From Marsupella aquatica (Eukaryota; Plantae; Marchantiophyta): a DNA stretch of 64,000 nucleotides. Positions 1 to 64,000 of this stretch are shown piece after piece. The notes beneath the pieces were generated by a model. It was not told where the DNA came from. It made no database searches and saw nothing but the letters and a program-made list of their open reading frames with translations. How positions within the stretch are numbered: position 1 is the stretch's first letter; the number at the start of each line of letters is the position of its first letter. The stretch spans positions 3,059,455 through 3,123,454 of the forward strand of contig OZ316899.1 in assembly GCA_973895155.1 (NCBI GenBank). The letters are read 5' to 3'. A program made the translations under genes and the position numbers.

Positions 1-30
1 CTAAGAGCAACCCGGGAGGAGAGGACTACC

Positions 31-720
31 TTGAAACAAGAACGGGAGGAAGCCCAGAAGGAACTAGAGGAGGCACGCAAGGACCTGGATGAGACCCAGG
101 AGGAGTTGGAGGAAATCACGAGGAAGATGGAGAACCTCCAGCGGCGGGCCGACAACCAAACGGAGCGGCTGAAGAAACAAGCCGCAGTATTTAAGTGCTT
201 GTCTTCATCAGGCCCAACTCCAATTGGGGCAACCAAGTTACCAGGAGTGGTACTGGCCGAAGAAAAAGCCGCGCCACCTGCACCAGTGCCGGAAGTAAGT
301 GGGAAGGGGAAGGGACCAGCTGCCGAACCAGAAAAGAAGAAAAAGCGGAAACCTTCAGGGTCAAGGAGTAATCCGACTCCACAAGCCGTGGTGACCAAGG
401 AGGTAGAACCAGCACCATCCTCCGGCATGAATACGGCAATAGATCCCGCTATCATCACAGGTGGGGGTGGTGCGGCCCAAGCCGAACTACTCAGTAATGA
501 GGCCGGTATTCCAGATCCGCCTCTTGAGCAGGCCGGGGAGACCGTAGCCGAGGCTGAGGCCGTAACCGATTCCCGAGCCGACGCCGATGGTGGACCCAGT
601 CAGGCCGATGGAGAGTTGACTCAGTCAAGGGCAGGTAATCTGTCAGAAAATGAACCTATGGCAGTGGCTGAGGAGGAAGCGTTGGGGGCGTCCATTAAGG
701 ATCCACCATCGGTGTCGTGA
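31..720 (+). CDS. C-terminal part (coiled coil plus low-complexity tail) of the retroelement's additional ORF
   Basis: Paralogue of ORF 53141-53905 (shared ELEEARK...KKQAAVFKCL.SSGPTPI...DPP.VS*). Open from the window edge. Confidence 0.7.
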   Translation: MKQEREEAQKELEEARKDLDETQEELEEITRKMENLQRRADNQTERLKKQAAVFKCLSSSGPTPIGATKLPGVVLAEEKAAPPAPVPEVSGKGKGPAAEPEKKKKRKPSGSRSNPTPQAVVTKEVEPAPSSGMNTAIDPAIITGGGGAAQAELLSNEAGIPDPPLEQAGETVAEAEAVTDSRADADGGPSQADGELTQSRAGNLSENEPMAVAEEEALGASIKDPPSVS

Positions 721-1455
721 CGGTGCAAGGGCGCCGTTCCTTTTAGGGAGGGCGGACGTGGAGGGAGGAGGCGTGAGTGGGCAGGGCGGGCGCTGATCTC
801 CAAGTTTAAGATTAGGATCAAGACCAGGAGCGGCCCTGACACTTAGCTTAGTGGGATTGCGGTCCCACTGGTAGGAGCAACACTTGTGCTCCTGCCTTGC
901 TGTACATAGGTAGATTCGGGCAAGTAGATTACTATTAAGTAGATTAGGCTTACGATGCAAAGAATGGCGGATCCACTACTAGGATAAGTACCTGGGCAGC
1001 GGGGAGCTCAGGGCCTCTTCTTTAGCAAGTTTTTAGTTTGCACCAGCCGGGCTGGGATCAAGTAGTACGAGAAGCTCTCGGTTAGTCATACAGTGACCCT
1101 TGTGTATATTCATGTTTCTTCATGCCTAAGAGCTGAATAGAGTTGGCCTCACGGCTTAGTTCGTAGAGCTTGTGTATGAGATATACTGTTTGTATGGCAA
1201 GTGCATGGTATGACTCAGTCAGAATGAGTCATTTTGCTATTTGTGTGTCGCATTAACTTGTGTGAAGAGTGCCCACATCAACCAAAAGGAAGGAAAGTAA
1301 GCAGGGGAGTGAGAGTTGGATGTGTCGAGCTGAGAGAGGTCTTAGCGGCTTAACCAAGCCTATTGGGGATCATTCCGGCGGCGGAATCCAAACATACCTA
1401 ACAAGACGGAGGGGAAGACAGGGGAAGGCCTAGATTAGGCCGGCTACGTATCTCA

Positions 1456-1632
1456 TGACCCGATGAAGGATCTGTCCAGTATATGTGTGTAAAATGTTAA
1501 TAGTAGTAGTAGAAGGTTAGCAGCGTCCCATGCCGCTAAGCTGCGGAAACAGCCTCGCCAAGCGCGAAACCTGCGGGAATCGGCTTGAGCTGGGGGGTTT
1601 CTTGGGTTTAGGGAGCCATGGGACGCACCACA
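1456..1632 (-). repeat. 177-bp LTR (TG...CA)
   Basis: tgacccgatgaagg...gggacgcaccaca. Both boundaries coincide with the limits of similarity to 58466-58644. Confidence 0.85.
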
Positions 1633-3776
1633 CATCATCATTTTTTGAAGGCAAATCCCTTACAGAGAAAGACAGGCACTGATTGCACACTTTGGCAATG
1701 AGATTGAGCAACGTGGACCCCCAGCACGAGTGACCAAAGAGGAGATCAGGCAGTGGGGAGCATTGAGGGATGACTATATCAAACAAGGGGGCAGGGAAGA
1801 TGGAGTGAGTGATCCAATAAAGCGATATGGTGTAAAAAGACTGAGCATATTGGACTTGGAGCTCAAGTATTCGAGGGTAGCCTCTTGGAGTTGATGCTAA
1901 TTGGGATACATGTTTTGGTTCAGAGCATGTGCATTCATTTTGAAGAGAGAGACTAAACTTGAGGCATTTGCTGACGCTTTTGCATTGCAACGGTGCAGGA
2001 GTTTGAGCCAAGCAAACATAACATTGATGTTATGCACATTGAGAAGAATATTTGTGAGAGTCTACTCAGATTCTTGTGTGGAGAGAAAGACACTGGTTCA
2101 GTGAGATTGGATCTTGAACAGAGGGGAATGAAACCCCATCTTTGGTTGAGGCCACATGCCCATAGAGCTGATGTGCTCTTGAAGTACCAAGTGCCCTATG
2201 TTTTGACAGACACAGAGTGGGAACTATTTGTGCAGAGGTTGAGTTCTTTGAAGGTTCCTTCAAACTATGGTAGTGCTTTCAAGAAGCATATCATGACTAG
2301 AAAGCTTGGTAGTATGAAAAGCCATGACTACCATATGTTGATGCAACAGGTGTTGCCTTTATGTCTGAGGGGCCTGTTGCAGAAGCCTGTTCGTAATGTG
2401 ATCATGCGACTTAGTGATGTGTTTTGTCATATTTGTGTGAAGGTTTGGGATGCCACACACTTCCCACAACTGACAGAAGATGTAGCTCAGGTGCTGTGTG
2501 ACCTGGAGATTTATTTTCCTCCCGCATTTTTTGATGTCATGACCCACCTACTTGTCCATGTTGTGGAAGAGCTACACCAATTTGGGCCTGTGAGTGCTCG
2601 TTGGTTGTATCCTTTGGAACGGTACATGAAGCTGCTCAAAGGTCACATGAGAACATATTACAAACCTGAAGCAAGCTGGCTAAAGGTTACATCAAGGATG
2701 AGACTCTGGGATTTCTGACCGAATACATAGCACAATATGAGCATGTGAAGACCAGGGTGTGGAATTCTGATGAGGAGGAAGGGGTCATAGGTGAAGTACT
2801 GGAAGGGGCTGCAACCACAAAGAACCTGACCACAACTATGAGGGACTTGGCACATGACTTTGTATTGCACAACATTGTGGTGATGGAACCTTGGATACAG
2901 TGAGTGCATACATGTGCTATAATCCAGTTCATGAGCTTAAATGTTGTGTACGTGTGATTTTCTCCTTCAGCCTGTTCATATTTACCCAAGCTAATGCCGT
3001 GTGGTTGTTTGTTCAAGGAGTATGAGTCATTGAAGGTGGCCCATCCCACTACAGGAACAACTTTTCCAGGTTTCATGGAGTGGATTAGAGTGGCAATTAG
3101 AGAGCATCATGAGACCACCCAAACATGGATGCAGACGTTTACCTACTGTCTAATGCCCCTAGCCTGAAAGTGAAGACTTACAAACGGATGAGAGCACATG
3201 GGAATCACTTTCGAGTGAAGGATGGTGATAGTGCCTACAGGGTGACAATGACTGTGGGCTCATCACTATATTTGAGCAACAGAGCCACAATCACGACAGG
3301 GCCTGGATGGAGATGGGATATGTGGGAGAATTAGTTGACATATGGGCTCTGGACTATGGGGCGGTGTCCAGTCCTGTGATTCTTATGAAAGGTTCATGGG
3401 TGCGGTAGGATTGGCTTGGTAATAGGGCTACCATGAAGAGAGACAACGACGGTTTCTTGCTGGCCAATTTTAGAGGGAAATTGCCCAAATGGTCTGAGCC
3501 ATTTGTGTTTCCTAGTCAGGTGGAGCAAGCTTTCTTCCTGTGGAAGACTCCCCAGGTTGGCGTGTAGTGTGTCATAAACAGGCCAGGCAACGTCGGATGG
3601 AAGGATCAAACCTTGAGTTTCATTTACACTCTCATAGTGCCTTTGATCGTTGGCGTTCAGACCAAGTGCCTATAGTTCATGATAGCGGGGACTTCATTCC
3701 TATGACAAGGGTCAATGCATTTGCTGAAGGAGGCGAATTCAGAGATGCAGATACCAATAGTGTGCCTGTGCCATGA
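1633..3776 (+). pseudogene. CACTA TnpD transposase, DUF4218/DUF4216-type region, frameshifted
   Basis: ORF 1993-2718 has KSHDYHMLMQQVLP and FPPAFFDVMTHLLVH...GPVSARWLYPLERYMKLLK. Downstream pieces 3125-3776 (RAHGNHFRV, EPFVFPSQVEQAFF..D) follow in shifted frames. Confidence 0.9.
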
Positions 3777-4259
3777 GTAATGTGAATTGTTTGCATGGAC
3801 AATAGTGAGGGGATGTGTAATAAAGTAATTCTGAAGCAACACAGATGTATGGATGGATGCCTAGTGATTGTGGTTGCATTGTATTATACGGGGTGACCAT
3901 TGATGACATGTTTTTGTGGTCCAGTAGGATGGAATAGAGTGACACAGAGATGTGTGAGTATGAAAGGAAAGCTATGGAACAACGAGCATACGTGAAAGCC
4001 AAAATTGCAGAACTGGATCTGGAAAAGGATGTGGCTGAATTGTAAGGGAATGATTCTCAACTACACCCCTCCGCTGAGTTTGTGTGACATGAATAGTTCA
4101 ATGTGGCACTGAAATTGTGATTGTATTCTCATATTGGAATGTCGCAGACCAACAGGTTTTTCAAAGAAACAAAAGGAGTACGCAAGAAGGGTGACCAGCA
4201 CTATATCTAGGCCTATGCGTTGGAGTGACAGGTTGAGCAAGAAGGTCGTACCTACAATG

Positions 4260-7200
4260 GCAGAATGTGGAGATGACATGGATGCTGCGCAAGTGGGTGC
4301 AGACACTAGACAAGAAGATGCAGATGATGAGTATTTTCTAGAGGAAATGGATGAGGATGGGGGTTATGAAGATGAATACATTGCAGAGCAGCCCCAAAAG
4401 AAACAGGTAAGTAGTTTTCCCAACAAGCTAGGTTTAGAGTTAAAAACTCTTGTTGAGAGGTTTCATATGTTCAGTAGTACACCCTATGTACCTTGCTTAG
4501 TTCCTGACATTGTAGTTGGTGATGTGATGCAGCGTCCTGCCAGTTCTATTTTGCCTGCAAAGCCTGTGCATGCACCATACCAGCAGGGGGGGCTGACCTC
4601 TGATCAAGGTTGGCGAGGTGGTAGTAGTGGTAGATCCTAGGCTGGTGCCCAGTACTATGGCAGGGGGCAAGCTCTAGGTTATGCCCGTGGTAGAGGTAGA
4701 GCAGGTCCAAACCCACAGTCTCGTGGGTATGGACGTCCACCTCAACCATGGGGATGTGAGTATATATCTATATGCCAATTATTTGTGAAGGCATGGCACT
4801 CCTGAATTTCAGATTGCATATCAATTTTTGACATTGTTTGGGATGTATTGGATTCAGACAACATGAAATTCTGTCCACCTGCCATTGCATGCAGATTCTG
4901 CCCAACCTGATTGGGCAAATGCTGGTAATGATCAGTTCCAATGTCCACAAGGACAGACATGGGTTGAACCAGGTTGGGAGGATGGTGGTGGGTCGTGGAA
5001 TGAACAAGGTTGGGAAGGTGGTGCAGGTAATTGGAAGGGATTTCAAAATACAGTACCTACAAACGTTGGAAGAGGGGCAGGTAATGTCTGATCTTGTCAG
5101 CAATGGAAGAACTCATTATATGTGGAGTCCATTGACGTGGGGAGGATTCTGCACATGTATAATAATAGAAAATGTATGTGTGCAGGTTGGACAGACGAAC
5201 CATCGACTCAAGTATTCACTAATGCCCCTATGCAGATGCAGCACGGAAGGGGGCCAGGTATGTTGGTGAATGTTCATATGTTTTCCTATAGTTTGTACTA
5301 CGTTTTTAGTACATATGTTTGCAGCCACATACCTAAAAAGTGACATCATCTGGCCCCTGTACTAGGCTGGACAGGTGGTCCAGGGTCACAACAATTCCAT
5401 AGTGCAGTCCCTGCACAGGCATCTACAGGCAGAGCTACAGGTATGCATGTTTGAAGGATTTTTCTTAAGTGAAGCATTGAATGTTGGCGTCATCCATTCT
5501 GCTGTATGTAGTTCTCAAGCATGAATGGCATTGTATTTTCCCAGGTGGCTTCAGAATCCCAGGTAGGGTGAATGAAGGGGTGGCCAATACAACGCCCAAT
5601 ACTATCGAGAGCAGTGCACGAGGGGAGGTGACAAAGAAAGGGAACGTAAAGTTGAATGAGAGACAATGGGTGGATGTTGAGTGTCCTCGTAAGAACCGTT
5701 GGCATGCTGATTTGAAAGCTGAAGTATTGCGTTGGTTAGATGTGAGTGTTATTAATTTAAAAAAACAACATCCAAAAGATTGGAAGACTGTATGTGAAAA
5801 TGTTGCTGCCAAATGGAATTATGTGGGCAGTGATGATGGCGTGGACATAGGTTGCCTAGAGAGTACAGCAGGTAAAATCATAAAGCAAGAGAGGTGGAGA
5901 ATGCATAAGGCTTGGAAGGAAGGTGGGGAGAAGCCAGATATGCTTCCACCAGCCAGTTGTGATGATAAAGTGTGGGCAAGGTTAGTAGCTTATTTTGTAA
6001 CAGATGCTTCGAAAAAGAAGAGTTCACAGATGACCGAGGCCAGGTTGAGTGTTCAGAACCCTAATCTGACAGGAAGGACCGGCACTGCACCGACAGCAAA
6101 ACGTTTGGTAAGAATCAATGGCCTAGCTATGTAATTTATGCTACACTATGTACTGTTTTTTAGTGTAAACCCATACATGTAAACTTTGTTTTCTAGTGTA
6201 CGTTCCCTGAATAATAATGATAACTTGTGTTTGCCATGCATGTGCAAAAAGCCCAATTGGGGCAAAGCCCTTCAAAAGAAGAGTTGAGGGCTGAAATTGT
6301 GAACACCCGGGCTCAAGAGGGTGCATCTGAATCCTCCAAGCATGTAAGTTATATGAGTTCTGATTGGTAATTGAATGACCTGCGTTGAATTTCAGGTGTA
6401 CATTGTATATAACATTGATTGTGCATATATTGCCCAACATTTCATATGGAGTGATTGAACCGATACCCCTGTGTCATGTAGGGAGGTAGATCTTCACTTA
6501 CAGAGATAAGTGGTCATTTGAAGGCTGTCAAAACATGTCTTCCAGAGATCAATGAGCGTTTGAATTCATTGACTAACTTGTTCCATATGAACTTCAAGAC
6601 ATTAATGGAAGCTGTTGTGTTGGTGAGAGATAAAATTGATTCCAATTCTGCAGGAGTTCAACCATCACCACTTGAGGTGGCAAAGTCGATGCACTCTTCT
6701 GGCATGCCAACGACATGTAGGCTTGAAGGTAAGGCCTTTACAACTGTGTGGGATATGATTAGTAAATGTATAGTTTGAATTGACATAGTTTGTTGAATGT
6801 GTTATTTTCAGTAACATATATTGTGGTTGTTGTGTCCATAGAGAATAAGACAGGTGCTGCAGAGAAGAAGTATGAGAACCTGACAAATACTCGCTGTAAT
6901 TTAGAGGCAACAAAGTTGTAGTCTGTACAAGCAACTTGTTTGACAGAGGGGCAGTCAACCATGTTTGGATGAGGATGACATTGACAAGGGAGTGGATGAT
7001 ATCAATGTTGGGGCAAATGAGGATATCAGCAAGCATGACAATGATACCATTGAGCTAGATTCATGTTATGTAGATCTTGACTCCATTGCAGAGATAAATG
7101 ATTTGCAGAATGTATCATTCTCAATGACAGGTGTGCCTCTTGTTGAGATAAATCCAACCAAAGAGTTAGTTGGTATGACACTCCCAGGTGGTGAACCTGC

Positions 7201-7639
7201 TACTGTGACAATCCTAACAGAGGAACCTACTGAGCCTAGCTTCACTATTGTGAAGAGAGGAAGCATGCGCACACAAAGCAAGTCTGCTGGTGGGAGCACA
7301 ACCACGTCAAAGGTTTCATACAAACCTCCAAGAACGGTGCTGGCAGAAAGATCTAAGGTGGAAGTAAGGAAAGCACCTAATGCTGAGGGACAAAGTGGCT
7401 TGTTAGCTGTTGATGAGAGTGGAACACGAGTAGGATTTGGCAGAGTGCAGGTTGGTTCCACAACGTTCCATGGCAAGCGGATTCCCCCAGGTTATTCAGT
7501 AGTGTTACTCACATTACTAGTGAAACCTAAAGCTGTCATTCCCATTCCAAACACAAATGATGATCCTCCTCAAAAGATACTTGGAGATGCTGCAGGTTCT
7601 TTGGTATTATGGCCAAGCAAGTTCATAGAGAATCCATAA
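4260..7639 (+). pseudogene. CACTA TnpA-like ORF2 (intron-containing; Ptta/En/Spm-like and Tnp1-like C-terminal regions)
   Basis: 5481-6134 has W.RLVAYF...SKKKSSQMTEAR...NLTGRTG. 6965-7639 ends FHGKRIPPGYSVV...GSLVLWP. GT-AG flanked segments lie between. Exact exon structure was not resolved. Confidence 0.65.
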
Positions 7640-8134
7640 CAATGTCATGCCATTATTTGTTTGTAGTGTGAGTCATGTTATGTAGATTTTAGATGTCAAG
7701 AAGGAGTACAAGAATCATGTCCTCTTGGAGATTCATAGTAACATGCATGTGCTTTCAGTTATCTCATCATGCAGTCATCAATTATGAGTTCCTGTTTTGT
7801 CTGAATTACATTGATCACATTGTAAACTATTCCATTGGAATTCAAATGATCTACATTTTTGAGCAAGATTGTGATTCTGTTTAATTCTTATTAATGTTTT
7901 GTGTAGGATCTCCTTATATGATGCTTTGTTTCATGTGAATGTCATTCATGCTATGCTCTTTCTTGTATTCAATGTGTTATATTTCTAAAGTTAGAACATC
8001 AAGTTTCTATGTATTGTAATGTGGAGTGCTCTCTCTCCTTATGAACTGTCCCTCTGTGTTCATTAGTCATGGTTACAACTTGCATGTGAACCTTATTAGT
8101 TATAAACATGAGTATATAGAGTCCCAAATGGTTC

Positions 8135-8493
8135 TGTTGTGTGACCCGGGCCAGGGTCTCCATTGGTCTCTCCTGTGACACTAAATGGTCACACGCTAGT
8201 CGTTGTTGAATGCGGGTAAGTCATGTGTGTGACTTACCATGTGACTCGTCAAAGTCATATTGCAGTCACGTAGAAACAAGGCTACACTCCACAATAAAGT
8301 CACAGATCAATCACAAATGGGTATCAAGCAAGCCACAAAGCCCAGTATCAATAGTGACTTCCATTTTTTGGTCTCAACTTTTGCAACTCCAAGGGTCACA
8401 GCGTGGGTCAAGTCACGTTGAGTCACAATGAAGTCACATGAGCCAAAATGAGTCACATATTGCGGTCTCAGTTCACCTCGGATTCTTCTAGTG
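8135..8493. repeat. CACTA right subterminal repeats and TIR (8479-8493)
   Basis: Many short GTGAC/GTCAC/AGTCA motifs in both orientations ending in TAGTG. Right flank TTA is the candidate 3-bp TSD; its partner lies outside the window. Confidence 0.8.
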
Positions 8494-11322
8494 TTAGCAA
8501 CTGGTGAGAAGACCTCATTGTAATCCACACCTTTCTTTTGTGTGAATCCCTTTGCTACCAACCTAGCCTTGTAGACCTTTGATCCACTTCCTGCAGAATT
8601 ATCCTTCAGCTTGTAAATCCACTTGCTGTCCACCACTTGCTGACCCTTAGGCAGCTTAACAAGCTCCCAAGTTTTGTTGTCCTTTAGTGACTGCATCTCC
8701 GTTTGCATTGCTACAGTCCACTTCTGCTTCTCCTTTGAAGCACTTGCCTCATGAAATGAAGAAGGTTCCCCTTCTTCCAAAACCAACGCATCACCCTCAT
8801 CATCAGCTGTAAAATTGTCCTCTTGCAATTGAGATGAATCAACCCACTGTCCATACCTAGGAGGAGCGCGTACAGTGCGACCATATGTTCTTCTAGTCGA
8901 TGACTCCGGTTGAATTGCATCTACTGGTACAATTTGAAGCTCAGCAGCATCCACTTGCTGCTCACCAGCATCAACAAACTCCTCTTATTCCTCTGGCACA
9001 GGAACCAGCTCCATGCTTGGAGCACCTCCTTCTCTCCGATCATATACCTCATGATCAATCTCCCCCTCAACGAGATCCAGGATAGGAGATTTTCTTTTGT
9101 CAGTACGCGAGACCCGAGTATTCTCCCCCTCCTTCAATAATTTGGATTCATTGAAGGAAACATCCCTACTGACAACGAGCTTACAAGCAATAGGATCCCG
9201 TAGCCTGTAGGCCTTCACACCACTCTGATACCCAAGAAAAATACATTTCTTGGACGTAGGATCCAACTTGGTCCTATTCTGCTTTGGTGTGAGAGCATAT
9301 GACATCACTTCCAAAAACTACCAAGCCATGATAGTCTGCTTGCCGCTTATAACGCATTTCAAACAGCGTTTTGAAATTGATGGCACTAGAAGGAGAAAGA
9401 TTTACCAAATAAGCTGCAGCACTGACAGCTTCTGCCCAAAATTCTTGTGGTAAACCTGATTGGCTCAACATACTCCGTGACCGCTCCAACAGTGTTTGAT
9501 TGAGCCTCACAGCGACACCATTCTGTTGCGAAGTATAAATTGTGGTGAGATGGCGAGTTATCCCCTGTTCTGCACAGTACTCTTCAAATTCTATTGAAGT
9601 GTACTCCCCATCATTGTCTGACCTCAGACTCTTCACCCTTGTATCCAAACACTTAACCGTGTTTCCTGTCTGATTCTCCACTTGGGCCTTCCACTTTGTA
9701 AAAATGGACAAGACATCAGACTTATGCGTCATGAAATAAATCCATACAAATCTCAAGTAATCGTCAATAAATGATACATAGTACAATTTTCCAGAGTGTG
9801 AAGGAGTCGGGGATGGACCCCACACGTCACTATGTATGTACTCAAGAATCGCTTTGGAATAATGAGTTCCAACACCGAAAGCACAACGATGCTGCTTTCC
9901 AAAAATGCAATGCTCACAGAAATCCAATTTACAAGATTGCAAATCAAAAATGAGCCCATTCTTCCGCAAGATAGCCAATCCCTTCTCACTCATGTGGCCT
10001 AGCCGTGAATGCCATAGTTGAGTCATTTCCTCGTGAGACTTAGTTACATTGGTCTCTCCACATATTGTATTGCCTTGCAGCACATACAAATTCTTCTATC
10101 TGCTCCCCTTCAAAATCACTGCCTCTCCGGACATGACTTGAAGTTCACCATCAATTACTCACCATTGATGACCATTTGTATCCAACACACCGAGTGAAAT
10201 CAAATTCTTACGCATGCCAGGTACAAACCTGACTCCAGACACTGTGCGCACAATGTCATCAAATATTTGAATTTTTACAGACCCAATACCCTCAACTCGA
10301 TAGGATTGATCATTTCCCATCAAAACTGAACCGTTTGACACAGAATAAGAATTGAAATACTCGCAAATGTAACAAATATGAAAGGAGCAAGCACAATCAA
10401 GAATCCACACATTATTTTCTCTCCTAGATGATGTGCACAGCGGATACTCCTGACTTCATAAAACATACTCATCATTGAGTAAATCAACTTCTCCATCAGC
10501 ACTAGCCACATTGGCTGATGAAGATTCAGCTGCCTTACCCTTACAATCCCTCTTAACGTGACCAAGCTTCTGACACTTCCAGAAGACTATTGGCTTTCTC
10601 TCCTGGGACTTCCCCCTTGAAGCAAATCTTGCACTAGATTTACTTCTTCCCATGCCCTGCGTGCGTTGCTCTTGATGCTTTTGTAACCTCCCACGATTCA
10701 CATTCAAGGCAGCACCAGACGATGATGATGGCTGAGAGGGCATGGTCAATTTCTGCTACAAGTCATCAGTCAACAGAGCACTTACAACTTCATTGTAAGT
10801 GATAGTCTTCCTGTCACGATGAAGCAGCACTCATGACAATGACTGATACGATGAGGGTAAAGAGCTAAGCAAGTGAAGAGCTTGCCGCTCATCACTCAAC
10901 TCCTCCCCCAAATTTTGCAAATCAATGACTAGGTCGTTGAAACCATCGATATGGTCCTGAATCTTTGCACTTCCCTCCTTCATCTTGAAGCTCATAAGCT
11001 TCAAAGATGTGTAGAGCCGATTCGATAGCTCCTTTTGATGGTACTTTTGCTCCAACACGGCAAACAATGATGCACAATCGACATGGTCTGCCAACTGCTT
11101 GATGATATTAGGCTGAAGACAGAGCATCACGGTGCTCATAGCTTGCTCCTGCATGTCCTGCCAGTCATCATTGTCGACATCATTTGGCTGGTCCTTCAGC
11201 AATTTCCCAAGCCCGGTTGCATGGAGTACCCCCTTCACTTGTCGCTCCCACAACAAGTAGTTCGTGCGGCCATCGTATTTCGTAACCTCAAACTTGGGAC
11301 CTCCAAGCTTGATTGTCCCCAT
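8494..11322 (-). pseudogene. Copia gag-pol polyprotein, several stops and frameshifts
   Basis: gag 10831-11322 (KYDGRTNYLLW, ALHLLSSLPSSY). KCQKLGHVKRDC knuckle. WILDCACSFH protease. LWHSRLGHMSEKG, HSDVWGP, LRSDNDGEY, PQ-like QQNGVA integrase. YKARLVAKGFTQKKGVDYNEVFSPV RT start, truncated at 8494. Confidence 0.92.
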
Positions 11323-12816
11323 CCTTTCTCTTGTTACTCACCGCAATACCTATGACCACAATTCTGCTAGATCTTCCGCTTCCTCCTCTGTTCTCTCCGG
11401 TGACTCAACAGAACCCTCCTCCAAGTCACTCATGTGAGAAATCAAGAAAAAATGACATTTTTCTCAACTTCTCAAAAAACTCAAAAGTTATCACCGTCGT
11501 GTAGACCACGAGCCTATCTTTCCAAAGCTGAAAACCAACATCGAAACCGAACTCCGACGTAAAAGTTATTCACTTTTTGGTTGGGGTGGGTAAAACTTGG
11601 AATTCTCCCCCGTTTTGACCACCTCGGGGAATAACCAAAATGTGAACTAGTACCCGACGTTGGAAATGCAATTCAATTTGTGCACCGTGTTGCCAACTCC
11701 GATGGCTAGCAACTTGCCGAAGACGAACAAAAAAAGTTACCTTTCGACGGACGAAATCTTCAATGGACGGAAAAAAAATAGCTCTCTGGTTTTTTGGAAT
11801 ATTCTATGACCCTTGTACAGGCCCTGTGAGAATTTTGGAAGAACAATCAAGGGGCTGACACGTGTCCTCGAACCCCCAAAACCCCCTACCACCCTTCGTC
11901 GTCGAAATCTGGTCACACGCGCAAAAAATACACATGGTAGAATGTACCCCTCGACACCAAACACAAGATATCTCACTCGGGTTTTGACAAAATCAAGATC
12001 TGATTTCAGATTTGGAAACTAGACTCCAAGGCGGTGAAGATCAATATAAGAAGCACCCAAAATGAGGAAAGAACAAGGGAGACAAAAATTGGTAAAGATG
12101 ACAGATTTCTCTCAATTGCCATAGCCAATTTCGAATTAGTTTTTCAAAGAGAAAAAATGGTACCTTGTCAATAACGAATGTTGATGAATTGCACTTGGTG
12201 CCGTCACCAAGTCCAACAAGGTAATTGATTTTGCTTAGCCTTCCTCTTCGCATCAAAGAGCCAATCCCGGACTCAAAACAATCGTCTTGCCTCAATCTCT
12301 CCGTTGAGTCAAAACACTTGACGCTTCTCCCTCCGAGTCGATTGCCACGACAAGAAACCTCGCTCAGGAAAAAGAGGACTCCATAGCCGGTCAGAAAATC
12401 AGAATGTTTCTTTTGCTCGTCCCGTCGCACACGGTACTCACTTGGTAACAAATCAGCTACCAAAACAAATAGCTTGTCCGGATCTACAAGCAGAGCTATA
12501 GCATGCGATGCCTCCTTTGCCGTAGAGCTTACACCATCGAGAAAATAAACTCTGGTCCCTCCTCCGAAAAACCGTCAAACACGAATGTTGCCGACTTTCT
12601 TCACAAAATCCAGAACGACAAAAACTTAGATCTCTCCGCACCACGAGCTCCGTTCAACAATTTCTTCACACCGTTAGAAAGCTCTTGCCCCGATCTATCC
12701 GTTGAGCCCATAAACTCCAAGTTCCATACGATGGAACTCCGGGAAATCCACCGACACTCAACGTTGGAAAAACCGTCATGAAATCCCGTCACGAACACAC
12801 GTCACCTCCCATGCAT

Positions 12817-12828
12817 GCTCTGATACCA
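12817..12828 (-). promoter_or_regulatory. Primer-binding site, initiator tRNA-Met
   Basis: Plus gctctgatacca = minus TGGTATCAGAGC, 1 nt from the LTR end. Confidence 0.9.
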
Positions 12829-12829
12829 A

Positions 12830-13138
12830 TGGTTGAGCATAGACGACAATTGCAACGGTAAGCACATGACACATCCAACGCGCAAGTAGTCGACACAAGA
12901 GATACATGGTTCACCTCCTTGAGGCTACGTCCACGGGAACACACAAGAGAGCTTTACTGAACTCTAAGCCCATCGGCTATACCAAGTCTCCATAGTGTAA
13001 GCTCTCCTCATCTCTCAAGTGGCCCCATAACAATGAGCCTAAGTTTTACTTATCCAAGCAAACACCGCTTGGCATATAGAGTGCATCCTAGTTAACCTAA
13101 CCACATCTCCGACTATGGTTTGTCTAACTATGGTTATA
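12830..13138 (-). repeat. Copia 5' LTR (outer boundary uncertain; probably interrupted at 13138)
   Basis: Starts at TG next to the PBS. The partner LTR is outside the window, so the outer end cannot be fixed by comparison. Confidence 0.55.
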
Positions 13139-14208
13139 TGTCGTAACCCTAGACCTTGAGTAAATACCTAACAGTCTTGGGTCGGGTGTTCGGGGTATTG
13201 CCAAAGGGTTTGTCATTGCAGTTGTGATTTTTCGATCAGTCCAAGCGCCATGCTGCCCTAAGTGTATACACTCTTGCCATCCTGAGCACCTCACGCGAGC
13301 TGTGAGCAGTTGCATCCTCCTGTTGTAAGTGCATTGATCTGCCAAGCGTTCAAATGCGAAGCTACTAGCGTCTACTCCCCATGCTGGTTGAATGTCTAGC
13401 GCTACCCTATGATGATTGAAGATTGCCCCTTACCTTTTACCGCCATCGCTGAATGCAGGATCGACCCAAATATAGCACCTATGCAGAGGCATTGGGTGAA
13501 CATAGTGAATGCCATTTGTGACTTGTGCAAGGTTGTGGGCCGAACGTTCGTGAGTCGTGAGCTGCAGACTACATGCAACTGCAAAGGAGGCATTGGGGAG
13601 GACGCAGTGAAGCAACAAGGAGTGGAGCGGGAGCTTAGAGTGGGCCAATGCTAGCTGAATCCAATCCAGGAGTTGTTGCGCTAAGGTGAGACTTTGAGTT
13701 TAGGGTTGCTTTAGTGTCCGAGTAGGTTTTCTCTTTGCGTCGGCAGCTAGAAGGTAAGCTCGGGGGCTTTACAAAGGGTTAGTGTTGCAGACTTTCCCTC
13801 CTGAACGTTGCGTGCCTTCATTTGAAACTTGTTTGTGGACCTGTAATCCTGAGACTGTCAAAATTCTTGTGGCCGCACCGACAACTTGACGACGCATTTT
13901 GTGGATGCACCGTTAGTAATTGCGAGACAGTACAGCTCTCCAACAATTGCACTTACCATTTTTGACCACCTTGCATGATGTCCATCCATGGGCTGGACCC
14001 CAGGAAGTAGATTTTGGTAGATTTTGTCTTTGCCCTCGGTCCTCATTTTGTGCAATGTCCGCGTGACACTTGGTTCTTGATCCCTACATTGTCGTCTGCC
14101 GCTCGGCTGCTTGCAGAAGGGATCAAACAGATTGGAGGTGCTTGGTCTTGACATTCATTTTGGGTTTCAGAGTTTAGGAGGACAGCTTGCACCATCGCCG
14201 ACAAGAAT

Positions 14209-14310
14209 GACCTGCTTGCAAAACAAGAGGGACGAGCGTGAGCTGCTTGCAGAATAGGAGATTAAGGGCAAGCACAAGCTGCTTGCAAAATAGGAGACTG
14301 AGGGCAAGCT
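14209..14310. repeat. Short tandem repeat, about 36-bp unit (ctgcttgca.aataggag..gggcaagc), 2-3 copies
   Basis: Units start near 14213, 14244 and 14280. Confidence 0.7.
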
Positions 14311-14762
14311 ACTTCTTTGTTGCTACTCTGGCTGCGCTGCTACATTGGTTGTTGATCTTCACCCACCCACTTGCCTACTCAATTGATAGAGTACAGCTTT
14401 GTCTCTACGTCTGTTACTGCTGTCTTTGTCCCTCCCCTTGAAATTGTGGGCCTTAAAAGGTCAATAAGTTGGCTTATGTAGTTTTTATGTCCCTCCGCTA
14501 TGTCAATGCGTGTTTCATTGCATCAGGGCATCAGTCGTCGTTTGCCTATAACCGGACTGTTCATTCTTTGTCCACTCATTTGATGTAATTCTTCCCGTTG
14601 CCGCCCAATGCTATGGCGCCCATGCTACAATTTGTGGTTTTTGTCTAAGCACAAATCCTCTGTGTGCCTGGTCTCTGTGTCCCGTCAGTTGGATTGATTG
14701 TGCAGACGTTTTCTCTTCTCCCAGTCCTCGTCATCCACCAGCCAAAGCACATTGGATTGTTT

Positions 14763-16093
14763 TCAAAGGAGGGCTGTATATGGAGAATCGGAACTACTAG
14801 GTTCAGGCATAGTTACAGAGAATAACCTTAACTTCTCAAGAGAGTCAATTATCTCCTCAGGCTCACAGATTAATAGGCTGCTTAACTTATCAACAATTTG
14901 CTGATTAAATTCTGCTCTCAGTTCATCAGCTGTTGGTTTGCTGAACAGGTAAGGTCTCTTACGGGATCTCATAGAAGGAATCAAGCAATTTACAGATAAA
15001 TTTTGAGTTGGAACTGTAGGTGATCGAAGAGCAATAGGGACAGATATGTCAACTACAGGTGTAGAAGGTGGGGATGTCCCCACTGGTTTGGATGTACACT
15101 CTTCAATATTAGAATTGAGGGGTGTGTAAATTTTTCTATCCTGGTTGAGATCTTCAAAAGGGGACAGAGGGTTATCAGAAATTGGTGAAAAGGTACTTCT
15201 GGGTTCCACAAGTGGTTCTCTATAACCAAGAGGGGAAGTCTCTGGACAGATAGGGGGTGTGATCTCTGGTTGAGCTTCATCAGCTTCTTCTCCTTCAGTA
15301 TCCTCGTTTCCAGATTCACTAAGATCAAACTCATCAAGTAGCCTGATCCGCTCCTCTTGTTCACCTGGAAGTAGACAATTTCCATGAAAGTACAACTGAC
15401 TGAGATAAGAAGGGAGAGTAGTAAACTTGCCCATTTTCACCTTCTTCACTTGAGATAAAATAACATGTCTTGTCAATAAGGCCCAATTTTTCTCAGAAAC
15501 TCCCTTCCAACTTGCCACAATAGTATTGGCAAGTGACACAGGTATCATATGCGGTCAAATGGGATGGAGAATTGGAACCAAAAATTCTAGAATGATTTTG
15601 AGGGTATAATCAATACAGTGGCCCATTTCCATCCATGGTGAACGTTTTGAGTTCTAGAAAGATAAGGTCTCGCAATCTCTCCTTGGCGTGAGTGTAAACT
15701 ATCTCCTTCAGCAGGACAGCTAAAAGCATCAGCAACAAACTGCAGAGTCCAAAACTCTAGATTTGCCCAAGCAATTCCCACCATACCAACTTCAATCTGT
15801 GCTCCATCACTAAAATCCTTCAAATAGCTTAATGAAGTCACGGACCAAGGCAGAGTGAGTAATTTACTCAGATGCATGACCGCCAGTGATTCCTTCAGGA
15901 CGTGCAAGCTTCTTTTCATCATAGGATATGTCATAGGAACGGCCTTAGGTAGAGGAACTCCTTTCTCAGCCATCTCTTCCCCTTCGTCTGTCGATGCCAT
16001 AGTAGTAAAAGATGAAGCGTTGTTGCAAACTATTGATCGAGAACAATCTACGTCAATCCGCCGTTGCGCCTTTGCTTTGAAAGGTTCTTGCAC
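14763..16093 (-). pseudogene. Uncharacterised TE-associated protein (LPW/EFLVPI domain family), frameshifted
   Basis: ORFs 15587-16093 and 14763-15548 join through a shifted LEFLVPILHPI*PHMIP segment. Collinear with 55601-56941. Confidence 0.7.
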
Positions 16094-16512
16094 TATTGCG
16101 CCATTGCGCTTTTACCCCGTTGCGCCTTTGCGCTCTTGCTCCAAAACGCTGTTGCGCTTTTGCGCCCTAACGCTCTTGTCTCTCACAATCAAACTTTGCA
16201 ACAAAACCTTCCCATCGTAGCACAAAAATACAGGTTGTGTTCTCTCTTGCTTACCTCACTCCTTCCTCTAGATGAAAATGCAATGTCGCAACCAAGTGGC
16301 CCTCTTCAGAAGATCAGGTAGATTAAGGAGCTTGACTCCTTGGTATGAAATTGCACCCGAGTAGGGGAATGCTCACTAATCACTCAGGGTATTATCTATT
16401 AATCGGTCCTATCTTAAGTCTTAACCTTATTTATATCTAGAAGTAATTTTTATGTTTAATCTATTTCTAACTACAAAAATTTAATTTTTTTCATTATTTC
16501 TAAGTTTCTAAC

Positions 16513-16803
16513 TTAAACAGCTATTACATCTTGCGATGGTTGAGTATCTTCCAAAGCAAAAACCTTGTACACTTTCTCTGAGTACATTGTCCAAAATCTT
16601 AGACCATCAACAACATCATAAAATATTGTACTATCCTTCAAATTCTTAGGGACAAGAGACATAGAGAGAATAGACTCTTTCCTGACGTCAAAACTTATTC
16701 CCAAGTATTCATCTGAAACCCTTTTTGATTGAGAGGTTGGAGCAACGGTAATTGTGATGACATCCTGTGTGTCCTTGCATGTGACAACGATAGTTTGACC
16801 CAT
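16513..16803 (-). CDS. Small ORF of unknown function, 96 aa
   Basis: ATG start with a CTATAAATAG box about 40 nt upstream (16843-16852). No recognisable domain. Confidence 0.3.
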   Translation of the reverse strand: MGQTIVVTCKDTQDVITITVAPTSQSKRVSDEYLGISFDVRKESILSMSLVPKNLKDSTIFYDVVDGLRFWTMYSEKVYKVFALEDTQPSQDVIAV

Positions 16804-16999
16804 TGTACCGAGAGAGAATAATGGATGTCTAACTCCCTAATTCTATTTATAGTTCTTTCCCGGGTTCACAATGACATTATAAAATGAACATTGAATAATG
16901 ACAAAGTAAGAGACGTTACCCATTTGGACAATGTGTATCAATTGTGTTTTGTTGTTTATCAACGACTGGATTGAACCAATTGACATGTATGAAGTTTAA

Positions 17000-17137
17000 T
17001 AGCGTCAGGCGCTACTTTAATAATAGAAGCACTGGAGAACAAAGGAAGTTGGAATGCCAACCTCATATAATAGCGTCAAGCGCTAGTTTGATATGGGGGT
17101 CTAGAATCTTCCATGAGAAGAATAGCGCCCGACACTA
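17000..17137. repeat. Cluster of three TAGCG-N5-C(G/A)CTA palindromes
   Basis: 17000-14, 17071-85 and 17123-37. Confidence 0.75.
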
Positions 17138-17640
17138 TTAATCATGATCATTAATTTCAAACTTGATGAACCATCATGACATCCACGCCTTGGGGGCCTC
17201 AGTATACAGAGCCCCCATATCACGCTCGACGTTTTGGACCCTTGCACCCCTAACTTATTAAGTAAAATATAAATTTCCCCTTCCCTATCATACTTATAAG
17301 AATTCCAAATCCTAACATTTTGACCCCTAAAAATTGTTAAGTAAAGTTTTGTTGTGAATTAAACACCCCTTAGTAAGAAAAGAAAAGTTCATTCAAATGC
17401 ACACCTTATTTGGGTCTTCGTCAAGCTTATTTGAACCCTAATGTGCTCCTTAGGCATCCATATCTCATGGGAAACTGATAGTATATAGTGTTAATGCTTC
17501 CACTAAGAATACCAATTCTAGTAGAAGCTTCAGCAATATACAGTATGAGTTATTCATATTGCAATCTATTGCGCTTGTCTGATGTGAAAGGTAGGTACAC
17601 CAAAAAGGAATTGAGTCAAGAATCTGGAATGGTGAGTGTA

Positions 17641-17701
17641 TGTGGCAGAGGGGAATTGAACCCCTGATTGAGCAAGAAGCTCAAGTATCCAAATCTGCCA
17701 C
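17641..17701 (-). ncRNA. tRNA-like three-stem structure lacking a D-arm (not a canonical tRNA)
   Basis: Minus strand: GTGGCAG-ATTTGGATAC-TTGAGC-TTCTT-GCTCAA-TC-AGGGG-TTCAATT-CCCCT-CTGCCAC-A. All three stems are perfectly paired and the T-loop resembles a B-box. Confidence 0.45.
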
Positions 17702-17772
17702 CCCTAGCCTATTCCCCTAACCTATCCCCTATACATACTAAAACCACTACCATGACTATTGATGCATGAAAA

Positions 17773-20700
17773 TCATTCAACTCTAGACATGGTCTCCAAA
17801 TAAGTATCCAAAGCTTGTTTATCAACTCGATCTAACACATACACTAAACCAATCCCTTGTTTCATGGTTAGAGTAACATTAGTCATCACCATTTCTATAT
17901 CAATCCATTGTAAATCAGTTGTATCATAAGTGAATTCAACTTTGCTTGAGCTTGTTGGCTTATACCAATTGAACAAGAACTGACAAATACTCCCTACGTG
18001 TCCATGAGGAGGTGTTGGTCTGTCAAGCAAATCAATAGCAGATCTCACTCTAGTCCATTGTCCCTTAACTTTTTGTCTCGTCATCATAATCCGACCAAGC
18101 CAAAATTCTTTCTTTGCTTGCACTACTGGCTCTTGAATCCTAGATTTACCTCTTCCTTTACCTTTCCCATTTTTTGATCTTGTAGAAGGGCCTGCATCAT
18201 TAGCACTTTCAAATGCTACTCCACAATCACTCCCAACATCAACAAAACAAGTCACAGTATTTGGATCACATTGTTTCCTCTTACCAAGATTATAGTATGC
18301 CACTTGTTTCACCCTTGTCAGCCTATCTTTAAACAAATGAGGGTCGCCCACTAGTTGACTCACCAAAGTTGATTTGTAAATTGTTCTGCCCTCATATGTA
18401 ACTGTAGGCAAAACCTTCTTCTTTTCTTGTAGAGGGCTCTGAAAAGACTGTGTAAACTCAACTACAACAGAAGACAGCACATGACGAACCTCATGCCCCA
18501 AAGTATCTACCTCCACAGAATGAGGTTATGGTATGTCTAACTCAACCCCATCCTGCAAAACATCATCAGGTTTGGTTAGCTCATCTGTCAACCATGCATC
18601 AATTCAATTTAGATCTTCCTCAGGGTCTTCAAATTCATGAAAATCTCCTTCTGGACGACGTCCAATTGGAGATCTATGCTCTACATGCTCTTCAGAATCA
18701 TCAACAATAACTGCCTCTGCTATTATAGTTGAATTTGGCCATGTCTGAACTTCCACATCCCAAGGGTGAGTCCACCATCGCTTTCTTGTTGCTGGCAAAT
18801 CACTTATGGGAGACATTTGTAACCTTCTAAGAAGCTCTCTTGCTTCTTCAAAACCTTCTTTCAAGGCTGCAACCACCAACTCATTAGTTTGCACTTCAGA
18901 GTAATAAAAAAGATTAGGTGCATCTTCACCTTCAAGTAAAGGATGAAGCTTGGCCCATACATGATCTTGCTTTTTATGTGATCGAGCTACTTTCAAGCCC
19001 TCTGGTCCACATTCTAATCCAACAAGACAATTTAACCCAACAGCATTGTCCAGCAAGGAGCCAAAATCATAATTCCTCTCATGGCCACTCATTCCACCTA
19101 CTTTGCTGAAAAATATCTCACAACAATCAGAACCTAACTCATGAAATGGAATACACAAGTGAGAAAACTTATCACGAAATGCACATATAAGCAAATACAG
19201 TAAACTGACATGACATGTTAACATCATGAAAAGCTTGGATTTATATCATATTTCTCTCTGTATGTGAAGCAACATTTCCACCTACAGCATGATCACCATA
19301 CCTCAACCACAACCTCCACAATCGAAAGAACCAAGAAACTTTACCTGCCAGCTTCACTCTAGTCCTCAGGTCATGTCTCTTGGAGTAGAAAATGTCAATA
19401 TAGTCTGCACAGATCTGCAGATACAACTCTGTCCCCAAACTTCATTCATGCAACAGATCAATTCTTCCATGCAAATCTGCTAAACAGTCACGCACCTTTT
19501 CTGATGCTATCCTTTGGGGACCAGCCCAGTTTTGACGGTCGGATCTGTTCACATCATCCCAATTCAATCCATGTTGATGGATTGGATAGTTATTGTACAC
19601 ATTACAAACATGAAATAGGGAAGTATGTTGGTCTCCAAGTGCCATTATTGAGGACACTCAATCTAGTGGGTTAATCAACTTTTTCCCATTGTGAGGCTGG
19701 TCTTGATCACCAAACCATACAGGTCCCCATTAGGCAATATGGCAACTGAGTAAGGCCATCCTTCCCACCCTACAGAAAATCTAGGGTAAGAGCCATTTGC
19801 TCCTCTGTAGTCTTCTAACATCAATTTCTTGCATCTTGCATCACCATCACTAGCATGCCCAAGCAAAGGACCTACAGAGTCTCTGCAATGCACATCCCAG
19901 GATTCCTTCAATTGCACCCAATGCTCTCTAACCCATTCTGCCTTGAATTTGTTACAGGTTGATATAGCACAGGGGCCAACTTTGGCATTCCAACATGCAA
20001 TGGATTCACAATGACAACTCTAGCATACATGCCCTTGTTAAAATCCTCAAATTTATTTACAATCTTGTTATAGCCATCCTCACCGTCACCTACAAGAATT
20101 TCTAATCCAAATTCACAGGTGTGCTCATCCTTATGGCCACAAAAACCAATCAGAGTGTCATATTTGGCCTCCCACTTGCAAACAGCCCAATGACAATGAA
20201 GTCAGTTCCAAAGAGTTGGTAGAAGTAGTTACATGCCTCACAAATAGTCTTCAACTCCAATTACATCATTATGTGCTATAATATACAAACATACCTTGGG
20301 CTTTCTTTGATTCTGGTTTCATCCTCTGCAAGCATGATAGGTACATCCCCCTGAATTCCCAACATCTCCTTTGTAGCAGACAGAATCTGAGCCACTTCCT
20401 TAAATGTTTCTGGCCTGATTCCAGCACAAAATTGAACAAACTTTGCTCTATCTTGATTTAGTGTCTTCAGGCTTGGCCCAACTAAGTTCCTTGCAAACAC
20501 ATGGGCCACTTGTCGGCCCCCATATTGAAACATAGCCTGAGCTATGGCTTTTGTTGTCTGACTGTAGCTAAACCCCCTTGCACTTCTCTCCAAATTTCTA
20601 CCTACATCCTTCAAGAAATCCCAAAGACCTTATTTTCCACCAAATGCACCATTCCTATGACCATTGACAATACTCCTTAGAAAAAGTCTCAAATATTTTC

Positions 20701-22336
20701 TGTCTGCAGCTACTCCTAACAATTTCTGCAATTTTCTCTTCCTAGTACTAAGGGCACACACTTTCTGAGTCTGTAGTGCCAACAACCATGTCTTTTTTCT
20801 TCTCTTGACATTCAGACCATGCATCTATGTGGTCAACTCTAGACGTGTCAAATAACGTGCATTCAAACCATCCTCTGTGCTTCTTTCCCCTCTCTTTGCT
20901 AAAGCCTCCGCTTCCTTGTGCACCCGCCCACGAAAGTCATCTTCTAGTGTTATAACATGACATCTACTACAAGTTAGGTTTAGAAACCCCCCACCATACA
21001 AGGACAGCCTAGAGCAATCTCTATGCCTAACTAGTCCTTTTATATGTACAATAGAACTTGTGTTAGGATTGTAGACATCAACAGAGACTGCAACATCTAA
21101 ATCCCATACATGTCCACCACGTTGATCATGCAAGATACCCTTCACATTCTTCCACTCTACATATTCATCCCATATTCCCCAACAGAGCAAACTTAAGCCC
21201 ACATCAATGTCAATAGACCCACCTGTACCAGAGCTATTGCTTGCATTGGAAACATCCTCGAAGAATTTTAAAATTGAATTCTGTGAAGGATGTTGATCCC
21301 TCTCATCTGGCTTCCTTGGTCTGCCCCTCTTTCCAGATCTCAATGCAAGTTCAACAGTATTCTCTCTGGCTTCAACTACATCCAGGTGACCCCGACTGAC
21401 CAAATGTGTCCTCAGGTTGTGGTCCAAAGTTCATTTCTTACAAACCAAATCCATGACTGCCCCACAAACTTTACAATGAACCTTATAATGGAACCACTTG
21501 TTTGCATTATTGGCTACACCTGGCACAAGGGGCACATGAAATAGCTCATCATCACCTCCACACTCAGCATTTAGAGTCTGGACTATCTCTAGGCCAGTTG
21601 TTATGGCCCCCTCATAATCAAACTCAGGCTTTTGTGCAAGATCTGTAGGCTTGACCCCAATCATAGCAATGCCCCTTCTCCTGTAGTAATTGTCTTTGTG
21701 TTTAGCAAAGACAAGGTGCTTGGTCTTAAAATTGCTAAACAAATTAGCAATTGACTTCTTATCTTGGGAATTGTCTACCCTCCCATAGACCACTTTGCAC
21801 TCAAGACACTCCAAATGGCCTCTCACATCCTGTCCTTCATCCCAAGTTTGAATTCTCCAATTATGAGCTTTATAACCATTCTTGTGAATCCACTTCTCTA
21901 GTCTTATATATTCATCATTCCAGACTTTGACAGCCGCCTGAGACATGAGAAGAGACTCAAAAGAAGCTCTCATAGGGGGAGCTTCTTGCAGTTGTTTACC
22001 CTGGGAAGAGTCCACTCCAACCGATTGGGTGACAGGAGTAGAAACTGATGGAAACTCTGTCTTGGCAGTATGCAAGGATCCAATTTGTTCAATGACAGCA
22101 ACTTTCCCATCCAATTCAGAAAACTCAGTCATTTTCTCACTCTTGACCTTCATGCGACCAGGAAGCCTATAATCCCAGAAATCAAAATCAAAATCAACCA
22201 AATCAGGAATTCGACTTCGAAAATCAGCTAAAGTTTGTCCTTCTTTGAAGGCCAACACAGCTATAGGTTCTTCATCTTTCCCATCAGTCACCACACCCCT
22301 TTTCTTGTGCAACAGTTTTACAAATTGGGTAGCCAT
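17773..22336 (-). pseudogene. P-element-superfamily (THAP9/P-like) DDE transposase, multiply disabled
   Basis: IMLAEDETRIK (about 20300-20340), HASDGD (about 19845), DQPHNGKKLINPL (about 19660-19705; DxxHxxKxxxN motif), DRQNW, and GSDCCEIFFS (about 19110-19140; cf. SQDxLExFF), in the expected order. Confidence 0.7.
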
Positions 22337-22687
22337 TTCAATCAATTTGTTAAAGTTAAAGTATGAAGGGGTTCTGAAAACAATCACAGTCACACAATGA
22401 ACCTGCCACACAACACAATAAACAAAACAATATGAAGCATATTAGACATTACTCCAAAGTACTTGTTGAACATAGTTCACATATAATTAGTCCAGTGAAT
22501 AAGTTTGCTCTACCAAAGCATTTCTACCAAACTCAGAAACTCTAAGAGGTATGTGGCTGTGCAGGAACCAATTCCCCCTTAGGTATTGCACGCCTATGAC
22601 AATAAATGAAACGCCACCCTTCCACATCCCAGTGGTCCCTGCCCTTCACACACCTCCTGAGGTGTTTCACCCCCCAGGTGTCTCATC

Positions 22688-23447
22688 ATGACACCAACTG
22701 CGAGGGCACCTTCAACACTGTACAAAGTCTTTAATGCCATCCTTGTACACTTTACAATACTCACAAAAATGCCTTGGGCACATTAGGTTGTTTGGACTTG
22801 CTGGATGAGACCTATGAGGCAGTGCCCCAACCTGAAGTAGCACCCTAAGGCAGCCAGGATGGTAATGAGAAAAGCAATGAGGGTGGGCACAATGGAGCAC
22901 AAGGGATTCCTGTGTTGTGGGATGTTCAAATCTGCCAATGAGTCCACAAGCAAAGCATCTAGCTCTGTTGGCAGCACACAATTCACAAACCCATGGTGCC
23001 CTCCAATCATTGTTTTTAGGCAATGTGACAGGAGTGCAAGCATGCCCTTGCATACCTTTTCCACCAACAAAGTGAAAATGTCTACTACAAGGCCCATCAC
23101 AAAAGATGACATCATCCTTGGGGGGTTAACTAAGTGTATTTTTTGGGGTACCACGTGCGATCCTAGCCTAATATAAATAGGCCTATTTTATAAAGAAAAT
23201 ATTCCAAGAATATTCTCTATTTTCAATATTAATAACCTATTTTACTTTATAAAGGGTATATATTAAAGAATATTCTATAAATATGAGTTTATAATACCTT
23301 CTTTTGCCTCTTACGCTTTTAAAAAATTTAGTTAAAATCTGCCAAAAATACCTATTTTGGATCGCACGTGGTTCCTAAGATTTTTGATAGTCAAGCCCCC
23401 GAGACATCATCTGTCTCATCACAAAAGAAACAGCAAGGGGGATCCAT
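22688..23447 (-). pseudogene. EDM2/NSD-type tandem PHD-like zinc-finger array, split by a MITE and one TGA
   Basis: Removing 23117-23402 plus one TSD copy gives CCFFCDETDDVIFCDGPCSRHFH...C...WVCELC...CFACG...HCAHPHCFSHYHPGC...CPRHFCEYC...QC*RCPRSWCH. Confidence 0.8.
23117..23402. mobile_element. 286-bp MITE with a 9-bp TSD (Mutator-like)
   Basis: GACATCATC at 23108-16 and 23403-11. Imperfect TIRs of about 45 bp with core gg.accacgtgcgatcc / ggatcgcacgtggttcc. AT-rich interior. Confidence 0.85.
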
Positions 23448-24879
23448 GCGGTGGTGCTCCGTATGGGAAAATATGTCAATCCTTGGCACATCAAAAGCCA
23501 TCTCAACTTGTTGGATAGTGATTTACCTCTGCAAAACAGATGCATCCACTCGGCATCCATTTTACATCCCCTCAACATCCATTCTACATTGATAGCATCC
23601 TGAACATAAGCATACCTTTAATCTCTGATGTGATAAGAGATGCAACAACTTACTGGTGATAGTTGATTGAGGTTTTCTCCTTCCACAATTTTTGAATGTG
23701 AACCCTGACTGTATATTGTTGAAGCTTCTGAAATGCTTCCACTACACCCGCAACAAATCCATCCTGCAAGAAGAGTTGAGTTAGCATATTAATTTATGAA
23801 GAGCTGACTATTTGAGCTGAAGGAAATAAACTGAAGCCAGGTTCATTCCTGCTGGAAAATGATTGCTTGAAGGAGTTTAAATAGAAAAAGGAAGACACAG
23901 GCACATGAAGATCTACAATAAACCATCCAATAAAACAAAATACACAAGAAGAAGAAGGAACGGTAGCAAACTTTTACAGACAGTACACAATTCCAGTCAT
24001 GCATGGAAATCTGGATATAAAGTTAAGCAGGGAATCAAACTAGCCATTCAAGTAACTGAGTCAAAATTTAACATACCTTGGCAACTACTGGTACGTTCTA
24101 GATTATAGACTTTAAACAGATCAAAACAAGCTGCACTTTCCTCTTATTGGACAGCTGCACAACACAGTGCAACCCAGTGCCATATGAATGTCAATCAAAG
24201 CCTTTGCTTTTCGAGTATAAATCATTTCAATCACCATTCATAAGGCAGATCAGTCATTACAAAGTTTCCAATGCTCAACATTGTATTTGAATGAGTTACT
24301 TAGTGAGAGTCTCAGACAAGTGACTTCGACAGCCTATATAGAGAGAGCCACGGCAGCTGTTGCTAATCGAGGGCACTACGAATGCTTCACATTATGCATC
24401 TGGAGGACCTTCTGGAAGAGATTATTAAGATCTGTGTACTGATTGTCTACACTATGACAATATTCCTATGCTTCACTCTCTAGATCTTGTAATCACCCTC
24501 AATCACAGCAGGCCAATCACAGCAGCCTGATACAAAATCGCCCCCTGATCAAGACTGTGCTTGATGGAAGCAAGGAGCGCAAACAAAGAGAGGAGCTCAA
24601 TTGAAGCTTCACGATTGGAGGAAGCAGCTTGATGGGCAGCTCAATTGAAGCCGGGAGGAGCTCGAGAAGAAGGAAAGAGCTCAAACTGGGGCTCAAACGA
24701 AAGGAGGAAACTCAATTCATACTCAGCAATTGGAGAGAGCAGAAATCACTTGACTGCAAGCAAAGTCTATAGAAGAAGAATAGCAGGGAGAAACTGAGCA
24801 AAATAGAATGGGCCGACAGCATTTTGGCTCCAAGATTTCAAATACCTCTTGAGTTGGAATTGCAAAGATGATTTGTGCT

Positions 24880-25140
24880 TCTGCCCTTTGCCCCAGCCTT
24901 CAAGCACGCCCTTTGCCCCAGCCTTCAATCTCGCCCTTCAAGCTGCTTGCGCTTTAGCCCTTCCAGCTTGCCCCAGCCTTCAATGTCGCCCTTCACCTTC
25001 AAGCAGCTCGCCCTTCGCCTTCAAGCTTGCCCTTCAAACTGCTCGCGCTTAGCCCTTCCAGCTTGCGGTTTGCCCTTGAAGCTTGCCCCAGCCTTCAAGC
25101 TCACCTTCAAGCTTGCGCTTAGCCCTTCCAGCTCGCCCCA
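24880..25140. repeat. Low-complexity degenerate repeat (cccttcaagcttgc / gccccagccttcaa)
   Basis: Many imperfect copies of 10-25 nt motifs. Confidence 0.6.
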
Positions 25141-27444
25141 ACTCGATCCCACCAGCAGCCGCAGCTCACACCCGCAGCGCCGACAGTCTCGCCCACAGTG
25201 TCACTTGCCTGATCACTTTCAATCCCGATCGACTTCAGCCGAGACTTTAGCTGCACCTCACTCACACTTGCAGTTGCCACCTTCGATCAATAGAGCCGTA
25301 GCGCCCAGCCTATGTGTAAGCATTCCTTCAAAAAAGGTTGATTGAAGCAATGTCTAGACCCTGACCCAAGCTCACATCGATCACGGCCGCAGCACCCAGC
25401 ATGCAGCCCGAACACGACCGCAACACCTAGATTGCTTGACCACAACCTTCAGACAAACAGAATACAGCCGCAACACCCCTGAGATTGCTAAAATATTGCC
25501 GCAGCACCCTTCAGCTCACATAGGGAACATCTAGCTACAGTTCAAACATTGCAAAGGCACTTGCGCATGCATTTCCTTTTGAAAAAAACAAGGCAGCACC
25601 GTCACAAGCTTCGCGTAGCTTGATTTCCTTAAAAAAAAATGAGACAACACCCTCACCATACATACGCGCATGCAGTTCCTTCAAAAAAACCACGAGGCAG
25701 CGAGCACAAAGCGCCTACTTTGCGGCTCCCTTGTGCACTCCCTTTGCAAAATGGGAGTCTTTTGTCCAACGGTCCCAGTCACATTTGCCCTAAAACTGGC
25801 CAGGCAATGTAAACCATTAGATCCCCAAAAATGGACGGATGGATGGAATCGCGATCAATCCAATATCAGGCCAACGTCTATGTGGGAGAATGGGTTTGAC
25901 ACTTTGCACCCTAAGCCTTCCCCTTTCCCCTCTCCCCCCTCTCGGATCATCCACCTCTTGCCCAGATAATTCAAATATGTCCCTCAATGCCACCATGAAA
26001 CCCTATAACACTACATAACCTCTTTACATATGGACGTGCCACGTGGACCAGTTATTAATGGACACATGTTCCCCATATATGTCCAGGCCAAAAATGCCCT
26101 ATCTTAAACTAACAACTTACATTGAAGAAGTGGGGTTTTTTGCACCCCTATTAGACTTCTAAGTTGCAATATGTATTTCGCAACCCCTAAAGTTCTTCTA
26201 CAAAAATTCTTAAGTATTCCGCAGAATTGAATTAAAAAACCCTATACCTATCGCGCGTGATGGGTCGGAAGTTAAAAAAGTGAGGCCCGGGATCCGCGCA
26301 TCTGTGCAACTAGTCACGTGGGCATTAAATTTTTCATGCACAAAAGATCTGAGAAATCCATGAATGCATCCTAGACATCCAACACATGATCGACAAACGT
26401 GAAATCCAAGATGTTCATCCGATTGCCCAACGGGAGAAAGTTCTCTTGCCAAAATTGAGCCGACAAGCATTACTGCCTTCACTTGTCATTCTACAGCCTC
26501 AGAAATTTTCTTGCACTCCCATCTCCTCCTTTCTATTGCCGCAGTGCTCTCTCAATCGCGCATTTCCAGGGTTCCTTCTGTAGATTATCATGGCTCCACC
26601 ATGAGGAAAGGGGAAGGAGCAGGCAATAGTCTTCAGTGATAGCAATGGCGAGGCAGCGGTGGTGGAGTCTCACACAAAGCGTCCTCTTGCCTCTCAACCG
26701 TTGACTGTCCCAATATCGTCAAAGGGAAAGGCCATCTCCAAGGGCCGACTAGCTATAGTCCTGGCAGAGGGATCTATTCCAACAAAAGGAGTAGTTCAAC
26801 CCATTGCAAAGAAAACTTTGGCATCGGTGACAAAGCTTTCTACTACAAAGAGATCACCCGCACCTCTCCCCAGTTCTTCATCTGAGAGCGAGGGGATGCC
26901 AAAGCGTTGTCAAGCAACAAATCATCTTCCAATCAAGGAGGGTTTTTCTGGGGACATTCAAGTGACTCAAACGATGACTCGGACGCGTATAAGCCAAGCT
27001 GGTGGGAAGACTAAATGTCATCAATGACATGCATGACGCGGAATGAAGGAGTTTGTACGACACATACATCCTCATTTGTCGGCTGTAGCTGATCATCAAA
27101 GGCTGCAGTTTTTGACAGCTCTTTTCCCAAGTCAGGTAGTTGGAATCAGTCACGGAACGTAGAGAGAGATTTCTCAAGATTGCTTCCTAGTTTTTGATCC
27201 ATCTTCAAGTGGAATGACATGTAGGCTGGTGTTCATAACAACAATGTATTCTCCTTGCATCACTCATGTGCCATTAATTGGAGTCCACCAGCAGTTTTGC
27301 ATATCCTTTGTCAAATTTGTATGATTTATTGCTTGCTAAGTTGAGACAAATTTGTTCACATTTCTGATTCAAAACTTTCCAAAATGCTTGAAAGTCAGAA
27401 CATAAAGGCCGGTATAAAACTGAAACACTCTTCTAGTTTCATAA

Positions 27445-27760
27445 TAGCGTGTGGCGCTATCATTGGAATGCTTGATATTCATCCTTACACTATCCCATTA
27501 TGTCTCAAAAAAGGATCAAGTAGTCACGACTTTTGTTGTCGTTTCTAGGATCTTGAGACTCAATCTGATGTCCATTTATGATAGCACCAAGCGCTAGTTT
27601 AACGTTTTGGAGAAAACCTACAGTTTTCATCTTACCTGTCAAAAAACCAGTGAAACTATTTTAGAACATCTTACAAGGATTGTTGTTAGCATTCTGCGCT
27701 ATTCAAATAACGATTTGAACGTGCTTATAGACAATTCTCTTTTATTAGCACTTGGCGCTA
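27445..27760. repeat. Cluster of four TAGC(G/A)-N5-CGCTA palindromes
   Basis: 27445-59, 27582-96, 27687-701 and 27746-60. Confidence 0.75.
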
Positions 27761-28249
27761 TTAATTTGGTAAAATTGGTCAACGATAACCTTGTAGATTA
27801 CAAGATACGCTACCAAAGTCCGGGATGATTGAACACCCAATCAAAATCTGCCAAGTGTTCACCTCTATTGTGGTTATTGTTCAAACCCATTCTGAGGTGG
27901 TCGGTATCACATCTCTTAAACCTGTGCTGCAACTTTGCGCTTGTGAGAGATTTGTACTTTGGCATCTTTGCCTCTTCTTCACGCTCATTTGATCGTGACA
28001 TTGTGTACCTCAGTCTGTTACACTCCGTACTGACGCAAGGCTCAAGGGTGCACAACATTGCCCAAGGCTCCACTTACCATCACCATCGTCTCTCTGTCGG
28101 GTAATACAAGGATGGGAGATAGTCATGCGGGTCATTCCCAATCCTCTTTTTCTAGCTCTGTGTACACCTGCCGCATGACTTGGTCGGCTGCATCACAGTC
28201 ATATTCAGACATTGGCCCAACTTTTCCCATCGCGCAATCAAGGAGGGGT

Positions 28250-29753
28250 AGAATGGACACAATAGAAGAGGTCTCCCAGGTAGATTTGGGCATCATTGGA
28301 CTCTCGATGGACGACCTCATCTTGAAACATGTTTTGCCCTTTGGGAAAGATTATTGAGGATTGGAGAAGGAGCCGCCACAAATTCCTCTTTGTCGATTGG
28401 TCCCAATGGAAGTCATGCAAACATTACAGAAATAGAGTGCCTCAATCAACAAGTTGAAAGAGTCATTCCGGATTTCTAGATACAATTCACAAATGGGAAT
28501 GCCATTCTATGTTCAACCCACAAATGCAGAGTCGGGGTTCCACAAATTCGTACAAATGAGATTTGAGCATCTTGGGATCCAATTTGGGTGGCTGAGAATG
28601 AGAAGTTTGAGGAAGAGTGTGACACCAACCCGGAATTCAAAGTTTTGAAGGAGAAGATGTTGTGTGTCTTTGATAGAAATCATCGATTGTACTTGTGGTT
28701 GATTGTGACATCAGAGCACCCTGACAACATTAAGTACCACCTGCGTGTGACCTCCATTATTTTCAATGGAGATAAGGGTTCCCTGGTGGAGCTCAAGGCT
28801 GCCATGCACGCCGTGAACCCGTAAGTCCCACTAATGTCTCATTTTTAACAATCTCATTTAACATGACGTACATGTTGACAACCAACTTTTGATGTGAAAT
28901 TTTGTTTGTACATTTGCTAGCGCCTGGCGCTGCTAATTCCCATGTTCATGACTGTCATGGGTTGGGGCAAGCTATCGTAGAGCCATCTTGGATTCTTGAT
29001 GCGGACAAAATTTCTCGGCTTCTTTCACAATATCTTGAGCACTACAAACCTCTCATTGACGCAACAAGTTTTGCAAAGTTTGAAGCCATTTGGAAGAAGA
29101 CTCGCAAGGGATCTTGGTATACACACAAGATGCCACAAGACGCACTTATCTACATTTTCTGTGAAAACAAGATTAAATCTTACACAAATCAGTTCAAAGT
29201 GGACATGGATTTTGCAGCTGCCCAAAGGACTCCGTGGTCAGAAGAGGAGACGACAAAGAGGCACGAGGAGGCAACCAAAGACTGGGCGATCAAAGTAACT
29301 AAGATCACTCCATCACTCCATCCAGATTTTGGTGATTACTTGGGCACATGTGCCAAAATGTTTCCCTCGACAGAGATGAACAAAAGAGAGAAGAAACCTA
29401 ATACGGTTGGTTGCACTATGGATTGCACCCGCCTCTTTACAATAGTGACTTATCTAGATTCAAAGTTGAGGTGTACCCTTCTCGTCGCCCATTGTACTCC
29501 GGAGATTTGGAAACAGTTTTTCCATCCGGCCAGTGTGAACGACAATCCCATAAAACAATGGTGCCATACATGGCATATTTGGAATTGTGTGGAGGGGATT
29601 GCTACTGGATTGATCCTTACCTCTTTGGAGCAGGTTTTAGACTGGATGCCAAATGATCGTCTCACGAAGTCTAGTTGTGAGTCCCTTGATGTTATAATGA
29701 AGTCCATTATTGAAGAGTTCAAATTATTAATTCAATTAAGGCCTTCAAAGTAA
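28250..29753 (+). pseudogene. TE-associated protein with a ParB/Srx-like N-terminal segment, disabled
   Basis: IPLCRLVPMEV...KLKESF...FYVQ then VFDRNHRLYLW (cf. DGNHR). GT-AG intron 28821-28920, then ORF to 29753. Contains stops and frameshifts. Confidence 0.5.
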
Positions 29754-30072
29754 GCTGACAAGGAGGACTACACTAAACGAAACAAAACTGCTTTTGTGAT
29801 CAGCGAATTCAACAAGAAGCCCTATTGTTTCCAGCATACCGGATCCTGCAATGCTCTTAAAAATTTATTGCATTAAAAAATGTCGTGTTAATAGCCAAAA
29901 ATGCAATTGTGGGGTAGCCAGAAGGCTCCTGTCACAGGTTACAGCCTTAAATCTTTCCAAACTCACTTGCAACTATCCAGCTCAGCTATTTTATAATCAC
30001 CTATTTGAATCAAGCCCTTTTGATCTGAACGTTGTGCATTTTTTGCAAATGGTTAGTCCTTGGCAATGTATT

Positions 30073-30089
30073 CTAGCTCTCATCTGAAT
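30073..30089 (-). CDS. LAG1: Ceramide synthase exon 6 (DSDES*)
   Basis: ttgcag acceptor; completes the conserved DVRSD-S-D/E acidic tail; TAG stop. Confidence 0.8.
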
Positions 30090-33000
30090 CTGCAACATAA
30101 AGATCACAGTTGTAAGCCTCTAAGTCGTAACCATCTTCTTTCTGCAACATCCTGCGCTAACACATCCAGCAGTCCAATGGCTTCCGAGAAAACAACGATT
30201 TTATACAATTCAAGGAAGCACCCCGTCATGGAAAAGCAAAGTTGAATCTAACAATGCAAGGTCATAAAAGAAATATGCACACCTGACCGGACATCATTCG
30301 GAATTTTCCCTCGCATTTGTAGCTGCTTTGATATCATCCGACAAATAAGCATCCACCAGTAAATGTGGATCACCAAGAGTGTTATGAGCATTGTATTAAA
30401 TGTGTAGTAATGAACCGCATGAACATAATTTGCTTTGTTCACATAGCTGACCACATCGTAACTGTGAGGAAAAAAGCCAGATGCCTCAGTCAATCTGGTA
30501 AAAAAATTGAGTGACGACGTAGCTTCTACATCCAAGACTTGCAGCCAAGGCAGAGAAGAATTCTTTTACAAGCTTTGCTTCAATGTGCAGGACAGCAGGA
30601 GCAAGCCAGTTCCAATTTCCCAGAACAGAGACTCGACGAATTGTATTCTCCAAGCAAAAAAATAGCCACTACCTTTCAGACAGCACCAAGTAGATTATTT
30701 CACTATTCGGTTCAGGATAATACTATACCAGAAGTTGCAAAACCCCAGAGTTCAAAATTGTCAAGTTTCGCTGTTCTTTGAAAACGCAAAGACCCCCAAA
30801 ACAGAAAATCATGCAAGAGTGGCGTGGAAATATGCGAGTGGTCTCCTGTTTGTGCAAAGGTTGGTTTAATCGAAAGGACATTGAAAATATCTAAAAATAT
30901 TTACAAGACAATTCTAAGATAATATCCAGTTTTTACAGCTCAAAGTGTTATCGTACACAGTAGAATTTTGACGAAATTATGGTTAAGGTCTTGTTAAGAC
31001 TAGGCAAACGAATATTTGAATAGCCTATTAATCCCAAATTTTGCTTTTTCTCTCTTCTCCATTCCCTTCAAACCTCCCGAAAACTATATCAATCCTCAGA
31101 AATCTCAACGCATTTGTAAGACATGAGAATATCAAGAAAAGTAGGAAGATAACCTGGTGCTTTTGATGATCCAGAAAGGGAAGTAACCAAGACGTAGAAG
31201 AGCCCACGAAAGTGTGAATAGTCCAAAAAGGAGACTTGCACCAAATTCCTTTTGACTGTATTTGCATAATTTGGCTGATTCCAAAAGAACATCGCTGACA
31301 TCATGCAGTGCCAGGACCATGGATCCAACTCGGAAAGATCTGAAATAGCTCATTGTCCAACACAGTCAGATAAGAAATGCAGAGGTTTATGAGTACGAAA
31401 ATTACACCAATTTCTTCAATTCATTTATTAAGCATGTTATTTAATCGACTCAGGCAAAATTTAGTCTCATATATTAATGACCGAAAAGTGATGTCCTGGG
31501 TACCTGGGGAACTGAAGACCTTGAGCTGAAGTCTATACTGGCCTACTTTAGATCAACATATGATTATTGTTTCAACCAGCAAGTTCAAAATTTTAATACT
31601 AAAGACAAACTTTCGAAAAAGAATATGAGAAGGGTTTTAGATGAAAAGGCACGTGATAGATGAAAAGCTACAGTTTTCAGGTTACAAGGAAAATCAACGT
31701 ACCCAGTAATGTAGGAGTAGCTGATTAGACCAATAGTTATCACGTGATGAGACATCATCACACCGAAATCCTTTCTACGAGTCTCCCAGAACATTAGAGC
31801 TATCACACTGTAAACGTAGAAGCCACACTGAAAAGTATAGAACAACTTAAGTTGAAACCTACGCATTTCAATCAATCACCACAGTTCCTGTCAGAAAATT
31901 CTTTGCAACAAAGTCATATTTATCTAGAAACAAACTATCTTGACAACATTGGAAGATTCTCATGACGCCGCAGACCTGCCTGCCACTTCATTCTCCAGCC
32001 ATACGTTTGATACGGCAGGAGAATGGATATTTAAGCTTTCCGGTTCTGAAGTTCAATTTCTCACATGCACGTGCTTACCATGGTAAGAGAAAGCCTCGCC
32101 CTTCCTCTCCCTCATCTTTTCAATCAAGAACTAATAGGGGGCTTCCTCAAGATTGGCCATATAGTACTCTGCACCCTATGTTCCAGGAATGAATTGCATC
32201 ATACCCCGCTAATCACAGAGTAATCAAGGCGAGGCCTCTCGTTGTTAAGCTGAACAGAAGAGGGCTGAAGTGGAGTTACAAAAATGGGCAGAGAAATCGA
32301 ACAGGGCCAAAGCAGCTTTTGCGAGCTTGTCGCCTTTCCCTGTTTAGTGGAATTTAGCACGGAATTGACTGTATATTGTGACAACAGCCCTGTAGCAAGT
32401 AGAGCAATCAGGGGATCCATGACTCTTTTCAACAACAATCAGAGTTCTTCACGATGTCTTGGTGCGGGTGTGCAAACGATTCCCGCTCAATGCTAATCAG
32501 TCCGCCAAAAAATATCTGTGCAACCCACGAGCCAACGATGACATTAAACTGCCTGTCTGGTCCAGAACTTAACAGGACCAGTCACGCCCAACACGACGCC
32601 TCTAACTTATGGAACACTCCTAATGAAAGGAGCAGCATGATTCCCTTGTTTTCTGCTGGTCTTTGACCTGACATCCTTGGACAGATATCCCCTCTTTATG
32701 TCTTCTGTTGCTTGTGCTGGGTGCTATTGTACTTGCTTGGTGATATACCGGGTGCCACTTGTAATCTAATGCCAAGAAGAAGGGTCCTGTGCAAATTCAT
32801 TTGGAGAGCTCATGACCTCTCCTTGTGCAGCGCGATGCCCTGGCCTTCATCTGCACTCTGCCAAGGCTCGTCCACTTGGTTACAGATATGATCTCGGAAG
32901 GGAAAAATGCGTAGTTTAATCTAGTTCTAGAATGGTTTTGGCAAAAGACTCAGCGTCAGCAGAGGCAGCGACTGAGGTGAATTAGAACATTTACATGCCT

Positions 33001-36000
33001 GAGTTTCTAAAAGAGTGTATCTCGTGACAATTTGTAGTCAAGGTGGTTCAGGACTAGAAGTCTTCTTCCGCCTTTGATTAGTGACAATATACCGACGAAA
33101 AAGAGCAACTCGGGCACGTCCAGATTCGGAAGTGAGTGGCTGTGGAGTGGAGCCTGCCTACCGAATGCACTTCTGTCATTCCGGTGCAGATGTACGCTAA
33201 GTAGAGCACACAGGTACGACTCATCGTCTTATCCCGTGAACAGGTTGCGTTTGATGTTTGAACGTAGATCAAGTTCTTGTAACTGAACCAAACCAGGGGA
33301 TTTAAAATCAAGCTACTGGTTGTTGGTTGACATCTATTTGCTTATCCTCCACTCTTGACCAATATACTCATGCTGAACATCGATGTGCTTCGTCCTTTCA
33401 GGTTGTTTGTCAGGTGCGACTAGATTAGTCCCACTATTACTGTCGCAAAACAGAATGAAAATGTTGAGTTAATAGTCTATGTTTCCTAAATTCAGTTCGT
33501 CAACATGCATTCTGTTGCTGCATGCGATAGGGCCATGCATCCAGCCACACCACGGGCAGGTTTGACTTCGAATCCATCTGTGATAGTCCGAAATTCCTGA
33601 ACCTTCATTCTTAACGTCGCTCCACGCTTCTGTAGATGGAAGTATGAGCCATGAAACATAAGTCTTTGATTTGAATGAAAATTGAGAGAAGAATCAGACT
33701 GTTTTGAAAATCAGAAATTGACCATTATACTTAAGACACACATTGATCTGCAATTCTCAAATCAAAAAAGTATGTGCCACAATAGAGAGAGAAGAGATTA
33801 AAAATTGGTTCTTCAGCGGAAAACGGGGAAATCAATTGAATCTCCAGTTCAACGGAGCTACGTGTCCTCTAGCCTCTAAAATTTGAACACCAAACTAATA
33901 ACCCACAGCAAAGTCGCTGTCCACGATGACGTGAAGACCGTAGTTCAAAAGTTCATTTGGACAGCTTCCAGCCTGGCTCTTTGCTTGATATTTTGTCCAT
34001 AAGACTGCTGTACTGCATTCCTTAGTTGGCCCCCATGCAGAACTTGACATCCTTGATAAAGCACTTATTCTCTTTAAGGATTGGATTGGGTGAGTCTGCA
34101 TACGAGATTTTCGTCAGGTTCCTGAATGGCCCTAATGACATCAACGCTGAGGTAATATCATGCCATCTGCAGTTGTTACCAAATCCAATTGATATTTTCG
34201 TTAGGCTGTACAGTTTTTTAATCCCTCTCATTGGCCTTCAAAGAGAAGTGTTTCCGTTCATTTAACTCTTCCTTGACAGCATTCACTGGCAGCCAAGCCT
34301 CCCTCCATTTCTGGCTGTACTTTCCACAACACTTCAGAGTCAACGCTCCAGATCAATATTTGGCAAAACTCCGGCTGTATGTAACTCCTTACATTTATTG
34401 ATTGAAATCTTCAATTCAGGAAACCACCACCATACTGCTTGCTTACGATCTCCCAAAGAGGAAAGCATTATATGAAGTGATGCCCTGGAACAATCATACT
34501 CGCGAAGTGAGAGATTGGAGGTAATTGAGACAGCAAGTTGGTCGGGGAGCAAGACTCACACTGCTCTAAGCGGTGCCAATATTCTTCATTCCTCCAATCT
34601 TCAATTGTAATCATCAAAGGCATTTTTAGGGTGGGTTATCTTCTTATATTGATGGTTCAATGAAGTTTTTGGTTAGAACCTGGAAAGTCAGTATTGACAA
34701 TATTCTCGCTAATACAATGGTTAATTTTCAACCTGTACGGCTACAAATATCATTCCCCCATTAGGTCCATATGGTGTGAAAAATCTAAGGCTGCAAGGCT
34801 GCGGAATTTCCCTTCCTGCTGATATCATGAATAACAATGATATCGGCGCGAAAAGAAATTGAACTCTGGGTATTGCTCAGCCGGAAGACACGATCATGCC
34901 CTGTGGGAAGGGTTGTCTTTAAATCTAGAAACACTACTCAGATTACCGTAGTACGATCCTGATTCTAGTAGATCTTGATTGCTCCCTATATAAAAGCTAC
35001 GTTCACAAAACCTTCCAAGACTAACTACTTCTGGTGCGGGAATAGTGGTCTGAGGCCCAATCTCACTTAGGCAGAAAGGATGCAGAAGGTTTACATGAGA
35101 CGTTTGCAAAGAAGGCGTACTATCCCGTCGTACCAAGCTAAGTGAATTGCAGAGAAGATCCCATTGTAAGCTAATACTATCTATCACGTCGATCCAGAAC
35201 CTCTAACCATCCAGGGTCCGTCACAGCTCCACATTAAAGGAAAGTACTACCACTTCAAACAATGCACCAGAACCAATACTCTCACCTAGCAAAAGTACAC
35301 GACGATCATGATTGTTTCACCTGTGGCCGACCCTATGGAACTAGAGGTCTTTATTCTGAACTCTTCACCTGCACCCCCGTGATAGCAGCTGATTTCCTGA
35401 CTGGAGAAATGATCACGCCTTCCTGACTGGCTCTGTCAAACCTCGTCTGAGTGAGCACAAACATCACACCAGAGTGGAAAACTAGAATTCCCAACTGTCT
35501 ATTATTGAATTTTCTCCGGCATGCCAAACTCTACTTTTTGTCCCATGCCCACAGGGACTACGGATTTTAAAATTCATTCAACCATTCATTATCGGTTTCC
35601 TATGCTGCTTGTCAGGCCCTAAGTTGCTTCAAAAGTAATTCACACCAGACTCTTATTAGAAAGGACAACTGAGATAGCATCCCCAGATCCAAGTACGCCT
35701 GTTTATGTCCGTACGAACAGGGTGACGAATGGCACTGCCTGTTTAGTTGTAACTCCCACCACAAAGGCAGGTCCAGAGTTTAAAACATATAATCTGTCAG
35801 CATATTCGATCAGAAATTAGTTGTTATTTGACATCAAGTTGAAATCAAAAGCCTTACTAACTAGTCAGTGACTGACTTTTGCCTTCGTGACATCTTTGTA
35901 CACTGTTAGTTCTCTAGCCTATTTCCATACCCATGGACTTGAAATTCATTCCTAAGCACTTCGTTCTCCACATCCCTGTCTGTGCTCCAGTTTACCATAT

Positions 36001-39000
36001 ATTTTCAGAACTGCGGCCAGTTTCCTGAGTCCAGGTCCCTGACTCGAGCTTCCTACGTAGATTTTCCGAAGTAGAAATTAGACAAGGTGTTCTGTAACAT
36101 GCACACCTGCTGCACTGCATTTTGTGTCTAATATTACTCTGGTATGCCTGACACGTGTTCACATTTTTACTTACGACATGCGCATCGGAGGCACTTTGGT
36201 CAGAAGATATCTTGCAGAAAACTTTCTGTGCAGACAATTTTAACACACGACAATCCCAAATGCTATACAAGATACTGACTTGAGAGACGATTTGCTTGAG
36301 CATCTAAGGGGAGACGAATCATGGTCAGTGGGTTTGATGAAGGGGATCCTTGAATCGACAACTGACTAACCCGAGAGGTGGACGTTGTCATATAGATTGA
36401 TGTGAACTACTAGTGACGTGGTAAGCGAACGGAAATTTCCTTTCAGAACGGTGTAATCAATGTGTCGTTGATGCAGCAGGTCTGATTTCACAGCTTTGAC
36501 GACGGTTCAAAATTGATTCAAAATCTATCAATGGACGTCCCATCCGAGCTGGACGACAAATTTTTGCGTGATGGTGGTTCAATTCTAACTGAGGGTGGTT
36601 AAAACTATGTCCGACGTTATGACAGATAGAAGATCACAGTGCTGAAACTGAACGCGTCTTTGAGGAAGCCAAGGTTGCAGATTTCTTAGAAAGGGTACAA
36701 ATCAACCTTTTTCGAGGAATGTTTCATTTGACCTACCTTTTCGTCTGCCAAATTGCTATGATGAACATCAGGTGACTGGATCCACGAAACTTTCTGGAGC
36801 CTGTACCTGTGTCAGGATTATCCAAAAAAAGCTCCATTGCGATTACCCCACCTTTAGTATGGCCACATTCGGGTTCCGTTGGAATACGGATAGCTCCAAT
36901 ACGAGTTCAGTTCCATTAAGGACTCCTATTCAATAACCAGAAGACATCAGAGGAAAATCACTGCAAGTCCGCGCCACAAGATCTGCAAGAGAGGAATTCC
37001 ACTGTTGTTGGTAGCGTGATGTGGGTTGTGCTCCGCACAGAACTAGATATCCCTTTTGCTGCTGATTACATTACTCACATGATAGTGAATTCTACTAGTT
37101 GGAAGGCATACAAAACATACAACTGGTCTTCTATATGGAAGCGGGAACTCTCTGTAACGTATTAGAGTGATTCCAACTGCGTAGGAGACATTAACACCAG
37201 CAGCTCAACTTCTCGGCATTGCTTCATATTAGATGGAGCAGCTGTTAGTCAAGCAAATAAGGAGCAAAAGCCTCAGGCCCTGTCTATATTGAATACAAGT
37301 TTGAAGGCCATTACAAAGGCCTCCACTGAAGCCTTGTGAGAACAAGCATTATGAAAACAAGTACCAAACCGAACTCTTCTATCTGGAGTGGCAAATCATC
37401 TTCAGTTTTGTTTTAGCGATAGGTGATTCCTGTCAAGCTATTAGCCACTTCAAATACAACTTGTATTGGTCGAATCACTGTTAGCAAGGTCGGTGTGTAG
37501 GGAGCAACCGGGGAGCAGACCGAGCAGAGTTGTATGTGAAAGAAAAACCAACAGATATATGCAAGTTAGGTCTGGTGTCGAGGGTGGGTGATAATGGACA
37601 TCCTGGTGCCACTGAATGGTAACTTTGAGCTTTGAGAGCCTTTTCTTTGTAAAACCACGAGCGACAACAAATTCGCGAAGTTTAGGGTTTAGGGTCAACC
37701 TAGAGAATTTAAGGTAACCCAAATTCCTCAGGTCTTGGAGGTTTTAAAAACACTATTCTTTGAAGTTGGTTTCTTCAAACAAGCTTCAATTTGCTGGAAA
37801 ATAATGGTCCTCGACTGAACGACTCGCTTTTTGCCTAGACAACGTCAGTAAGTGACTTTTTACAAATTCTCCAACATTTGCAAATTACTCCTAAGTCACT
37901 CTGACAGGACTACATTACTATGACCTTAGTTAAATTTATGATTAGGCTCAATGAACTAGCCGAAAACTTGTCTTTAGCAGAGCTTTTCTTACACTTTCAC
38001 ATCTCGCAAAAAGAGAAGTCTCTGACTTTGTTACATTTCATGGGATTGACTTACTGAATCTCAACTCTTCACAACTGCCATAAATAATTTATAGGTATCC
38101 CTATCCATATATTAATTGGTTCAATCCTTCTCCGCATCGATGTTGCGAGACACTGGTACAGTCCATCATTACGTAGAGGAAAAAACCCATCAAAGTTATA
38201 TAACGAGGAACTCAGGATAGACACTTACTTCAGAGTTTGATTTGGCCATCCAGGCCAGAAAGCACCACTGTCGCAAAACCATGGCTCCTTGTAGCTGATA
38301 AGAAGGGCAATAGTCACACAGAGAAAATAATATGTCAACTTCCATGCAGACTCCATAAACTTGAGGATCTTCTTTGGGCCATAATCCCCATCTACGACTT
38401 TGAAGCCCTTCTCACCATTTGAAATCACAACCCATCCTGCCAACCTCTGCAATGAAATGACACCGTTTGTTAAAGTCCAAACCTCAAACATGTCTGCATT
38501 CTCTGCAGTTCAAAGAAACTTACCTTGAGCGATAAATTTAGTGGTGAGGAAATGCTACGGTAAAGATCCTTCAGAAAGGGTTTCTCCAGAAAAGCGAGGA
38601 ACCTGATACCTCTGTAGTTACCAGTATCTTGAGTATCACCTTTCTTAAATAGGCTAGCGATGCCGTCCAACATCCATCTGGCTGGGAAGATTTCAGCCCT
38701 CAAATGACATTAAGTACGGTCACTAAGGACCTGGTCATGCGTTCCTCCCCAGACTTTGGTAATTCTTTTGCTAAAAGAAACCTTACGATCCCCTGTGTGG
38801 TTCTTCAAGTCCTCGAAGTCCCTTCCACCTACCCTCTAAAGCCCACTACTTAGGATCGGCATCTTCGAGCTCTACCTCATCTTTGGAGAACTGAACATCC
38901 TTGACAAATGCTTCAGCAACCTCCTGACATCAGATCTATTCATTAGTGGATCGAGTAAATTTGCACTCAAACGTCAAAACTTGATCCTTCCGTTTACGAA

Positions 39001-42000
39001 AGTACTAAATTCGTTGTCCTAGTCATGAAAAATGATTGAAAATCCAGCGGGAAGATGGTAACTTCTGAATGACACCTCCATCCAGGTGTAAACCTGCGTT
39101 CAGTAGAGAGAAATCCTTTGAATTCAGCGGAGCCCACAAAAATGATATGCATCTGCATTCGGTCGTCAATCGGGCATGAAACCCCCCCACAGCCTTTGTT
39201 TGCCCTTGGAATGGACAAGAGTTCAAGATCGTAGGCGGGAACTTGTGGTTTAAAAGGTATATCCCATGATGGTTCTTTCTGTTGCTGAATTTGAACATGG
39301 AGACTTGGTACCAAATTCAAATCAGAGTGTCAATGAAATCGAATCCCCCTAGTTACATGGGAATTATGGTAAGCCTTTCCAAGCACAAGCTGAACGATAC
39401 AATATTGGACAAGAGCCTGTAGTACAGCAAAGAGAGAGCGCACAATTACAGGCAGAGCATCCTTGGTTGTGGATTACCTCATTAGCACTTTGATTAGCAC
39501 TTTGACAGGCTTATCACAAATACTTTCCAACTTCGGCATTAGAGTAAGAGCCCAAGACTCTGACCATAACTCTGCGAAGGTTGACCTTTGTACTAAATCC
39601 CGTCTCATCTAGTGAGGCTGTGTTTGCATTTTTAATCTTTAAGATGTGGGCATCTCATGGCAGCCCTAGCTAAGTTCTTGTTGGTCACCACGAGTCAGGG
39701 CGGTGCACTCTCACCGTGAGACATGACTGCCAACGATACTAGTTTCTTCCCTCTCATGCTCGCAGCCTGTGGGATAGCTGATCCCAAAGGATATGAGCAT
39801 AGGCCAACACCAGAATTTGGCCCCAATGATTGTATTTTCTGCACAAATACACATGACAATCGCACTGGACTGAGGCAAACCAAGGTCTCACAGATGTCTA
39901 CAGGTAGATTTTAGGGTTGCTAACAATGATACTAAAGAGAGTATGGGATCGTGGCCAACCTTGCTCTAGACCAAGTTAGAGCCTTCATGGCTTTCCAACA
40001 GCACATCGAGGAGATTCCCTTTGTTGAAAACTTTCTATCAGCTAAACGCTTCAGCTGAAGAGGCCTGTCCATCTACACTCTCACCGGTAGCAGCATAAAG
40101 GACCTGCCCGCAGAGCCTTGCACCAAGAGCATGCTCATCAGAGGTTCTAAGCTACCGCTGATCAAGTAGAAGGGATCAAGTGTGGCGCCCGAAATTGAGT
40201 GAGTTGGATTGATTTCTAAAGTTAACGGATCCACAAATAGGTTCAATACCCATAAGTAGAGAAGCCAAAAATGTCAGCAGTTACAAAAGAAGAACATGTT
40301 AATAAAACAATGCGCAATAACGTTTTTTGAAGCATCAAGATTGCATACAACTTGAATTTTTGTTTTGATACGAAATCTAATGAACTGAGCTACAATCCTG
40401 GTACCCATTCAAAGGAACTTTTCAACAGACAGTGGCAGTTGGTTAGAATGCTAATGGAACAAGCTTTGACAGCGTAGAAAAGGTGCATTAATATTGATGT
40501 TCGTCATTTATCTTGCAAGAATCGGAGTGGCAGAGCAACCTATCGTCTTGAACGATCGGGACCCTCGTTGACGTATCGTTTTAAGCATTTGCCAACCACT
40601 TTACATATGGAGGTTGTGTGATTCTATGGAAGCGCTGCAAGTACTAAGGTGTTTTTTTACAACGTGTATATATTGATGCAAGACTGCTTCTAAGAGATGA
40701 TAGTGCTCTCGAAGATCTCCTCTTGTCCACGCAGCATCAATGCATAGGTGTGCGTCATTAAAAAATAATTGGACTCAACCAATTCATCGGTGCAGCAGTT
40801 CGCACAGGCAGCCACCCACATTTCTGGATGACTTTTGCTAGCATGTTAGTACAGTGCGTTGAATTATCTTCATTTCAGGGTCACCTCGTGATCTTCAATG
40901 CTCTGCATCTTCATTCCAGAACAAATCATTCATGCCGACAGTAGTGCAGCTTTCTCCTCTACTTCTATGCCTTATCTTTAGCGTGGAGACCCTTTCTATG
41001 TAGATTTATACAATTCTCTGTAACGGTGATGGATAAGCCGTATTTTTGCTGTGTTGGATAGTTAATCAAAGATCTCCACCTTCATTATCACTCCTGATCT
41101 TCTGCAGAAAGAATCCAAATGTGCAAGATATTTGCATAGAATGGTAATAACGTAATAACCTTATGCCATCACATTCTCATCTGCATTTGGACATGTGGCC
41201 ATCTGTAATTCCTAATCTTCTGTAGAAAGCATCCAACATTGCAAGATAATTGATAGAATGGATATCAGTCTTACGACATGATAACAGTTTCATCGAATTT
41301 GGACATTATGGCCATCTGCGATAAAGCTCTTAGGGTAATCTCTTCCAATGATGTCCCTGACGATATCTGCCCGCTGGTTGATGAGAATCCTGAACATAGA
41401 GGAAGAGGGCCAAACCTTATGTCATACCAAATGGTGAGTTGACAAGTTCTTACACACCATGTTTAGTGTGGATTCACGCCAGGACCTCTTGGCACTGCAA
41501 TTTGATCGCAGTATCTCGTTGGAAGGACTGCTGTATCTTGATGTTTCATACCTCATGTCTTGGAGTAGCGTCAGAAACTTTGTTGAACCCCAAATAGAAA
41601 CACACATAGGGGACTGGAGGTGAGAGGAACGGAGAGGGTAGTCAGATTGCTCAAGTCCCCATGTCCCCCTAGAACGATTTTTTACCTCGCGTCTCTAAAG
41701 TTTCCAGAATGCTACTATTGATTCTTGCTTGCAACACCCTTCGCTGCTAGTGGACGACCAGAATCACATCCTCTTTGACTTTAATCGTTTCCATGAGGGT
41801 ACTGATAATCCAACACCTATTCAAGCCAACCTGAACAACAGTATCTGTAAAACTAAAACTAGAAGTATATGATAAATCTAATCAAATTGAATTTCTTCAT
41901 TGTTTTGCGAGAGGTATTTCGTCAAAGACAAGCGACTATCAGTCCGTTATACATTTAGTATCGACCAGAGATCGTGATCTGCTCTTTCCTGAGTCTCCCT

Positions 42001-43819
42001 AATTCCTGCACTCCTCTCATCTGTCACCGGAGTTTTTAGTACAATCTGGCCCCAAGGTTAACCGGTTTGCCGCAGGATTTCCCTGTATTCCTCAAGCCGT
42101 TTGCATCAAACTACTTCCACTTTGCAGCAAAGACAGCGTGACACGCAATATCTTATCTACAGATACGCAAATTGTCAGAATTGGATTGGATTAAAGGGAC
42201 TTCCAGTACATTTACTTGCATCTTTTCTCATTAAGCGTGTGCATTACCTTATATATTATGTTCCACTTTCATGAACAGGATACCAATCAGGCACGAACAA
42301 GATCCACAAGTTGATTCCCGGAATTTAATCAGAGGTTCAGAGATACTTCTACAGTCCAATGCTATTCTGGCTAAGTTATGTTCATGCAAGAATTTAAATC
42401 AGAAACGGCGAGAAAATTTCACCAGCAACGTTGTATACAGAGTCATCGATTTCTGCCTAAAAAGATGCATACATAGAAATAAAGTCAGAACTATTTCTAA
42501 GCGTGGAAAGGAACAGTCCCTTATTTCCTTTTTTCGGATGCACAATTGCCGGCAAATATGCAATAAATCCCATTACTTAACGTTGACTCATGCTGTGCCT
42601 CAAGCCCATACGTTAACTTCCACGCAACCAATCAGCCACAAAGACCCATGACTGAGAATGTGAGAGACAGTGGTAATGATGAGTCAGGATGTGTAATTCA
42701 TTAACGTAAGGCCAAAGTATTTTATCTTCTCCATCCCTCTCTAAATCTAAAAACAGACTTCCTCTCGATTGCTGCAAATAAAATTTACAAATACATGTAC
42801 GATTAAAAAATTACGAAGTACAATACTACGTAATTGAATAGCTACGTAACGGTAACAATTCAGTAGTCAGTAAGTGATGACAATCAAGTTTTTAGTTACG
42901 ACGTCATTCTGGAATCCAGCACAAGGCGCAGACTAGTGTAGGAGCTTGATCCGTAGTTCTTAGTCCTAATGATGGCACTTCCAGATACTGTCCTTGGGAG
43001 GATTCAAAGCTCTTAGCTTGGTTCACTCGCTCATCCGCAGATTTCCTCGATGCTGTTGGATGTGGGACCACGTTCATCTCACTGTTAATCTGCTCTTGGG
43101 TTCTCAGAGATATTGAAGGACAAGCTAACAACTTGCAGTACGATGAGCTCGTTCACAAGACCAACTATGCCCCTCGAAGGGTCGTCTTTAAAAGTGCATT
43201 TGCCAATCAAGTTCAGTTTGTCATCTTGCAATTTATTCTCCAAAACTTTGAGCTCTCTAACTGAAGCAAAATTGTTTCGCATTTACGGAGATCCATCTTT
43301 GAAAAAATGGCGAACTATCCACCGGATCATCTCAATTATTTCCTTCATAGATGATGACTAGCGAGCAAATAAATGCCCAATATGCAAGTAAACTTTAGCA
43401 AGAAGTGGAACCTACGAGATATTCCAGGGGTTCCCGCTAAGTGAAAGTTTTGCTTCAGATTAGCAGCTTTGCACTCTAGGGCATAAATAGTTTGGAAGAA
43501 GACTGAAAGAACGCAGATATGAGCAGCCCCAGGAAACCATTACCGGAAATGAAATGGGACATACTCGCGAGTAACCTACCGCCGACTTAAAGAAAATCCC
43601 AACACCTATTTCAGCAAAAACTGCGCCATATGATGTGTCGTAAGAAAACCAGGTGAACGATTCACATTGCGGCAAAACAAAGGACGCGGAGGGGTATAAT
43701 ACCTGATACGCAAAAGTATCAAGGAGAAACCGGAGTAAAGGATAGGAAAGCGCTGAAAAGATGACGACCGTATAATCCTGCCATTCTGGTAGGCTTTCGA
43801 TCTCCCAAAGTGAATCCAT
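30073..43819 (-). CDS. LAG1: Ceramide synthase, LAG1/LOH family (TLC domain), LOH2-like; six exons, 290 aa
   Basis: Exons 43703-43819, 38229-38446, 31703-31858, 31154-31339, 30283-30461 and 30073-30089 total 873 nt. All introns are GT-AG with consistent phases. Lag1 motif RRKDFGVMMSHHVIT...LALHDVSDVLLE. Confidence 0.93.
30283..30461 (-). CDS. LAG1: Ceramide synthase exon 5
   Basis: YDVV...YYTFNTMLITLLVIHIYWW...DVRS. Confidence 0.95.
31154..31339 (-). CDS. LAG1: Ceramide synthase exon 4
   Basis: SFRVGSMVLALHDVSDVLLE...YFPFWIIKST. Confidence 0.95.
31703..31858 (-). CDS. LAG1: Ceramide synthase exon 3
   Basis: FQLKLFY...GFYVYS...WETRRKDFGVMMSHHVIT...SYIT. Confidence 0.95.
36520..37350 (+). 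mobile_element. Decayed Copia RT/RNase H fragment in intron 2
   Basis: Conceptual translation VGSVMW..RTELDI...SDSNCVGD...STS.HCFILDGAAVS...Q...ALS matches the Copia VGSLMY..TRPDI / SDSDWAGD..RSTSG / ALS consensus. Confidence 0.6.
38229..38446 (-). CDS. LAG1: Ceramide synthase exon 2
   Basis: RLAGW...KFMESAWKLTYY...EPWF...WPNQTL; ttgcag acceptor and gtaagt donor. Confidence 0.92.
38560..38900 (-). mobile_element. RTE-like non-LTR retrotransposon RT fragment in intron 1
   Basis: ELPKSGEERM...EIFPARW..GIASLFKKGDTQDTGNYRGI matches the KKGD...NYRGI motif. Confidence 0.65.
43703..43819 (-). CDS. LAG1: Ceramide synthase exon 1
   Basis: MDSLWEIESLPEWQD...LLRFLLDTFAYQ then a GT donor. Confidence 0.85.
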
Positions 43820-45079
43820 TGATGATACTCGCCAAGTAGGATAACTGATTCCTCACTTCGCTTGTGATTATGGGCCTGGACAGTCACCGTGGAGAACGTG
43901 AACATAAACAATTGCTCCCATAATCTAATGTACACCAACGAAGTAAAAACCACGGAAACAAAGCTAAAAACGTATAAGGTTAAGGACCAGGGCTATTCCA
44001 TTAACCATATATATATGGGAGACTTTTTATCCCATTAAGAGATTAGCCTCGGTCTTTAACTGTTCGTTAAGGTCAGAAACACTGATATATCAAAGTTCTG
44101 GATTGGGGTATCCAGCCCAACGAGTTGCCTCTCATCGACGGTCATGGATCATCCATTTCAAATCTATGGCCCAAAACAGCCACGGTGTCAAGGATTTGGA
44201 CGTATTACCACGTAGGGAGTATTTGAGTGTCCATTGTATACTTTTTGTTTTGAATTGTCCCGCTGTTGGCGGTCCCGCTGCTCGGTGCTGCTGCAGCTGC
44301 TCGTTGTTTTGCATTTCTGCTACTCGCGGCTGCTTTGCCATCGCTGTGCAGCTGTGTTCCTGTGTTGGATGTGCGGCTGGTCAATGTTAATCATGACCGT
44401 GATCATGCTCGTCGTTTGTGTTATGTGCATTTTTGTAAAGGCTGGTCAATGTTGATCGTCAATGTGCTTGTCATCTGTTTTTTTTGCAGCAGGTTCAACT
44501 TTCTTTCGTTGTTGTATGATGAGTTTCTCTTTACTGACATTCGTGTGTTGTTGACAACTTTTCAGTCATGTTCAACGAATGTGGGAGAGATATATTTAGT
44601 GGACCTCCAAATGCAACTTTTTCTCTTAATGGAACAAAAGTTGCACACACCCTCCCAGTGGACCCCAACGTTTAGATTCCCTCCCAATGGACCTTCGGGC
44701 CCACTCCGTACAAGCATGTTCTTCAGAAACATCTTCAACACAGTTCAGGTCCACTACGTACCGTGTGGACACCATGGTTGGTCATGTGTAGTAGACCGTC
44801 GATAACATCATATTCCACAAGCGTCGTAGCCCTGGCTGCAATCAAGCGCCGTAGCACCATGGCTTCCTAGTTTTTGTGAATACAATATGCCGCAATCTAG
44901 AACAATCGGAAGAATACAACATGGTCAATGTATTCACTCTACGCATGCAATGACACGTCGTAATTCTAGGTTGCGCCTGCTTTGCTAGTTCATCGTTAGG
45001 GATGGGGGCACGATCATTTGTGCGCGTATGCCTTCTCTTTGGCGAGGTTTTAGGATTTTAGGTGGCGGCCGATAGGAAT

Positions 45080-46025
45080 GGTGATCGAGAGAGGAGGATT
45101 GTTTTAGGGATTTGACTATTGGAGACCAGGCAGCTCGTAGGCAGATCGAAGGCCTGTCGGGCTGGTGAAGGGAGACTGCAAAATGAATTGGGACTGCCTG
45201 TAGAGCGATTTGGAGTGAGTGCAGAGCAATTCAGGGAGATCAAGAAGTGAACATTGGGCAGGTCGATTGGGTTTTGAGCCCAACCAAGGTAGTCATAGTG
45301 CCCCATGCCAAGAAATTGACATTGGCAAAGGAGGGAGTGCATTTTTGATACCGTGTAGGCAATCAGGGGAATCATGTTTTCAAGTGTATATGCGCTGGTC
45401 ATGCTCCTCGTGGTTTCTCTTCATTCAAGTTGTTTGTAACTCACTTGAGCACCAAGCATGGCCGAAAACTCCCTACTAATTTATTGGAGCCAGGCCTGCC
45501 TTGGTTGAGTTCAAAACTCAACATCTCTCGTCCCGCAAAGAAACCACAAGAATTGAGCAACACCAGTGGGAAGAAGACGGAAGGTGCATCATGGATTTTT
45601 TGAGGTTTACTGCAAAGTTGAGATGGCAGATGACCAAGTAGCAAAAGAAGAATTAGCTCAAGGAAGACTATTGTGTTTCAACTTTGGGGAAGAGTGAGCC
45701 ATCTGTCCCATCCAAATCGATCCTTGTTCATCTGATTAAGGTGTTCCACATTCACCCCAAGGAGAAGAAGCATTGGGGCTGCTTGGTAGACAACAATTTC
45801 TTTAAGATGTTGGAGGAGCATGTGAGCTTTGCTCCTATCACCAATGTTGTCTATCACTGGGCTGAGCATGTGCAACAGTTGCCTATGCAGTTGCCAGTGG
45901 ATCAAAAATTGCATGCTCTGCAGGTCAATGGTCAAGTATTACAGGTACTTTTTGAAAGAGAAATGTTGTTGCCCAGTCTCGCCAACCTTCAGCAAGTCAG
46001 GAGAGTAGAGAAGTCGTTGTTGTAG
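45080..46025 (+). pseudogene. Decayed TE-like ORF with a C2H2-like finger
   Basis: FKCICAGHAPRGFSSFKLFVTHLSTKH at about 45375-45460. Flanking frames are broken by stops. Confidence 0.35.
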
Positions 46026-48404
46026 ACGCCTTGGAGTTTTTGAGGAAGAATAGGGAAGTTTGTTATGGAAAGTGAGACTAAAATAAATCAATTTTGACAA
46101 TGCTTACCCAGACTATGTAAAGTGGAAGAAGGAGTCAATTTCCATAGCGAGTCAAAATTGTGTGCAAGATTACAAAGGTGATGGCATGTCACAAGAAGAA
46201 GCAAAGAACGCAGTACATACCACATTTGTTTTGCTTGCCTTTGCATTTTTGTGTATACTTCAAGCATAATGTTTACACCAGTTTTTATATTGAAGGCTAG
46301 AGGTCACAAAGTGTGGGTTGATACCTCAGATGAGGAGGGGTATGAGCCCACCCCTGACAAGTGGGGATTAGAGTATCATGAGTCCTCTAACAAAGAAGAT
46401 GCAATAGAGGTATAGGTCCTCTTCCCTTTATGCCAATCATTTTTTTTGAATCTACAGTCTAGTTTGAAAACATTGACTGGAATGTTTACCAAACTTCAGG
46501 TTCCTTTGAATGACAGAGGTCAACCCAAAGAATTAGGGAAGAAAGGAAAGAAACCTAGGAAGCCAAGAACCCAAGAAGTAGCCTCCATAGACTGTTACGC
46601 CTCCTGTTGACACTCGGCAAGCCGATGAGGTAAAATTTGCACTTCCAATGTAAGTATCCCATATACCATGATATCAATGTATGCACGATGTTTTAGTGCT
46701 CTTAGCCCAAGTATTGCATTTTAGGTTCCTCTCAATAAAGGAGCAAGCCGACCAATCAAAGCGAAAAACAACAAGAACCAAGAAATTTGCAGAGCCACAT
46801 TTGCCCACACCAAACGACAATACCACCCTTCCCATAGATTCTTGCAAGCTGGCCAAGTAACATTTACTGATCAAAGATCTTCTCAACATCTGTAAACAGT
46901 GTGGAGAATGTTTAATTTTTCTGTTTTATCAACACTACAAGTTCAGGAGTATGACATTATGTTGGGGTTGCATACCATGATGTTCATGTATACTTAATGT
47001 TTGAATGTGCCTGTACCCCAAGTACTGCATTTTTGGTTCCTAAATCCAATGAAAGACCTAAACCCAACCAATCTAAGAGGAAATCACAAGGACCAAGAAA
47101 TTGGTACAACCAAAGAAGCCCGCGCTTGAGGTAACTATATTTTCAGTAGGCCAAGGAGGAAATTCCACAGTAGACATAGTGGTAAATGTGTTTTATGTGA
47201 AACAATACTTATTTGATTTAAACTCCAATAACCTTTGCGATTACAGGGACCAAAGGAAGGAGAGCAGGCAACGGCAACCGCAGATACAAAAACAAGTCAA
47301 CATAGACATTCAAAGAGGAAGCAAAACACTGCTCCTGCCCAAGAAAAAACTGCCCAAACAAAAAAGACAACCAAAAACAAAGGCAAGGTAAGTACAAATA
47401 ATTGTGTACTTGCTGGCCAAAATATAGGGACTAAACACATGATTGACTTTATACTAATTTTAGCCTTACAATTACAGGATTCATCTTAACAAGTGGAGGA
47501 TGTCGATGCTCAACCAGGACCAGAGGGAGGCAATGCTATTGATACTGAGGGTACTGCCCTTCCATCGAATGTGTCTGTAATCCCATCATGAGAGGTGATT
47601 GCACCGGTAGGGGCGAGCACACCTCCTTTAATTGATTTTGGTGGCTACGATTCATTGGTAAGATGTGTTTGTTTGCTGATTGCTTTCATATGTGAATTTG
47701 CAGGAGTACCAAAAACCACTTGATGTGCAACCAGACCCATATACAAGTAGACGTCGGACAAAGTTGATAGTTCTTGGGCCATTGCATAGGGCGCAAAGTG
47801 AATTTGTAATCCCGGGGTCTGTATCACAAGAGGTCACTATGCAGGAGGATGACATTTTGGATTCCTTGCACACATCACAAATTCTCCAAGACTGTAGCCA
47901 GGCTGATGTTAGCTCTTTCCACAAGGAAATTGATATAATCATGAGTAATGTGGATGAAGTTTAGGGTACAATTAGCAATATCCAACGGATAGTTTAGGGT
48001 TATCTAGCCCTATTTTGTCACCAATGTGTCAATTCGTGATAATAAATATGAAATGTTGCTTCATTTCTTGCTCTCTTTGAAGATTGTACAACATGATCTA
48101 CTCCAAAAATGGTCAGAGTAGACAAGAATGCACATACCATGATTGGATGGTATACATGCCACACAATGTATTCATTACTCACACTATAAAAATGGTATTC
48201 ATGACTTCGCAACCTACAAATGGACAAAACCATTTTTACCTTGGATACACAGTGGACATTGTATTCAAAGATTGCACTTAAACAAAGTCGGACTCCCCTG
48301 CCTTACATATAGGCAACAAGGCCTGCTATAATGGACAAAACCAAAACCTGTTCAACACAGAACAATGTGTGTCTTGCATACAATATGCATTTTGTATTCA
48401 CATT

Positions 48405-48818
48405 TCCTCCAACTTTACAACAAAGACGCCCCCCTACCGAAGCCTTCCCAAATGGACAAAACCTATCGTATTACAACACAGAAATATGATTTGTCATGTA
48501 TACACTTTGCACGTTGTATTTGGATTTCACACTTAGAAAAACATTTGTCCCTCCAACTTTACAAAGACGCCCCCAGCCGAAGCCTGCCCAAATGAACAAA
48601 ACCTATTGTATTTTAACATAGAAATATGATTTTTCATGTATACACTTTGCACGTTGTATTTGGATTTTCACACTTAGAAAAAAATTATGTCCCTCCGACT
48701 TTACGAAGACGCCCCCCCCCCCCGGCAAAGCCTGCCGAAATGGACAAATTGTATTGTATTTCAACGTATAAATATGATTTGTCATGTAGACACTTTGCAC
48801 GTTGTATTCAGATTTCAC
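48405..48818. repeat. Tandem repeat, about 140-bp unit, three clear copies (older copies from about 48215)
   Basis: Units start near 48405, 48548 and 48690 and share ctttac..aagacgcccc...aaatggacaaa...tatgattt.tcatgta.acactttgcacgttgtatt. Confidence 0.8.
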
Positions 48819-49299
48819 GATATAGATAACATCATCAGTTATCAGTGATTGATAACTGATATTAGTCAATAATATCAGTGAAGGTTCCACAATGAGGGGA
48901 TGTGGGCGAGGTCGCTCACATTGGCAAGGATATATCGGCTAACACGCCAACATTATAAAATCATTCTTGACCTTATATGTCATTTCCGTACACTTTAATG
49001 CGACAAAAAAAGAATTTCAGCAAGGTCGCCGACTTGATCTTTACTAGAAAAATATTGGAAACTTCATACATTGTCATTCCTTGGCGGGTTAGACACTACT
49101 CTTGGTTGTTCCATCTTGGGAAAAGCTCTGGGCGAGGGTCGCCGACTTTATTAAGCTGCTTGCTCAAAACCACAAAATGTGTCTAACCTTCTAAGTCATA
49201 ATGTTCCACTATTCCCTATTTCCTACAAGTAAATGTGTGCTCATTTTTGCACATTCACTCTAGTGGACACCTCCAATTCAGCTCTTGTCAAGAGGAGGT

Positions 49300-52200
49300 C
49301 ATTAATTCTCATCCATAGATTTTGGACGTCATCAATCATCTCCCACAGCCTAGAGTGGTGGACCTTACCACCCAGCGCCCTCACCAATCCCAGCACTCAC
49401 GCCTAAGTGCCCTTGGTGCCCGAACGCCTCCACGGAATACCACGAGCAAGCAACCTAGTGTCCCTTGCACTGCCAGCGGCCCCTCCCATATGAAGCTGCA
49501 CTTGCTCTCTAACAAGACCGCTACTCAACAGTCCTCCCTATCTGCACAAGCAAGCAAGCACCTCGGTAAGTAACCCTTCAGGATCTAGAACTCGCCAAGT
49601 CTAGCATCCTAACTCAAGCTCCACAGACGTTGGTAAATAGGTCAGCGATAGGTCCTCCCGATGCCATAAGCCGGAACCAGAACCCACACCCACTGTTTGT
49701 CCAGAATAGCTCCTTCCTTGGGCGCGGCCCGGGTTCCCCCTCGTACCTATCCATCACCAACTGACCGCCCTGACCTCAAGACATGCTCGTGGCTGAAATT
49801 AGCGTAGCTTGTCCTAAAGCTTGTTCCAACACGCCGGGACCAGAACGGCCCCGACTCTAGCAACCGCTCCCGGTTTTCCTCACTGATGGTCTAGGGGCCG
49901 AGCACCCTTGGAACTCATCCTCTACACCTACTCGGCCTTGCCTCCCCAACGCAAGCTCCCTTGGGAGACCGAACGCCGATTGGCTGCTATTTGGCAGGAT
50001 TCGGCAAGCGGGCGAGCTAACACCCGCAAACCATGAGAACCCATGGTACCCCTAGACCCAGCTGATCCTAGGAGGGCGTAGCCTTTCTCAAGAGCTTTCC
50101 AATTCACCCAAGAAGTCCTCCAACGGATTTCCTGTTGGGAAGATATCGCCATTTCCGTTTGGCGGTTTCCCTTAGTGTCTCGACCGCCGCGGTTCACGAC
50201 TTCTGTGATGCCTAGCCAGGAATCACTAGGCCAGTTAAGTGGGGAAAACGGAGGTGTACCCTATAAACACATTAGTATAGTAACAAAAACAAGGAAAATA
50301 TAAACAATTAAGGGTGACTATGGAACCCGGGCCGAGGCCGGAGGTAAGGACGTCGGGGGAGAGAACACGATTAGGGTTAGGGTGCGCTAAGCATCGGCGG
50401 CTAGGGGTAACCAACGGGAGGAAAGACCAGAGGAGGAGAGGGGTAAGGACCGCTCACGAGGAATGGTGGCTCAATTGCAAGCACGAACTGGGCAGACGAC
50501 TACCGAAGGCCAACTACTGTCAGCTGCTTAGGCAAGCACTCTGGGCGGGAGCAAATACCAACGATCGAGTCAAGGAGGGTATGAGCAACGTCAATCAAGT
50601 GACACATTTTTTGGGATGCCAGTTTGAACGGGCAACTGAGTACATTAGGCTTATGAGAACGAAGAATTGGAGAGAGCAACTCAAGAACGGCAGGAGCTCG
50701 CTCGACTATGGGACCTGCAGAAGTCTGCCTTCTTAGGAGGAGAACTCATCAAGGCCAAGTTCTTGTGGACTCCTACTGCCAATCAGCTCGATGACCTTCT
50801 ATTTTGTGAAGACAGAATCGTCGGCATTCGGGAAGCCATCAACCGTTGCAACGACGCGCACTAGGAGTTGAAGGGTAGCACGGAGGGGTGGACAAAGGCA
50901 ACTATGCTAGGAGAAACATCCACGGTAGCCGAGATGAAGAGGAAAGGAAACAACAACGAAGAGGCCACCCCGACAAAAAGAACGAGGTCGGCGGCACCAA
51001 GGAAGCCAGTAGAGCAGCAGAATAGGAGGCAGGGAGAAGCCGAAGAGGAGGAGGTCGATCCCATCAAGTACCAGGGCTTCATGGCCGGATTCGGCTTTGA
51101 AGCCTTCGTAAGATTACCATGGCTGAAGCCAGAGGTGCCGGACTCAGACTTATTAGAATTCGTGGGATCATGGGAACCCGAGACCAATTCCACAAGGGTG
51201 TATGGGAAGGATTTCTATCTCACTCCCCGGGTGATTGCCAAGGTGTTTGGCTTGCCGATGGGTAATAAGACCAAGGTTGATACCAGGAAGACCTTACTTG
51301 ACAAGGAGTTCCAGTCGTTCCCAGGACCATCAACAAAGAATGGCTTCTTCCGGAACACCTGCACCAACCCGCACATCGGAGAGATGATCGATTTCTTGCT
51401 GGTGACCATGCATTGTAACTTGCCGAGGGCAGAGATCGGCAAGGCTCAGGTCTACCTGGCAAAAAGGCCAGACCCAAGTCGAGATTACAACGGGTACCTC
51501 CTCAACCAACTGAAGAAGATCTTGAAGGAGGAACAATAGGTGATTGGCGTGGGAAGTGTGTCCCGGCTTGGCTATCACATGCCGCTGTTGTGCCGGTATG
51601 CCAGAAGTCAAATCTTTGCCCTAGTACTTCCCCTATCGGCAAGAGCACCGGAGGAGGTTCCGGAGTAGAGGCCGGCAACAGAAGAGCTCAACCAGCCTGC
51701 CAGTCCTCCGATCGAGCAGGTGTTTCGGCCAAGGAAAGAAGACTTGCCGATGCAGCAATCAGGCATGCAAAATCTGCTGAAATTGCTGGAGAAGGAGAGA
51801 ACGGCACCGGCAACAGCAATGGCACCGGTACAGGACACTGCCCCAGAGGCCGGCTTAAGCCAACTCAGGAGGGAAAACCCCTTTACCGGAACCAACGAGA
51901 GAAGGAGGCCGGAACACAAGCCGGGAGTTTGAATGTATATGGAAGCCTCAAGCCCCGAATCGGAGGCAGAGCAGCCTAAGGCTCCTTCCCACGGAAAGCG
52001 GAGGGAGAGGACAGCCTGAAAACCAGAGGAGGAACAAGAGCCCGTGATCTGTGAGGCCATTTTCACGGCAGGACCAGGGGAACAGAGGGGGAAGCCGGGA
52101 GTCCAAGCAGTGGAGGAGGCGGTGGAGGACTACAACAATGATAACTCTAGCTATGGGTTGGATCATCATGTTCCAGGAGTAAGGACCCGTGGCCAGTTTA

Positions 52201-54629
52201 TCCCCACGCTTCCAAGAGTAGTTCGAGGGGACCCCACCCAGCAGAGTAGCCCCGAGTCTCCCCCACCAGAGGTTGCTCCCCCGAGCTTTAACGGCATAAA
52301 GTAGACGGCACAAGATTTTCAGGAGCGACTTAGGGAGGAAGAGAAAGCAGCCCTGGCTAGGGAGAAAGATTTACCAGGAGAAGATTGGCCGGAGGACATC
52401 AGGCGGCTTGCCAAAAAAAGAAGCAACCCTCTTGCCACCGTAGAAGAAATCCGCAAGGCGGCTTGGGAACAGAGGCCGAGGTGGTTGATGCCGATGACTT
52501 CTACTTACTCCATCTATGCTAAAGATAGAGCCATGGAGTATGGGGAGATGTGTGGGGACCTAACGCTCAGCATCTTTGGGGAGGAGTTGGAGCAGGGACC
52601 TTTTTTCCAGAGGGAGATGTTGGAGAAGCACCGATTTGAAGAAGCGGTGGCTTTGGAGGAAGCAAGAAGGACGAGGTCATCCGGCGGCTTAGGGAGATGG
52701 AAGCCGAGGTGGAAGACCTGCAGGCGGCCAAGAAAGCCCAAGATGAGCTGCGGATTAAGCGGCATGAGCTAAACATCATGCAAGGACAATTGGATGCCGC
52801 TCAGTCTGGCAATCAGATTATCAAAGATAAACTGACTCGGACTCAAGGAGAGTTGGCCGGCGCGGTCAAGGACAGGGAAAAGTGGAAGCAGGAGCTGAGG
52901 GATGTAGAGGAGGCCCACATAACCGCCAACAACCGGGCCATGGCGGAGACTCAGAGAAAGGAGAGGGCATTGAAAGGAGAGCTCGAGGATATCCGCGGAG
53001 CCCTTGAGCAGAAGGAGGCCGAGTTAGGAAAATCCTATCAAGGGATTATTGCACTGCAGTAGGAGCTTGCGTCCCTGACGGCCAGCTTCAAGGCCGACCT
53101 GCGTGAGAAGGACGACCAGCTCGACCAGACTTATGCCAAGATGAATAAGATGGAGTCTGAGGTCGTAGCGGAGCTCGACAAGGAGCTAAGAGCAACCCAA
53201 GAGGAGAGGGCTACCTTAAAATTGGAATTGGAGGAAGCCAGAAAGGAACTGCAGGAGGGACGGAAGGACCTGGAGGAAGCCCAAGAGGAGTTGGAGGAAA
53301 CCACCAGGAAGATGGAGAACTTACAGCGGCCGGCCGACAACCAAATGGAGCGGCTGAAGAAACAGGCCGCAGTATTTAAGTGCTTAGCTTCATCTGGTCC
53401 AACTCCAATTGTGGGAACTCCGTTACCAGGAGGGGTACTGGCCGAAAGACAAGCCGAGACACACGCCCCGGTGCCGGAGGTAGGTAGCAAGGGGAAGGGA
53501 CCAGCTACCAAAACAGGGAAGAAGAAGAAGCAGAAACCTTCTGGGTCTGGGAGTTATACGGCTTACCAAGCCGTTGTGACCCAGGAGGTCAACCCAGCAC
53601 CAACCTCCGGCATGGTCACGGCAGTAGATCCACCTGTTGAAGAAGGTGGCGATGGCAAGGCCGAGGCCAGGACAACTATTGATGAAGTCGAGGTACCGGA
53701 TCCTCCACTAGAATATGACGGGGAGGCCGAAGCCGTATTGAAGGCCGTGACCGATGCTAAGGCCGAAGCCGAGGATGGACCCAGTCAAGCCGATGAAGAG
53801 TTGACTCGGTCCGGGGCAGGTAATCTGTCAGAGGACGGACCAACGGCAGTGGCTGCGGGGGAAGCGTTGGGGGCGTCCATTGAGGATCCGCCACCGGTGT
53901 CGTGACGGTGCAAGGGCGCCGTTCCTTTAAGGAAGGGCGGACGTGGAGGTAGGAGGCGTGAGTGGGCAGGGCGGGCTCAGATCTCCAAGTTTAGGATTAG
54001 GATCAAGACCAGGAGACGGCCCTGACACTTAGATTAGTGGGATGGCGGATCCTCTGGTAGGAGCAACACTTGTGCTCCTGCCTTGCTGTACAGTTAGGTA
54101 GATTACAAGTAGGATAGATTAAGCTTATGCAGCAAAGTTCTGGACAGATTCGTTGCGAGGATAAATACCTGGGCAGCGGGGAGTCCAAGGCCTCTTCTTT
54201 AGCAAGTTTTTAGTTGCACCAGCAGGGCTGGGATCAAGTAGTAAGAGAAGCTCTCGGTTAGTTATACAGTGACCCTTGTGTATATTCATGTTTCCTCATG
54301 CCTAAGAGCTGAATAGAGTTGGCCTCACGGCTTAGTTCGCAGAACTTGTGTATGAGATGTACTGTTTGTATGGCAAGTGCATGGTATAACTCAGTCAGAA
54401 GGAGTCATTTTGCTATTTGTGTGTCGCATTAACTTGTGTGAAGAGTGCCCACATCAATGAAGGGAAGTAGCAAGGGAGTGAGAGTTGGATGTGTCGAGCT
54501 GAGAGAGATCTTAGCGGCTTAACAAGCCAATTGGGGATCATTCCGGCGGCGGAATCCAAACATACCTAATGGAAGACCAGGAGAGGAATACAAGGGAAGG
54601 CCTAGAATAGGCCGGCTAAGTATCTCATG
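49300..54629 (-). mobile_element. Internal segment of a Gypsy-family element (same family as 1-1455), no gag-pol seen; left boundary uncertain
   Basis: 53186-54627 parallels 1-1455 and ends at the same tatctca junction. Confidence 0.65.
50868..53905 (+). pseudogene. Long additional ORF: LPW-type domain, acidic linker, coiled coil and low-complexity tail; broken by stops and frameshifts
   Basis: Consecutive ORFs 50868-51539, 51720-51932, 52044-52304, 52485-52772, 52697-53062 and 53141-53905. LLEFVGSW...VYGKDFYLTPRVIAKVFGLP resembles plant retrotransposon-associated Transposase_32-like domains. Confidence 0.65.
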
Positions 54630-54996
54630 TGTAATTAGGTGATTATTCTAAAAAAGAGAGTTAAAGTATCAAAACCATAAATTTTTAAAATTTTAAAGTT
54701 TTTATAAGGCCCTTTAAGCAAATTTAAGTTAGTATAAGCTCAAATGGGTAAGGATACCACTGGAAGACGTCAAGGCTACTCTGGTTTTCACATATTAGAC
54801 GTCAAGACGGCAAGAAGTTGAAATGAGCTTCAAAAATGAGGTGATGTCCTGGACGGCCTCCTCGTAGGGACGGCAGGGCCGGCGCCGTCCTGGACGGCCT
54901 CCTCACAAAGACGGCAAAGATGGCGCCGGCTTGGACGGCTTCTACACAGGGACGGCCGGGACGGCACCCATTTTTTGCCAAGGACGGCCGACTCCT

Positions 54997-55199
54997 TCCG
55001 CGCCGGCCCGCATGAAAAACTCGAGGACGTCTTGGACAGCCTCCACGTAGGGACGTCCGGGACGTCCACCCCACCACGACCTAATGTGACGTCCGCGCCG
55101 GCCCGCATGAAAAACTCGAGGACGTCTTGGACGGCCTCCACGTAGGGACGTCCGGGACGTCCACCCCACCACGACCTAATGTGACGTCCGCGCCGGCCC
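54997..55199. repeat. 95-bp tandem duplication within a GC-rich ggacgtcc/ggacggcc repeat field (54790-55260)
   Basis: catgaaaaac recurs at 55011 and 55106; the units are nearly identical. Confidence 0.85.
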
Positions 55200-55600
55200 A
55201 AACCTTTTTCTCCATTTTTCTTTGAGGGACGTCCATGGCGGCCGGAAGTAGGGCGCGAGCTTCGACCCTCAATGCTCACTCGATGGACCACCATTCAAGC
55301 TCATTTCAATTGCTATAGGAGCACAGCTGCCTAGAGAATGTTCACCCCGATTCTAAACTGCTATTGATGAGACGTTGAGGAGTATTGGGTCATCGATGCT
55401 CTCTGATTTCTTGGAATTGAAGAAATTGCAATTTCGAGAGCTTCGCTTGATCAGAGCTCCTTCATTTCTATCTCTTTTCAGTTCATTCTTTCTCCCATAG
55501 TAGCGTAGCTACCTTAGATCCCTGAGATTTCATTCTTGAGCCTCAATGCTTAACCGTTTTTAGGAGGAGAGCTCTAGAGCCTTCTCAGATTTTTTGAGCT

Positions 55601-56941
55601 ATGGCCACCAGAAGCTTACCAATTAGTAAGGCCATCAGGGTGACCTTACCTCCAGGTCCTAAGGCTTACTTTAGACTCCTTAGTAACCTGGTAGAGATGG
55701 GCTTGAGTTCCTTACTTTTTCTTCCTTGGGATATGGTGCATGGGTCCATCATTGCCGATTTTCTTCGTCCACCCCGAGCTGGCACTTTTCGGAGTTCTAC
55801 TAGAGGTTCAGCTGATGTGTGTACCACCGCCGTTATTTCTGAGGTGTACCAGTTGAGCCAGGAGGGAGAGAGACTTATCTCTGTTGGAGAGGACTTGACT
55901 GTCCCCTATTTTAGAGGTACCAGGGACCGGAGGTCTGGTTGGAAGATTGATCAGTGCAAGAATCAGGAGTTAGCTCATCTACTCTGATTCCTTGTACCTA
56001 TCTTTCATCCGACCAAACCCACCAGGGCTATGGTTTACTTGACCAGCTCTATCATTGTATCATGGACCGGCAAGAGGAGGATCAACTGGGCCTTAGCTCT
56101 TTTGGAGGTGATTGCCAAGCAGGTGGCTGTCTTGTCTACTACCGGTGATACCTATCTGACACCCTACTTGGCGCACATTTACTTTTCGAGAGGCTGCTTG
56201 TTACCAGTGGAGCTGAGCGATTGGAGGAGGAGAGCGAGACACTTTGAGCTACCTCAGCCAGAGTTAGCGAGAGAGTTGACTCCACCACCGACGACATCTC
56301 CGAGACCCCCTCCAATGGAGCAGACAACAACACCAGATCTACCAGGGATGACTTCTCCCTCTTTTGTTTCTTCCACTTCTTACACGTCATGGACTGATTT
56401 TGTTGGTAATGCTGAGCGACTAGCTAGTGTGGCTGGTTTCAACCAGCATTTGGTAGATGAGGCCACTAGACTCTTGAGTTGTACCCCTCTACAGTTGCTT
56501 GACTGTATTTGTGCTTTGCTTTCCGAGTCTTGTACCGTCCCACCCACTCATGTTTCACCCCTTGCACCTTCACCACAACCTGATCACCCTATGGATGCGG
56601 ATGAGTCGGAGCTACCTATTGCTGACCCTTCACTCCCTCCTCCATCCTTACCTACACCCCCTCTACCTGATCCCATTCTTTCCCCTATCCCTCCTACATT
56701 TTCACCTGAGCAGCCTCCATCTCCTACCCCTGAGCCTTTACCCCCTTCACCAGTACCCCCTCCAGATCCATTTTCCTCTATTGAGGATACCACCCTGTCA
56801 CCCCTTGATGATTCATTTCCCTCTCCTACCATGGAAGGAGATGAACCTATTCCTGAACCTATTCCCGAGACTAAGCCTGAGCCTAAGACTATAGAGCCTC
56901 CTATTGTACCATTTATAGCTCCTACTCCTTTGATGTCTTAG
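55601..56941 (+). pseudogene. LPW/EFLVPI-domain protein with a Pro-rich tail; one in-frame TGA at 55985-87
   Basis: ORFs 55601-55987 and 56030-56941 share a frame (L*FLVPIFHPTKP). A further ORF 57008-57355 follows. Confidence 0.7.
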
Positions 56942-58465
56942 CCTCCTATTGTCTCTTTTGTTGCCGACATTGAGCCTCTTTTTGTCTTTCCCGCCCAGTT
57001 TGATAGGATGATTACGTCACTCATCGACGCACGCACTCCCCTTGCACCTCCTTTACCTCCACTTATGTTTGGTCGTGAGTCTTTTCCTTTTCCACACACC
57101 TACGACATGGTTCCGATCTCTCGTGGTATTCTATGGCTACCTATTGACAAGCTGAGATTACCCACAATTGAGACTCCTGACCTTTGGAGTTGGGTTTATC
57201 ATTGTAGAAAGGTCATAGCACCTTTCCCTCTTCTAGCTCCAGACATTCCATGGCCATCAGATTACTTTGTTTGGATCGGACCGGATGGACATCCCATCCG
57301 GAAGACCAGTGAGCCTCGTTTGATTCGTTACCGTGAGGACCTTTTTCGTCGATAGTATTTGAAGGGACAGAGGACCAAAGGGAAGATAGCCCTTGGTTAT
57401 GTAGCTCGCCTCCCTCTACTTGTAGTCGACAGTACAGTATGAGATTGGTATTTTATTTTGTAGACTTTTACTTAGCTTTGACCATTTGACTATCCCTTAG
57501 TCAAAGTTGACTTTTACTTTACTTAGTTTAGACTTAGGAAATGAAGAGGCATGTCTCTTCATTCTCCTTAGCCCGTGGGCGATCTCATGTACTTATTGTG
57601 ATACCAGTCTCATTTTGAGACAGTGTGAATAGTTATTTGCATCTCCTCATCTTGGAGTTTTGTCCCTTGTACGTGTAATGCAATTTTGCAAGGAAGATTT
57701 GCATACCTTGGAATTTGATTACTTGTGCTAGGAGTCTACCCCTCCTTTGTATGGTAATGCATGTTGCAATTACCGTAAGAAGTAAAACCCATAAAAATAT
57801 AGTTTGTGGAATGTATTAGAACTACAACATTTGTTGTCCATTTCTGTATTTACATGAAGGACTTATCTTTGGAAGATAAGTATTGCATGAAATCAAGAAA
57901 TAGAAATCTAAATGATTAAGAAGTAGCAACATTCTTAATTCACGGATTTGAAGTACCATTGTGGTATACTGAATGTGCATTAGTTTTTCTTTGGGAATTG
58001 CGCATCGCTGAAGAAGGAAACATGTTGCAGGCATTTTAATGACACACTACTATACACACAATCCGAAACTTATCTTGGGTTTTGTGAGCATAGACACTTC
58101 TTAAACTTAGATTTATGATGGAAACCTAGAGATCAGTTATAGCAAGGTTATATTTGACTTATCAACGTCTCAAATAATGCCATAGCTCTTTCTTAAGACA
58201 TGGTGACGGAGTTAAATATTGCTAAACTATACCTCTAGAAGCTCTAAGATTCTGTTATACAGCAAATGTCACTTTGTTCTTATTTTATTAATTCCTTGTG
58301 TTTTGTTTAAGATTCTATTTTTCTTATAGATGTTGAGTACCATCTCTAAACCACGCAAAACACTTTAAAACATCTTTTCATCCCATTCTTGTTCTTCCAC
58401 GGGAACGAACACCGAGTTTTTAGCATATATTTGATGATATTTGCTTTTGTTAGTATACGACATCA

Positions 58466-58644
58466 TGACCCGATGAAGGATCTGTCCAGTATATGTGTGT
58501 AAAATGTTAATAGTAGTAGAAGGAGGATTAGTAACGTCCCATGCCGCTAAGCCACGGAAACAGCCTTGCCGAGGACGAAACCTACAGGAATCGGCTTGAG
58601 CAAGGGGGTTTTCTTGGGTTTGGGAAGCCATGGGACGCACCACA
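58466..58644 (-). repeat. 179-bp LTR (TG...CA)
   Basis: Homologous to 1456-1632 end to end. Confidence 0.85.
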
Positions 58645-59720
58645 ACTTTGGCTCGTCCGTAGCCCCCAGGGAGACACCACTCCCCTCATATATGCTTCTG
58701 GAGACCTGCCACCCCCGGACCAGCTTTGGTCCCTAAACATTTGGCCCCCAACCCGGATACCATCGCGCATAATGGGCGCGCCACCAATTGGCAACGCCCG
58801 TAACTTTCTTGATAGGCATCCGCAAGCGGAGTGCCTTAGCCCGTTGTGACCGGGCCGACCCCGTGCTCATGCCTAGGCCCTCAGGTCTGATCGCCGCTCG
58901 GGGCCCCCGACCGGCCCAACCCGGATCGGGCCACAACTTGCGCCCCAAGCGTCCGTTGCCAATGGCGTCAACTCCATTGGTCTTGGGCCCAAGAGGAGCT
59001 CAATCCCAAGTCCTCAGAACTCAAAGTCCATCCGGAGGTCCGGTCGGCCATCCTTGAGCCCGGCCCATTCCCCTTGACCTGACCAGCCATCGGCTAGTCC
59101 AAGTCCTTAGTGTGTGCCCCCAGCTTGGCTCATTGCCTCGCTAGTGCCATGTCTCATTGCCCATAAGTCTCCCTATGCTAAGTCCTCCCCGGATGGCCTA
59201 TCCGGGCCTGGACCATAAGGGAGCTTGGCGTCAGAGTCAGCGATGCCGGAGCTAAGTGTTAAGGTAGTCGAGTTCCGTGACTTGCACGCCCCCTTAAAAA
59301 TGGTCACGTCCGCGTGACCTCAGTAAATGTTCCAACACGCCTAGACCACTTTGGGTCTTAAAAATTTTATGAGGTAACAAATGGTTTGCCCATAAGGCTG
59401 ATGCAAACCAGGTTGGCATGCGCATTCCAGACTTAGGAAATTCCAACCTATCCCACTTATCCAAGTAGGATGTCAGTCCAAACGGGTAAGCTAACTCCAA
59501 ACTCATTGGACCCATTGTCCTCCCCTTGGGGTACTCCCCTTTGGTTTGAACTAGCCCGCCCACAGATGTAGGGCGAGCACCATCAACTTCCACTCGCAAA
59601 AAGCAAATCGGCCGCCCAACAACCTCTAGCACCAACGCAATCCAACTTTATCCTTAAGAGGCCGAGAGGAGTGAAACTAGGATACAACTCACAAAGGTAG
59701 CTATAGCTGCCTGTACCAGT

Positions 59721-62526
59721 TCACAATGGTGGTAGGCCGCTTTGCTTATGATAGCTTCCAAGGATCTCTGAGGCATTACCCAAATTTTCCTCCGGTTCCC
59801 AAGTACTCTCGGCCTGATCGTAGCCAGCCCACTTCACCAAATACTCTAAGATTTGCCTTCCCAACTTGCGTTTGTAACGGTGGTCCAGAATTGCCTCCAC
59901 CTCAAACTCCTCAGCGTCCTCCACCAGCATGGCGTTCGGACGCAAGACCTGATCCCGGTTGGGATCATCATCTTTGACAAACTTCTTGAGCCGGCTAACA
60001 TGGTAGCTTTTGCCCACGCCCATTTCCTTGGGTGTCTCTAACACCACCAAAACCGGATTATCCTTGTGGGCCCATCGTATAATGCAATACGGCCCCGCAT
60101 ATCTGGGAGCCAGCTTCCTACTTATGTTCCAGTGGTATTGCTCAGGTCTCAATTGCAACCAGACGCTCTCCCCAATTTCAAAGCTTACCTGGCGTCAATG
60201 TTTATCCCCTTGCTCCTTGTACCGACTTTGGGCAAGGGTCATACCCTTGGTAGCCGCTTCCACAACTAGGTGTCGCTCTTGAATAAAATCATCCGTGGAA
60301 GGAACCTTGCTTTTCGTCTGCCAAGCTTCCGGATTTATAAACCAGGAGGGCGCCCTTGGCGTCCTCCCTGTGGCCAACACAAACGGCGCAAACCCCATTG
60401 CCGAATGCTTGGTCGAGTTATACCTAAACTCGACCATCGTTAAGTGCCTTGCCCAATCCTTTTGATTGGCCGTCACAAAGTGACGCAAGTAGTCCTCCAC
60501 GATACCATTAACCCGTTCCATTTGGCCATCTGTCTCATGATGATACGTTGATCCCCTAGTCAGGTCCGTTCCGGATAACCAAAACAACGCATTCCAGAAA
60601 TGGCCCGTGAACTTGGTATCGCGATCGGACAGGATATGCAACGGCAATCCCCACTGTCGAAAGACATTGTCAAACACTAGACCGGCGACCTCTTGGGTCG
60701 AAACCATCTTCATAGTAGGCAGGAAATACGCCATCTTGGAAAAACGATCCACAATTGTTAAGATGGAGTTACTGCCATGGGATTCAGGTAACCCAACAAT
60801 GAAGTCCATGGAGATAGACTCCCATGGAGCCGCAGCTACTGGTAAGGGTTGTAGCAGTCCTCCTTTTGCCCTATAGACCGTTTGGTTCTTTTGGCATGAG
60901 TAACAACTTTGCATGTATTGAAGGACCAATTGCTTCATGTCCGACCAATACACATCTCGCGACATGCTACGATACATAGCAGCTTGTCCTCCATGCCCCT
61001 CCCCAGGGCAAGCCGTGGTACTTTTGCAAAACCTCTAACCTTAGAGACTCTGGTATGTACACACGCCTTTGCTTGTATCGCCATAATTGGACATTATGCG
61101 CCTTATCCAACCCCAATGATACGTGCCTTACCTTGCCTTGGCTACCCCCATTGCTTTGCCATTCCTTAGCTAACCTGTCATCCCCATATGCCGCGGCTAG
61201 AACCTTTGGCCACTCGGATTTGAGCATCGTGATCCCATTGACACGATGTTGGTCCTTACGCGATAACGCGTCCGCTGCCGTATTTGTCTTCCCTGGAATG
61301 TGGCGGACTTCGAAATCAAAATCCGCCAAGAACATCTGCCAGCGCATTTCCTTGGGGTTCAGCCTTGGCTTAGAACTGAAGTACCCGGTCGGCGAGCTAT
61401 CTGTGTGGATTACCACGTTGGGACTGTTCTTAAGGTAAATCTCCCACTTCTTCAATGCATATATCACAACATATATTTCCCTTTCCGGCGTGATCCAGTG
61501 ATTTTCCAACTTACATGACTCAAAGGCCACAGGACGCCCATCTTGGTGAAGACAGGCGCCGATGGTATAATCACTTGCGTCTGTTAAAATCTTGAATGGC
61601 TTCCCCATCTCAGGTAACTTTAGAACCGACGGCGTTATCATTAGCCGCTTAAGCTCTAGGAATGCTAACTCGCAATCCCGTGTCCACACAAACACTTTGT
61701 TTTTCAACGTTAGCGCGTTTAGGGGCCTCGCAATCCTTGCATAGTCTTTCATGTATCTCCGATAGAACCCCGTAAATCCTAAGAAGGCTCTAACTTGCCT
61801 TACATTGGACGGGCGCTCCCATTCTTTGATCTCCTTAAGCTTGTCCTGACTAGGCGTAATCCCTTCCGGGGTAAAGGTATGGCCGAGGAACTGAATCTCG
61901 TTCATCGCAAACTTGCACTTGCTAGGTTTAGCAAAGAGACGAGCCTTACGAAGGCGAGAGAACACTTCTCTGAGCAACTGCTCATGTTCCTCCAACGTTT
62001 TCGAGTAGATTAGGATGTTGTCAATAAAGACGACCACTCCTTGGTCCAACAAGTCATGAAAGATGGTATTCATCATCTTCATGAACATTGCGGTTGCGTT
62101 ACACAACCCGAACGGCATAACCAAAAACTCATAGGATACAAACCTTGTGCGCATCGCAATCTTATACTCGTCTCTCTTAGCCATGCGGATCTGGTAATAC
62201 CCAGACCGCAAGTCCACCTTTGAAAACTTCTTAGCCCCGGAGAGGCAATCGAAGAGGTCATCCATATGAGGTAACAATGGGTACTTGTTCTTTATCATTT
62301 GCTTATTGAGCGCCCGCTAATCTGCGCACAATCTCAAAGTACCATCCTTTTTGGACACAAATAGCGCGGGCGCCGCCGCGTAAGGACTCTTACTAGGGCA
62401 AATGAACCCTTGGTCGATCAACTCTTCCAAGGCGTTCTTCAACATCATTCGCTTGTTCAGGTTCAAGCGATAAGGAGCTTTAGCCTGAGGAGCCAAACCT
62501 GGCTCCAACTCAACTTGGTGATTCAC
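59721..62526 (-). pseudogene. Gypsy pol: RT, RNase H, integrase (GPY) and chromodomain; disabled
   Basis: PSKSPYAA, KVDLRSGYYQIR, MPFGLCNA, FIDN in place of YxDD, TDASD, PWESISMDFIVGLP, SDRD, ERVN, RYAGPY, and FEVEAILDHR...YLVKWAGY...TWEPEENL. Stops and frameshifts near 62317, 60970 and 60195. Confidence 0.93.
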
Positions 62527-63094
62527 TTCTCTCCGCGGGGGTAAACCTCTAGGTAGCTTCTACGAGAGCACGTCATTGAATTCCTCTAAAATTTCAGGAA
62601 TTCGACCACAGTCGGGCCCGACCTTAGCTGACTTGACCTTTGGCTGCGAAGCAGCCTCCTTAGTTGGGTGGAGATGAAAGAAGAAACATTCATGTCCACC
62701 CTTGAAGTCTTTTGTGACGCCAATGACATGGTCCTTATTTTGTAATCTGATTAAGTAGGTTGCTGTATGCAAGGAGTAGCTATTGATATTACATAACAAT
62801 TAGCAAGATGGCAAGAATAAGGGCAATCATGGCGTTAAGAGTAGGGAAATAAAAACTATGTCGCGGGTGGTCGACGACCATATCTCTTTCAATATGTCAC
62901 CAAATCGGGATCTGTAAAGAGCATTGGAAAGATCTGGTCAAGGCGAGTAAAATCGATATAAAACACTCAGGAAACGGAGGTGTATTAAGAGAGATACGGC
63001 CTGATTAGTGTGACGGGTTAACTTATGGCCGGAATTAGCGGATTCGGCTTCAGTTTCGGGTTAACCCAAGCTCGACCACGGCTTAGCTTATGTG

Positions 63095-63400
63095 AGCACG
63101 GCTTCAGCTTAGCTCAGGTAAGCACGGCTTCAGCTTAGCTCAGGTGAGCACGGCTTCAGCTTAGCTTAGGTCAGCACAGCTTCAGCTTAGGCTTAACCTA
63201 GGTTCGGATTAGATTGAACTCGGGTTAGCCTAAACTCGGGCTCAGGTTAGCATAGGTAAGCTCGGGTTCGGGCTCAGCTTAGGCTAGGTTAGCGGATAGC
63301 GGGTAGCGGCCTAACCCGAGACCACGGGTTAGCTCTACTCGGGTTAGATAGGATAGCTAGGTTAGCCGAACTCGGGTTAGCTATGTAACTCGGGTTAGCG
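63095..63400. repeat. 26-bp tandem repeat (about 3.7 copies, 63095-63190) followed by dispersed ctcgggttag motifs
   Basis: agcacggcttcagcttagctcaggt(a/g/c) at 63095, 63121, 63147 and 63173; cgggttag recurs near 63220, 63325, 63340, 63370 and 63390. Confidence 0.8.
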
Positions 63401-64000
63401 CAGTAGTGAGTACCCTCTCTCGGTTGCGGGGGCATAACTCTCTGTGTATTTGACCAAATCGGCTATAATTGACCTCGTTGGAAAGAGGAGCTCAAGCCGC
63501 TTCCAACGCTGCTATCCACGTAGCAAATGGTTGAATACAGAAATCGGGAGAGGAGGCGTAAGCTCGCAAAAACCATGGAGGAGGGCCAAATCCGAAGTAC
63601 ATAGCCAATTCGAGATAGAAATAAAGCTGCGAGTTAGGGTTCAGTAGTTAGAGATAGTGGCGGCTCTGTTAGGGCTGGGATGGGGCTCCAGCAGCGTAGT
63701 ACCCAGCCATTTGGGCTCAGTATGAGAGTATATAGAGCAGCCCCCCGGTAGAGGCAGGGGGGGGGACTTCAGTTATGTGATCTCACTTAGACTGAGCAGT
63801 AGGATTGTGGCTCTTTCTAGTGGGCAGCACAACTGGGTTCTTTTCCCCCGATACAGAGCCTTGGTGATAGGTGATGTATTGGTGATTGTAAACTGTGGGG
63901 AGGATTTCAATTCGATTTGCGGTGGGCACATTAGGGAGGCTGAGATGCTGATTAAGGGGCAGCAGGAGGAGCATTTACAGTTCAGTTTGGCAAGGCTACG

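What the first reader, a model, noticed from the sequence alone, without database searches (positions are those of the whole stretch)
22688..23447. EDM2/NSD-type PHD histone-reader array directly upstream of the transposase
Excising the MITE and one TSD copy restores an open frame with the Cys/His spacing of the tandem PHD-like fingers of Arabidopsis EDM2 and NSD methyltransferases (C..C...CDG.C...FH...C...C..C / CF.CG...C....C...YH..C / CP.H.C..C...C(R)RCP). It is co-oriented and ends about 350 bp before the transposase ATG. EDM2 PHDs read H3K9me2-containing marks and control processing of transcripts with intronic heterochromatin. A DNA transposon carrying such a reader could use it for target choice or to evade silencing (inference).
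Basis: partly seen in the sequence, partly recalled or inferred. Interest (0 to 1): 0.72.

Follow-up and report, generated by a model that had tools for sequence, protein, structure and literature searches.

The report
Transposon-borne EDM2-type PHD reader gene
A cut-and-paste transposon family of liverworts carries, ahead of its transposase gene, its own small gene for an EDM2/NSD-type histone-tail reader that has been kept by selection; the copy in this window is a broken relic of it.

Summary
On the minus strand there is a three-finger EDM2/NSD-type PHD module. Pfam PHD_NSD scores 33 bits against a cut-off of 24.

It is a complete small gene, not a loose array. It runs from the ATG at 23501 to the TAG at 22544-22542 and would encode about 221 aa. 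This copy is dead: a 286-bp MITE with a 9-bp target duplication, a CGA>TGA stop, a 1-bp deletion and a lost zinc-binding His.

It is not a host pseudogene fragment. Two other diverged copies (L001, about 80% nt; L010, 56% aa) show the same order, PHD gene then the same transposase gene. L001 also shares the terminal repeat outside the PHD gene. Contigs from three organisms cover the PHD gene and the transposase alike. dN/dS between the window and L001 is 0.15 (p=5e-10). An intact 226-aa relative (P0011) folds like the NSD PHD5-C5HCH histone-H3 binders.

Every copy has its own start and stop codons, so two genes are likelier than a spliced fusion.

The transposase is blank in Pfam and PDB but resembles P-element/THAP9 by language-model features. 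More distant relatives (Riccia, JGI contigs) lack the PHD gene, so it was acquired within the lineage.

Function (integration targeting or anti-silencing) remains inference.

The scan has noted EDM2-type PHD genes on other DNA of this genome before, there assigned to CACTA elements.

The parts
22542..23501 (-). Decayed stand-alone PHD reader gene (about 221 codons once the MITE is left out), from ATG 23501 to TAG 22544-22542
   Evidence: Start (MAFDVPRIDIFSH..MDPPCCF) and stop positions are conserved in L001, L010 and intact P0011. Pfam PHD_NSD 33.2 bits.
23403..23501 (-). N-terminus and first half of PHD finger 1 (C-x2-C)
   Evidence: Translation; 84% nt identity to L001 with dN/dS 0.09.
23117..23402 (.). 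286-bp MITE inserted into PHD finger 1. The 9-bp target duplication GATGATGTC lies at 23108-23116 and 23403-23411.
   Evidence: Inverted ends and direct repeats. Empty-site joints 23108>23404 and 23104>23408 in other copies. Very high contig depth.
22715..23107 (-). Second half of finger 1 (CDGPC..FH..C-x2-C), finger 2 (PHD_NSD) and first half of finger 3 (CPRH-C-x2-C ... QC)
   Evidence: Pfam; alignment of zinc ligands with host EDM2 proteins.
22712..22714 (-). Premature stop TGA at an Arg codon (QC-R-RCP in other copies)
   Evidence: L001, L010 and P0011 have R here.
22668..22670 (-). Site of a 1-bp deletion (frameshift) within finger 3
   Evidence: The frame switches between ..DETPGG and KHLRRC... 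Other copies carry one extra base at 22669/22670 (table 4). L001 is continuous here.
22545..22667 (-). End of finger 3 (W..FIYC-x2-H, with H replaced by R in this copy) and the short C-terminal tail
   Evidence: Alignment; dN/dS 0.06 against L001.
22337..22541 (-). Non-coding spacer between the PHD gene stop and the transposase ATG
   Evidence: Not conserved at protein level between copies; 77% nt identity to L001 with indels. L010 has a spacer of about 300 nt.
17773..22336 (-). Transposase gene (several exons or frames), distantly P-element/THAP9-like
   Evidence: Colinear homologs in L002-L008. Named relatives in Calypogeia fissa and Riccia sorocarpa. Atlas features point to PF21787/PF12017 for the N core and PF21789/PF22824 for the C part. 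No Pfam or PDB sequence hit.
23701..23738 (-). 5' terminal inverted repeat of the element, lying outside the PHD gene. The arm is 23701-23729; conservation with L001 continues to 23738.
   Evidence: Inverted repeat with 17523-17551, 29 nt, 86%. L001 positions 1-27 match 23738-23712 at 96%, while the next 170 nt do not align. A contig of run X1 ends at 23740.
17523..17551 (+). 3' terminal inverted repeat arm (candidate)

Best explanation
The finding is a dead copy of a two-gene DNA transposon about 6.2 kb long (roughly 17523-23738, minus strand).

Gene 1 is a small stand-alone gene of about 221-226 aa. It consists only of an EDM2/NSD-type triple PHD zinc-finger module. Gene 2 is the transposase, which is distantly P-element/THAP9-like.

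The PHD gene is an integral, selected component of this transposon lineage in liverworts. It was acquired after the lineage split from PHD-less relatives.

Shown here: the domain type, the gene structure, its multi-copy state, its linkage to the transposase, purifying selection, and an NSD PHD5-C5HCH-like fold.

Inferred: the protein binds the histone H3 N-terminal tail in a methylation-state-dependent way, as EDM2 and NSD modules do, and works in trans as an accessory factor of the element. My rough odds:
- About 45%: it tethers the transposition complex to a chromatin state, for target choice or activation. The RAG2 PHD does this for RAG1, and chromodomains do it for chromoviral integrases.
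- About 35%: it occupies silencing marks on the element, or mimics EDM2 there, to keep the element transcribed.
- The rest: some other role.
For: Domain type:
- Pfam PHD_NSD scores 33.2 bits against a cut-off of 23.9.
- The nearest non-self relatives are EDM2-family proteins.
- The AF2 model of intact P0011 has pLDDT 78. It matches NSD3/NSD2/NSD1 PHD5-C5HCH at Foldseek probability 1.00 and target-normalised TM 0.65-0.70. VIA-align gives Z 6.3-6.6 over 87-96 of 90-98 residues, clearly above the next hits at Z 4.0-4.7.

Stand-alone gene:
- The start and stop are conserved in the window, L001, L010 and P0011.
- The transposase has its own Met in each copy.
- None of the 61 hits scanned has a transposase domain.

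Part of the element:
- The terminal repeat lies outside the PHD gene and is shared with L001.
- The order PHD gene then transposase gene is seen in the window, in L001 (77-84% nt identity) and in L010 (PHD 56% aa, transposase N-terminus 43% aa).
- Contigs of three organisms cover the PHD gene and the transposase, with similar numbers of contigs at variant sites. Contig records 11 and 17 bridge 22314-22647.

Selection: dN/dS is 0.15 over the PHD gene, with 38.5 synonymous and 35.5 non-synonymous differences (binomial p=5e-10).

Acquisition: relatives of the transposase in Riccia sorocarpa (L008) and in JGI contigs (L002-L007) have no PHD gene upstream.
Against: - No RNA data. No listed run is on record as RNA, so transcript structure and expression are unknown.
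- Histone binding is untested. The third finger departs from host EDM2: the host H-x2-C after CP.AW is replaced by C-H-D.
- P0011 misses the PHDvar_NSD model at E<=0.001.
- The element's exact ends and target duplication are not resolved.
- The transposase superfamily rests on language-model feature similarity and my own motif reading, not on an HMM or a structure. The AF2 model of P0005 reached only pLDDT 43.
- Linkage rests on three copies plus short contigs.
- Depths from contigs are not copy numbers.
Confidence: 0.8

Rival explanations
1. The PHD module is the first exon or exons of the transposase, so the active element makes a single PHD-transposase fusion protein by splicing.
For: Same strand, only about 205 bp apart. 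A pyrimidine-rich tract ending in CAG lies at about 22404, upstream of the transposase ATG. In L001 a GAG|GTGGAA site lies just before the PHD stop. PHD fingers fused to transposases are known in Ginger1 and Rehavkus.
Against: The window, L001, L010 and P0011 all end the PHD frame with a stop at the same place, after a poorly conserved tail typical of a true C-terminus. The transposase keeps its own Met, and the sequence before it is not conserved as protein. The candidate donor is GG, not GT, in the window. None of the 61 scanned relatives of the PHD module carries a transposase domain.
Confidence: 0.1
2. The PHD sequence is a host EDM2-like pseudogene fragment, or a captured dead fragment, that merely lies next to the transposase.
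For: This copy is broken four times. Plant DNA transposons often pick up host fragments.
Against: It is a complete small ORF with conserved ends. It lies inside the terminal repeat shared with L001. It is linked to the same transposase in copies as diverged as 56% aa. dN/dS is 0.15. An intact relative exists. In the tree it forms its own clade (support 96-97) outside the host EDM2 clades.
Confidence: 0.03
3. The partner transposase is not P-like. In that case the element would belong to the CACTA families that earlier notes of this scan found carrying EDM2-type PHD genes, or to another superfamily such as hAT. This would then be another copy of the same system.
For: Earlier notes describe 681-nt PHD genes at the head of CACTA elements in this genome. 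P0011's gene is also 681 nt. A CACTACACCC motif starts at 23740, just outside the element. No P-element HMM or PDB hit was found.
Against: No CACTA transposase family appears among the Pfam hits at E<=1 in any ORF here or in the more complete relatives. The inverted arms start AGAAGCTTCA, not CACTA. Two consecutive parts of the protein map by Atlas features to the matching N and C parts of P/THAP9 transposases. A separate stand-alone PHD clade (P0078/P0043/P0032, 24-28% identical) is followed by a faint BRCT-like ORF.
Confidence: 0.1

Closest known systems
PHD module of plant EDM2 (ENHANCED DOWNY MILDEW 2) and EDM2-like proteins
   Same: Same three-finger arrangement and zinc-ligand spacing. 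EDM2-family proteins are the best hits outside the gene's own clade (28-37% identity). [quoted passage not shown]
   Different: The transposon protein is only the PHD module (221-226 aa). It lacks the DNMT1-RFD-like and methyltransferase-like regions of the host proteins. It sits on a long branch outside the liverwort, moss and angiosperm EDM2 clades. The ligand pattern of the third finger is altered.
NSD1/2/3 PHD5-C5HCH tandem fingers (e.g. 4GNG, 9GBF, 2NAA)
   Same: Best structural match of the intact relative. Pfam PHD_NSD family. NSD3 PHD5-C5HCH was crystallised with H3 and H3K9me3 peptides (entry titles).
   Different: No SET domain. About 30-34% identity over the aligned part. There is an extra N-terminal finger.
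RAG2 PHD finger working with the RAG1 transposase-derived recombinase (ProtoRAG-type two-gene transposon)
   Same: Concept only, from my own knowledge: a transposase gene paired with a separate adjacent gene whose product carries a histone-tail-reading PHD finger that couples DNA cleavage to a chromatin state.
   Different: Unrelated transposase superfamily (Transib). A single canonical PHD at the end of a kelch-repeat protein. No homology was tested here.
PHD fingers inside transposases (Ginger1-9_HM; Rehavkus; some MULEs)
   Same: DNA transposons that encode a PHD finger (PMC2836005; PMC6446971).
   Different: There the finger is a single PHD fused to the transposase. Here it is a separate gene with an EDM2/NSD-type triple module.
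VANC, the anti-silencing protein of VANDAL21/Hiun (Mutator) in Arabidopsis
   Same: An accessory gene of a plant DNA transposon that counters silencing (cited in PMC6446971). This is a model for the anti-silencing reading.
   Different: Unrelated protein. It is not a histone reader.
EDM2-type PHD genes on CACTA transposons noted earlier by this scan in the same genome
   Same: A small stand-alone EDM2-type triple-PHD gene at the head of a DNA transposon, reported as kept under selection (not checked by me).
   Different: There the partner is a CACTA (TnpD) transposase with a BRCT gene in between. Here the partner looks P/THAP9-like and follows directly. The likely public counterpart of that cassette (P0078 and its neighbour in L013) is only 24-28% identical to the gene here.

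Membership tests
NSD/EDM2-type tandem PHD module (Pfam PF22908 PHD_NSD, PF23011 PHD-1st_NSD, PF23004 PHDvar_NSD) | PHD_NSD profile above the curated cut-off | tested here: met
   Window piece 33.2 bits against 23.9. Intact relative P0011 26.2 bits.
NSD/EDM2-type tandem PHD module (Pfam PF22908 PHD_NSD, PF23011 PHD-1st_NSD, PF23004 PHDvar_NSD) | Three consecutive fingers with conserved Cys/His ligands | tested here: met
   Alignment with five host EDM2-family proteins: the ligand columns are conserved. Exceptions are the H-x2-C after CP.AW in finger 3 (C-H-D in the transposon clade) and the last His, which is lost in the window copy only.
NSD/EDM2-type tandem PHD module (Pfam PF22908 PHD_NSD, PF23011 PHD-1st_NSD, PF23004 PHDvar_NSD) | Variant third finger recognised by PHDvar_NSD | tested here: not met
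   P0011 matches only PHD_NSD and PHD-1st_NSD at E<=0.001, whereas 55 of the 61 hits scanned match PHDvar_NSD.
NSD/EDM2-type tandem PHD module (Pfam PF22908 PHD_NSD, PF23011 PHD-1st_NSD, PF23004 PHDvar_NSD) | Fold of PHD5-C5HCH | tested here: met
   Model of P0011 (pLDDT 78) against 4GNG, 9GBF, 4GND and 2NAA: Foldseek probability 1.00; VIA Z 6.3-6.6, rmsd 2.8-3.3 over 87-96 residues.
NSD/EDM2-type tandem PHD module (Pfam PF22908 PHD_NSD, PF23011 PHD-1st_NSD, PF23004 PHDvar_NSD) | Binding of modified histone H3 tails | not testable with these tools
   Needs peptide-binding assays on an intact family member.
Host EDM2 protein family | Full architecture (N-terminal RFD-like region, PHD module, methyltransferase-like region; 500-1600 aa) | tested here: not met
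   The gene encodes 221-226 aa of PHD module only. 21 of the 61 hits scanned carry DNMT1-RFD; P0011 does not.
Host EDM2 protein family | Placement inside the host EDM2 clade of the same plant group | tested here: not met
   Own clade (support 96-97) on a stem of 1.4-1.8 changes per site, outside the liverwort, moss and angiosperm EDM2 groups.
P-element/THAP9 transposon superfamily (for the partner transposase) | Match to the P/THAP9 profiles (PF12017, PF21787, PF21788, PF21789) or to the solved P element transposase | tested here: not met
   No Pfam hit at E<=1 on the window ORFs or on relatives. No PDB sequence hit, with either a single sequence or a profile.
P-element/THAP9 transposon superfamily (for the partner transposase) | Overall likeness of the catalytic core to P/THAP9 transposases | tested here: inconclusive
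   Atlas features for the N core piece point to clusters with PF21787, PF12017 and PF21788 (score 0.93, recognition 2901). The C piece points to PF21789 and PF22824 (score 0.95, recognition 1889). I also read the motifs DE..I, DGD..R and GSD.CE.FFSKVGG in the sequence. The AF2 model was too poor for a fold test.
P-element/THAP9 transposon superfamily (for the partner transposase) | N-terminal THAP domain; terminal inverted repeats with an 8-bp target duplication | tested here: inconclusive
   No THAP hit. Inverted arms of 29 nt were found. No 8-bp duplication could be identified; instead there is a 13-bp direct repeat, offset on the left side.
CACTA/EnSpm superfamily (for the partner transposase) | CACTA termini and a TnpD-type transposase (Pfam Transposase_21, DUF4218 and related families) | tested here: not met
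   The arms begin AGAAGCTTCA. No such Pfam family appears at E<=1. The CACTACACCC motif at 23740 lies outside the element and points away from it.

The most novel reading that the evidence does not exclude
EDM2-type PHD-only reader genes may form a portable chromatin-reader cassette that has been passed between, or repeatedly recruited by, unrelated DNA-transposon superfamilies in liverworts: P/THAP9-like here, CACTA elsewhere in this genome. They would be maintained by selection as a general transposon tool for reading host heterochromatin marks, whether for integration targeting or for counter-silencing. In an unrooted tree, the seven short stand-alone PHD proteins fall on one side of a branch against 26 host EDM2-family proteins (SH-aLRT 91). 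These seven are the clade of this element, P0013, and the BRCT-adjacent clade P0032/P0043/P0078. That is compatible with a common transposon-borne origin, but also with long-branch attraction.
Probability: 0.3. Interest if true: 0.8.

Novelty: new variant of a known kind. Interest (0 to 1): 0.62.

Why it matters
Transposons are known to carry chromatin-directed parts: chromodomains in chromoviral integrases, the RAG2 PHD, single PHD fingers fused to Ginger or Rehavkus transposases, and the VANC anti-silencer.

In the papers I could search, I found no report of a separate, selected gene made only of the triple PHD reader module of the host anti-silencing factor EDM2.

If the protein reads heterochromatin marks, there are two possibilities. 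It could be a transposon-encoded targeting subunit, or it could be a decoy against the host's H3K9me2-based silencing loop. Either would be a new handle on how DNA transposons deal with plant chromatin.

It would also give a compact natural reader for testing EDM2-type mark recognition.

The partner transposase also matters. It looks like a P/THAP9-type enzyme in land plants, where that superfamily is hardly described.

Tried and rejected
- Word-index search with the PHD piece found only one candidate, P0001. With the transposase N-terminal ORF it found none.
- PDB sequence searches with the PHD piece, two transposase ORFs and a 10-sequence profile were all blank.
- Pfam was blank on all transposase ORFs of the window and on relatives.
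- The AF2 model of transposase fragment P0005, built with 10 sequences, reached only pLDDT 43. It was not used for a fold search.
- No second copy of the PHD gene, the transposase or the MITE lies inside the 64-kb window.
- P0003 (Calypogeia fissa) could not be located for context.
- The contigs of P0011 and P0032 are too short to show neighbouring genes.
- No PHD gene lies upstream of the transposase in L002 or L008, even at tblastn E<=50 or by inspecting Cys/His-rich ORFs.
- The target duplication and exact termini of the element could not be settled.
- The findings index gave nothing by sequence.
- No RNA run was available, so a spliced fusion could not be tested.
Pieces were searched separately by reference. 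A read-through with X at the stop and at the frameshift was used only in local alignments and trees.
Full report
**What is in the sequence.** The feature lies on the minus strand.

Reading down from 23501, an ORF opens with MAFDVPRIDIFSHTEHHRMDPPCCFFCDETDDV. It is then cut by a 286-bp AT-rich insertion at 23117-23402.
- The insertion has imperfect inverted ends of about 42 nt.
- It is flanked by a 9-bp direct duplication, GATGATGTC, at 23108-23116 and 23403-23411.
- This is a MITE with its target-site duplication.

Beyond the MITE the same frame continues: IFCDGPCSRHFH...CELC (rest of finger 1), CFACG...HCAHPHCFSHYHPGC (finger 2), then CPRHFCEYC...VQC.
- A TGA follows at 22714-22712, then RCPRSWCHDETPGG.
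- A frameshift follows near 22669, then KHLRRC...WRFIYCHRR.
- The natural stop is TAG at 22544-22542.

Piece 23116-22715 matches Pfam PHD_NSD at 33.2 bits (cut-off 23.9, E=6.5e-8), with weaker PHD_4 and PHD-1st_NSD signals.

**The lesions, judged against other copies.** A Logan contig from another run (L001) aligns to 23738-23712, 23540-23406, 23104-22959, 22761-22540 and 22420-22238 at 77-96% identity.
- It lacks the MITE. It reads FFCDEIEDMVFCDGPC straight through the insertion site.
- It has Arg where the window has TGA (QCRRCP).
- It is in one frame across the window's frameshift.
- It carries its own 197-bp deletion of finger 2.

Reads support the same points.
- Contigs of runs X2 and X3 show empty-site joints 23108>23404 (295 bp skipped, 8 ambiguous bases) and 23104>23408.
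- Several contigs carry one extra base at 22669/22670.

The last zinc-binding His (YC-x2-H) is Arg only in the window copy. The window copy is therefore a relic with at least four disabling changes.

**It is a complete small gene.** The exhaustive search of 1.84 billion representatives with the 134-aa piece gave 70 hits.
- The best hit, P0011 (1.3e-46, 61% identity), is an intact 226-aa protein from a 681-nt gene on a JGI contig.
- P0011 begins MANNVPLIDQFQHSEHFRMDPPCCF and ends shortly after the YC-x2-H motif. The window gene, L001 and a third copy, L010, do the same.

The conserved start, the conserved stop position and the poorly conserved last ten residues indicate a stand-alone protein of about 221-231 aa that consists only of the three fingers.

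**It belongs to the transposon.**
1. An inverted repeat (17523-17551 and 23701-23729; 29 nt, 86%) brackets both the PHD gene and the transposase ORFs. L001 shares the right-hand terminus at 96%, although the next 170 nt do not align at all. That pattern is expected of a functional terminus.
2. L001 runs from that terminus through the PHD gene into the first 33 codons of the transposase.
3. L010 is a much more diverged copy: PHD 56% aa, transposase N-terminus 43% aa. It has the same order, a PHD gene with a single internal stop, a spacer of about 300 nt, then the transposase ORF with its own Met.
4. Contigs from runs of three differently labelled organisms were laid at 80% or more identity. They cover the PHD gene and the transposase body with similar numbers of distinct contigs at variant sites. 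For example, 10/7/16 contigs at 22859 against 16/10/19 at 21997. Contig records 11 and 17 bridge 22314-22647. Coverage falls beyond about 23572. These are contigs, so I do not read the depths as copy numbers.
5. Between the window and L001 the PHD gene has 38.5 synonymous and 35.5 non-synonymous differences. That gives dN/dS 0.15, with binomial p=5e-10 for the excess of synonymous changes. Inserted copies decay neutrally, so this signal records selection on the active lineages.

It did not occur.

**Two genes rather than a fusion.** Every copy keeps the PHD stop and a separate transposase Met. The sequence between them is not conserved as protein. None of the 61 scanned relatives of the PHD module has a transposase domain. 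A spliced fusion cannot be excluded without RNA, and no RNA run was listed. I put it at about 10%.

**What kind of PHD it is.** After the gene's own clade (P0011, P0001, P0012), the best hits are EDM2-family proteins at 28-37% identity. They include:
- Riccia sorocarpa, Marchantia polymorpha and M. paleacea proteins;
- Calypogeia fissa proteins;
- Physcomitrium 'ENHANCED DOWNY MILDEW 2';
- Salvia, Triticum and Miscanthus EDM2-like proteins.

Of the 61 hits scanned, 57 carry PHD_NSD, 55 carry PHDvar_NSD and 21 carry DNMT1-RFD.

An AF2 model of P0011 reached pLDDT 78 and pTM 0.77.
- By Foldseek it matches NSD3, NSD2 and NSD1 PHD5-C5HCH tandem fingers best, at probability 1.00 and target-normalised TM 0.65-0.70.
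- By VIA-align it scores Z 6.3-6.6 with rmsd 2.8-3.3 over 87-96 of 90-98 residues.
- The next hits score Z 4.7 (rice Ehd3 tandem PHD) and about 4.0 (single PHD fingers).

The NSD3 entries are complexes with H3 and H3K9me3 peptides. EDM2 is reported to bind H3K9me2 and to carry '2 1/2 atypical PHD fingers' (PMC7529245).

In trees the transposon clade is well supported (96-97). It sits on a long stem outside the liverwort, moss and angiosperm EDM2 groups, so its donor cannot be named. Its third finger differs from host proteins: C-H-D replaces the host H-x2-C after CP.AW. P0011 also misses the PHDvar_NSD profile.

**The partner transposase.** The ORFs from 22336 down to 17773 have no Pfam family at E<=1 and no PDB sequence match.

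The word search with the 207-aa ORF found relatives in two named species:
- Calypogeia fissa, 65% identity;
- Riccia sorocarpa, 41-55% identity.

It also found relatives in JGI contigs.

The JGI contigs (L002-L007) and Riccia (L008) carry the whole transposase colinearly. A profile of these relatives still finds nothing in PDB or Pfam.

By language-model features, two consecutive parts of the protein point to the matching parts of P/THAP9 transposases.
- The N core piece is nearest to clusters with TNP-like_RNaseH_N, Tnp_P_element and TNP-like_GBD (score 0.93, recognition 2901).
- The C piece is nearest to clusters with TNP-like_RNaseH_C and THAP9_C (score 0.95, recognition 1889).

Motifs I can read in the sequence agree with this: AEDETRIK, GHA.DGD.R, and GSD.CEIFFSKVGG...ERNYDF. 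That part is my own knowledge, not a tool test.

No CACTA hallmark was found, in either the termini or the Pfam families. I therefore call the transposase 'distantly P/THAP9-like, unconfirmed'.

**When the PHD gene was gained.** The Riccia and JGI relatives (25-48% aa identity in the transposase) have no PHD gene upstream. This held even at tblastn E<=50 and on inspection of Cys/His-rich ORFs. The gene was therefore gained within the lineage that includes the window, L001 and L010, and it has been kept since those sublineages diverged to 43-57% aa identity.

**Relation to earlier notes of this scan.** EDM2-type PHD genes have been reported repeatedly on other DNA of this genome, there assigned to CACTA transposons. 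One note describes a cassette 'Cys-rich ORF > EDM2-PHD > tandem BRCT > TnpD'. I could not read those sequences.

In public data a second clade of short stand-alone PHD proteins exists (P0032, P0043, P0078).
- It is 24-28% identical to the gene here.
- One member is followed by an ORF with a faint BRCT_2 signal (E=0.08).
- That may be the public counterpart of the CACTA cassette.

In an unrooted tree, all seven stand-alone proteins lie on one side of a branch against 26 host proteins (SH-aLRT 91). This hints at a shared transposon-borne origin but could be long-branch attraction.

**How it most likely works.**

Shown: a selected, stand-alone protein with an NSD PHD5-C5HCH-like fold, encoded as the first gene of the element.

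Inferred: it binds the H3 tail in a mark-dependent way and serves the element in trans. It has no effector domain, so it can only bind or bridge. I slightly favour a tethering or targeting subunit of the transposition machinery (about 45%). This would be analogous to the RAG2 PHD with RAG1, or to chromodomains in chromoviral integrases. The alternative is a shield or EDM2 mimic that keeps the element's chromatin transcribed (about 35%). Nothing here separates the two.

**Literature.** PHD fingers fused to transposases are known in Ginger1-9_HM and some MULEs (PMC2836005) and in Rehavkus (PMC6446971). My searches found no report of an EDM2-type PHD-only gene carried by a transposon. The library is incomplete, so this is absence of evidence only.

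**Limits.**
- The element's exact ends and target duplication are unresolved. L001 shares 9 bases beyond the right arm, and these have no inverted partner on the left.
- A 13-bp direct repeat, AATGCTTCCACTA, lies at 17484-17496 and 23732-23744.
- Expression is unknown.
- Linkage rests on three sequenced copies plus short contigs.
Pieces were searched by reference, and X marked the breaks in local alignments only.

Noticed in passing
window 23117-23402: A 286-bp MITE with imperfect inverted ends of about 42 nt (GGGGG(C/G)TT(G/A)ACTA ... CCACGTGCGATCC) and a 9-bp target duplication. It is by far the most abundant sequence of the stretch in runs X1-X3, with 75-95 contigs at one variant site. The 9-bp duplication suggests a Mutator-type origin, which is my inference.
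   Followed up: partly
window 17484-17496 and 23732-23744: A 13-bp direct repeat, AATGCTTCCACTA, flanks the element. It is too long for a P-type 8-bp duplication, and on the left it lies 26 bp from the inverted arm. A CACTACACCCGCAAC motif begins at 23740, pointing rightwards. It could be the terminus of a neighbouring CACTA element.
   Followed up: partly
L008 (Riccia sorocarpa CM100796.1) 9626-14152; L002 7597-11827 and L003-L007: Full-length, PHD-less relatives of the transposase in Riccia sorocarpa and in JGI metagenome contigs. The same 326-aa product was seen on 14 contigs from several samples. These would be useful for classifying this Pfam-blank transposase family.
   Followed up: partly
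L013 232-969 and 1322-1891: A second, distantly related stand-alone PHD gene (P0078, 245 aa), followed by an ORF with a faint BRCT_2 signal. It comes from a run of the same accession series as L001 and L010. It is possibly the CACTA-type cassette described in earlier notes.
   Followed up: partly
L012 10001-11744 (Marchantia polymorpha AP019869.1): Marchantia gene Mp4g03050 (P0042, 280 aa) is a short, intron-containing protein that has little beyond the EDM2-type PHD module. No other gene is called within about 8.5 kb on either side. It may be a host PHD-only paralogue.
   Followed up: no
window 9274-11322 (-) and 60195-62298 (-): Retrotransposon coding remnants. Gag/integrase-like ORFs of copia type lie at 9274-11322, identified by reading only. 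RT, RNase H and integrase of Ty3/gypsy type lie at 60195-62298, identified by Pfam.
   Followed up: no
window 18641 > 23804 (run X3): One contig joins 18641 to 23804, skipping 5162 bp, with only 29 nt on the shorter side. If real, it would be a deletion derivative whose end lies beyond the right inverted arm. The evidence is weak.
   Followed up: no
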